Assembly: GCA_043812495.1 (NCBI GenBank)
Contig: JBDRMG010000026.1
Location: 1-49,284, forward strand
Length of the DNA stretch: 49,284 bases
DNA from: Candidatus Omnitrophota bacterium
GTDB lineage: Bacteria; Omnitrophota; Gorgyraeia; Zapsychrales; JBDRMG01
Reading direction: 5' to 3'
Of this stretch, positions 1-49,284 are shown one piece after another; positions within the stretch are counted from its first letter, which is position 1; each line of letters begins with the position of its first letter. The notes below the pieces were generated by a model. The model was given only the letters and a program-made list of their open reading frames with translations, searched no databases and was not told the DNA's origin. The position numbers and the translations under genes are program-made.

Positions 1-37
1 ATGGAGCGATTGTGGAAACATTTTTAGATACTGTCAC
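1..37 (-). CDS. 5' end of an unidentified gene running off the window edge (MTVSKNVSTIAP...)
   Basis: AAGGAGG Shine-Dalgarno at 50-44, GTG 6 nt later at 37-35, frame open to the window edge; only 12 codons visible. Confidence 0.55.
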   Translation of the reverse strand, partial: MTVSKNVSTIAP

Positions 38-134
38 TTGTAACCTCCTTGTTTAGATGGTGAGTTTTTCTTTTAATCTATCACCTGTCTAACAAAAAGA
101 GGTCACAAAACTTGACTTTATATCATATAATCTC

Positions 135-185
135 ACCATCCCGAGCGAAAAGTGAGGGAGAACCATCCTGAGCTAGGTCGAAGGA
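135..185. repeat. two tandem REP-like palindromic units
   Basis: ACCATCCCGAGC-gaaaagt-GAGGGA (135-159) and ACCATCCTGAGC-taggtc-GAAGGA (162-185); compensatory TCCC/GGGA vs TCCT/AGGA. Confidence 0.7.
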
Positions 186-188
186 TTC

Positions 189-247
189 GGCCTGATGACT
201 TATGTCGTCCGCCACTGAATCAATGGCGGACTCCATAAGTCATGGCC
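189..247. repeat. long imperfect inverted repeat downstream of rplO
   Basis: ATGACTTATG (195-204)/CATAAGTCAT (234-243) enclosing GTCCGCCA (207-214)/TGGCGGAC (224-231); outer GGCC/GGCC; no U-tract. Confidence 0.8.
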
Positions 248-260
248 TCATTGAGCTGAT

Positions 261-707
261 CTATTTCTTTATGATTTCAACTTTTCCGCCGGCTTGCTTA
301 ATCTTTTCTTGCGCGCTTTTTGAGAAATAATGCGCGCAGACCGTGAGAGACTTTTTAATTTCGCCGTCTCCAAGAACCTTGATGGTTCGCCGGGCACTTT
401 TAATCAAGCCATGCGATTTTAGTATATTAGCGTCGATGATGGTGCCTTCTTTAAAACGAGACAGGCTCTCAATCTTGACAAGTTGATGAATCTTCGGATT
501 CTTGCTTCTGAAACCAAACTTCGCTAAGCGCCTAATCAAAGGAACCTGTCCGCCTTCGAGGCTATTGAGAATTCCGCGCCCAGACCGTGCTTTTTGTCCT
601 TTATGGCCGCGTCCAGACGTCTTACCGTGACCCGAACCGCTGCCTCGACCGACGATCTTTCTTCTTTTTCGCGCGCCTTGAGGTGACTTTAATTCATGAA
701 TATACAT
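261..707 (-). CDS. rplO: 50S ribosomal protein L15
   Basis: GRGSGSGHGKTSGRGHKGQKARSG, EGGQVPL motifs. Confidence 0.99.
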   Translation of the reverse strand: MYIHELKSPQGARKRRKIVGRGSGSGHGKTSGRGHKGQKARSGRGILNSLEGGQVPLIRRLAKFGFRSKNPKIHQLVKIESLSRFKEGTIIDANILKSHGLIKSARRTIKVLGDGEIKKSLTVCAHYFSKSAQEKIKQAGGKVEIIKK

Positions 708-708
708 T

Positions 709-1344
709 TTATTTCACTTCTTCTTGTTTCACTTGAGGGCTTTTGAGGCGACTAAACCCCTCCATGGTCGCTTTGACCACATTCAAAGGATTATTGGTTG
801 TATGACACTTGGTCAAAATATTGCGAATGCCGGCAGCGTCGCAGACAGCACGGACCGGGCCTGCCGCGATGACACCCGTCCCTTCACCCGCAGGTTTTAA
901 TAAAACCTTAGCCGCCCCGCATCGGCCAATGATTTCGTGCGTAATCGTTGAACCGCGCAAAGGAACATGAACCATGTTGTTCTTGGCGCCTATGAGAGCT
1001 TTGCGGATAGCGGATGCCACATCATTGGCTTTTCCAAGATGATAGCCGGTCTTTCCTTTTGAGTCACCGACAACCACCAAGGCACTAAAAGACATCTTCT
1101 TGCCTCCCTTGGTCACTTTAGCGACGCGGCTAATCTTGATAACCTTTTCGATAAATTCTGAACTGCTCTCCGGTGCTCTGGGTCGCATCTTTCTTTCTTT
1201 TGAGCGAAAAGGGGTTTTCTGTTGATATCCCGTTTGGCTCTTTTGACCGGATGTCTCTGGTGTCGGTTGATGACCTCCGTTTGGCTTTTTATCTTGAACC
1301 ATCTCTTTATTCTCGGTCTTCTCGTTTTGATCTTGCGTATCCAT
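709..1344 (-). CDS. rpsE: 30S ribosomal protein S5, ~60-aa N-terminal extension
   Basis: [31 protein letters not shown]. Confidence 0.98.
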
Positions 1345-1706
1345 TAGAATTCGAGCCCACCTTTTCTTGCGGCATCGGCAAAGGCCTTGATGCGACCATG
1401 GTAGAGATAACCACCCCGGTCAAAGGTCACTTTGATCACTCCTTTGTCTTTGGCTTTTTTAGCCAACGTTTCTCCTAAAAGTGCCGCTGCCTGAATATTT
1501 CCTCTTTTCTTGATTTTCGTTCGCAACTCTTTGTCTAATGTCGAAAGGCCGAATAACACCTTTCCGGCGATATCATCAATGAGATGCGCCTGCATATTTT
1601 TGAGACTGCGATGAACGCATAATCGCGGTCGTTCACTTGAGCCGGTGATCTTCTTGCGGATTCTTTTGTGACGGTAAAACCTTTTAGTTTCTTGAATATT
1701 TTTCAT
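1344..1706 (-). CDS. rplR: 50S ribosomal protein L18
   Basis: [29 protein letters not shown]. Confidence 0.99.
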
Positions 1707-1714
1707 GACCAGAT

Positions 1715-2254
1715 TTATTTTGTAACCGATTTTCCTTGTTTGCGCCTAATGATTTCGCCAAGATAGCGGATCCCTTTTCCTTTATAAGGTTCTGCGGGTT
1801 TGAGTTGACGAAGTTTCGAGGCCACATTCCCCACCAAGGCCTTGTCAATTCCTTCGATTTCAATTTCTGTCGGTTTCTTCGTCTTAACGGATACACCCTC
1901 GGGAATCAGGAAGTCAACAGGGTGGCTCAATCCCAAATTTAAGATTAGTTTTTTTCCTTCCAGTTGAGCCCGAAATCCGACCCCCTGAATTTCAAGATTT
2001 TTTTTATGGCCTTCCGTAACGCCAATCATCATGTTCGCTAAAAGGACTCTGATGGTTCCAAAATTAGCTCTCGCTTGTTTTGAATCCGAAAGACGGTTCA
2101 CGACAAGCTTATTCTCCTTATTTTCTACCTTAACATCCATAGGAATGCAGATAGCCAATTTGCCTTTTGGGCCTTCGGCGCGAATTTGACGTTCTTCGAT
2201 CGCTACCTTAACGCCCTTTGGAATGATAACGGGTACTTTACCGACGCGCGACAT
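1715..2254 (-). CDS. rplF: 50S ribosomal protein L6
   Basis: MSRVGK, EPYKGKGIRY. Confidence 0.99.
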   Translation of the reverse strand: MSRVGKVPVIIPKGVKVAIEERQIRAEGPKGKLAICIPMDVKVENKENKLVVNRLSDSKQARANFGTIRVLLANMMIGVTEGHKKNLEIQGVGFRAQLEGKKLILNLGLSHPVDFLIPEGVSVKTKKPTEIEIEGIDKALVGNVASKLRQLKPAEPYKGKGIRYLGEIIRRKQGKSVTK

Positions 2255-2260
2255 AGGATT

Positions 2261-2659
2261 TTACCAAATATGACACAGGACCTCGCCGCCAATCTTATCT
2301 TTACGGGCATCTCGATCTGTCAAAAGACCTTTGGGTGTCGAAATCACAGCTGTGCCAAGCCCGTTGAGGACGCGGGGAATTCTGTCTTGTTTAACGTAAA
2401 CTCTTAATCCTGGTTTTGAAATACGCTTAAGACCTATGATGGCTGATTTTCTGTCTTTCGTATATTTCAGATAAATCTTGATGGTACCTTGAGCATTATC
2501 TTTCATGAGACGGTAGTTCTCGATATATCCGTCATTCTTGAAAATTTCAAGAATCTTCTGGGACAAGTTGGTGGCAGGGACATCTAAGGTTTCTTTCTTG
2601 GCCTGAAGAGCGTTACGGATATTCGTAAGCATATTGCTTATGGGATCATTTAAAGACAT
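2261..2659 (-). CDS. rpsH: 30S ribosomal protein S8
   Basis: DPISNMLTNIRNA, RISKPGLRVY, GGEVLC. Confidence 0.99.
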   Translation of the reverse strand: MSLNDPISNMLTNIRNALQAKKETLDVPATNLSQKILEIFKNDGYIENYRLMKDNAQGTIKIYLKYTKDRKSAIIGLKRISKPGLRVYVKQDRIPRVLNGLGTAVISTPKGLLTDRDARKDKIGGEVLCHIW

Positions 2660-2682
2660 AGGTTATCGTCCTTTTAAATAAG

Positions 2683-2868
2683 TTACCAGCTCGCTTTTCT
2701 AATACCGGGAATTTCTCCCTTCCAGGCAAGTTCTCGGAAGCAGATCCGGCAAAGACCAAAGCGGCGCAAATACCCTCTAGACCGACCGCATAAGCGACAG
2801 CGGTGATGGGCCCGTGAAGGATATTTTGGTTTTCTTAATGTTCGGTTTATACAGCTTTTTTTAGCCAT
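2683..2868 (-). CDS. rpsN: 30S ribosomal protein S14, short zinc-binding type Z
   Basis: 61 aa, CRLC...[18 protein letters not shown]. Confidence 0.98.
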
Positions 2869-2882
2869 AATTGATTCTGTTC

Positions 2883-3428
2883 TCAGGATTTTGCGAAAGG
2901 CATCCCAAAAAGACTCAACAACTCCAGTGTCTGTTCTTTGGGGCCATGGTTAAAAACAAACGTAATATCCATCCCTTGGGCTTTCGAAATTCTGTCCAAT
3001 TCAACCTCTGGGAAAATGGTTTGCTCGTTAAGGCCTAAGGTATAATTTCCCTCCCGGTCAAAGGCCCTGCGCGAAACACCGTTAAAATCGCGGATTCTAG
3101 GTAAGGCGACATTGATCAAGCGATCCATAAATTCATACATCTTGGCCTGACGAAGCGTTACCTTACAGCCTACGGCCTGTCCGGCTTTCAATTTAAAATT
3201 TGAAATGGCCAGTTTGGCTCTTCGAATAATCGGTTTTTGACCTGTAATCATGGCGAGTTCTTCCGCGGCTTTTTCCAAAATTTTCGGATCATCGATGGCC
3301 TCGCCGACTCCCATATTGACAACGATTTTCTCTAGACGGATCACCGCCATGGCGTTGTCCATATGAAATTTCTCCTGCATAGCTGGAATAATTTCTTTTT
3401 TATATCTTTCTGACAATCGTGGGATCAT
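2883..3428 (-). CDS. rplE: 50S ribosomal protein L5
   Basis: [27 protein letters not shown]. Confidence 0.99.
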
Positions 3429-3429
3429 T

Positions 3430-3741
3430 TCAAACCACGCCTCCGCATCGCGTGCATTCCCGGACTTTTGAGCGATCTTTCAATACCGCCACCTTAAAGC
3501 GAGATGCTTTGTTGCACTGCTTACAGGCAAGGGCAAGATTGGAAAGCTCAATAGAGGCCTCGACTTCGATAATACCGCCTTTATCATCTTGCTTTGTTTT
3601 TCGGCGGGCCTTCTTGACCATATTGATATTTTCCACAATAGCACGATTTTTTTCTCGGAAAATTCTTAATACCTTGCCTTGTTTTCCTCGGTCTTTTCCC
3701 GACAAAACAAAAACCATATCATTTCTTTTTATTCTCAACAT
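3430..3741 (-). CDS. rplX: 50S ribosomal protein L24 (with CxxC...CxxC)
   Basis: KOW motif VLSGKDRGKQGKV; ATG at 3741 just after the rplN stop preferred over TTG at 3750. Confidence 0.97.
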   Translation of the reverse strand: MLRIKRNDMVFVLSGKDRGKQGKVLRIFREKNRAIVENINMVKKARRKTKQDDKGGIIEVEASIELSNLALACKQCNKASRFKVAVLKDRSKVRECTRCGGVV

Positions 3742-3742
3742 C

Positions 3743-4111
3743 TTAGACAACCTCAGGAGCTAACGAAACGATTTTCATAAATTCCATATTGCGCAATTCC
3801 CTCGCCACAGGACCAAAGACGCGCGTTCCCCGGGGGTTACCCGCATCATCGATAATGACAATGGCATTCGTGTCAAATCGCACATACGTCCCGTCCGTCC
3901 GGCGGATAGGAAACTTGGTGCGCACAATCACGCCTTTGGCGATCTGACCCTTTTTGACGGCTGCGTCAGGAGCCGATTCTTTGATGTTGACTCTCACGAT
4001 ATCTCCGACTTGTCCAAAGTCTCTTCCTTTGCGGTTCAAGACCCCGATAAAAGAAGCTTTGCGTGCACCGGTATTATCTGCAACATCTAAAATCGATCTT
4101 AAATAAATCAT
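3743..4111 (-). CDS. rplN: 50S ribosomal protein L14
   Basis: VADNTGA, GTRVFGPVAREL, SLAPEV. Confidence 0.99.
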   Translation of the reverse strand: MIYLRSILDVADNTGARKASFIGVLNRKGRDFGQVGDIVRVNIKESAPDAAVKKGQIAKGVIVRTKFPIRRTDGTYVRFDTNAIVIIDDAGNPRGTRVFGPVARELRNMEFMKIVSLAPEVV

Positions 4112-4365
4112 GACGCCTTTTGAATCTCTCTGATAATCCAGCGTTTATCCTTGGACAACGGCCGTGTTTCTTCGATACGCACAGAATCACCGACTTTTGA
4201 TTCGTTTTTCTCATCATGGGCCTTAAATTTGGAGGCGTGCCGAATATTTTTTACATACATGGAATGCTTGGCTGTCCATCGAACCTGCACCACGCGGGTT
4301 TTGTTCATCTTATCGCTCACGACGGTCCCCGTAAACGTCTTACGCAGTGGTTTTTGTTGATTCAT
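4108..4365 (-). CDS. rpsQ: 30S ribosomal protein S17
   Basis: GTVVSDKMNKT, ETRPLSKDKRW. Confidence 0.99.
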   Translation of the reverse strand: MNQQKPLRKTFTGTVVSDKMNKTRVVQVRWTAKHSMYVKNIRHASKFKAHDEKNESKVGDSVRIEETRPLSKDKRWIIREIQKAS

Positions 4366-4552
4366 TCTTCGCTCTTTCTGTTAAAATCGTCTGGATACGC
4401 GCAATAACTCGCCGGATCACTCGAAATCGACCGGGTTTTTCCACCTGTCCAAATTTCTTCTGAAAATTCAGATCAAATAATTCTTTTTTAAGCGCTTTCT
4501 CTTTATCGCGTAATTCATCGATTCCTAAATCTCTCAGTTCTTTGATTTTCAT
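4340..4552 (-). CDS. rpmC: 50S ribosomal protein L29
   Basis: KELFDLNFQ, RRVIARIQT; between rplP and rpsQ. Confidence 0.97.
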   Translation of the reverse strand: MKIKELRDLGIDELRDKEKALKKELFDLNFQKKFGQVEKPGRFRVIRRVIARIQTILTERAKNESTKTTA

Positions 4553-4564
4553 GACTCTACCCTC

Positions 4565-4984
4565 TTAATGAGTCGAGGCTCTCGAAATAAATTTTGTTTT
4601 GACGGGTAATTTAAAAGCAACCAACCGAAAAACCTGACGGGCCAGCTCTTCGGGAACACCGCTTAATTCTAAGATAATCGTACCGCGCTTCACGACGGCC
4701 ACCCAATGGTCCAAATCACCCTTACCTTTGCCCATGCGCGTTTCTGCGGGTTTTTTAGTAACAGGTTTATGGGGAAAAACCTTGATCCAAAGTTTCCCGG
4801 CTCCTCTTAATTTCCGCACAATACCCACGCGCGCTGCTTCAAAATGATTATTGCGTATCAGGCCGTTCTCTATGGCCTTGAGGCCAAATTCACCAAAAGT
4901 TAAGGTCGAGCCGCGGCTGGCTTTACCCCGCGTTTTTCCTCTTTGTGCTTTTCGATATTTAACTCGTCTTGGTATAAATGCCAT
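4565..4984 (-). CDS. rplP: 50S ribosomal protein L16
   Basis: KKPAETRMGKGKG. Confidence 0.99.
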   Translation of the reverse strand: MAFIPRRVKYRKAQRGKTRGKASRGSTLTFGEFGLKAIENGLIRNNHFEAARVGIVRKLRGAGKLWIKVFPHKPVTKKPAETRMGKGKGDLDHWVAVVKRGTIILELSGVPEELARQVFRLVAFKLPVKTKFISRASTH

Positions 4985-4996
4985 TAATTGATTCCT

Positions 4997-5668
4997 TTAA
5001 GTAACTTCCTGCACTTCACCGGCTTCAACGGACTTATCATCCAAGATAGCATCACCCTTATAAATCCACACCTTGACACCCAAGACACCATACGTCGTAT
5101 GGGATTCGGCAAAACCATAATCGATATCCGCGCGAAAAGTCTGAAGAGGTATTTTTCCGGCCTTGGTTTTTTCACTGCGAGACATTTCAATCCCGCCCAA
5201 ACGACCCGAACAGGCAATTTTAATTCCTTGCGCCCCGGCTTGCATTGCCTGCTCAACCGTACGCTTCATGGCTCTTCGAAAAGCGATGCGTCGCTCGAGT
5301 TGAAAAGCAACACTTTGCGCAACCAGCTGAGCATCAATGGCCGGTTTTTTCACTTCCTGAATATCAATAGAAATTTCTTTTGTGGTGATCTTCGAAAGAT
5401 CTTCTCTTAATCGGTCAATATCCGCGCCCCGCCGACCAATGATCACGCCGGGTCTGGCCGAGCAAATTCTAATTTTGACTTGCGCTGCAAGACGCTCAAT
5501 GATGATCTTAGAGACGGCCGCTTGCGCGAATTTTTTCTTAATATAATTGCGAATTTTCACATCTTCAATGATATTGTTGGCGTAATCCTTTTTGTCCGCA
5601 AACCACACACTACCCCAATTTTTGATATACGGAATACGCAGAATAATCGGACTAACTTTTTGCCCCAT
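4997..5668 (-). CDS. rpsC: 30S ribosomal protein S3
   Basis: MGQKVSP, RPGVIIGRRG, PLQTFRADIDY. Confidence 0.99.
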   Translation of the reverse strand: MGQKVSPIILRIPYIKNWGSVWFADKKDYANNIIEDVKIRNYIKKKFAQAAVSKIIIERLAAQVKIRICSARPGVIIGRRGADIDRLREDLSKITTKEISIDIQEVKKPAIDAQLVAQSVAFQLERRIAFRRAMKRTVEQAMQAGAQGIKIACSGRLGGIEMSRSEKTKAGKIPLQTFRADIDYGFAESHTTYGVLGVKVWIYKGDAILDDKSVEAGEVQEVT

Positions 5669-5676
5669 AAATTACC

Positions 5677-6012
5677 TCATTTTGTTTTTGCGTCGAGCTC
5701 AATGGTTAAATGTGTCGTTCTTTTCAAAATCCGTGATGCGCGTCCAAAAGCAGCAGCCTTAAATCTTTTCCACATGGGGCCCTTATCCGCAACGATTTTT
5801 GAAATCACCAGCTGATTTTCCATAAGACCCTTTTTCTTAGCATTGCTGATTGCCGCGTTAAGAACTTTCTGAATCATCACGGTCGACTTCTTCTGCGTAT
5901 GCGCCAGAATCATAAGAGAGCTTTCAACGTCCCGCCCTCGAATGAGATCAATCACTTGCCTGACCTTGACGGGCGAAACATGAACAAATTTTACTTTGGC
6001 TTTTGCTATCAT
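5677..6012 (-). CDS. rplV: 50S ribosomal protein L22
   Basis: SPVKVRQVIDLIRG, GRASRILKRTTH. Confidence 0.98.
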   Translation of the reverse strand: MIAKAKVKFVHVSPVKVRQVIDLIRGRDVESSLMILAHTQKKSTVMIQKVLNAAISNAKKKGLMENQLVISKIVADKGPMWKRFKAAAFGRASRILKRTTHLTIELDAKTK

Positions 6013-6024
6013 CGTTATTCTCTT

Positions 6025-6312
6025 TTAAGTTTTTTGCGGAGCTTTCTTGGCCTTCACGCCACCGTGCTTGCGAAACGTTCGCGTTGACGCGAACTCACCG
6101 AATTTATATCCCACCATATTTTCTGTAATAAAAATCGGTATATGCTTACGTCCGTCATGCACGGCTACGGTATAGCCGACAAAATCCGGCGTGATCGTCG
6201 AAGACCTTGCCCATGTCTTAATGGGTTGCTTATTTCCCGACCTTTGCATCCGTTCCAGTTTCTTCAGAAGATGATCGGCCACATACGGACCTTTTTTTAG
6301 TGAGCGTGCCAT
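6025..6312 (-). CDS. rpsS: 30S ribosomal protein S19
   Basis: [18 protein letters not shown]. Confidence 0.99.
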
Positions 6313-6315
6313 ACT

Positions 6316-7149
6316 TTATTTCCTTCGTTTAACGATAAATGAATTTGAATACTTTCTTAACTTTCTTGTTTTATAGCCTTTGGTCGGCTTGCCCCACGGC
6401 GTCACAGGGTGCGGATTACCCTGGGGAGCCTTTCCTTCACCGCCACCATGAGGGTGATCATGAGGATTCATGGCCACGCCTCGTGATTGCGGTCGCCGAC
6501 CCAGCCAGCGCGATCGACCGGCCTTGCCGATGGATACGGATTCTCGTTCCACATTTCCCAATTGTCCAATGGTCGCACGACAACGAACGGAAATCATTCT
6601 TATTTCATTGGATGGTAAGCGCACATGCGCATAGTCCCCTTCTTTAGCCATGACCTGGGCGGATGTTCCGGCTGAACGAACAATTTTTCCGCCGCGACCG
6701 GGTTTTAATTCGATATTATGAATCAATGTCCCTAAAGGAACACGGCTAATGGGCATGCAATTGCCAGCGCGAATTTCCACATCCGCGCTATCTGAGCTGA
6801 TAATTTTATCCCCAACCCGCAATTCAAGAGGAGCCAGAATATACGCCTTGAATTGATCTTCATATTGAATGAGGGCAATGCGCGCAGAACGGTTCGGGTC
6901 ATATTCGATCGCCAGGACCTGTGCCGGCATATCAATGCGATCGCGCTTGAAATCAATGAGGCGATAATTGCGTTTGTGGCCGCCTCCGCGATGACGCGAA
7001 GTGATGCGGCCGAAGTTATTGCGACCGCCGGATTTCTTTAACGGCATCAATAAAGACTTTTCGGGCTTCTTCTTTGTTATTTCGCTAAAATCCGGAAGCG
7101 CCGCATGGCGAAGCCCATTGGTTGTCGGTTTAAACGTGCGGATACCCAT
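6316..7149 (-). CDS. rplB: 50S ribosomal protein L2
   Basis: [22 protein letters not shown]. Confidence 0.99.
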
Positions 7150-7427
7150 TACGTAACCTCAATTTTCTGACCTTCTTTTAATGTCACAATAGCCTTTTTC
7201 CAATCGGGGGTCATTCCCAATTCCTGTCGCACTCTTTTCTTTTTACCCGGAACAAGGATGGTATTGACATCCTGCACCTTAACATTATAAATTTCTTCTA
7301 CGGCGACTTTGATTGCAATCTTAGAGGCCTTGCGGTCCACATGAAATAAGTATTTGCGATCAGGCTCTAAGGACGTGCCTTTTTCTGTGCGAATGAGTGT
7401 TTTGATGATATCATAGCAAGTGATCAT
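7149..7427 (-). CDS. rplW: 50S ribosomal protein L23
   Basis: [21 protein letters not shown]. Confidence 0.98.
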
Positions 7428-8047
7428 TTTATTCTCTTGAGCAATGTCTTGAAAGCTGGTTTTGTGATCAGAATTTTCTTATTACGCAAAATATCGTAGG
7501 CATTAGCCTCTTGAGCCTGCAGAAGGCTGAGTAAACGAATATTTTTCGCTACTCTCAAGAGATCCTTATCGTATTCGTCCGAAAGAGCTAGAATACGCCC
7601 CTCCATCTTTAACTTCTTTAATATCTTGGCAAAATCTTTAGTCTTGGTCGACTTGAGGGTTATTCGGTCAACGCAAAATACATCATTGGTTGATAATTTT
7701 GCCTTGAGACTTTCGCGCAAAGCCACACTCTTTATTTTCTTGGGTACTTCATAACCAAAATCCCGCGGACTCGGACCAAAAACAGTCCCGCCGCCGCGCC
7801 ATAACGGAGAACGAATCGATCCGGCGCGTGCACGACCCGTGCCTTTTTGCCGATAAGGTTTCTTCCCACCGCCGGAAACCTGTCCGCGCTCCTTTGTTGA
7901 AGCTGTACCCTGGCGCTTGTTGGCCTGATACATCAAAATCGCCTGATGCAGAATGCTTCGGTTGACGGGACCCTCCAGAATTTTTTCCGGAAGATCAAAA
8001 TCCTCAATTTTCTTTCCATCCATATTATGTATGGGAAAAGACGACAT
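7424..8047 (-). CDS. rplD: 50S ribosomal protein L4
   Basis: KPYRQKGTGRARAGSIRSPLWRGGG. Confidence 0.99.
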   Translation of the reverse strand: MSSFPIHNMDGKKIEDFDLPEKILEGPVNRSILHQAILMYQANKRQGTASTKERGQVSGGGKKPYRQKGTGRARAGSIRSPLWRGGGTVFGPSPRDFGYEVPKKIKSVALRESLKAKLSTNDVFCVDRITLKSTKTKDFAKILKKLKMEGRILALSDEYDKDLLRVAKNIRLLSLLQAQEANAYDILRNKKILITKPAFKTLLKRIK

Positions 8048-8048
8048 T

Positions 8049-8759
8049 TTATTTTCCTTTTCCTCTGGCCTTTGTCTTGCTTTGCTTCAAAGGATTGCGC
8101 GTTTTTTGAGTGACGGCGACTTTCTCTTCAAGAGAACGATAAGCCTTCTTTTGAGACCGGTTGACGTTGATATAGCCATTCTTATGTCCGGGAACAGCTC
8201 CTTTGATCAATATGAGATTACTGTCTATGTCCACGGCCATCACGCGAAGACCTTGCACGGTGACTCTCTGTGCGCCCATATGGCCTGGCATATGCGTTCC
8301 TTTATAAACACGCGAAGGATCCGCACTTGCGCCGATGGAGCCAACTCGACGATGGTGCATCGAACCATGCCCACCCGGACCTCCGCTCCAATTCCAACGC
8401 CTCATGCCGCCCTGAAAACCTTTTCCGATGGAAACACCGCAAACATCGACATAATCACCGGCTTTAAAGAAATCGGCTCTGATTTCTTGGCCCACTTTAT
8501 AGTCCTTGTTGTCAGATGAAGGAAATTCTCTGATCAGTTTGCAAGGAGAGACTCCAATCTTCTTGAAGAATCCCCTTTGGGGCTTTTTAAGTCTTAATTC
8601 CTTCGCGGGTTCAAAGCCGAGCTTGACCTTTAAGGGAGAGTTTTTGAGCTCAAGGACAAAGCACGGCCCGACCTCAACAACAGTGACGGGAACAATAAAC
8701 CCGTCCTTGTTGAAGATTTGCGTCATGCCAATTTTTTTCCCGAGTAAACCCCTGATCAT
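8049..8759 (-). CDS. rplC: 50S ribosomal protein L3 with basic C-terminal tail
   Basis: [28 protein letters not shown]. Confidence 0.99.
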
Positions 8760-8767
8760 TGTTTTTC

Positions 8768-9070
8768 CTATTGCTTAATTTCCACGTCAACGCCCGCCGG
8801 CAGATTAAGCTTGCGAAGGGCCTCAACCGTCTTGGCGGTTGGGTCCACAAGATCAATCAAACGCTTGTGGGTGGCGAGGCTAAACTGCTCACGTGACTTT
8901 TTATCGATCGCAGGTGACCGCAAAACCGTATACAACTCTTTCTTCGTCGGAAGAGGAACGGGTCCGCAGACTTTTGCTCCCGTCCGTTTGGCGGTGTCCA
9001 CAATTTCTTGTGTCGATTGATCAATCAGCCGATGATCGTAGGCCTTTAATTTGATGCGTATTTTCTGCAT
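8768..9070 (-). CDS. rpsJ: 30S ribosomal protein S10
   Basis: [28 protein letters not shown]. Confidence 0.99.
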
Positions 9071-9099
9071 ATTTTCTCTTTGTGAATTTGTTTAACAGT

Positions 9100-10293
9100 T
9101 TACTTAACAACCTCAGAGATAACGCCCGCTCCGACCGTACGTCCACCTTCGCGGATAGCAAATCGCAACTCTTTTTCCATCGCAACGGGGACAATGAGTT
9201 CGGCTTCGAGAGCTACGTTATCGCCGGGCATACACATTTCAACGCCTTCCGGAAGAAAAGCTGTTCCGGTCACGTCTGTTGTTCTGAAATAAAACTGAGG
9301 TCTATATCCTTTGAAAAACGGTGTATGACGACCACCTTCTTCTTTTGTGAGAATATAGACTTGCGACTTAAACCGTGTATGCGGCGTAATCGAGCCGGGT
9401 TTAGCCAAAACCATACCGCGCTCGATGGCTTCTTTATCAACACCACGCAACAAAAGTCCAACATTGTCACCGGCTTGACCCTGATCTAATTCTTTTCTGA
9501 ACATTTCCACGCCCGTGACAACGGTTTTGCTGACTTGGGGTCGAAGTCCGACGACATCCACTTCCTCGCCGACTTTGACCACGCCGCGCTCAATTCTTCC
9601 TGTGGCCACGGTTCCTCGGCCGGAAATCGAGAAAATATCCTCAACCGCCATAGAAAATGGTTTGTCCAATTCTCTCACAGGTTCCGGGATAAAATCATCA
9701 ACAGCTTTCATGAGGTCGAGAATAGACTGCGTTTTCGCTGCATCATCGGGATTATTGAGGGCCTCCAGGGCGCTTCCTTTGATGATCGGTGTTTTGTCTC
9801 CCGGGAATTTATACTTTGTCAGTAAATCACGGATTTCAAGCTCAACTAATTCCAGAAGCTCTTTGTCTTCGACTTGGTCGCACTTGTTGAGATAAACAAC
9901 AATTTGAGGAACATTCACTTGGCGTGCCAAGAGAATATGCTCGCGTGTTTGAGGCATCGGGCCGTCAGCAGCCGAAACAACGAGTATGGCTCCGTCCATT
10001 TGCGCGGCACCCGTAATCATGTTCTTGATATAATCAGCGTGCCCAGGGCAATCGATGTGCGCATAGTGTCTTTTTTCGGTTTCGTACTCAAGGTGCGCAA
10101 TATTAATGGTAACTCCGCGTTCTTTCTCTTCGGGAGCATTATCGATGGAATCGAAGGTGCGCACTTGAGCAAGACCCTGCTTAGCTAAAATTGTGGTGAT
10201 AGCCGCACTTAAAGTAGTTTTCCCGTGGTCCACATGACCGATGGTTCCGATATTCAAGTGTGGTTTGTTGCGTACAAATTTTTCCTTTGCCAT
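9100..10293 (-). CDS. tuf: elongation factor Tu
   Basis: [32 protein letters not shown]. Confidence 0.99.
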
Positions 10294-10343
10294 ATATCTA
10301 CCCTCCCTTTAAGCTCGTTGACCTTTTTGTTTCATCTATCTAA

Positions 10344-12443
10344 TTACCTCTTGCTCCCTGCCCCTGTCGTTCTCTGTCCGATAATCTTCTCGGAAATATG
10401 ATGCGGAACCTCGGCATAAAAAGCCGGTTCCATCGAGAAATTAGCGCGCCCTTGCGTCAAGGAGCGTAAGGCATTTGCATAGTTAAACATTTCGGCCAGA
10501 GGAACTTCGCATCGCGCCGTTTTGAGCTTTCCTCTGGTTCCCATGGCAACAATTTTTGCTCGTCTTGTATTCAAATCACCAATGACTGTGCCCATAAAAT
10601 CTTCAGGCACAATTATTTCGATATCCATAATCGGCTCCAAAAAGACACTTTTTCCTTTCTGCAGCGCATCGCGTAAAGCAATCTTAGCCGCCAACTGAAA
10701 CGCGATATCACTTGAGTCAACTTCATGATAAGAGCCATCCACCAAAGTTATATTGATATCAGTGACGGGATAACCCGCCAAAACACCGCTCATGGCCCCT
10801 GCATTGATTCCTTGCTCAACCGATCTGATATATTCTCGAGGAATAGCCCCTCCTCTAATGCGATCAATAAATACAATTCCTTTACCTTTTTCCTCGGCAG
10901 GTTCGGCATCAATGATGACATGTCCATACTGACCGCGGCCGCCGGTTTGCGAGATGAATTTCCCTTGAACTCCCATGGCCTTGTGCGTAATCGTTTCTTT
11001 GTATGCGACCTGGGGCCGGCCAACGGTTGTTTCTAGATTAAATTCTCGACGCATGCGATCGATGATAATTTCCAGATGCAACTCTCCCATGCCGGAAATA
11101 ATGGTCTCACCTGTCTCTTGATCATATTTCACGCGCAACGAAGGATCTTCATCTAAGAATTTCCTTAAGGTTAGCCCGAGCTTATCTTGATCGGCTCTTG
11201 TTTTAGGCTCAATCGCCATAGACACAACCGGCTCCGGGATGTTCATACTCTCAATGACGATAGGGGCATTTTCTGCGCAAAGTGAATCGCCGGATTTTGA
11301 TTCTTTCAAGCCGACAAAGGCCGCGATTTCACCGGCCCCAACCTCCGAAACGATTTCTTGTTTGTTGGAATGCATCATAACGATCTTAGAAATTTTCTCT
11401 CTTTTTTTCTGACTTGAGTTATATACCGAATCTCCGGACTTGATTTTTCCCGAATAGATTCTCGTATAAAAAAGTTTTCCGACATAGGGGTCAGTAGCGA
11501 CTTTAAACAAAAGACCGCTAAAAGGTTCTTTTTCATCAGCCATGCGTTCTGCATACTCTTCTGTTCCGGGAACCATGCCCGCAACCGGAGGAACTTCCAA
11601 AGGTGACGGTAAATAATCGCAGGCTGCGTCAATAACCATCTGAACCCCTTTATTCTTTAAAGACGAGCCGCACAAAACAGGAATAAATTGATTTTTGATC
11701 ACGCCGCAACGTATCGCGTACATGATATCGTCAACGGAAATTTCCTTGCCTTCAACAAATTTTTCCATAATATCGTGATCGATTTCCGCTAACTTCTCAA
11801 TAAGGGTATGACGATAGGCCGCAACTTTATCTTTGTGCTCTGCGGGAATATCTTGCTTGATGCGCTTGACCCCCTCAGCATCTTCATAGGTTATGTACTT
11901 TTCGTTAATAATATCGATGATACCGGCAAATTTATCTTCGGCGCCAACGGGCATTTGAATGGCCGCCGCATGAGCACCTAAGCGATCATGCATTTGCTCA
12001 AGGACATGATCGAAATTAGCGCCCATTCGATCCATCTTGTTCACAAAAGCAATCCGAGGGACATTATAACGGTCCGCTTGTCGCCAAACGGTCTCAGTTT
12101 GCGGCTCAACGCCGCTACAGGCGCAAACCACAACCACCGCGCCATCGAGCACTTTCAAGGAACGCTCCACTTCAACGGTAAAATCCACATGACCGGGCGT
12201 ATCAATAATATTGATTCGATAATCACCCCACGTCACCGTTGTATTGGCCGCGGTAATGGTTATGCCTCTCTCCTGCTCCTGAGGCATCCAGTCCATAGTG
12301 GCTGTTCCTTCGTCCACGGTTCCCATCCTATGGATGACTCCCGTGTAAAAGAGAACCCGCTCCGTGGTCGTTGTCTTTCCTGCATCGATATGGGCGACAA
12401 TACCAATGTTTCTGACTTTTTCTAATGGTGTCTTATCTGTCAT
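10344..12443 (-). CDS. fusA: elongation factor G
   Basis: [30 protein letters not shown]. Confidence 0.99.
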
Positions 12444-12450
12444 ATTGGTC

Positions 12451-12921
12451 TTACCACCTCAAATGAGCAAAGGCTTTGTTCGCATCAGCCATCTTATGAA
12501 GATCATCCCGTTTTTTGATGGCCGGACCTTCTGCTTTATAGGCATTGAAAAGCTCATCGGCGAGCTTGTCTTTCATGGATTTTCCTTTTTTGGTTCGCGC
12601 AAAATCTCTAATCCAGCGTAGCGCAATCGAATTGCCTCTTAAGGGAGCTACTTCCAACGGAATCTGATAAGTCGCTCCACCGACGCGCCTGGGTTTAACT
12701 TCCAGGCGGGGGCGAACATTATCAATGGCTTTATTAAAAACTTTCATGATATCTTCCTCAGAAGCTTTTTTCTTTAAAATTTCGAAGGATCCATAAACAA
12801 TGTTTTCGGCTACCGATTTCTTACCCTCGATCATAACCACACTAATAAAGCGGGTAACCAGCGTGCTATTGTATTTTTTATCAGGGATCACTTCTCTTAT
12901 GTCGGCTTTACGTCTACGCAT
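12451..12921 (-). CDS. rpsG: 30S ribosomal protein S7
   Basis: [23 protein letters not shown]. Confidence 0.99.
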
Positions 12922-13292
12922 TATTTCTCTCTCTTTGTTCCGTATTTGGACCTTGATTTCTTTCTGTTGGCCACACCGGCTGTATCGAGGGTTCCGCGCA
13001 CGATGTGATAACGAACACCTGGCAAATCTTTGACCCGGCCACCTCTGACAAGAACGATGGAGTGCTCCTGGAGATTGTGGCCCTCGCCGGGGATATAACT
13101 GGTCACCTCATAGCGATTGGTTAAACGGACCCTGGCGATTTTACGCAAAGCCGAATTCGGCTTCTTGGGCGTCATTGTTTTAACCTGGAGGCAAACGCCT
13201 CGACGCTGCGGGCAGTTTGTCAACGCAGGGGATTTACCCTTCTTTTTTTTCAGTTTCCTTTGTATCCTAATCAGTTGGGATATTGTCGGCAT
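12921..13292 (-). CDS. rpsL: 30S ribosomal protein S12
   Basis: [23 protein letters not shown]; overlaps rpoC 3' end by 26 nt. Confidence 0.99.
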
Positions 13293-16200
13293 ATTTCACC
13301 ATTTCGATATTGTCATAGGCTTTGAAACCTGTTCCTGCAGGGATCAAATGGCCTACGATTACATTTTCTTTAAGGCCTCGCAGGTAGTCTTTTTTACCGC
13401 TGGCCGCTGCCTCTGTCAATACTCTTGTTGTCTCTTGAAAGCTAGCAGCGGAAATAAAACTCTCAGTCGTTAGAGAGACCTTTGTAATACCTAACAAAAG
13501 TGGGGTCGCAGAAGCCGGTTTTCCTTTCTTTTTAAGAACAGCCTGATTGGCTTTCTTAAAAGCAACTCGATCCACCTGTTGCCCGACTAAGAATTCCGTA
13601 TCTCCGGACTCTTCGATTTTTACTTTTTTAAGCATCTGACAAATAATAAGCTCGATATGCTTATCATTAATGCGCACACCCTGCAACCGATAGACTTCCT
13701 GAATCTCATTAAGAAGATATTCTTGTAAGATTTTATCTCCGCACACGCGCAAAATATCATGCGGAACCACAGGGCCATCCGTCAGTTGCTGGCCGGCAAA
13801 AACACGATCTCCTTTGTAGACATTGGGATGCTTGCCATGGGGAATAAGGTAATCCTTGGCCATTCCCGTTGTACTGCGAATAATAATTTTTCGACGACCT
13901 TTTTGATCTTCTCCGAACTCCACAAATCCGTCGATTTCGCTGATGACGGCAGGATCTTTCGGGCGTCTGGCCTCAAAAAGTTCAGCCACGCGCGGCAAAC
14001 CGCCGGTGATATCTCTTGTTTTGCCGACCCCGCGCGGAATCTTGGCTAATAACTCACCGGCCCCTACATTCTGCTTGTCTTTCAATAAGATATGGGCTCC
14101 TACAGGGATAGAATAAATCCCTAACACCTCTTGCTTATCATCGGTAACAATAATCTGCGGATGAAATTCCTGCTTATGCTCAACCACCACGCGTTCGATA
14201 ATTCCCGTGACGGGATTTTGCTCTTTGCGAACGGTGACGTCCTCCTTAAGATCCTCAAAATTAACCACACCCTTGACTTCGGAAATAATGGGAACGGTAT
14301 AAGGATCCCAGGTCACAAAAATAACATCCTTGTTCGTCTCTTCGTTATCGGCTACAGCAATGACAGCCCCTTGAGGAAGCTGATGTCGTTCGTATTCGCG
14401 TCCTAATTCATCATTGATGCTGATGGATCCATTGCGATTAAGAACAATATATTGTTTTTCTTTCTCAACCACGCGCAATTTGTGATAGCGGACAATCCCT
14501 TTATTCTTGGAGCGGATAAAGGATTGCTCAACGGCACGGCTTGCGGTTCCTCCGATGTGGAAGGTACGCATCGTCAGCTGCGTTCCGGGCTCACCGATGC
14601 TCTGAGCGGCAATGGTACCGACCGCTTCGCCGATTTCTATTAATCGTTGCGTGGCTAAATTACGTCCATAGCAGCGGATACAAACACCCCGCTCAGATTC
14701 GCATGTCAAAACGCTTCGGATACGTACTTTTTCAATTCCTAATTGCTCGATGATTTCGGCCTTTTCTTCCGTAATCTCGTCGCCCGCTTCGACAACAAGC
14801 TGATCCGTGATGACATCAACAATATTATCCAAGGCCACGCGACCTACGATGCGCTCTTTAAGGCTAACCACGACTTCATCGCCTTCGATGATCGCGGAAA
14901 CGGTAATCCCGTTGAGCGTTCCGCAATCTTTTTCGGTAATCACCATCTCTTGAGCCACATCGACTAAGCGACGCGTCAAATACCCTGCATCCGCTGTCTT
15001 CAGGGCTGTATCGGCTAAACCTTTACGTGCACCGTGTGTCGAAATAAAATATTCCAGAACCGAAAGTCCTTCCCGAAAACTCGCTGTGATAGGATTTTCG
15101 ATGATCTCCCCTGAAGGTTTAGCCATTAATCCGCGCATACCGGAAAGCTGCCGTATTTGTAAACGAGACCCGCGCGCACCGGAATCCGCCATAATAAAGA
15201 CAGGGTTAAAAGAATCCATCTGTTTAAAGACCAAATCAGATAGGGCCTCGGTGGCATGCGTCCAGACGTCAATCACTTTGTTATATCGTTCTCGTCCGGT
15301 GATCACGCCTTTTCGATATTGGTCTTCGACCTTGGCAATCTCTTGTTTCGAATTCTTAATCAGCTCCGCTTTTTCCGCAGGAACAGTCAAGTCGGCAATG
15401 CTGATCGAAATACCGGCCAACGTGGCTTGCTCAAATCCAAGGTCTTTCAGCGCGTCAAGTAGAATAATCGTTCGATGCTGACCATATCGTTTATAACAAT
15501 CCGTGATAACCGCTCCGACCTTCTTTTTATTCATCGTTTCATTGACAAAACCGAAAGTTTCCGGCAAAAGCTCATTGAGCATCACCCGTCCAACCGTCGT
15601 TTCGATAACGGGCACTTGAAGATGCTCAGCTTTTTCCTTCTTCTTGCTATCGGCCTTGAGAATCTCTTCCTGGGAAATGATCAAGGAAGGTTTTTCTTCA
15701 CCCCAAATGTCTTCTTTTAATTTTAGTTTAATTCTGGAATGAAGATCAAGCAATCCGTCATTATAAGCAATCATCACTTCGTGGCCCGATGAAAACAGGT
15801 GACCTTCCCCTTTTCCTCCCACTTTATCCTTGGTCAGATAATACAAACCCAAAACAATGTCCTGAGTTGGGGTCAGAATCGGCCGGCCATCGGCGGGGGA
15901 GAAGATGTTATTCGTCGATAAAAGTTCAACGCGGCACTCCATCTGAGCTTCCAAGGACAAGGGCACATGCACGGCCATCTGGTCGCCGTCAAAATCGGCA
16001 TTAAAAGCGGTGCACACAAGCGGATGAAGTTTAATCGCTTTTCCTTCAATCAAAATAGGTTGAAAAGCTTGAACACTCAAACGGTGGAGAGTCGGTGCGC
16101 GGTTGAGCATCACCGGGTGGTCATGAATGACCTCATCCAAAATATCCCAGACCTCGATTTTAGCGCGTTCGACCATTCTTTTCGCGCCCTTAATCGTATG

Positions 16201-17346
16201 GACAAATCCTTTTTCTCTAAGTTTGCGGATAATAAATGGTTCAAAAAGCTCCAAGGCCATTTTTTTTGGTAAACCGCATTGGTGCAATTTTAGTTCAGGT
16301 CCAACCACAATAACGGAACGGCCGGAATAATCAACGCGCTTTCCTAGAAGATTCATACGGAAACGCCCTTGCTTGCCTTTGAGCATATCTGAAAGAGATT
16401 TGAGTGGCCGGTTACCGGATCCCAAAACAGGCCGCCCATGACGGCCGTTATCCAGAAGCGCGTCCACGGATTCCTGAAGCATGCGTTTTTCATTGCGGAT
16501 AATAATTTCAGGGGCTTTGAGATCAAGCAATTTCTTCAGTCGATTATTTCGGTTGATGACTCTTCTGTATAAATCATTTAAATCTGATGTGGCAAAACGG
16601 CCGCCTTCCAGAGGAACAAGCGGTCGAAGGTCGGGTGGAATGACCGGTAAGGTTTCGAGGATCATCCAATCCGGAGAATTACCGGACGCCTTGAAGTCTT
16701 CTGCCACTTTCAACATTTTGGCAATCTTTCTGGCGTTCGTACCGGCTGGATTAGACTTTTCTAAATCCTTGCGTAATTTTTTGCAGAGGGCATTGAGATC
16801 AAGCTCTTTGAGAAGATCGTTGATCGCCTCGGCGCCGATCTTGGCCTTAAAAGCACCCCCGTATTTGACGACGCATTCTTGGTACTCGTCTTCCGAGAGA
16901 AGTTCTTTCTTTTTCAAAGGTGTTTCCCCGGGGTCTATAACAATATACTCTTCATAATAAATAATTTTTTCTAAATCTCGTAAGGTGATCGAAAGCAACG
17001 CCGATAAACGACTGGGGACAGCTTTGTAAAACCAAATATGCGTCACAGCGCAGGCGAGTTCAATATGGCCCATCCGTTCTCTGCGCACATTTGATCGCGT
17101 GACCAAGACACCGCAACGATCGCAAGTGATACCCTTAAACTTGATTCCTTTGTATTTACCGCAATTGCATTCCCAGTCGCGCACAGGGCCAAAGATACGC
17201 TCGCAAAAAAGGCCATCTTTTTCTGGCTTGAGAGTTCGGTAATTCAGGGTCTCGGCTTTTTTTACGATACCACTTGACCACGAACGAATCACCTGCGGTG
17301 AGGCAATGCGTATGCTAAGGCTATCGTATTCTTTAAATTCGCTCAT
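13267..17346 (-). CDS. rpoC: RNA polymerase beta' subunit
   Basis: [12 protein letters not shown] catalytic motif, N-terminal Zn ribbon, trigger-loop insertion between TMRTFH and DITGGLPR. Confidence 0.99.
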
Positions 17347-17354
17347 CAGAGGCC

Positions 17355-20300
17355 CTATTTCCCTTTCCCTTTCTCTTTCTCTTTATCTTTTCTTGCATCT
17401 CTTCTCGTTTCCATCCCGCTATTTTCAACGCGAATATCCAAACATAGACCCTGTAATTCTTTTACAAGAACATTGAATGATTCCGGCGTACCCGGCGAAA
17501 GCTTCTGCTCTCCTTTAACAATAGCTTCGTAAATGCGACTTCGGCCGTTCACGTCATCGCTTTTAACGGTTAACATTTCTTGTAATGTGTACGCCGCGCC
17601 ATAGGCCTCAAGAGCCCAGACTTCCATCTCGCCAAAACGCTGTCCGCCAAAGTGCGCTTTTCCGCCCAGAGGCTGCTGAGTCACGAGAGAATAGGGCCCG
17701 ATGGAGCGCGCATGAATCTTTTCATCGACCAAGTGATTCAATTTCATCATGTAAATAAAGCCGATCGTAATTTTCTGATCAAAAGGTCGCCCGGAAAAAC
17801 CATCAAAAACCGTCGCCTTGCCATTTTCTGGTAAACCGGCTTCTTTGAGTAATTCTCGAATCTCTTTTTCCGAAGCGCCGTTAAAAACAGGCGTCATGGC
17901 TTGAAAACCAAGAGCCTTGGCTGCCCAACCCAAATGCGTTTCCAGCAACTGGCCAACATTCATGCGGGAGGGAACGCCCAAGGGGTTTAATACTAATTCT
18001 AAAGAAGTACCGTCTTCTAGAAACGGCATGTCCTCTTCCGGCAAAATGCGGGCGATCACACCTTTGTTGCCGTGGCGTCCGGCCATTTTATCACCCTCTG
18101 CAATTTTTCTTTTGGTGGCGACATAGACGATCACGCGCTTGAGAACCCCGGCAGGTAATTCATCTCCCCGCTTGACGCGATCGGTTTCCTGAGCCTGATC
18201 TTCGGCCAATTCTTTAATTTTATCGTTAAAAAAGTCAAGTGTCTCGCGCGCTTCATCATTATTGCTAAAATCGCTGAGATTGAGTTTCTCAAACTTCTTT
18301 TTGTCTATGCCAAGCACTCGGCAAAGCTTCTTCTCCTTCTCTTCTTCTAAGAAAGCCATCTCTTGCTTGTAGTATTCCTTGATTTTCTTAATGGCAGCCA
18401 ATTCCTTGGATTTATCGGCCTTGGTTTTACGCCCGCGTTCGCTACGTTGAAATAATTCAACATTGACAATTACACCCTCAATGCCGGGAGGAAGAGTCAA
18501 CGATGTATCGCGGATATCCGCAGCCTTCTCGCCGAAAATCGCCCGGAGCAATCGCTCTTCCGGAGAAAGTTCTTTCTCGCTTTTGGGCGTGACTTTTCCG
18601 ACTAGAATGTCTCCTGCTTTGACCTCCGCCCCTATGCAAACAATACCGTCTTCCGTTAAATCCTTTAGGGCATCCTCTCCGACATTGGGAATATCTCTTG
18701 TGATTTCTTCGTTGCCAAGTCTTGTTTCGCGTGCTTCGACTTCAAATTTCTCAACATGAATGGAGGTGAATCGATCTTCGCGGACAACCTTTTCGCTGAT
18801 GATAATCGCATCTTCAAAATTAAAACCGCGCCACGGCATAAAAGCAGCCAAAATGTTTCTTCCCAAGCCGATTTGCCCGTCCTTTGTGCCGATCCCATCA
18901 GCGATAATCTGACCAGCTTCAATCGTATCACCTAATTTCACAAGGGGTTTTTGGATAATGCATGTATTGGCATTCGTACGCATAAAACTCTTTAAGGGAT
19001 AAGTATTCTTGCCGATCACGATTTCTTTGGCGTCCACCTTCGTGACTTTGCCCGATTCTGTAGCAATGCATACGACACCAGAGTCTCTTGCTACTTTTTC
19101 TTCCATACCTGTTCCGACAAGCGCAACTTCCGGATCCATCAAAGGGACCGCTTGGCGTTGCATATTGGATCCCATGAGGGCACGGTTGGCATCATCATGT
19201 TCTAAGAACGGAATCAACGAAGCCGCCACGGAAACCAACTGCTTGGGAGAAACATCCATATACTCGACTTTGTGCGTAGGAACCTTTGGAAAATCCGTTT
19301 TATACCGGCACATGACCGTTTTTTCAAGCATGGTTCCGTCTTTGTCTAAAGGGGTGTCGGCTTGTGCAATATATTTGAGTTGATCAATGTCAGCGGTGAG
19401 ATATTCAATTTTCTTCGTCACGCGGCCGTCTTCGACTTTTCGATAGGGTGTTTCGATAAATCCTAAGAGATTGATGCGGGCGCAAGTGGTTAAGGACGCG
19501 ATGAGACCGATATTGGGACCTTCTGGCGTTTCAATCGGACAAACGCGGCCATAATGCGTGGGATGAACGTCACGAACTTCAAAACCCGCGCGTTCGCGAG
19601 ATAAACCACCCGGACCGATAGCGCTGATTCTGCGCTTATGGGTCATTTCGGCCATCGGATTAACCTGATCCATAAATTGAGACAATTGACTGCGGGCAAA
19701 GAAATCTTGAATTTGATTGGAAAAAAGTCTGGAATTGATTAGGTGGTGGGCGGTGAGATTCTCAAAATTGCTCATAATCACAAGCCGTTCCTTAATGGAA
19801 CGTTCCAGGCGCGCTAAACCAATACGGACTTGATTTTGCACCAATTCGCCGATGGATTTGACGCGTCTGTTGCCTAAGTGATCGATATCATCAATCTCGC
19901 CTTGTCCTTCTCGTAAATTGATCAGATAACGCATGACCTCAACCACCGTGGCGATATCCAAGATGCGATTATCGATTGGCGTGCTAGTCCCAAGTTTTCG
20001 GTTGGCAATATGACGTCCGACTTTGCTTAAGTCATAACGTTTTGTGTCAAAAAATAATCTGAAGAACAAAGCGTCAGCCACTTCAATGGTTGCCGGTTCC
20101 GTCGGTCTCATCTTGCGGTAGAAATCAAGCAAGGCTTCTTCTTTGCTCTTGGTATGATCTTTCTCTAAAGTGGGCTTGATCTTTTCAAAATGGCTCCCGA
20201 ACATCTTGACCATGTCCTCTTCGTTCGACAATCCCATAATCCTTAAAATTTGAGTGGCAGTGAAATTCCGTCTTCGATCCACGTAAGCGATCAAAATGTC

Positions 20301-20831
20301 ATTTAAGTCATACTTGACTTCAAACCAGGCGCCGCGGGAGGGAATAATCCTTCCATAATAGATGCTTTTGCCCGTAGGATGAACTTCTTCTTCGAAAGAA
20401 ACGCCGGGTGAACGCTGGATCTGAGAAACAACAACGCGCTCATCGCCATTGATGATAAATGTTCCGGTATCGGTCATCAGAGGAAATTCCCCGAAATACA
20501 CCTCTTGCTCTTTGATGTCGATGGGAGAAATCAGACGCAATTTGACTTTTAAGGGAGCTGAATACGTCATTCCGCGTCGTTGACATTCATAGCGGGAATA
20601 TTTTTCTTTCCCTAATGAATAAGTGACATATTCAAGGCGAATTTGCCCATCATAACTTTCCAGAGGGAATACTTCCCGAAAGACTTCTTCGAGTCCCTGC
20701 TCCTTACGCTTGTCTTCCGGACATTCTCTTTGCAGGAAGATTTCGTACGACTCTACCTGAATATCCAAAAGATGAGGCAATCCGAAGGTGTCTTGGATTT
20801 TACTAAAATCTTTGATTTTTGTGCCCTTCAT
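17355..20831 (-). CDS. rpoB: RNA polymerase beta subunit
   Basis: [36 protein letters not shown]. Confidence 0.99.
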
Positions 20832-20895
20832 AGATTAGTCTTTTCCTTCTTTGAATCGGAATTCCTTTCATCAAGAAAACCGAGCCAGCAATGAA

Positions 20896-21330
20896 TTATT
20901 TTAATTCGACTTTTGCGCCAGCCGCTGTCAGTTTCTTTTTCAGATCTTCGGCTTCTTCTTTTGTAGCGCCTTCCTTGACTGTCTTCGGGGCCGCTTCAAC
21001 AAGGTCCTTGGCTTCTTTTAAGCCTAAATTCGTCGCTGCTCTAACTTCTTTAATCACAGAGATTTTGTTGCTGCCGATTTCGGCCAAAACAACATCAAAC
21101 GTTGTTTTTTCCTCAACCGGAGCGCTCCCTGCGCCACCTGCACCAGATCCCATCATCATGGGGCCGGCCATCATAGCTGCGGCAGCCTGAATGCCGAATT
21201 TGTCTTCTAGGCCTTTGACAAGGTCAGATAATTCAAGAGCTGTTAAAACTTCAATCTGCTTAACAATCTCTTCCAGCTTGGGTGAAAGCTGTTTGCTCTC
21301 AGCTTTTTCCTCTACAGTATTCTCTGACAT
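20896..21330 (-). CDS. rplL: 50S ribosomal protein L7/L12
   Basis: [26 protein letters not shown]. Confidence 0.99.
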
Positions 21331-21332
21331 TT

Positions 21333-21863
21333 CTAGTTACCTCCCTTTTTTTCGCTTAATTGTTTTAGGATATATATCAAATCACGCGTTTTGGCATTTA
21401 AGGCACTGGCCAAACGTGTTAACGGTGCCTGAATGGTTCCCAATAGAATAGACAATAAAACTTCTTTCGAGGGTAGCTCGGATAATCTCTTCACATCCTC
21501 TTTGGTTAATAACTTGCCCTCGCAAAGACCGCCTCGGACAAGAACGCCTTCGCAACCCTTGGAGAAATTGATCAAGGTTTTTGAAATTTCAGCGGAATCG
21601 GCCCCGCTAAAAATGAATGCCATCTGGCCTTCAAGCCATTCGATGAGCTTTTCCTTTTCTAAATCTTTAAGGACGCGCTGGGCAATGCTGTTTTTTGTCA
21701 CATGAACACTGGCACCGATCTTTTTAAGGTTCTTGCGCAAGGTATCCATCTGGCCGCTGGAGACCTGGGTATAACTCATCAAAAAAACGTTGCTGTGGCT
21801 CTCTACGTTACTTTTGATATGCTGACTGGCGCTTTCGCGAACTAATAATCCTGCTTTTTTCAT
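21333..21863 (-). CDS. rplJ: 50S ribosomal protein L10
   Basis: Between rplA and rpl[16 protein letters not shown]. Confidence 0.95.
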
Positions 21864-22540
21864 ATGGCAATCTTAACTCCCGGCCCCATGGTGGTCGCCA
21901 AAAAAGCGCTTTTTAGAAGATTTCCTTTGATAGACGCCGGTTTGACCTGAAGAATAGCCTCCATAACGCAATTGGCATTGTCTAATAATTGATCTTGCGA
22001 AAACGAACGCTTGCCGATCCCAACGTGAATTCCGGCAAGCTTATCCGTTTTGAATTCTATTTTTCCTTTTTTGACTTCCTTAATAGCCTTTTCAATATCT
22101 GTCGTGACCGTTCCGGATTTCGGAGACGGCATAAGCCCCCTCGGTCCAAGAATTTTTCCTAGCTTACTAAGATCGCGCATCATATCCGGGGTCGCGATGG
22201 CCCGATCAAAATCAAGAAAACCTTTGGCCACTTTATCAATCAAATCTTCGGCTCCCACAATATCCGCCCCGCTTTCGGTGGCCTTCTTCAGATTGTCTCC
22301 TTTGCAGAATACGGCCACTTTAACTTTTTTTCCCGTCCCATGCGGCAGAATCACCGTACCGCGGATCAGCTGATCCGAACTTTTGGGATCGACATTTAAA
22401 CGAAAATGCAATTCTACTGTTTCGTCAAACTTCACGGTTGGGAATTTGGCAATTTGCTGGATCGCCTCCGCAAGAGGATACGTCTGGTTTTTGTCCACCG
22501 CTTTACCGGCCTGCTGCATCCGTTTGCTGATACGAACCAT
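21860..22540 (-). CDS. rplA: 50S ribosomal protein L1
   Basis: KFDETVE, LGPRGLMPSPKSGT, TMGPG. Confidence 0.99.
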   Translation of the reverse strand: MVRISKRMQQAGKAVDKNQTYPLAEAIQQIAKFPTVKFDETVELHFRLNVDPKSSDQLIRGTVILPHGTGKKVKVAVFCKGDNLKKATESGADIVGAEDLIDKVAKGFLDFDRAIATPDMMRDLSKLGKILGPRGLMPSPKSGTVTTDIEKAIKEVKKGKIEFKTDKLAGIHVGIGKRSFSQDQLLDNANCVMEAILQVKPASIKGNLLKSAFLATTMGPGVKIAI

Positions 22541-22965
22541 CAGTCGATCACCTCAACGCCCATGCTGCGGGCCGTCCCTTCAATCGTTTTAACGGCCTCT
22601 TTAAGATCAATGGTATTCAAATCTTCCATTTTCTGGACCGCAATTTTTTCGATTTGTTTTCTCGTTAAACTTCCGATCTTCTCTTTTCCTGCCGTTCCGG
22701 ATGCCTTGGCCAAATTGGCCGCTTTTTTGATCAGCACAGAACTGGGAGGAGTCTTAATAATAAAATCAAAAGACCGATCCTTGTAGACCGTGATCACGGC
22801 CGGTAAAATCAAGCCTTCTCGGCCTTTGGTCTTTTCATTAAACTGCTTGCAGAACATCATAATATTGACGCCATGTTGACCAAGAGCCGGACCAACAGGC
22901 GGCGCGGGATTGGCCTGCCCTGCAGGAACATACAATTTGATTTGTGCAACAGCTTCTTTAGCCAC
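22540..22965 (-). CDS. rplK: 50S ribosomal protein L11
   Basis: [22 protein letters not shown]. Confidence 0.99.
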
Positions 22966-22982
22966 TAATAACCTCTTAAATG

Positions 22983-23507
22983 TTATATTTTTTCAACTTG
23001 CCAATACTCTAATTCGACAAGGGTGGAGCGCCCGAAAATAGAAACACTCACCTTGAGTTTTCCTCGTTCAGGATACAATTCGACAACCGAACCATTGAAA
23101 TTGGCGAAAGGTCCTTGGGCGATGCGGATAGGTTCCCCTGTATCGAATGTAACTTTTGGGCTGGGCTTGACTTCCGTTTCTTTGGTACGCTTAAGGATGT
23201 TATCGACTTCTTCTTCCGAAAGAGGTGCAGGTTTTCGACCGGGACCGATAAAACCCGTTATCCCGGGAGTTGTCTTAACCAGATACCAGCTTTCTTTGTT
23301 CATCTCCATCTTGATCAGCAGATATCCCGGAAAAAACTTTCTTGTTGAGATGCGTTTTTTTCCGCTTCTGATCTCAGAAACCTGTTCGGTCGGGACAACG
23401 ATCTCTTCAACATAATCTTTTAAATTGGTCGTTGCCAAACGACTTTCGAGGCCTGCTTTGGCCTTTTCTTCAGAACCTGTTTGCGTATGGACAACGTACC
23501 ACTTCAT
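22983..23507 (-). CDS. nusG: transcription factor NusG
   Basis: [28 protein letters not shown]. Confidence 0.99.
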
Positions 23508-23509
23508 AA

Positions 23510-23695
23510 TTATTTTATGATTAATCCTAAGAATTTTGAAAGAGCAAAATCACAAACACCGATAAAAACACCAAGCATCGCGGAGCTCAACAGCACAAGC
23601 CAAGTCGCTTCCATGAGTTCTTTGCGTGTAGACCAAGAAACCTTTTTGAGTTCGACAATGACTTCGCTGATAAATTTTTTTGTTTTGCCAATCAT
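23510..23695 (-). CDS. secE: preprotein translocase SecE (single TM)
   Basis: ELKKVSWS then a hydrophobic helix; ATG 23695; the longer track ORF runs through the tRNA. Confidence 0.96.
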   Translation of the reverse strand: MIGKTKKFISEVIVELKKVSWSTRKELMEATWLVLLSSAMLGVFIGVCDFALSKFLGLIIK

Positions 23696-23712
23696 ATTCT
23701 TTTTATTCGTTG

Positions 23713-23786
23713 CAGGCCTGGCAGGATTCGAACCTGCAACCTTCGGTTTTGGAGACCGTCGCTCTACCAATTGGAGCTACAGGCCT
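23713..23786 (-). tRNA. tRNA-Trp (CCA anticodon); 3' CCA not encoded
   Basis: AGGCCTG/CAGGCCT acceptor stem, loop CT-CCA-AA, T-arm GCAGG-TTCGAAT-CCTGC; between rpmG and secE. Confidence 0.97.
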
Positions 23787-23795
23787 ATAGAACCA

Positions 23796-23948
23796 TTATT
23801 TTTTTAACTCTTTATGGATTGTATGCTTGCGATCAAATCGGCAGTATTTTTTTAATTCGAGGCGATCAGGATGTTGTTTTTTATCCTTGGTGCCAGTATA
23901 ATTGATCTGATGACAAACTGTACATTCAAAACGAATTTTCTCGCGCAT
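23796..23948 (-). CDS. rpmG: 50S ribosomal protein L33 (50 aa; not in the ORF track)
   Basis: Manual translation [50 protein letters not shown]. Confidence 0.98.
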
Positions 23949-23984
23949 AACATTAATATTCTTTCAAATATTTATTCTCATTTA

Positions 23985-24057
<73 letters not shown>

Positions 24058-24074
24058 GGAATTTCAAATGCTTA

Positions 24075-24103
24075 AGTATAGCCTCTGAACTTTTTTTTGT
24101 CAA
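24075..24103 (-). promoter_or_regulatory. sigma70 promoter of the tRNA-Thr/ribosomal superoperon
   Basis: TTGACA (24103-24098), 17 nt, TATACT (24080-24075); AT-rich upstream. Confidence 0.85.
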
Positions 24104-24151
24104 GTTTTTTATTAGCTATTTTTGGAATGCAATTTACTCAAATTGCTTGGG

Positions 24152-25348
24152 TTAAAGCAGATTGGGTGGGGCGCCCATAAGCTTCAGAAATCGCCTTTTT
24201 CCGACCTTCAAAACACCCTCTTTGAGCTCCCAATTCTCGCTAGAAATCTTTTTATTGTTGTGGGAAACTGCGCCTTGCTTAATCAGCCGTCTGGCCTCAT
24301 TCTTAGACCCGACAAGCTTGGCCTGGATCATCGCATCCATAAGCGATGGAGCCTTCGGGCCAGTCCAGGTAAATTCAGCCATATCTTCAGGGGTCTGCTT
24401 CTGGCCAAATGTTTTGTCAAACTCACTTCTTTGATAAGCGGCCTCTTGGGACCCATAAAACCGCTCGACCAATATTTGGCCTAATTGTAATTTTGCTTCC
24501 TTCGGATGCATCGCCTTGACGCCATTGAGATTCACATCCGTCAAAAGTTCATAATATTTAGCCATCAAGCTATCATCAATGGACATGGTCTTGCCGAAAA
24601 TATCCTTGGGATTCTCTTCTATCCCAATGTAATTTCCAAGAGACTTACTCATCTTTTGGATGCCGTCTGTTCCTTCTAACAAAGGCGTCATCAGAACAAC
24701 CTGTGGATCTTGCCCAAAGGATTCCTGCAACTGTCGACCCATGAGGAGGTTGAATTTCTGGTCTGAGCCTCCCAGTTCTACATCAGCTTTCAGATAGACA
24801 GAATCGTAACCTTGCAAAAGTGGATAAATAAATTCCAGAATGCTAATTTCTTTCTTTTGTTCATAGCGTTTCTTAAAGTCCGCTCTCGCTAACATCTGCG
24901 CAACCGTTGCCCGTGCGGCTAATGCAAGAATGTCTTGAGCCGTTAGCTGGCTTAACCATGCGCTATTAAAGACAACCTTTGTTTTCCTTTTGTCTAGAAT
25001 TTTAAAAACTTGTTTTTTGTAGCTTTTTGCGTTTTGCGCGATTTGCTGCGTCGTCATCTTAGGGCGTAGCTGGTCGCGCCCGGAGGGATCACCGATTTGT
25101 GCGGTAAAATCACCAATCAGAAAATAAACAACATGTCCGGCATCTTGAAACTGACGGAGTTTATTGAGTAAAACGACGTGACCGAGATGAATATCCGGCG
25201 CGGTTGGATCAAAGCCGGCTTTGATGCGAAGAGGTTTTCCGTTTTTCTTGCTCTTGCGCAACTTCTCTTCAAATGCTTCGATGTTGATAACTTCGGTTGT
25301 TCCCCGAGTCAACATCTTGAGTATGGAATCAACCGGATGGGCTTTCAT
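24152..25348 (-). CDS. tyrS: tyrosine--tRNA ligase
   Basis: GFDPTAPDIHLGH, YPLLQGYD, KMSKS, C-terminal S4-like domain. Confidence 0.98.
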   Translation of the reverse strand: MKAHPVDSILKMLTRGTTEVINIEAFEEKLRKSKKNGKPLRIKAGFDPTAPDIHLGHVVLLNKLRQFQDAGHVVYFLIGDFTAQIGDPSGRDQLRPKMTTQQIAQNAKSYKKQVFKILDKRKTKVVFNSAWLSQLTAQDILALAARATVAQMLARADFKKRYEQKKEISILEFIYPLLQGYDSVYLKADVELGGSDQKFNLLMGRQLQESFGQDPQVVLMTPLLEGTDGIQKMSKSLGNYIGIEENPKDIFGKTMSIDDSLMAKYYELLTDVNLNGVKAMHPKEAKLQLGQILVERFYGSQEAAYQRSEFDKTFGQKQTPEDMAEFTWTGPKAPSLMDAMIQAKLVGSKNEARRLIKQGAVSHNNKKISSENWELKEGVLKVGKRRFLKLMGAPPNLL

Positions 25349-25356
25349 GATCGACG

Positions 25357-26907
25357 TTACGATAACTTGGCGCTAACGCCAATTTTCATTTGATCGATAT
25401 CGACCTTGATGACGCGGACTTTCAGTTTATCTCCGGGCTTGAGCTTCTCTGCCTCTGTTTTCTCAATCTCCGAAGAATAAACCAAAGCCTCGACATCGTC
25501 CTCGAGCTTGACAAAGACCCCGTAGTTTGAATTCAACACAACCTCGGCCTCCATCTCAGTTTCGATCGGATACTTCTCAGCGATCTTTGGCCAAGGATTT
25601 TCCTGAAGCTGCTTTAAGCCCAGGGTGATTTTTCTATTTTCTCCATCAACGGCCAAGATCATCACTTCCACGTTTTGCCCTTTTTTGAGAATTTCCTGGG
25701 GATGGTTAATCTTCTTGGTCCAGGACATATCCGAGACATGAATCATGCCTTCCAGATTAGCATCCAGCTCGACAAAGGCTCCGTAGTCCGTGAAACCCTT
25801 CACGCGGCCAACGGTTTTGGATTGAGCTAGAAATTTTTTGTCAGCCTCAAGCCAGGGGTTGGCCTCAAGCTGCTTCATGCTCAGAGAAATCCGTCGGGCA
25901 TCTTTATCAACGTGGACAATTTGGACTTCAATCATATCTCCGATAGCAAAAAGCTCTTGGGGGTTAATCAATTTTTTCTGCCAAGTGATTTCCGATGAAT
26001 GGAGAAGCCCCTCAATGCCTTTTTCAATTTCGATAAATACACCATAGGGCATGATATTCACGATCTTTCCTTTGACTTTTGATCGAACGGGATACTTCTC
26101 TTCGATATTGCTCCAAGGATTAGTAATAATTTGCTTCAATCCCAAGGACACTTTTGAATTCTCACGATCGAAATCAAGTATCAAGATTTCTATCTTATCT
26201 CCCATGGCCACAACTTCGGAAGGATGATTAATGCGGGACCAGCTCATATCTGTAATATGCAAAAGTCCGTCCACGCCACCTAAGTCAATAAAAGCGCCAA
26301 AGTCTGTAATGCTTTTAACGATTCCCATGCGGCGTTGGCCTTTCTCCAATTGATCCCATAGCTTGTTGCGCGCCGTTTCTCGTTCCTTCTGTACAACATC
26401 CCGGCGAGAGACAATAAGACTCCTTCGCTGCTTGTTAATCTTGGCAACTTGAAATTTGTATTTATTGGCTAGTATCTCCTGCGGCGCAATACCTCGAAAC
26501 GAAGACAAGGACATCGGTAAGAAGGCCTCAACGCCCTCTACATCAACAATATAACCGCCTTTGACCTGACGAACAACGCGCCCTTCAACCACATCTAGCT
26601 CGTTGACATCATTGGAAATTCTTTGCCAGCCTTTCATCTTTTCAGCTTTTTCGTGCGAAAGAATGAGCCGCCCGTCTTCGTCTTCTATGGATTCAATGAG
26701 GATGTCGACTTTTTGACCAATCTTGAGCTCATCGAGATTACGAAATTCTTCAATCGGGATAAATCCTTCTGATTTAAAGCCAATGTCGATCACGGCTTCT
26801 TTTTTTGTAATCTCGACGACGGTTCCTATCACCACCTCGCCTTCCCGGACCTCTTTCAAGGTGTTTTCATACATCTGCGTCATGCTTGAGCGCTTATCTT
26901 CACTCAT
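25357..26907 (-). CDS. rpsA: 30S ribosomal protein S1
   Basis: Repeated S1 domains (FGAFIDLGGVDGLLHITDMSW etc.); start probably ATG 26907 or TTG 26916 after AAGGAG. Confidence 0.96.
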   Translation of the reverse strand: MSEDKRSSMTQMYENTLKEVREGEVVIGTVVEITKKEAVIDIGFKSEGFIPIEEFRNLDELKIGQKVDILIESIEDEDGRLILSHEKAEKMKGWQRISNDVNELDVVEGRVVRQVKGGYIVDVEGVEAFLPMSLSSFRGIAPQEILANKYKFQVAKINKQRRSLIVSRRDVVQKERETARNKLWDQLEKGQRRMGIVKSITDFGAFIDLGGVDGLLHITDMSWSRINHPSEVVAMGDKIEILILDFDRENSKVSLGLKQIITNPWSNIEEKYPVRSKVKGKIVNIMPYGVFIEIEKGIEGLLHSSEITWQKKLINPQELFAIGDMIEVQIVHVDKDARRISLSMKQLEANPWLEADKKFLAQSKTVGRVKGFTDYGAFVELDANLEGMIHVSDMSWTKKINHPQEILKKGQNVEVMILAVDGENRKITLGLKQLQENPWPKIAEKYPIETEMEAEVVLNSNYGVFVKLEDDVEALVYSSEIEKTEAEKLKPGDKLKVRVIKVDIDQMKIGVSAKLS

Positions 26908-26977
26908 TTTTTTCAATACACTCCTTTTCATGAATTTTTTGGGTTTTTCCGTCTTGCAGGTGAACCCAAAGTATAAG

Positions 26978-27006
26978 ATTATCGTTGAAATGGAGTTCTT
27001 TGTCAA
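26978..27006 (-). promoter_or_regulatory. sigma70 promoter of rpsA-tyrS
   Basis: TTGACA (27006-27001), 17 nt, GATAAT (26983-26978). Confidence 0.7.
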
Positions 27007-27063
27007 CTAAAATTTTACGCCTAGAAAATGAATTCCGCGCGTAAGGGACTTCCGGAGACTCGA

Positions 27064-27654
27064 TTATCTAGAAAGGGATTTGATCTTCTGAACCACTTCA
27101 ACGGCAATTTCAGGATAAGTCTTATCGGGTAAGAAGAACAGGGGTTCTCCAAACGCAATATGGATTCTGTGCCGAAAACATCGCAGAAAATTCGCACCGG
27201 GAGGAAGGACTTTTTCCGAACCCTCAATATGGGCTGGAATTATCGGAACATGGCCTTTGACAGCTAAAAGACCAATGCCGGGCTGGACTCTCTTCTTCCC
27301 TTCCCCGGCTAGTCTTGTTCCTTCCGGAAAGATAACCGTTCCTCCGCCTTTATTTAATCGTCTCAGGGCTTCTTTTATGGCCCCAATATCAAAACGATTT
27401 CTTCGGATAGGAAAGGCGCCAACCTGAGGAAGAAGAATTTTAAGAATTTTATTCTTAAAAAGAGAGTCTTTAGCGACGTAACTGAGGCGCTGACCGCATG
27501 CTACGCCTAAAAGCATCGGATCGAGATTGCTTAAATGATTGCTCGCCAGAATATATCCGCTCTTTTTGGGAACATGTTCAATACCATGAACAACGACTGG
27601 ACAAAAAATCTTCGTGATGAGGACAATAATATAATGCGCGATCCAATAAACCAT
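27064..27654 (-). CDS. plsC: 1-acyl-sn-glycerol-3-phosphate acyltransferase family
   Basis: NHLSNLD (NHX4D) and FPEGTR motifs. Confidence 0.92.
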   Translation of the reverse strand: MVYWIAHYIIVLITKIFCPVVVHGIEHVPKKSGYILASNHLSNLDPMLLGVACGQRLSYVAKDSLFKNKILKILLPQVGAFPIRRNRFDIGAIKEALRRLNKGGGTVIFPEGTRLAGEGKKRVQPGIGLLAVKGHVPIIPAHIEGSEKVLPPGANFLRCFRHRIHIAFGEPLFFLPDKTYPEIAVEVVQKIKSLSR

Positions 27655-27657
27655 ACG

Positions 27658-29082
27658 TCATCGCTTTTTGAGCAAGGCCTCGCCAAATTTGATCAATTTC
27701 TTGGCTTTGGTCGAGGATGTCGCTTCTGAATAAACACGCACCAGAGGTTCTGTACCCGAAGGACGGAACATCAACCAGCTTTCGTCCTCGCAGATCAGTT
27801 TGATTCCGTCGAAATCTTTAATTTCGACAACCTTTTTATTGAGAATCTTCTTGACCTTTTTGATTTTGTCCTGATTAAAAGCCTTTTTACTTATTTCTAA
27901 ATCCAAACGCTCATAATAATAGCGACCAAATTCCTTTTCCATATCTTTGATCAACTTCTTAAGGCTTTTTTTCTGGTAGACCATCATTTCTAAAAGAAGC
28001 AGGCCAGCCAAACTCCCGTCGCGTTCCGGAATATAATTCTGAAGGCCAATTCCTCCGGCTTCTTCACCGCCTATCAAAATAAATTCCGAAATCATCAGAT
28101 CCGAAATGTACTTAAAACCCACCGGTGTTTCATAAAGTTTACGGTTCAGTTTGGCAGCGATGTTGTCGAGCATGGTGGTCCCGCAAATGGTTTTTACGAT
28201 TCCCCCTTTGCGATTCCTGTTTCTAACCAAATGAAGAATCAATAGACCCAAGATCTTCTGCGGACTCACATATTCACCATCGGCCGTAACGGCCGCAATC
28301 CGGTCTGCATCCCCATCTAAAATAAGACCCAGATCAAATTTTTCTTTTTTGATTTTCTTTAACAAATCTCCCACGTACTCTTCGACAGGTTCTGGTTTTG
28401 CGCCGTCAAAAGTCGGGTTGACATCTTCCCTCATATAGCTGCATCGGATATTTGTTCCTTTGAGAATATCTTTGATCAGCGTTCCTCCGCTTCCATGCAT
28501 GACGTCCGTAATCACTTTATATTTTGATGGCCGGATACGCTTCAAATCAAGATAATTTCTTAAGAATCGGACATAATCTTCCCGGAAATCATGGATCACA
28601 ATCAATCGATCATCAACAGCCTGCTGGAAATCAAGCTTCTTAACCTCAGTTTTTTCGAGGTATCCTTCCACTATATTAGTCACCTCGCGGGATGCGGCAC
28701 CGCCCAAACCTGTTTTAATCTTAATACCGTTGAATTTTCCCGGATTGTGGCTCGCGGTAATCATGATACCCGCCACGCAATGATTGCGCGTCACCCCAAA
28801 GCTAAGGGCTGGTGTCGGAATACTCGCGTTCGACAAAATGGCTTCAATACGGTTGGCAGCAAGAACGCACGCCACAATCTTTGCATATTCCTCTGATAGA
28901 AATCGCGTATCAAAACCAATGGCCACGCGCTTGACACCTTCCTTCTTCTTTAGGTACTTGTTAATCCATTCGCTGATTGCCTGACTCACAATGGCGACAT
29001 TTTTGAATGTAAATTTATCCGAAATAACGGCTCTCCAGCCGTCGGTTCCAAATTTTATTTCACTGACATGATTTTCAACCAT
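27658..29082 (-). CDS. phosphoglucomutase/phosphomannomutase family
   Basis: FGTDG, TASHNP, DGDADR, GEEAGG, RPSGTEP; ATG 29082 after AGGAGG preferred over 29118. Confidence 0.95.
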   Translation of the reverse strand: MVENHVSEIKFGTDGWRAVISDKFTFKNVAIVSQAISEWINKYLKKKEGVKRVAIGFDTRFLSEEYAKIVACVLAANRIEAILSNASIPTPALSFGVTRNHCVAGIMITASHNPGKFNGIKIKTGLGGAASREVTNIVEGYLEKTEVKKLDFQQAVDDRLIVIHDFREDYVRFLRNYLDLKRIRPSKYKVITDVMHGSGGTLIKDILKGTNIRCSYMREDVNPTFDGAKPEPVEEYVGDLLKKIKKEKFDLGLILDGDADRIAAVTADGEYVSPQKILGLLILHLVRNRNRKGGIVKTICGTTMLDNIAAKLNRKLYETPVGFKYISDLMISEFILIGGEEAGGIGLQNYIPERDGSLAGLLLLEMMVYQKKSLKKLIKDMEKEFGRYYYERLDLEISKKAFNQDKIKKVKKILNKKVVEIKDFDGIKLICEDESWLMFRPSGTEPLVRVYSEATSSTKAKKLIKFGEALLKKR

Positions 29083-29101
29083 TCTCAAAAACCCTCCTGA
29101 C

Positions 29102-29683
29102 TTATGATTTGCATCCATATAATTTATTTCTTTTTATATACTGGATAACCTTATCCGGCACAAAATATTTAACGCTCTTACCAATGGCTATGCGTCTGCG
29201 GACATAACTCGATGAGATATCGATACCCGGCATGGACACAGAATAATGCCGAATATTGTTCGTTTTCTTAAATTGTCCGGGTCGATTGACAACAATAAAG
29301 GTGGCCACTTTGAGAATATCTTCGATGTATTTCCACTTCTTCACTTGGGGCAAAGTATCTCCTCCGATAATGAAGAAAAGCTCGGCATTTTCGGGGTAAA
29401 GCCGCCTGAAATACCACATCGTATCCACCGTATAGGATTTTCCCTTTTTCTTGATCTCAAAATCAGAAATGTCAAAATCCGGATTATTTTGAATCGCCAA
29501 ACGCACCATCCGATGACGGTCTTTCGAGGGTGCAACAATTTTTGGATTTTTATGCACAGGCAGATACGAAGGGACAAAAATCACTTTCTCAAGCTGCAAG
29601 CGTTCTTTGGCCATTTCAGCGACTGCCAAGTGTCCGATATGAATGGGATTGAATGTTCCGCCAAGAACACCGATGCGTTTCAT
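29102..29683 (-). CDS. nadD: nicotinate-nucleotide adenylyltransferase
   Basis: GGTFNPIHIGH, SYTVDT, ISSS. Confidence 0.97.
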   Translation of the reverse strand: MKRIGVLGGTFNPIHIGHLAVAEMAKERLQLEKVIFVPSYLPVHKNPKIVAPSKDRHRMVRLAIQNNPDFDISDFEIKKKGKSYTVDTMWYFRRLYPENAELFFIIGGDTLPQVKKWKYIEDILKVATFIVVNRPGQFKKTNNIRHYSVSMPGIDISSSYVRRRIAIGKSVKYFVPDKVIQYIKRNKLYGCKS

Positions 29684-30939
29684 GAGCGAACCTGCCCGTT
29701 TCCAAAGACCGTGTATTTGTAAGTCGTTAACTCTTCCAAGGCCATGGGTCCGCGGGCATGCAATTTATCCGTGCTCACGCCAATCTCGGCGCCTAGGCCA
29801 AATTGATATCCATCCGTAAAGCGGGTTGACGCATTCACATAAAGACACGCGGAATCAACCGACTTCATGAATTGTTCAGCCTCTTTCTTGTCATCGGTGA
29901 TGATCGCATCGGAGTGTTGAGAACCGTGGGTATCGATATGATCGATGGCCTCTTTGAGATGGCCGACAACCTTCACAGATAAGATCAGGTCCAAATATTC
30001 CTCATCCCAATCTTTGGGCTTGGCTCTTTGAATACCTTCCTTGGCAATTTTTCTTGTTTGATCACATCCGCGGATTTCGACTCCAGCTTTTTGAAATTTT
30101 TTGATCATGTCCGGCAAGAACAAGGAGGCAACTTTTTCATGGACAAGCAAAGTCTCCATGGCGTTACAAACGCCGGGCCGCTGCACTTTAGCATTAAAAC
30201 AGATCTTCTGAGCCATCTTGAGATTGGCTCGATGGCTCACATAAGTATGACAAACACCTTTATAGTGTTTGATCACAGGGATGCTTGAATTTTTCGCGAC
30301 AAAACGAATCAGCCCCTCTCCGCCACGCGGAATAATCAAATCAACGTATTTGTCCAAAGATAAAAGAGCATGAACCGCCCGCCGGTCCACTGAACTAATG
30401 AGATAAAAAGCGCTAGAAGGAATGCCGGTCCCTTTGAGGGCCCGCTGCAATACCTTAAAAATGGCTTTGTTAGAGTAAAAGGCTTCTTTGCCGCCTTTTA
30501 AAATGGCGACATTACCCGATTTGAGACATAAGCCGATACAATCGCTCGCCACATTCGGACGAGATTCATAGATGATTCCAATCACACCGATCGGAACGCG
30601 GACTTTTTTAATCACAAGACCGTTGGGTCTTCGGATGGTTCTCAATATCTCGCCAACCGGATCTTTGAGCTTGGCCGTATCCCTTAGACATTGAGCCATT
30701 TCTTTAATGCGTCCTTTGTTGAGCGTGAGCCGGTCGATCAGGGCTTTTGAATATCCTTTGCGTATTGCGATATTCAGATCCTTTTTATTTTCTCTCAGAA
30801 GATATTTGGATTCTCGCAAAAGACACCGAGCCATTTTTTGAATCGCTTTATTTTTTGTCTGAGTCGACAATAAAGCAATGATCCGCGAAGTCTTTCTGGC
30901 TTCTTGGGCACATCGGCAAATTTGATCGTGAATGCTCAT
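29680..30939 (-). CDS. proA: gamma-glutamyl phosphate reductase
   Basis: IIYESRPNV, VCNAMETLL, NASTRFTDG, KLHARGP. Confidence 0.98.
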   Translation of the reverse strand: MSIHDQICRCAQEARKTSRIIALLSTQTKNKAIQKMARCLLRESKYLLRENKKDLNIAIRKGYSKALIDRLTLNKGRIKEMAQCLRDTAKLKDPVGEILRTIRRPNGLVIKKVRVPIGVIGIIYESRPNVASDCIGLCLKSGNVAILKGGKEAFYSNKAIFKVLQRALKGTGIPSSAFYLISSVDRRAVHALLSLDKYVDLIIPRGGEGLIRFVAKNSSIPVIKHYKGVCHTYVSHRANLKMAQKICFNAKVQRPGVCNAMETLLVHEKVASLFLPDMIKKFQKAGVEIRGCDQTRKIAKEGIQRAKPKDWDEEYLDLILSVKVVGHLKEAIDHIDTHGSQHSDAIITDDKKEAEQFMKSVDSACLYVNASTRFTDGYQFGLGAEIGVSTDKLHARGPMALEELTTYKYTVFGNGQVRS

Positions 30940-30965
30940 ATTCTTTAAACCGAGTTTCTTGATTT

Positions 30966-32057
30966 TTATCTTTGGCAGAAAACAAGATTATCGCAATGGA
31001 TCACTTCCTGCTTTCTGTGCTTATCTTCTGCTTTGTAGAGATCCACAATGGAATAATGCACAATTCCGCGGGCGATCTCCTGGCCCTCTTTGTCATTAAC
31101 AATAACGACATCGTCCACTTTAAAATTGCCGTCCCATCGAATAATCCCGGGTAGAAGAAGGCTCTTTCCTCTTAAAAGGAGCGCTTCTTTGGCTCCATCA
31201 TCAATGGTAATCACTCCCTTGGGCTTAGCGCCGAAGGAGATCCAATGTTTGCGCGAAAGCAATTTGTCTTCTTTCTCCATGAAAAATGTTCCGATCCGTT
31301 CGCCTTTGAGAATGCGCGTTAAGACCTGCGGCGTTTCTCCGTTAGCGATAATGCAGGGAATCTTGGCGTGCGCCGCCACTTTCACGGCTTCAAGTTTAGC
31401 GGCCATGCCCCCTTGAGAAATATGTTTCTTCGAAGGATCCGCGCAAACCATGCCTTCGATCTCTTTGGTGATCTCTTTAATTTCTCGAAAGAGTTTCTTC
31501 TTGCCGTTTTTTATATCGTAAAGACCTTCGACGTCAGAAAGAATGAGAAGCAAGTCGGCCTGAATCATGCTCGCAACCAAAGCCGAGAGCCGATCATTAT
31601 CACCGAATTTAATTTCATCGGTTGAGATGGTATCGTTCTCGTTGACGATCGGCACAATACCGTTTTCTAAGATAGCCTGCAGAGTATTGCGGGCATTATT
31701 AAAGCGGTGGCGATTGTCAAAATCATCCCACGTCAGAAGAATTTGCGCGCATTTTATTTTATTCTTCTTAAAGAGCTGCGAGTAGGTCTGCATCAAAACA
31801 TTCTGCCCCACCGCGGCGGTCGCTTGTAACGTCGCTAAGTCCGTCGGCCGTAAGCTTCGATTGAGCTCGCCCATCCCCAGGACAATGGCTCCTGAGCTGA
31901 CCAAAACAACTTCGACGCCGTTTTTGCTGACGCTAGCGATCTCTTGCGCAAGAGAAGACAGACGTGCCTTCTTGGGCTTCATCCGATACGTCGCTATAAC
32001 GGTTGAGCCAATTTTAATAACTAAACGCTTGATTTTTCTCGGAAATTTTCTCGACAC
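30966..32057 (-). CDS. proB: glutamate 5-kinase with PUA domain
   Basis: VIKIGS, PIVNENDT, FGDND, GGMAAK. Confidence 0.98.
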   Translation of the reverse strand: MSRKFPRKIKRLVIKIGSTVIATYRMKPKKARLSSLAQEIASVSKNGVEVVLVSSGAIVLGMGELNRSLRPTDLATLQATAAVGQNVLMQTYSQLFKKNKIKCAQILLTWDDFDNRHRFNNARNTLQAILENGIVPIVNENDTISTDEIKFGDNDRLSALVASMIQADLLLILSDVEGLYDIKNGKKKLFREIKEITKEIEGMVCADPSKKHISQGGMAAKLEAVKVAAHAKIPCIIANGETPQVLTRILKGERIGTFFMEKEDKLLSRKHWISFGAKPKGVITIDDGAKEALLLRGKSLLLPGIIRWDGNFKVDDVVIVNDKEGQEIARGIVHYSIVDLYKAEDKHRKQEVIHCDNLVFCQR

Positions 32058-33010
32058 AAGGCCTCGGTTATTTCTTCAACGAGCCGATCGCATCCTGTTT
32101 TTTCTAAAGCCGATATGGCTAGGATAGGTTCTTTGCATTTTTCTCTAAATTTCTTAAGATTGTCCTTACTTTGATCCAAATCCATTTTGTTAGCTACGAG
32201 AATCTTTTGTTTTCTGATGAGAAGATGCTTGTATTCATACAATTCGTGGTTAATTTTCTGATAATCTTCAAAGGGATCACGGCCTTCGGTGGCCGCCATA
32301 TCAATCACATGCACCAGGAGAGTCGTTCGCTCAATATGCTTCAAGAAACGATCCCCTAAACCCCGGCCTTCATGCGCCCCTTCGATCAGGCCTGGCATAT
32401 CCGCTACAATAAAATCAGATTCTTCGCCTTTCACAATCCCCAGAACGGGCTGTTTGGTCGTAAACGGATAGCAGGCAATTTTTGGACGCACGCTTGAAAT
32501 CGCAGAAATCAGAGATGACTTTCCCGCGTTGGGAAATCCGATAAGACCGACATCGGCGATTAGCTTTAATTCAAGATAAACAACTTTTGATTCGCCTTCT
32601 GTGGGCAAAGCCGTTCTTTTATGTCGACCATTCCCGAGACCCCCGCGGCCGCCTTTGGCCACATTAACCCTTTGTCCGTCAAAAAGCAAATCCTTGAGAA
32701 CAAGTTTAGACTCATCATCCCGAAGGATCGTCCCAACCGGAACCTTCAAAATACAATCTTCACCGGTTCGACCGCTTTTGCCCTTGCTGCTGGCATGACC
32801 TCCGCGCTCACCCTTATAATGCTGTCTAAATTTAAAATCAAGGAGTGTCTGTATTCTTCGGTCAGCAACAAAAACGATATCGCCGCCATTGCCGCCATCC
32901 CCGCCATCAGGCCGAGGATGCCTAGTCAACTTATCGGAGTAGAAACTTTCACAACCTTTACCGCCATCGCCGGCTTTGACAAAAATCCTAGCTTCATCTA
33001 TAAAGGCCAT
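32021..33010 (-). CDS. obgE: Obg family GTPase (no C-terminal extension)
   Basis: Gly-rich Obg domain, GFPNAGKSS, YPFTT, DMPGLIEG, NKMD. Confidence 0.98.
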   Translation of the reverse strand: MAFIDEARIFVKAGDGGKGCESFYSDKLTRHPRPDGGDGGNGGDIVFVADRRIQTLLDFKFRQHYKGERGGHASSKGKSGRTGEDCILKVPVGTILRDDESKLVLKDLLFDGQRVNVAKGGRGGLGNGRHKRTALPTEGESKVVYLELKLIADVGLIGFPNAGKSSLISAISSVRPKIACYPFTTKQPVLGIVKGEESDFIVADMPGLIEGAHEGRGLGDRFLKHIERTTLLVHVIDMAATEGRDPFEDYQKINHELYEYKHLLIRKQKILVANKMDLDQSKDNLKKFREKCKEPILAISALEKTGCDRLVEEITEALCRENFREKSSV

Positions 33011-33021
33011 GATTTATGAGA

Positions 33022-33336
33022 TTAGCTTGGGGAGATTTTTGTAATATTCAGGGTGGTAAGTTTTTGGCGGTGTCCTTTTTTCCAGTCCCAATCTTTCCGG
33101 CGTCGATATCGATAAGACACAACCTTTGGCGCCAGCGTCTGGCCAACGACCTTAGCGGACACTTTGACGTCTTTTAAGAACGGCTGACCGACTTCGACTG
33201 TTTTCCCGTCGGAGAGAAGCAATATCTGGTCCAAATTCAAGGTCTTTCCATCTTTCTCGTCCCAACGCTGAACAGAAATAACATCGCCTTCGGCAATCTT
33301 ATATTGATGCGAACCTATTTGAACAATCGCAAACAT
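33022..33336 (-). CDS. rplU: 50S ribosomal protein L21
   Basis: MFAIVQIGSHQYK, GHRQ. Confidence 0.97.
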   Translation of the reverse strand: MFAIVQIGSHQYKIAEGDVISVQRWDEKDGKTLNLDQILLLSDGKTVEVGQPFLKDVKVSAKVVGQTLAPKVVSYRYRRRKDWDWKKGHRQKLTTLNITKISPS

Positions 33337-33365
33337 CCTTTTACGCCTCCTTCATCATTTCACTT

Positions 33366-34667
33366 TTAGTCGATCTTAACACGACCACGTCCTTCGCAAT
33401 AAGGACAATCGACAAATGAGATCGATTCAATGGTTTTACCCGTACGTGCTCTTGTCATCTCCACGAGTCCGAGAGAGGAAATCTTGGATACTTCCGTCTT
33501 TTCATGATCCCGGCTCAAGGCCTTTTCTAAATGGTCCAACACCTGACGCTTATGCGCCTCCCTGGACATATCAATAAAATCGATCACAATAATGCCGCCA
33601 AGGTCCCGCAGGCGCAATTGCCGGGCAATTTCCGGAGCGGCTTCCATGTTCACCATGAAGGCCGCTTCCTCAGGGGACGCATGGGTCTTGAACTTTCCGC
33701 TGTTGACATCCACCACAATCAAGCCCTCGGTCGGTTCAATCACAACATAGGCCCCGGATTTTAGAAAGACGCGTTTATCAAAAATTTTATTCAACTCTCC
33801 GGAAATATTTTTTGAATCAAAAAGCGACACATCCTCTTTGGCGTAAATGATCTTATGGACCATGCTGCGCCCGATGAGGGTCTGAACAAAGCGACGTATT
33901 TTAACATACTCTTCGTGAGAATCAACAATAAGTTTGTCGACATCCTCCGTCAAAAGATCGCGCACGATGCGCCACAACAGATCATATTCTTTCCAGATGA
34001 GCGCCGGCGCTTTGTTTTGCTCAGACATTTTCTTGATTTTCTGCCACATATTAAGAAGAAACTTGGCATCGCGGAGAATTTCATTCCTGCTTTTCTTAGA
34101 AGAAACTGTTCGGATAATAAACCCTGAATTCTTGAAGGAATCTAAATCTTTTGATATTTCCTTCAGACGTTGGCGCTCCTGAATGTCTTCTATTCTTTTG
34201 GATACACCAAAATGCCTATCAAATGGCATGAACACGACAAAACGACCCGGCAAAGTGATATGCGTGGTCAGTCGGGCTCCCTTCGTTCCAAAAGGTTCCT
34301 TGACGACTTGGACCAGAACCTCGTCTCCTTTCTTAAAGGCAACGGGACCGGGGGTCTGCTTCTTATCTTTTTTCTTATCTTTTCTTTTGAGGAATTTACC
34401 CAAAAACTTGGCCGGACCGGAAATGTCGTCTTCCACCAGAGGGCTTACGGTATCTGTAAGATAGAGAAAACCGTTTCTCTCATGGCCGATATTGATAAAC
34501 GCCCCGTTGATGGAGGGAAGGACGCTCTCGACTTTGCCTTTATAGACATTTCCTAGGAGGGCTTGATCGTGATGGATCTCAATGTAAAAATCATCGAGTT
34601 TACCGTTTTCAACGATCGCAACACGTTTTTCATTCTGCTGAATATGAACAAGGATTTCTTTTGACAA
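33366..34667 (-). CDS. rng: ribonuclease E/G family (short RNase G-like)
   Basis: S1 domain GNVYKGKV, DVNSG, GGIIVIDFIDM, CPYCEGRG. Confidence 0.93.
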   Translation of the reverse strand: MSKEILVHIQQNEKRVAIVENGKLDDFYIEIHHDQALLGNVYKGKVESVLPSINGAFINIGHERNGFLYLTDTVSPLVEDDISGPAKFLGKFLKRKDKKKDKKQTPGPVAFKKGDEVLVQVVKEPFGTKGARLTTHITLPGRFVVFMPFDRHFGVSKRIEDIQERQRLKEISKDLDSFKNSGFIIRTVSSKKSRNEILRDAKFLLNMWQKIKKMSEQNKAPALIWKEYDLLWRIVRDLLTEDVDKLIVDSHEEYVKIRRFVQTLIGRSMVHKIIYAKEDVSLFDSKNISGELNKIFDKRVFLKSGAYVVIEPTEGLIVVDVNSGKFKTHASPEEAAFMVNMEAAPEIARQLRLRDLGGIIVIDFIDMSREAHKRQVLDHLEKALSRDHEKTEVSKISSLGLVEMTRARTGKTIESISFVDCPYCEGRGRVKID

Positions 34668-34706
34668 TTTTTAAGGTTCTTCTCTGTAAGTTGAAATATT
34701 GACTCT

Positions 34707-36224
34707 CTAAGACTCATCCTCAATTTGCGCTGTAATAATATGAGGAGTGATAAATATCAGAAGGTCTGTTTTGGAGATCGTTTTCTCTTTTTTCTGGAAT
34801 AATAGTCCTAAGCCCGGAATATCGCCTAAGAAGGGCAGCTTCTTTCTTGTGTCGGATTCAGAATTTTTAATTAAACCGGCTATGACAAGAGTTTCGCTTT
34901 CTTTGATCATAACGCGCGTCTTGACCGCTTCATTGCTCAAGCGAGGGACTTGAGTATTCTCTACTGTTACTTTTTCTAGAATATCAGTGACGGTCGGTTC
35001 GACATCTAAAGTAACAAAACCAGCCCTATTGACATGGGGTGTGACTTTAAAAATTACGCCGATATCTTTATATTCCCACCCGGATACCTGCAATCTTGCT
35101 TGTTCTTCATTATAGGTATACTGCGGTAGCGGATATTGGCTGCCGACATTGATCGTAGCAGTCTCATTATCCAAAGTCACAATACGAGGATTGGAAATGA
35201 TATTGGTATCAGTTCGAGATTTCAGTAATTCCAGAACAGCGGATAGCTGAGACAGATTGAGAGTACCGAATGTAAAATTTGAGGTCGAATCGTCAATACT
35301 TCCAGCACCGGAAGCAGCTGGAAAATTGGTTGTTAGAAATTTATTATCGTCCGACTGAATAAAAGGCCAGGTGATGGGTCGCCCGGCGGCCGATGCCTGA
35401 GCCTGGGCCACCCAATCGATACCGAGATTTTCCGTATCGCTCAAAGTCGTTTCAATGATCTTTGCTTCAATCAAAACCTGCGGAGTAGTGGCGTCGAGTT
35501 CTTTTACAATCTTCTCGATTAATTCCATATTGCTAACCGTATCGCGGATAATAATGGTATTGGTCCGCTCATCGTAATGAACGTTGCCGCGCCCTGTTTT
35601 TAATTTTTCGACAGAGGTGATAACAATCGAAGCTCTGGCAAAATTAAGGATAAAACTTCTTGTTTCCAAAGGTTCTTGTTCCGCTAGAAGAAGGGCGTCT
35701 TCTCGCCGTTTCTTGAGATTATCAATCGTCGTCACCATAATGATATTGCCTTTTCGCTCATAACTATATCCATAGTTCTCGAGAATGACTTCGAGAGCTT
35801 GCTTCCAAGGAACATCCGTTAGCTGAATGGTAACCAAACCCGTAACATCAGGGCCGGGAACAATATTCATGCCGCTTTTATACGCAAGGATTTTCAGCAC
35901 GTTTCGGATATCTGCATCGCGGAAATCCAAAGTGACATTTCCCTCCTGGATAACGCGTGGCTCTCCCTCAATAGGCTCTTCTGTGTCTTCTTCAGATAAA
36001 TCAAAAAGCTCGGCCTCTCTCATGTCTTCAGAAGCCATATCTTCATTCAAAACTTCTTGGACATCTTGTTCTTGGCTAGATTCAATTTCCGAAGCAGAGG
36101 ATTCGAGGGAATCTTCCATGGCTCCAGGCGATTTCGTGTCTTTTTCTTGAACCCCTTGTGAATAAACAGGGGTTAAGATAAGAAGCAAAATAAAAATAAT
36201 GGACCAGGTTATTTTTGGTACCAT
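34707..36224 (-). CDS. pilQ: secretin, PilQ-like (module A)
   Basis: Signal peptide, N0 domain VTLDFRDADIRNVL, PQVLIEAKIIE, PFLGDIPGLGLLF, LLIFITPHI; follows pilMNOP. Confidence 0.88.
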   Translation of the reverse strand: MVPKITWSIIFILLLILTPVYSQGVQEKDTKSPGAMEDSLESSASEIESSQEQDVQEVLNEDMASEDMREAELFDLSEEDTEEPIEGEPRVIQEGNVTLDFRDADIRNVLKILAYKSGMNIVPGPDVTGLVTIQLTDVPWKQALEVILENYGYSYERKGNIIMVTTIDNLKKRREDALLLAEQEPLETRSFILNFARASIVITSVEKLKTGRGNVHYDERTNTIIIRDTVSNMELIEKIVKELDATTPQVLIEAKIIETTLSDTENLGIDWVAQAQASAAGRPITWPFIQSDDNKFLTTNFPAASGAGSIDDSTSNFTFGTLNLSQLSAVLELLKSRTDTNIISNPRIVTLDNETATINVGSQYPLPQYTYNEEQARLQVSGWEYKDIGVIFKVTPHVNRAGFVTLDVEPTVTDILEKVTVENTQVPRLSNEAVKTRVMIKESETLVIAGLIKNSESDTRKKLPFLGDIPGLGLLFQKKEKTISKTDLLIFITPHIITAQIEDES

Positions 36225-36225
36225 C

Positions 36226-36570
36226 TTATTCCTCCTTTTTTAATTCCATTATATATTTTTCTTTATCTTTGCTTAATATCGCTCTATTACGTTCAATCTT
36301 CTGAATAAAATAAAGACCCACCTTGTCTCCTCTTCGCACGACAGTACCGTTAATAATGGCTAGGTTGCTTCCTGTGGGATCATAAATAATGCCTTCCAAA
36401 ATCATCTCAGAGATTAAGAGTTCTTCGTCATAGTTGATAATGACACCCGCGGGTGAGACTAAACGCCAGAACGGATCTCGCCTTCCATGGCTATCGTAAC
36501 TCAACGCCTCTTTTTGAGCAAAAGCATTGGAAGTGAACAATAAAATCATCAAAACAATGATTTTCTTCAT
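36226..36570 (-). CDS. PilP-like periplasmic protein (module A)
   Basis: RRDPF motif, LEGII..AIING beta domain; between pilO and secretin; no Cys. Confidence 0.65.
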   Translation of the reverse strand: MKKIIVLMILLFTSNAFAQKEALSYDSHGRRDPFWRLVSPAGVIINYDEELLISEMILEGIIYDPTGSNLAIINGTVVRRGDKVGLYFIQKIERNRAILSKDKEKYIMELKKEE

Positions 36571-37196
36571 CAGCTTTTCTCTTTTTCCGTCTTCTTTAAA
36601 ATGAAGGCATTGATGGTTAATTTAACCGAATGGCGCATGGAATCATTGCTGTTTGCTACAACATCGAAATCATTAATCGTCATAAATATTTCATCTGTTT
36701 CCACGCGGTTGATAAAATGCCCCAATTCATGATAGCCGCCACGGACGCTAATCAAAATAGAAATAGAGTAATATTCTCCTTCGTCATTCTGTAAAACTTT
36801 TTTTTGCGAATCTTTCAAGGGCATGATTTGATTAATCAGGATATTGGATTCCATCGCCAAGCGAGAGATATTATCAAGGATTTTTGGTATTTCCTCTTTC
36901 GAAAGAATACGCGTCCCCACTTCTCCCATCTTCTCTTTTGCCCCCTCAAGATCTTTTTTGTATTGATCAACATTCTTGATGTCAAATAGGGCTTTTTTAT
37001 GGTTTTTCTTAGCAATATCGATTTTGGGATTCATTTTCAGAAGAGGGGCAAGCTGAAACGGCTGCATAATCACAAAATAATCAAACAAAAAGATGGCCAG
37101 CATAGCTCCTCCAAGAATCCAATTGCGGTTCTTGTCATCAATCGGCGGCAAGGAAGGAATTTTGAACGAAAATTTATCCTTAAATTTAATTTCCAT
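36570..37196 (-). CDS. pilO: type IV pilus alignment protein PilO (module A)
   Basis: N-terminal TM, coiled coil, EIPKILDNI, GGYHELGHFI. Confidence 0.85.
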   Translation of the reverse strand: MEIKFKDKFSFKIPSLPPIDDKNRNWILGGAMLAIFLFDYFVIMQPFQLAPLLKMNPKIDIAKKNHKKALFDIKNVDQYKKDLEGAKEKMGEVGTRILSKEEIPKILDNISRLAMESNILINQIMPLKDSQKKVLQNDEGEYYSISILISVRGGYHELGHFINRVETDEIFMTINDFDVVANSNDSMRHSVKLTINAFILKKTEKEKS

Positions 37197-37222
37197 TACT
37201 AAAAACCTCTAATCCCCTCTCG

Positions 37223-37807
37223 TTATTGCAACTTCACGGTAATAAGAAAATCGGCGATTTGGACTGATTTAATCTGTCGTCTTTGGATGGAACCGATATC
37301 TATATTTTCAACGCCTTTCACGAAACTCTGGCGGTTTTTTAAATTCAAAATAAAAGTCTGGGGACTTTGCATTTCAATCCCTTCCTTGGACACCGCGCTT
37401 CCGTCTATGAGTAGAAAATTCCGGTCCAAAGATAATTTATTAAGCCAAACTCCTTTAGGAAGACTATCGCTAATATCATTGAGTTTCTGCGCCCAAGATA
37501 TTCTATTTTCCGTCGTAACCTTTTCCACAGCATTGATTTTATTTCGTATCGTCTGGAGTTGTTGTTTAATGTCTTTGGCGGCCTTCCATTCTTTTTCTAT
37601 TGATTTTAAATCATTCTCGACCTTAGATTTTTGTGTAAATTTAAGAACCAAAATGGCTGTCAGAAGGATATGGACAAGGACTAACAAAATCACCAATCCT
37701 CCGATCAGGCCAATAATCGCTTCCATCGGTATGCTTGTCATGCCCATAACGGTTGATTTCTTCTTTTTTCTACGTAAATGCTGAGGAATTAAGTTTATAT
37801 CAATCAT
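37223..37807 (-). CDS. pilN: type IV pilus alignment protein PilN (module A)
   Basis: INLIP PilM-binding motif, TM, LPKGVWL. Confidence 0.88.
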   Translation of the reverse strand: MIDINLIPQHLRRKKKKSTVMGMTSIPMEAIIGLIGGLVILLVLVHILLTAILVLKFTQKSKVENDLKSIEKEWKAAKDIKQQLQTIRNKINAVEKVTTENRISWAQKLNDISDSLPKGVWLNKLSLDRNFLLIDGSAVSKEGIEMQSPQTFILNLKNRQSFVKGVENIDIGSIQRRQIKSVQIADFLITVKLQ

Positions 37808-38885
37808 GATTATAGAGAGCTAAACCCAAGGCCACTCCTAATCGATGGCTATCGTTCAACAATTCATTTTTGTTACTCAAATGGGGAGATATCTCAAAAC
37901 CATCCAAAGGATTCCATTCTTCAACAGGTAAATCGAGATTCCTACCAAAAAACTCCACGATCCCTTTGAGCTTTGAACTTCCTCCCGTCAGAAGGAGTTT
38001 GCTAATCGGTATGTTCTTTTCTGTCACAAAATAATCAAAGGAAAGCCTGATTTCCGAAATAAGGTTGGTTAGGATAGATTCACACGCACGCTGAATTTCT
38101 TCCAGCCTATCCCCAGGTTCGCACTTAAGTCTCTGGGCCTCATCGCCCTCCAAAGAAAGAACATTAGCGATTCTTTTATTAAGGTCTTGACCGCCTAAGA
38201 AAATATCTCTGGTGAAATACGGCATGGCACCTTTAATAATAATTAAACTGCTTATGCAATGACCGATATCGAGGATGGCGATCACTTCGTCTTTACTATT
38301 GCTCTGAGACGCATTAATTTGATTCATCGCTTTGAGGCCTGAAACATTAAGAATATTGGCAATCGCTAAAGAGTTGATACCAATAAATTCGGGTTTAATC
38401 TCAAGACTGGTCAATAATCGCATCCGTTGCTCGATAACGTCCTTCTTTGCAGCAGCGACTAAAACATGCATCTTGCTATCTTTGTTCTTTGGGTCAAGAA
38501 TAAAACAATCCGTATTGATTTGATCACGGGGGAAAGGAAAATGTTTGTCGGCTTCAATATTAATGGAATTGCGAAGATCTTCAATGGGCATTCGTGGCAT
38601 ATCAATATAGCGAATCAGCGTTCCTTTCCCTGAAACGGATGTGGAGACATTCTTTGAAGAAGCGTCTAATTTGCCCAATATTTTTCTTAACAAATTGTTG
38701 GTATTGAGTGGGTTTGCTGGTTCAGTAATCCAATTCGATATTTCAAAAGTCCCTTCGCGCCCCACCACTTCAATCGCCTTGAGTGAATCAGAACCGATAT
38801 CAAGCCCGATGCTAGGCTTGATGCCTTTCTCTGGGAGGAATTCTCTAATAACGGAGAAATACTTTTCTAAAAATACGTCTATCAT
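37800..38885 (-). CDS. pilM: type IV pilus actin-like protein PilM (module A)
   Basis: GLDIGS, VLVAAAKK, LDIG, LTGGSS, VALGLAL. Confidence 0.92.
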   Translation of the reverse strand: MIDVFLEKYFSVIREFLPEKGIKPSIGLDIGSDSLKAIEVVGREGTFEISNWITEPANPLNTNNLLRKILGKLDASSKNVSTSVSGKGTLIRYIDMPRMPIEDLRNSINIEADKHFPFPRDQINTDCFILDPKNKDSKMHVLVAAAKKDVIEQRMRLLTSLEIKPEFIGINSLAIANILNVSGLKAMNQINASQSNSKDEVIAILDIGHCISSLIIIKGAMPYFTRDIFLGGQDLNKRIANVLSLEGDEAQRLKCEPGDRLEEIQRACESILTNLISEIRLSFDYFVTEKNIPISKLLLTGGSSKLKGIVEFFGRNLDLPVEEWNPLDGFEISPHLSNKNELLNDSHRLGVALGLALYNHD

Positions 38886-38893
38886 AGATAACC

Positions 38894-39247
38894 TTATTGT
38901 ATCAAAAGATGACTTTTTATTGAAGGCTCAAATATAATTTCATTAGGATCAGTTTTCCTCTCTTTTTCATCCTTTAAATCTTTCTTCTTAGCTGTTGTTC
39001 TATAATTCTCGTCGTTATCTTGCTGAAAGGATAGCGAGGGTTGCGTACGGATAGAAAAGGATTCTTTTTGAGGATCACTTTTAACTTGGGCTCTAACCGA
39101 TTGGGATGGATTATCCTTATCAAATGATTTATTAATGCGTCTGTTGATGAAAACAAGAGCGAATACGATGAGCGCAAGAAAAACAATCATGACAAAAGCA
39201 GCAACGGTAGCTCCCTGTTGACTTCCAGAAGAAAATAGGCGTTTCAC
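38894..39247 (-). CDS. 117-aa single-TM protein with possible degenerate prepilin leader
   Basis: GTG 39247 directly after the PilX-like stop, GAAGGGAG upstream; MKRLFSSGSQQG-ATVAAFVMIVFLALIVFALVFI then a polar tail. Confidence 0.7.
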   Translation of the reverse strand: MKRLFSSGSQQGATVAAFVMIVFLALIVFALVFINRRINKSFDKDNPSQSVRAQVKSDPQKESFSIRTQPSLSFQQDNDENYRTTAKKKDLKDEKERKTDPNEIIFEPSIKSHLLIQ

Positions 39248-39248
39248 T

Positions 39249-40970
39249 TCAAAAACTCCCTTCTTTCCATGCCAATTTATCCGTAATATCATTTGTGAAG
39301 GCAACAAACGTTTGCATGCTGGGATAGTAAGGCGGTGATTTCCCAAGAAGCGTTCGGCTATCATAAACAAAGTTTCGCCCGTACCCTGCTATTTGTTGGC
39401 CCGTATTGCCGTTAAATAATCCGAAACCGCCATAATATTCGGTAATCACTCCGCCCAAAAGCGTTGCCACGCCACGGCTCCCCACTCCCGTGTCATCATA
39501 ATCATCGACTTGAAGAACGCCATCTCTCGCCATAATAATCCCATGCACATTGATATCATCCGGCGCCGTCGTAGCAATTCGTACATCATCATCCCATGAA
39601 ATAAGACCGAGCAAGTTGGTTGCACCTTGCGCGTTCGGAGGAACATAGCCCGCATCACCGGGATTTCCAACGGCAGGCGTATAATTGGAATAGAGAATAT
39701 GATCCGTTATGATCAAGTCATTTTCCGTAGAAATCGTTAATTCCGTGCCGTTTTGGACAGTTCCTCCGAGGCTTGTCACCGATCCTTCAACATGCATAAT
39801 CGTTCCGAGATCATCGAGGCCGTCAGGGATTCCGCTAAATGTTTCTGTTCCCGAGCCTACGGTCAGAATGGTTGTTTGGTCATTGTCCTTATCGACCGTA
39901 ATAATTTTTGTTGTGGCGCCTTCGGTAATAGCGTAAACAGCGTGATTGCCACCGTCAACGCTCATGCTAATGCTTGCATTTCCTCTGATAAAAATACCTC
40001 CTGTCAAAGCTGTTCCGTTGTTGGCGATAAATATCCCATTGCCTGAAAAATTCTGACTTCCCGTTGCCTGATCAATAAGGTCTTCTTTCTGGACGGAAGA
40101 AGCGAGGGTGATCTCATCAGCGCTCCGGGTAAAACCGGCATTGAATGTGGGGACATCTCTGTCTGAATTATGGTCATCATTGCGAAGCACCGGAGAGCCA
40201 AGATTATAAAATCTTGCTGTGTCATAATGCTGCGTAACGGCACCGTCGAATATCGCCCCCGGGTTAAAAGCAAAATTATACCGTTGATTGGTATGTAGAG
40301 GGCCGGCAAAATTTGTTTTATCCGTAAACCAAACATTATTACCGCCGTCTTCCGGCTTTAAGGTATGGATGTCCGTAAAAAGAGCGAATTTGGCAAAATT
40401 GTCCCTTTGAACGCGGACGGTAAAATCGCCCAATAAAGAAATCGTCCGTTTCACTCCTGAAATTAACCCTGTCGTCTCAATACGATAAAAGTAAGGAAAA
40501 TCCCATGTATCGACATTGACTAGGATGGGGTTTCCTTTTTCCCAAACTTTGATCTGGTATTGATATGTTCCATTTCCCAGATTCATGGAACTGCTTTCAT
40601 AGATGGCTTCATTCCCATCCAGGGTAAATTGGCTAGTCCCAGTGTTTTTGGCGTATTCAATAAGAAAGCCGAGTCCATCCGATGAGGTCACATAGCTTTG
40701 AGCATCAGCGGCAACGACTTGAGGATTGGTATCGTTGACTGTTGTCATCAAATCCGTATTAATAAAAGTGTCAATTTGATTCAAGCCCTCCTGGCAGCCC
40801 CCATCCGCCAGATAGAAGGCTTGCTCCAAGAGGCGCTCGCGATCCGCAAAATTTTTCTCTGTAATGGTTCGGAAAATAAAGATGCTTCCGAAAATCAGAA
40901 GAACCATGATGGTCGTCAAGGAAAGAATAAGCACAATTCCTTTCTTGTTTTTTAGAAACATCGGTCTCAT
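39249..40970 (-). CDS. large PilX-like minor pilin with ~400-aa C-terminal domain
   Basis: KKG|IVLILSL leader lacking Glu5, QAFYLADGG PilX-type motif. Confidence 0.8.
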   Translation of the reverse strand: MRPMFLKNKKGIVLILSLTTIMVLLIFGSIFIFRTITEKNFADRERLLEQAFYLADGGCQEGLNQIDTFINTDLMTTVNDTNPQVVAADAQSYVTSSDGLGFLIEYAKNTGTSQFTLDGNEAIYESSSMNLGNGTYQYQIKVWEKGNPILVNVDTWDFPYFYRIETTGLISGVKRTISLLGDFTVRVQRDNFAKFALFTDIHTLKPEDGGNNVWFTDKTNFAGPLHTNQRYNFAFNPGAIFDGAVTQHYDTARFYNLGSPVLRNDDHNSDRDVPTFNAGFTRSADEITLASSVQKEDLIDQATGSQNFSGNGIFIANNGTALTGGIFIRGNASISMSVDGGNHAVYAITEGATTKIITVDKDNDQTTILTVGSGTETFSGIPDGLDDLGTIMHVEGSVTSLGGTVQNGTELTISTENDLIITDHILYSNYTPAVGNPGDAGYVPPNAQGATNLLGLISWDDDVRIATTAPDDINVHGIIMARDGVLQVDDYDDTGVGSRGVATLLGGVITEYYGGFGLFNGNTGQQIAGYGRNFVYDSRTLLGKSPPYYPSMQTFVAFTNDITDKLAWKEGSF

Positions 40971-41626
40971 CCCCTATTCCTGACACTGACTTCTGTGGTG
41001 GCCGAAGAAGTTAACTGACGGTTTAAAGCAGATTTTCTTTGTGCCGTCAGGCTGATGGTATAAATTCGGCTATCCACGCTACTGCTGATTTGAAAGTCCG
41101 AGATATCATTGGCGATCTTATCCTCCCGCACCGTGACTTGATCCGCATCAAGGACCCTGCGAATCAAGCGATTGGAATCATCAAGAAGGTAGCTAATATA
41201 TTTATAGTCGACTGTATCACAATCATCATCGGCATCCATACAGCTTGATTCTGTGCACCCCCACGTGAGGGTTGCCCCCCAATGAGCAATATCGCCATCA
41301 TCATTCACTAAGCTCTCTGTGCTTTGACATATAATAGGGAGAGAAAATCTTAAGATATCACTTCCGTTAACCCCTGTGCCATTATCAATAGTGACCTGCA
41401 AAACACTATCTTTATCGAAACCCGATTCTTGCAGCTCTCTTGTCATGCGCTGCAAGGCTTTTCTTAAATTCTGCTGTATTTCAATATTGGCATCTGTGTT
41501 AAACCACGATGATTGACCCACGGACAGAGCAACATATATCCCAAGCACCACAATAGAAAAAATGGCTGTAACCACCATGATTTCCATCAAACTTAATCCG
41601 CTTTTGTTATGAATAATTGTCGGCAT
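40967..41626 (-). CDS. PilW-like minor pilin
   Basis: KSG|LSLMEIMV leader; QQNLRKALQRMTREL helix. Confidence 0.8.
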   Translation of the reverse strand: MPTIIHNKSGLSLMEIMVVTAIFSIVVLGIYVALSVGQSSWFNTDANIEIQQNLRKALQRMTRELQESGFDKDSVLQVTIDNGTGVNGSDILRFSLPIICQSTESLVNDDGDIAHWGATLTWGCTESSCMDADDDCDTVDYKYISYLLDDSNRLIRRVLDADQVTVREDKIANDISDFQISSSVDSRIYTISLTAQRKSALNRQLTSSATTEVSVRNRG

Positions 41627-41630
41627 AGGA

Positions 41631-42101
41631 TTATCCGTTATAAATATAACTTGTTAATTGGACAATGGAATCGAGCATCTCATTTCCGTTGACATCTTCC
41701 CCCAGATACTGTCCATCAAGATTTAAGTCTTCGCCAATGATACGGCCATTGGGTTGCCGCCAGCAAAAGGAAGTTGTAATAAGCAATAAATTTGCATTAG
41801 AATCATCGACGTAGCTGACACCAATACCGTTAAGACCTGTTGCCGTAAATGTGACACCATCATAATTGGCTTTGATCTGCGCGAATGGTGTATTCTTAAT
41901 TTTTTCCATCCGGGCCTTGGAAGAACGAACAGCCAATGAAGAGTTTCTGGCAAATTGGCTTAGATCAAGACAGGTAATATAGCTAAATAAGATGCCCCCA
42001 ATAACGAGGACTAGGATTCCCGCGGAAACCATTAATTCCGGCAGCGTTAATCCTTTGTTATCGGCTAATTTCTTCCTTTTTGATAATAACAGTTTGGACA
42101 C
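41631..42101 (-). CDS. PilV-like minor pilin
   Basis: NKG|LTLPELMV leader; MEKIK motif; AGGAG before GTG. Confidence 0.8.
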   Translation of the reverse strand: MSKLLLSKRKKLADNKGLTLPELMVSAGILVLVIGGILFSYITCLDLSQFARNSSLAVRSSKARMEKIKNTPFAQIKANYDGVTFTATGLNGIGVSYVDDSNANLLLITTSFCWRQPNGRIIGEDLNLDGQYLGEDVNGNEMLDSIVQLTSYIYNG

Positions 42102-42118
42102 TTTTTCTCCTGATAGTC

Positions 42119-42146
42119 ATTGTAGTTCAAGAAATGGAAAAGTCAA
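42119..42146 (-). promoter_or_regulatory. sigma70-like promoter for minor pilins and module A
   Basis: TTGACT (42146-42141), 16 nt, TACAAT (42124-42119); AT-rich upstream. Confidence 0.6.
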
Positions 42147-42223
42147 TTTATTAAAGTAACTTTAATTTCAAAATGGATATAAATATAATTATTAATCTTT
42201 ATATTAAGAAAATTGGATTCCCA

Positions 42224-42377
42224 CATTCTACGGCTCTTCTGTCCATAGCGCTACTTCTCAGACAGTAAATTTCTCCGGTCTCACGGCCGTAGTATTATTG
42301 ACTTCGTACTTCGTTTGTCCGATTTTCACCTTAGGCTCAAATCGGACCCTTTTCATTCTACGGCTTTACGGCCGCAG
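42224..42377. repeat. composite palindromic repeat element
   Basis: Direct repeat CATTCTACGGCT (42224-35, 42354-65), each closed by GCCG(T/C)AG; central hairpin GTCCGATTT/AAATCGGAC (42317-25/42339-47). Confidence 0.7.
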
Positions 42378-42390
42378 TTTTTGAAGCAGG

Positions 42391-42429
42391 AATAAAAAAA
42401 GGGGGCTTATTAAGCCCCCTTTTTTTATT
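42391..42429. terminator. bidirectional intrinsic terminator after pilA
   Basis: Perfect palindrome AATAAAAAAAGGGGGCTTA-T-TAAGCCCCCTTTTTTTATT. Confidence 0.93.
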
Positions 42430-42445
42430 TCTACTAACAGCCCTA

Positions 42446-42838
42446 TTAGTCAGGATTCAGAACACCACCAGTCTCGATTGTGTAAGTATCAGAACCGGAA
42501 GAATGCAAAGTTTGAGGTGTTGCTATGACAGTATAGGTTGCATTTCCAGGTAATGTATAGGCATACGTGAAACCTGAGGAAGTTGACCCTTCATAAGCTT
42601 TATTGAGATATGCAGGATTAGCACCAGTCAAGTCGGCTTCAGCTGTTGGGTAATTACCGCTATTAGCTGTTGCGTATGTTTCAATCGCCGTAGAAATAGT
42701 CCTCAACGTACTTTGCGCTAAGGCGTCATTTGCTGAAAGACGAGCACGAAGTAGGTTAGGGATAGCGATGGCAGCCAATAAAGCGATAATGGCCACAACG
42801 ATCATGATTTCAACGAGTGTAAAACCTTTTCTATTCAT
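42446..42838 (-). CDS. pilA: type IV major pilin candidate (125-aa mature chain, no Cys)
   Basis: MNRKG|FTLVEIMIVVAIIALLAAIAIP; AAGGAGGT 8 nt before ATG 42838 (in-frame ATGs also at 42844, 42934); own terminator. Confidence 0.88.
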   Translation of the reverse strand: MNRKGFTLVEIMIVVAIIALLAAIAIPNLLRARLSANDALAQSTLRTISTAIETYATANSGNYPTAEADLTGANPAYLNKAYEGSTSSGFTYAYTLPGNATYTVIATPQTLHSSGSDTYTIETGGVLNPD

Positions 42839-42839
42839 T

Positions 42840-42990
42840 TTCATTGACCTCCTTCCCGGATTCAGATTGGCTTCAAACTTTCTTAAGGACCCCAGAAGAA
42901 AGAGATCAATGAATTTACGAATTATACCAGTCATTCTATCTCTTGCTCTCCTGGCATCTGCTCAGTGAGCTTTCAGCCTAATCCCTTTAT
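42840..42990 (-). ncRNA. candidate two-state cis-regulatory RNA leader of pilA (family not recognised)
   Basis: ~120-nt nested rod (42983-42865) versus an alternative 18-bp helix 42913-42896 with 42857-42840 covering SD and AUG. Confidence 0.6.
42921..42929 (-). promoter_or_regulatory. possible extended -10 promoter P3
   Basis: TGgTATAAT consensus extended -10; no -35 match. Confidence 0.4.
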
Positions 42991-42997
42991 TATATTT

Positions 42998-43026
42998 ATG
43001 TTATCAATACCTCCTTTCCTTGTCAA
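42998..43026 (-). promoter_or_regulatory. possible sigma70 promoter P2 downstream of the riboswitch terminator
   Basis: TTGACA (43026-43021), 17 nt, TAACAT (43003-42998). Confidence 0.55.
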
Positions 43027-43034
43027 GATATTTC

Positions 43035-43069
43035 AAACAAAAAACCTATTCCTCATTCGAAGAATAGGT
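43035..43069 (-). terminator. intrinsic terminator, riboswitch expression platform
   Basis: ACCTATTCTTC-GAAT-GAGGAATAGGT (11 bp, one G-U) then TTTTTGTTT. Confidence 0.88.
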
Positions 43070-43079
43070 ACACAAATAC

Positions 43080-43166
43080 GCTCTTGGCAACTGGCTATCC
43101 TAACCGTTAGTCAGGACCCTGTAGTTTTGTGCCCCATCCTTACGAATGGTTTACCTTTTTCAAAGC
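43080..43166 (-). ncRNA. c-di-GMP-I (GEMM-I) riboswitch aptamer
   Basis: GGTAAA-CCATTC-GTAA-GGATGG-GGCACAAAAC..AGGG-TCCTGAC-TAACG-GTTAGGA-TAGCCAGTTGCC fits GEMM-I layout; G at the G20-equivalent position (43155). Confidence 0.92.
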
Positions 43167-43181
43167 TACAAATTCAATTAA

Positions 43182-43210
43182 AGTATAGCATGAGAAATTA
43201 CCATTGTCAA
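43182..43210 (-). promoter_or_regulatory. sigma70 promoter P1 upstream of the riboswitch
   Basis: TTGACA (43210-43205), 17 nt, TATACT (43187-43182) with extended TG. Confidence 0.85.
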
Positions 43211-43280
43211 ATCGTCGTCTCTCAAAGTATCCTTTTTGGTCATTTTGACGAGGTAATTCACTTAAAATTAAATATATCAA

Positions 43281-44306
43281 TCAGTTAAAACTTTCTAGGG
43301 CAAGACCAATAGGGACAACTAAAGAAGAACTCAGGGTCTCTATTTTGTTCTTTTCAATGGTTGGGGCGTACAAAATCTTATCGGTAGGCTTAAAAATGGC
43401 GATTTCACGATTAAGATTTTCCTTAAGAAAGTCGGCCAGCCAAACCAGGTGGGATGTTCCGCCACTCAAGAATATCTCATCCACGACCATACCAAATTCA
43501 CTTTCATAATAATCAAAAGACAAGTAAATTTCGTTTAACAGATTGCCCAGAACCGGCTCAACAATCTTAAACTTTTCCTTATCCTGGGAATCAAGGGTGT
43601 ACTTCAACTGCTCAGCTTCGTCCAGATTGACTTCTAGCTTCTCTTTCAACAGATGCGTAATGTTATCGCCCCCGATTTGGACATCCCGCATAAAATAGGA
43701 AGAAAACTCTTTAATAATATTGATATTTGTAATCCTGGAACCAATATTAATAAGACCAATCGTTTTTTCCTCTTTCTCGGGATAATTCAGCTGAAAGGCG
43801 TTCTTAAGGACTATGGAATCGATGGTCAGAACCTCCGGGTCAAGCCCGATATCCTTTAAGATTTTTATTCTTTCTTCAATATCCTGCTTTTTGGCTGCAA
43901 CCAAAAGGACCTTCATATTCTTCGCTTCGGGCTTGTTGTTAATGACCATATAGTCACATACGATATCGCTTTTATCGAACGGAACATATCGGTCGATTTC
44001 AAATTCCATCGCGCCCTTTAAGTCCTCCTTGGTCATTTGAGGGAGAACCAGATATCGAACAATAACATTTTCGGGATTTAAGGACGTGTTGACTTTCTTG
44101 TGCGACAGATCAATGGCTTCGCAGGCGACCTTAATAGCATCCATCAGTCCGTTCAGTTTATTGACATTAATCCGACTATATCCGACCGCCTCCAACGTAA
44201 AGACATCTTCTTTCTTGCTCATTTGGGCAATCTTAACGGAGAAATTACCGATATCGATTCCCGATGCCATTTCTGCTTTTTGCGCACTTTTCTTCATTCC
44301 AAACAC
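43281..44306 (-). CDS. pilM: type IV pilus actin-like protein PilM (module B)
   Basis: GIDIGNFSVK, VLLVAAKK, INIG, LSGGTS, IGLAL; AGGAG before GTG. Confidence 0.92.
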   Translation of the reverse strand: MFGMKKSAQKAEMASGIDIGNFSVKIAQMSKKEDVFTLEAVGYSRINVNKLNGLMDAIKVACEAIDLSHKKVNTSLNPENVIVRYLVLPQMTKEDLKGAMEFEIDRYVPFDKSDIVCDYMVINNKPEAKNMKVLLVAAKKQDIEERIKILKDIGLDPEVLTIDSIVLKNAFQLNYPEKEEKTIGLINIGSRITNINIIKEFSSYFMRDVQIGGDNITHLLKEKLEVNLDEAEQLKYTLDSQDKEKFKIVEPVLGNLLNEIYLSFDYYESEFGMVVDEIFLSGGTSHLVWLADFLKENLNREIAIFKPTDKILYAPTIEKNKIETLSSSLVVPIGLALESFN

Positions 44307-44325
44307 GATGAATCTCCTGGATATA

Positions 44326-45744
44326 TTATTTCTCTTTTAATTCAAGATAGCGGTCGTAATAAAATTTCGACGTATCGGGGTTGGAGAGTTCTTTATAGAT
44401 CTGGGAAAGGTTGTAATTAGCTTCTTTGTCTTCGGGGTCTAGTTCTAAGACACGTTTAAAACTTAAGATCGCTTCATCATACTTCTTCATTTTTGTGTAA
44501 ATAAATCCTAGATTATAGTAAATGTCTTTTTTCTTAGGTTTTTCCTTTAAGACGCCCTTGTATTCCTCAATGGCCTTGTTAAATTGTCCACTTGCTGCAT
44601 ATTGATAAGCCAGAAGCTCATGGTTGATCGCGCGGTCTTCCTGAGGACTTGCTTGGACAACCTTCTTGGTCTGCTTGACTTGAGCATCCAGCAAAGATTC
44701 AATCATAGTTTTCTCGCGATTCAACCCAACGATTTTGTCCGTCAGTCGAGAAATCTCTTCTTTGAGCAAGACTTTTTCTTTCTCTAGAGCCTTCAGCTTG
44801 TTTTCTAATTCTTCTTCTTTCTGAGAATACTGAGAAACCTTTGATGACCGCTGGCCAGCTTGTTTCTTCAACTGTGCTAAGCTATCCTTAAGTTCTTTAT
44901 TCTTCCCTTCAAGATCCTCGATCTTCTTTTGAGTTTCTGTCAGCTCTTTTTCTTTTCGTTCTTTCAAGCGAACATTTTCTTCTTGCAATTTTTGTTTTTC
45001 TTTGATGCTCGTCTGCAAATTTTTTTCGATTTCGGCTAACTCTGTTTCTAGTCGATTTTGATCTTCTTTGAGGCCTTCGAGTTTCTCTTGAGGCTTAGCT
45101 AATTTCTTTTTTAATTGAATCAGCTCTTCTTCGGCCTTTTCTTTTTCTTTAGCAGTCTGATTAAGCATCTGATTGAGTCTTTTTGTCTCCGCTTCAAAAT
45201 CCTTTACGGCCTTGTTTTTCTCCCCCTTCGATTTCTCGATATTAGCCTTCAGCTCAGCAATGCGGCCTTTAAGATCATCCGCTTCTTTGGACAAGGAATC
45301 CTTTTCCTGCTTTTTAACCTCAATGCTTTTTCCTAAAACCGTATTCTCATTTTGAAGCTGGGCGATGGACCGCTCAAGATCTTGGAAATTCTTCTCGAGA
45401 GTTATCACTTCCTTTTTCTTGTCTTCCAATAATTCATTGAGGTGATCCGGCTCTTTCGAAAGTTCTTTCTTCTTATCCTTGAGCAGATTCAGCTCATTTT
45501 GAAGCTGTAACACTTTTTCGCGTAATAGATTGTTTTCCGATAAAAGCGAATCATTCTGCTTGAGAACAGAACTCATGCTGTCTTTGAGTTCACCAATGCT
45601 TTCGACCCATTCTTGATCAATTTCCGCAGCCTCGGAGGGCTCAGAGGAAGAGAGAGGAATTTGCAAATCTCGAGCTAAAACTTGCTTGGGCAGAGAAAGA
45701 AACAAGAAAACAAATAAGGAAATCACGGATAGAGCGCGACTCAT
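44326..45744 (-). CDS. exported protein: signal peptide, ~300-aa coiled coil, C-terminal TPRs
   Basis: VLA-ending signal peptide; E/K/L/Q heptads about aa 45-355; TPRs (YYNLGFIY..YDEAI..KRVLELDP, ANYNLS). Confidence 0.85.
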   Translation of the reverse strand: MSRALSVISLFVFLFLSLPKQVLARDLQIPLSSSEPSEAAEIDQEWVESIGELKDSMSSVLKQNDSLLSENNLLREKVLQLQNELNLLKDKKKELSKEPDHLNELLEDKKKEVITLEKNFQDLERSIAQLQNENTVLGKSIEVKKQEKDSLSKEADDLKGRIAELKANIEKSKGEKNKAVKDFEAETKRLNQMLNQTAKEKEKAEEELIQLKKKLAKPQEKLEGLKEDQNRLETELAEIEKNLQTSIKEKQKLQEENVRLKERKEKELTETQKKIEDLEGKNKELKDSLAQLKKQAGQRSSKVSQYSQKEEELENKLKALEKEKVLLKEEISRLTDKIVGLNREKTMIESLLDAQVKQTKKVVQASPQEDRAINHELLAYQYAASGQFNKAIEEYKGVLKEKPKKKDIYYNLGFIYTKMKKYDEAILSFKRVLELDPEDKEANYNLSQIYKELSNPDTSKFYYDRYLELKEK

Positions 45745-47417
45745 GGACTTTCCTCATTGAGTGCAGGAGGTCTAAGGTAGATCGTTTCTTCTGGGTTCCA
45801 TTCTTGAATTTGATACTGAATAATCGGTTCTTGTTTTTGTTGCGCCTTTTTGGCTTTGAGTTTTCTTTTCTTTGAAATATTAAACTGACCGGACCAATCT
45901 TCTGTTTCTTCGTCAAATAACTCCAATCGATCTCTTTCTTTTCCTGTTAGAGGCTGTTCCTCAATGACGCGCGGAGTAACAAAAATCATTAAGTCTGTTT
46001 CAACCAGAGACTCCGACCTCTTGCGAAACAGAGAGCCGAACATCGGAATGTCGCCGAGAAGTGGAACCTTAAAGATCGAGAACGTATTATTCTTCCTCCT
46101 TAAGCCGGCAATCACAGCCGTGTTTCCGTTTTTAACAAGAAGGTTTGTGGAAGCGGCTCGCGAATCGATGGTCGGCTGACCGTCTGCGGTGTCTTGTCCT
46201 CGAAAACTTTGATTCACGGAAAGTTTAAGGTAAATATAGTTATCCTTTTTGGTAATTTGCGGTGTTACGTTAATATCTATCCCTGCAGTTTTAAATGAGG
46301 TGCTAACGACCGCGCCGCCTTGCGTGCTTTCTGTCTGCTGCTGATAAGGAATTTCTTCCGTTAAAGAAACGGTCGCCGCCAAATTATCGAGCGTTAAAAT
46401 CTTAGGATGCGCGAGAATATTAACCCGGGACTGGGATTGCATAGCCTGAATAATGGCTGACAAATCTTTATCCGTCAAGATCGTTGTCCCAAACTTAAAA
46501 TCAAAAATGGAACTGCCGGGAAGTCCGGGAGTAATATTAAACTCTCGCTGCTTGGAACCCGTCGAAGTGTCCGGCCAAAAGACGTCCCAATCAACGCCCA
46601 ATTGATCATCTTGAGTAATTTTGACATCAGCCACTAAGGTTTCAATCATGACCTGAGGAGTACGCAAATCCAAAAGTTGAGAAACTTCTTCGATTTCGGC
46701 AATCACATCAGGAATATCCGTAATGATCAAACTATTTGTACGCGCATTCACATCAATTTTTCCGCGAGAACTTAACATATTCTTGAAATTACCTTGAATC
46801 TCACTTGCTCTTGCAAAATTCATTACAATTATTTTTGTGGTTAACGGAACTTTTTCCTGCTCTATTTGGAATTGATCCCTGGTCATAATGCGAATCAACC
46901 CGTCTTCTTCTCTGTACGTCAAGCCATAGGTGCTCAATATGACATTGAGAGCCTGCTCCCATGATACATTATTGAGCTGAATATTGACGTTGGCTGAAAT
47001 ATCCGGCGACATGACCATGTTGATTTGGGCCTTGTTGGCTAAAATCCTCATGACATCCCGGATGTCAACATTTTCAAAGTTAATGCTGATGAGATCTGTT
47101 TGCTCTTCTTGTGATGACACGTCTGGGGCAGGCGTTTGATCGCCTACTACCTTCAATTCCTTTTCCTCTTCTTGAGGCAACACCTCGACAAAAGGTTCTC
47201 CTTCGAGCTCATCTTCTTGACCCATGTTCGCAACCGTTTCTTCAAGCGCCTTTGGCTCGTCAAAGGGACTTCCGCCCTCATTCTCATAAGGGCTTTCTTC
47301 GGCTGTATCCCTTAAGTCAAATAGCTCAAACTCTTGAGCCATGGATAAAGCCAAAGGAACAAACAAAAATATCAATGACAGAAGAAACAAAAGGAGGTTT
47401 CTTCTCATCTGATCCAT
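45741..47417 (-). CDS. pilQ: secretin, PilQ-like (module B)
   Basis: Signal peptide, ISINFENVDIRDVMRILA, PQVMIET, VPLLGDIPMFGSLF, LMIFVTPRVI; alternative start ATG 47408. Confidence 0.88.
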   Translation of the reverse strand: MDQMRRNLLLFLLSLIFLFVPLALSMAQEFELFDLRDTAEESPYENEGGSPFDEPKALEETVANMGQEDELEGEPFVEVLPQEEEKELKVVGDQTPAPDVSSQEEQTDLISINFENVDIRDVMRILANKAQINMVMSPDISANVNIQLNNVSWEQALNVILSTYGLTYREEDGLIRIMTRDQFQIEQEKVPLTTKIIVMNFARASEIQGNFKNMLSSRGKIDVNARTNSLIITDIPDVIAEIEEVSQLLDLRTPQVMIETLVADVKITQDDQLGVDWDVFWPDTSTGSKQREFNITPGLPGSSIFDFKFGTTILTDKDLSAIIQAMQSQSRVNILAHPKILTLDNLAATVSLTEEIPYQQQTESTQGGAVVSTSFKTAGIDINVTPQITKKDNYIYLKLSVNQSFRGQDTADGQPTIDSRAASTNLLVKNGNTAVIAGLRRKNNTFSIFKVPLLGDIPMFGSLFRKRSESLVETDLMIFVTPRVIEEQPLTGKERDRLELFDEETEDWSGQFNISKKRKLKAKKAQQKQEPIIQYQIQEWNPEETIYLRPPALNEESP

Positions 47418-47818
47418 TCTTTCTTTATTTTCCTAAGCACAATTGTCATAGGCGCACCATTATTGTTCAATTCAATACTATTTGGATTAATTTTCTCTAG
47501 GCGTATACCTTTTGTGATTTCTTGCCCCTCGGAGAAAATCTTTCCATTGATTAAGGCCAATGGTCTTTTTTCATCCCAAAGAATTGCTGAAAGATTTACC
47601 GTCGTGTTAATGGGCGTTGTTACTTGACGAGGAAACAATTCCTCCCATGACCTTATATTACCATTTGGATCAACTAATGCAACAAAAGGATCTCTTTTTT
47701 TTGTTCCTTGCTCAGAATTAGGTTCTTTGATTTGGCCAAAACAAATTCCGGTTTGGATATAATAGACCCATATTAAGGAAAAGAGAAATAACCAGGAAAA
47801 TTTTAAGCTATTCTTCAT
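47405..47818 (-). CDS. PilP-like protein (module B)
   Basis: KRDPF, LSAILW..ALING; paralogous to 36226-36570; ATG 47818 preferred over 47884. Confidence 0.65.
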   Translation of the reverse strand: MKNSLKFSWLFLFSLIWVYYIQTGICFGQIKEPNSEQGTKKRDPFVALVDPNGNIRSWEELFPRQVTTPINTTVNLSAILWDEKRPLALINGKIFSEGQEITKGIRLEKINPNSIELNNNGAPMTIVLRKIKKEWIR

Positions 47819-48419
47819 TTTCCCCTTTTGAATAGGCGCTAATGGTGAATTCAACGGGATGCTGCCACTCGCTGCTTGGATCATTCTTAATGCTAAGATC
47901 TGTAATTTTCATAAATTGTTCGGCTTGCTCAATTTTCTTAAAAAAATCAATGAGGTCATCATAACCGCAACGTAACTTTGCCCTCACAGGCAGCTCCACA
48001 AAGACATCACCTGTCTCTTTCAATTCATGCTTTTGTATTGAGGCGGGCTTAAGGGACGTAAATTTTAGCTGCGTTCTTTTTGTGATCTCGCGTAAGGTCT
48101 CAATCGTCAATCTTGTTTTAGGCCGCAGTGGAAGTCTTTTTTCAAAATCAGCGGCTTTAATTTTGAAATTCTCAAGCTCTTCTCTCATACGCTTAACATC
48201 AAACTCACTTCGATTGACAATCGTTATTATCCTTCTTTTTTCATCAATTTCTTTGTTATATCTTCTGATTTTTCCAACGGATGGCTTAACATAACCTAAT
48301 AAAGAAATCAATAAAATAAGGATTGGAACAAAAAGAGGCGCATAACGAATGCATAAGGCCGTATACAAACGCGTGTCAATTTTAATTTTGGGAGTTGTTT
48401 TTTTGACTTTTCTAACCAT
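47808..48419 (-). CDS. pilO: PilO (module B)
   Basis: TM, coiled coil, ELPVR..CGYDDLIDFF. Confidence 0.83.
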   Translation of the reverse strand: MVRKVKKTTPKIKIDTRLYTALCIRYAPLFVPILILLISLLGYVKPSVGKIRRYNKEIDEKRRIITIVNRSEFDVKRMREELENFKIKAADFEKRLPLRPKTRLTIETLREITKRTQLKFTSLKPASIQKHELKETGDVFVELPVRAKLRCGYDDLIDFFKKIEQAEQFMKITDLSIKNDPSSEWQHPVEFTISAYSKGENEE

Positions 48420-48423
48420 CGAC

Positions 48424-49089
48424 CTACCGAGCTTTCACTTCACATATAATATCGAAATTCATGACGTCCTGCTTTCCAACGGAGCCGAGATTGCTGTTGT
48501 TCAGTTTAATTTCACCAAAATCTTTAGAAAACTCTTGATTGCTCCTCAAAAGCTCAATGTATTTTTCAATCAACGTGACAGCATCATCGAGTTTTTCGGA
48601 TACGGCGATCCCTTTGATCGTAAAAACATTCTTTTCGAGTCCGAGTGATTTTTTATCGGCCGACCGGCCAGCCGAGGCGGATCCCTCTTTTCTTGAATAA
48701 ATTTCCGTTAACCAAACGCCGTCAGGAATTAAATCAGCGATCAATTGCAATTTTTCATAATAATAAAAATCGCGTGACGACAGAGCGTCGATGAGATGAA
48801 CTTTCCTTTCTAAAAAGGCTCTTTCGTTTTTGATCTTCTCGATCTCTTTGGGGTTAATTTTAAGAGCCTTTTCCTGTTCCTTAAGATTGTTGAGGATTTT
48901 TGTCTTTGAAGATAAATTAAAAGAAAGGAAAATTCCCACGACGAGAACTAACCCTAAGCTTATGCAAGAATAAACAATAAGCGGTTTGCTGATATTTAGG
49001 AATTCAGCTTTTGGATCTTTGAAAGTAACTTTTCTAGCTTCAGTTTTCCCAGACCCGTAACCAGGTAATAATAGATTTATTTGCGCCAT
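48424..49089 (-). CDS. pilN: PilN (module B)
   Basis: INLL motif, TM, IPDGVWL. Confidence 0.85.
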   Translation of the reverse strand: MAQINLLLPGYGSGKTEARKVTFKDPKAEFLNISKPLIVYSCISLGLVLVVGIFLSFNLSSKTKILNNLKEQEKALKINPKEIEKIKNERAFLERKVHLIDALSSRDFYYYEKLQLIADLIPDGVWLTEIYSRKEGSASAGRSADKKSLGLEKNVFTIKGIAVSEKLDDAVTLIEKYIELLRSNQEFSKDFGEIKLNNSNLGSVGKQDVMNFDIICEVKAR

Positions 49090-49284
49090 AATATATTAAT
49101 ATCAATAGAAATAAAAAACCCTTTTTATTATTCTATATACAAAATAACAGTACTTTGTTAAAAAATATTTTAAAATAATTTTTTTACGTTTATTTTGAAA
49201 AACTGTCTTTACGTAAAATTTGCGGAATCATAACTTACGTCATTTCAATGCGTTGCGTCAAATTTTCTTCATTTCCCCTTGATT

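Follow-up and report, generated by a model that had tools for sequence, protein, structure and literature searches.

Conserved hairpin in the leader of the major type IV pilin gene of Omnitrophota as a possible on/off control of pilus production

Described leaders and the pilin locus

Leaders of three elements (anti-anti-SD, anti-SD, and SD) that sequester the Shine-Dalgarno sequence (SD) are known from translational riboswitch platforms and from the rpoS leader of E. coli, which is opened by DsrA, RprA, and ArcZ. A type IV pilin gene under the control of a c-di-GMP-II riboswitch is known as well, namely pilA1 of C. difficile. For the major pilin gene pilA2 of C. perfringens, RNase Y was reported to process the RNA ahead of the gene and thereby stabilize the transcript (accessible part of PMC6958937, citing Obana 2017), and the structured 5' UTR of B. 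subtilis hbs is cut by RNase Y, with a strong SD protecting the mRNA (accessible part of PMC5737220). The STAB-SD of B. thuringiensis cry3A is an SD-like GGAGG located far upstream of the start codon (accessible part of PMC4113751). Nearly all Omnitrophota encode type IV pili, which are regarded as a basis of attachment to other cells and possibly of predation on them, according to the accessible part of a genomics paper on these bacteria (PMC10066038); in that part, RNAs are annotated with Rfam only, and neither a riboswitch nor a pilin leader is mentioned. No description of the leader presented here was found in the open literature on Omnitrophota, riboswitches, and pilins, with subscription-only papers outside the search.

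The window, i.e., the whole stretch of 49,284 nt from a Candidatus Omnitrophota bacterium that was analysed, carries a type IV pilus cluster on the minus strand. From pilM to the gene of the major pilin, the arrangement is P1, c-di-GMP-I-GGC aptamer, intrinsic terminator, P2, and the region of a long imperfect hairpin, designated here as the rod (Table 1). Two minor-pilin-like genes are located downstream of the 130-aa pilin. The same P1 arrangement is present in relatives, and the sequence of the terminator hairpin was found again there. When the locus was compared by BLAST with 40 relatives from the same order, the aptamer and/or the pilin 5' end was matched in all of them, and 53 pilin starts were extracted from the fetched loci of the order. 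According to own-genome searches, the pilin leader is single-copy. The start ATG at 42838-42836 is backed by homologues (MNRKGFTLVEIM) and lies 9 nt after GGAGG, and the alternative in-frame ATG at 42842-42844 follows GGAGG by just 3 nt.

The leader resembles the three-element leaders in that one strand can pair with either an upstream partner or the ribosome-binding site (RBS), and translation would be set by the helix formed. Its polarity is reversed, however, as the anti-SD is predicted to be masked and the SD to be free (ON) by default. It also differs in having no aptamer or known sRNA site, with a 9-nt loop as the sole conserved unpaired sequence, and in that the SD-capturing branch is present in only part of the pilin-leader family. 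With pilA2 and hbs, as far as the accessible parts of the two papers describe them, it has in common a highly expressed mRNA, which in one case encodes a major pilin, together with a strong SD and a structured leader; this genome also encodes RNase Y. It is not homologous in sequence or structure to those leaders as they are described there, and cleavage of the pilin leader is only putative. Furthermore, these hosts are Firmicutes with RNase J1, while a search of this genome gave no RNase J C-terminal domain.

Table 1. Features of the pilin locus, listed in the direction of transcription (positions in the window)
Feature	Position	Strand	Basis and remarks
PilM gene, upstream of the pilin gene	43281-44306	-	Pfam PilM_2, 3.1e-55
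P1, promoter-like, TTGACA-17-TATACT with TG; drives riboswitch	43182-43210	-	consensus scan, 11/12 matches
c-di-GMP-I-GGC aptamer; neighbor of the rod, separate from it	43082-43164	-	Rfam RF03167, 63.5 bits (gathering score 59), full model 1-80
Intrinsic terminator of the riboswitch unit, 11-bp stem and T run	43033-43069	-	terminator scan; hairpin 43069-43044
P2, promoter-like, TTGACA-17-TAACAT with TG	42998-43026	-	consensus scan
GAAAGGAGG box, SD-like, within the P2 spacer	43010-43018	-	read from the sequence
Rod, imperfect hairpin of about 120 nt, base abutting the SD	42858-42984	-	minimum-energy fold and covariation
Upper rod 5' strand CCAGGAGA...AAUGA, masks X (anti-anti-SD)	42931-42954	-	pairs with 42912-42891 in the minimum-energy fold
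Apical-loop motif UGGUAUAAU, family consensus YGNYAUNAU; candidate trigger-binding site	42921-42929	-	39 leaders
X, upper rod 3' strand, masked anti-SD	42896-42913	-	18 contiguous pairs with 42857-42840
Asymmetric internal loop AAUCUG, 3' strand near the rod base	42863-42868	-	conserved AAU in the leader alignment
RBS segment, partner of X in State 1	42840-42857	-	sequence reading and scripted pairing check
SD run GGGAAGGAGG	42857-42848	-	
Likely pilin start codon, ATG	42836-42838	-	homologues start MNRKGF/MNKKGF; GGAGG-ATG gap 8-9 nt
Major type IV pilin gene, 130 aa	42446-42838	-	Pfam N_methyl 1.5e-08; PilA4 weak, 0.001

The rod and its conservation

The rod (State 2) is the minimum-energy fold of 42998-42830, with -46.2 kcal/mol and a z of -2.75, and 2 of 200 shuffles were as good; these single-sequence statistics are moderate. 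An earlier note on this DNA, made from the sequence alone, had described a rod of about 120 nt, and the helices listed there are present in the minimum-energy fold, but the register of the base (GAUU/AAUC) had to be corrected by homology. The minimum-energy fold pairs AAUCU 42868-42864 at the rod base. By homology, in contrast, GGAUU 42984-42980 pairs with AAUCC 42862-42858, and AAUCUG 42868-42863 is an internal loop, at the place of which homologues have GAAU or UAAU. The terminator scan reported no terminator at the 3' end of the rod, which is followed by GGGAAGGAGG and no U run.

At Rfam gathering thresholds, nothing matched the rod, and the only match of the locus was the c-di-GMP-I-GGC aptamer. 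When Rfam 15 was searched over 42400-43350 with E up to 10, the leader gave just CRISPR-DR47 (15.5 bits, E 8) and snoR100 (15.2 bits, E 6.4), both at chance level. The impression of the earlier note that the structure belongs to no known family was borne out in this search.

Within the order, the rod was found in 39 pilin leaders, and other Omnitrophota genomes have it too. With a covariance model derived from a single sequence, that of the window, 18 leaders were aligned, of which 16 were distinct. Both covariance-model alignments were fitted to the rod structure, which favors rod pairing; with this in mind, 88.1% of the cells are paired in the alignment of the 16 distinct sequences, compared with 61.1% in shuffled (0 of 500 as high) and at most 52.1% in slid ones, and both sides change in 41 of the 42 pairs, with a covariation score of 0.495 versus 0.171. 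The second alignment, equally fitted to the rod, has 24 rows with 90.6% paired cells (57.7% shuffled, at most 49.2% slid). Its rows span the rod and end at the pilin start, and 32 of the 56 matches obtained with filters off (E up to 10) were dropped, many matches being spurious. On a plain MAFFT alignment of 20 leaders, which is not structure-aware, RNAalifold gave 3 pairs. Searched against 79 further pilin loci, the single-sequence covariance model had 8 matches at E up to 1. Beyond the order, a match of the loop motif was properly placed in 26 of 75 additional pilin loci taken from public genomes, and rods were found in at least 14 of the 18 that were folded.

Two measures do not depend on any alignment. 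The fixed-window MFE z averages -2.16 and is below -2 in 20 of the 39 leaders, and the sense strand folds better than the antisense strand in 29 of the 39, by a mean of 6.6 kcal/mol. This advantage of the sense strand indicates an RNA feature rather than a DNA feature. Covariation of the rod is strong, and together with the better folding of the sense strand it upholds the proposal of a conserved structure acting at the RNA level on the mRNA strand. Thus, the rod is a genuine RNA element conserved in Omnitrophota, and its family is uncatalogued.

The loop motif YGNYAUNAU is positioned at -72 to -155 from the start codon (mostly about -88) in 39 of the 53 extracted leaders, and in most of these 39 it occupies the apical loop of a long hairpin. 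In the motif-anchored alignment of the 39 sequences, G38, T42, and T45 are invariant, and A44 is conserved in at least 90%. These 9 nt are the only strongly conserved unpaired sequence. Inspection by eye for pairing of the motif with the 3' internal loop, the early coding region, or the 3' UTR revealed no covarying partner. CsrA as a reader of the loop is unsupported, as no CsrA gene was found and the loop has no GGA. A leader peptide of the ermC/cat type is unlikely as well, since the loop triplet is AUG in just 8 of the 39 leaders; no conserved short leader ORF was recognized in the table of the 39 leaders.

As in the known control of pilin genes by c-di-GMP riboswitches, an aptamer lies upstream of the pilin gene here, but the rod is a separate RNA located past the riboswitch terminator and a second promoter. 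It is not part of the c-di-GMP-I aptamer or its platform: the aptamer ends at 43082 and the terminator at about 43033, and a conserved promoter follows. In 30 of the 39 leaders, an exact TTGACA followed at 16-18 nt by TAnnnT separates the rod from the riboswitch terminator, in 21 with a TG extension. Rod leaders without an aptamer at the Rfam threshold are L004-L006, L009, L013, L034-L038, and L041. Because P2 is conserved in between and rods occur without a riboswitch, the rod is considered an independent module. The placement of the leader in series with the riboswitch, as the earlier note had it, is therefore valid for read-through transcripts only. The start predicted for P2 is at about 42991, i.e., about 7 nt ahead of the rod, and the median distance from the predicted start to the rod is 8 nt (range -2 to 26) in the 17 leaders whose fold spares the promoter. 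In most leaders, the rod ends 14-20 nt ahead of the start codon.

An exact 305-nt RNA-library contig bridges 43155-42851, from the aptamer to the SD, with DNA carry-over possible and a contig not being a proven single transcript. Read-through transcripts from aptamer to leader may exist. RNA-library contigs over the coding region stop at 42862 and 42871 (two runs of one study), and one contig of 82 nt folds back between 42860 and 42886. The stops were discounted as evidence of processing, as a single study supplied both runs and the ends of an RNA are not visible in contigs. A third run had no cover of the coding region, to which no weight was given either, and runs X4-X15, which contain only 0.04 of the sequence words, are no evidence of habitat.

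The GGAGG box at 43018-43010 is similar to the STAB-SD of cry3A in its location far upstream of the pilin start, and it is a neighbor of the rod, not a part of it. In difference from cry3A, the box lies inside the P2 spacer, so it would be carried by P1 read-through transcripts only, and RNase J was not detected. A GGAGG-like box is present upstream of the rod in 25 of the 39 leaders, in 18 of the 39 within the promoter spacer.

Pairing of the ribosome-binding site

According to the earlier note, X has two mutually exclusive partners, the RBS segment (State 1) and the rod 5' strand (State 2), and this was confirmed. A script found the 18 contiguous pairs between X and the RBS segment as described, with 14 Watson-Crick and 4 G-U pairs, and each of the four deviations from Watson-Crick pairing is a G-U on the mRNA strand. 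This helix is the longest contiguous one between the RBS window and the upstream leader; dinucleotide-preserving shuffles of that leader gave a mean of 7.9 and a maximum of 15 pairs, and 0 of 3000 reached 18. It spans the SD and the spacer. The SD is covered as claimed, but AUG 42844, thought to be buried together with it, is not the start backed by homology, which is at 42838, and the helix stops 2 nt short of this likely start codon.

The P2 transcript 42991-42800 has a calculated ensemble energy of -54.5 kcal/mol, which becomes -49.7 kcal/mol when State 1 is imposed. The rod is thus ahead by 4.8 kcal/mol at 37 °C, 2.9 kcal/mol at 15 °C, and 2.3 kcal/mol at 10 °C, the last being within the error of the energy model. 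The two folds, which the earlier note expected to be near-equal, are predicted to be unequal, with the narrowest gap at 10 °C. In the rod state, the RBS is predicted to form a local hairpin with the early coding region that costs about 6 kcal/mol to open. Without the 5' partner, the predicted opening cost of the RBS is 16.8-17.9 kcal/mol instead of 4.3-6.2 kcal/mol, and the RBS is then fully paired, in line with the view that loss of this partner buries the RBS. Within the rod, X is almost fully paired and has no free toehold, and the rod is transcribed first. Since the rod is favored by 4.8 kcal/mol, is made first, and keeps X paired, no spontaneous switching is expected.

Among homologues, support for State 1 is weaker than for the rod. 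The SD context ATCCRGRAAGGAGG is kept among the aligned leaders. In the register of the window, State 1 has 70.1% paired cells in the alignment of the 16 distinct sequences, compared with 64.2% in shuffled and 50-60% in slid ones, and 16 double-change cells compared with 9 in shuffled ones; covariation of the SD-burying helix is weak, other than that of the rod. When the RBS window was matched to the upstream leader, the best duplex had z < -2 in 12 of the 39 leaders (mean z -1.34), and in 24 it involved the 3' strand. Of 14 additional leaders with a rod, 2 have a duplex with z < -2 and 12 one with z of at least -2. In total, anti-SD complementarity is significant in 14 of 53 leaders and at chance level in 27 of the 39 and 12 of the 14. 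A family of five leaders (L035-L038 and L041) has kept the rod and the loop motif, and the anti-SD signal is absent in all five.

When 3' strands and RBSs were combined within and between leaders, cognate duplexes had -15.6 kcal/mol and non-cognate ones -13.3 kcal/mol, and the residual was -2.3, a value that none of the 5000 permutations reached. In this test, the window, L003, and L015 were each ranked first both ways. With the spacer and AUG alone, the difference is marginal (-5.18 versus -4.66, 126 of 5000 permutations). Removal of the 5' strand raises the predicted opening cost of the RBS by at least 3 kcal/mol in 25 of the 39 leaders and by at least 6 kcal/mol in 12, and in 5 the change is zero or below. 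At full length, the SD is predicted to be buried (cost above 10) in 6 of the 39 leaders, including L003, which is of the window's own family, and L015, so the predicted ground state differs between homologues. The anti-SD is real, and probably selected, in the lineage of the window and in about one quarter to one third of the family. It is not a trait that defines the family, and the SD-capturing branch seems to be present in only part of it.

Possible mode of action and its alternatives

The reading tentatively preferred here, to which we give somewhat less than an even chance, is that the pilin leader works as a default-ON latch with a masked anti-SD rather than as a freely equilibrating bistable switch. 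The rod would fold first during transcription and be the ground state in this genome. With the SD and the start codon at 42838 outside the rod, the mRNA would be translatable and have a structured 5' end, and the 5' strand (42954-42931) would keep X masked. If this strand were displaced or lost, X would capture the RBS in the 18-bp helix and translation would be off. Candidate routes to the loss of the 5' strand are a factor reading the conserved loop, cleavage in the loop, and 5' decay; the conserved loop could thus be the site of action for a trans-acting factor or a nuclease. The latch would act alike on P2 transcripts and on riboswitch read-through transcripts. A wider version, possible but rather unlikely, is that such leaders form a phylum-wide class of factor-operated latches, in which a protein or an RNA reads the loop and sets the anti-SD as masked (pilin made) or RBS-capturing (off).

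Alternatively, the rod and the loop may serve mRNA stability or processing with no translational switch, a reading that is a serious one and yet on balance doubtful. In this case, a structured 5' end beside a strong SD would protect the abundant pilin mRNA, or a site for RNase Y or RNase E/G would yield a stable mRNA with a short leader, and the match between X and the RBS would have arisen as a side effect of a purine-rich/pyrimidine-rich helix or as an addition particular to some lineages. Stabilizers of the ompA type are hairpins placed no more than a few nt from the true 5' end, and they prolong the half-life of the mRNA. The rod lies 7 nt from the start of the transcript here, with this 5' end being predicted only; the short median distance from the predicted P2 start and the end of most rods 14-20 nt before the start codon agree with a role in stability or processing, but the predicted 5' tails reach 26 nt, which is a long stretch for the protection of a 5' end. 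Conservation of the rod and the loop motif also extends far beyond that of the anti-SD, whose duplex has z < -2 in 14 of 53 leaders. An invariant loop sequence, on the other hand, is needless for a pure stabilizer, and 18 pairs into a non-conserved spacer (0 of 3000 shuffles), together with cognate matching of the 3' strand and the RBS in about a dozen lineages, are hard to obtain as a by-product.

As for processing, RNase Y and an RNase E/G homologue are encoded in the genome, the AAU-containing internal loop on the 3' strand near the base is conserved, and pilA2 (PMC6958937) and hbs (PMC5737220) are precedents as described in the accessible parts of these papers. Against this, no RNase III domain was found in 20 of 21 genomes of the order, and the RNase J C-terminal domain was not found here. 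RNase III processing itself was rejected despite the stem present at the rod, since PF00636 and PF14622 were not found in this genome (90.5% complete) and PF14622 was found in 1 of 21 genomes of the order. The scarcity of RNase III in this clade may explain the tolerance of long near-perfect duplexes in an abundant mRNA.

It is improbable that the loop motif acts as DNA, i.e., as a -10-like non-template element forming an internal promoter or a sigma-dependent pause site at the rod apex. In the form YG-n-YATnAT, the motif has its invariant G at the place of the extended -10 G and an invariant last T, and the window reads TGGTATAAT (TGnTATAAT-like). Transcripts from an internal promoter would begin with X and have the SD buried from birth; a transcript beginning just past the loop is indeed predicted to have a fully paired RBS, with an opening cost of 16.8 kcal/mol. 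In promoter -10 elements, however, the -11 A is normally best conserved and the -10 T is normally weak, while the -11 equivalent is C or T in several leaders, the -12 is C in many, and the -10 T is invariant. Furthermore, there is no -35 partner, and the consensus scan reports no promoter there. The location of the motif in the apical loop of a covarying RNA helix favors a reading at the RNA level. Support is also lacking for an ops-like loading site of a NusG paralogue, as only one NusG-family gene was found.

A freely bistable, riboswitch-like RNA with near-equal states, shifted by a small ligand or by temperature in series with the c-di-GMP riboswitch, is very improbable. The two states are mutually exclusive, the gap of 2.3 kcal/mol at 10 °C is inside the error of the energy model, the predicted ground state varies among homologues, and an RNA-library contig links the aptamer with the leader. 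Against free bistability, there is no conserved multi-helix pocket, with the 9-nt loop motif alone conserved as unpaired, and nothing in the rod leader is suggestive of a small-molecule aptamer. At 37 °C the rod is formed first and is ahead by 4.8 kcal/mol, P2 stands between the riboswitch and the rod in 30 of the 39 leaders, and rods without a riboswitch exist. Because the SD is free in the ground state, the leader does not behave as a heat-opened RNA thermometer; the SD lies outside the rod, and State 1 gains at low, not at high temperature. Chance complementarity in an AT-rich intergenic region with no function, to which only the moderate single-sequence statistics (z -2.75) would point, is hardly conceivable, as it is contradicted by conservation and covariation across dozens of genomes and by 0 of 3000 shuffles reaching the 18-bp helix.

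The RNA in front of the main pilin gene may be a new on/off control of pilus production, the switching itself being a proposal made from predicted folds. As a leader of about 120 nt with an invariant loop that recurs across dozens of uncultured genomes, it is open to probing and mutagenesis in vitro and can be used as bait for its partner without culturing the host. If the factor-operated latch is true, it would be a second, c-di-GMP-independent input to the Omnitrophota pilus, located behind the riboswitch/promoter pair. If the masked anti-SD works as proposed, synthesis of the major pilin would be under three stacked controls, namely the c-di-GMP riboswitch, the second promoter, and the translational latch.

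Pilin start and copies of the leader

Two in-frame ATGs are present at 42836-42844 on the minus strand, and that at 42838-42836 (MNRKGFTLVEIM) is favoured over 42844-42842 as the probable start of the major pilin, judging from homologues and SD spacing. A 162-aa ORF from ATG 42934, which appeared in a mechanical ORF listing, crosses the rod, the conserved hairpin of the pilin leader, and is not conserved in relatives.

Units of leader plus pilin are duplicated in tandem at five of the homologous loci (L008, L017, L025, L033, and L024). In L017, the second unit has an identical rod, but neither the riboswitch nor TTGACA. A covariance model built from the window's rod sequence alone gave a match of 22.5 bits (E 0.0018) at about 42348-42448 on the minus strand (L001:1019-1119). 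This match covers the pilin terminator and the beginning of the next intergenic region, and is probably due to the terminator hairpin. An 82-nt contig from RNA-library run X1 is a fold-back chimera, consisting of plus strand 42833-42886 followed by minus strand from 42860, and is the kind of artefact that arises from cDNA self-priming at the 3' end.

Promoter-like sites, riboswitch and SD-like box

An SD-like box lies inside P2, the second promoter-like site, located between the riboswitch terminator and the rod. Of the 39 leaders with the apical-loop motif, 25 have a GGAGG-like box 5' of the rod, and in 18 such a box falls within the promoter spacer. L037 and L041 have theirs 3' of a -10-like element, where it would thus be part of the transcript. 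The window's box is reminiscent of STAB-SD, the SD-like element far upstream of the cry3A start codon in B. thuringiensis (PMC4113751). Unlike in that case, it would be present only in RNA reading through from P1, the promoter-like site driving the c-di-GMP-I-GGC riboswitch.

The terminator hairpin has unusually high sequence conservation among relatives. By eye, its 5' arm appears able to pair with purine-rich segments within the aptamer, in which case the riboswitch would terminate transcription with c-di-GMP bound. Aptamer-like sequences with large insertions were found 5' of the rods in L010 and L016, with scores under the Rfam gathering score. Directly 3' of the P1 -10 hexamer, several relatives (L015, L017, L020, L008, L007, and L011) have a second TTGACAAT-like word, a possible operator or overlapping promoter; the window has TTAATTGAAT at this position.

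Coordinates of features in the window
Feature	Position	Strand	Remarks
Aptamer	43082-43164	-	
Terminator hairpin	43044-43069	-	
SD-like box GAAAGGAGG	43010-43018	-	between P2 -35 and -10, within spacer 43020-43004
RNase E/G family gene	33441-34256	-	434-aa frame, PF10150, 9.6e-96

Ribonucleases

The window carries an RNase E/G family gene as well as the pilin locus. Neither PF00636 nor PF14622, the RNase III domains searched for, was detected in the genome from which the window comes, and PF14622 was detected in only one of 21 genomes of the order (this genome and 20 relatives, 71-98% complete). Loss of RNase III, if true, would be unusual among bacteria.
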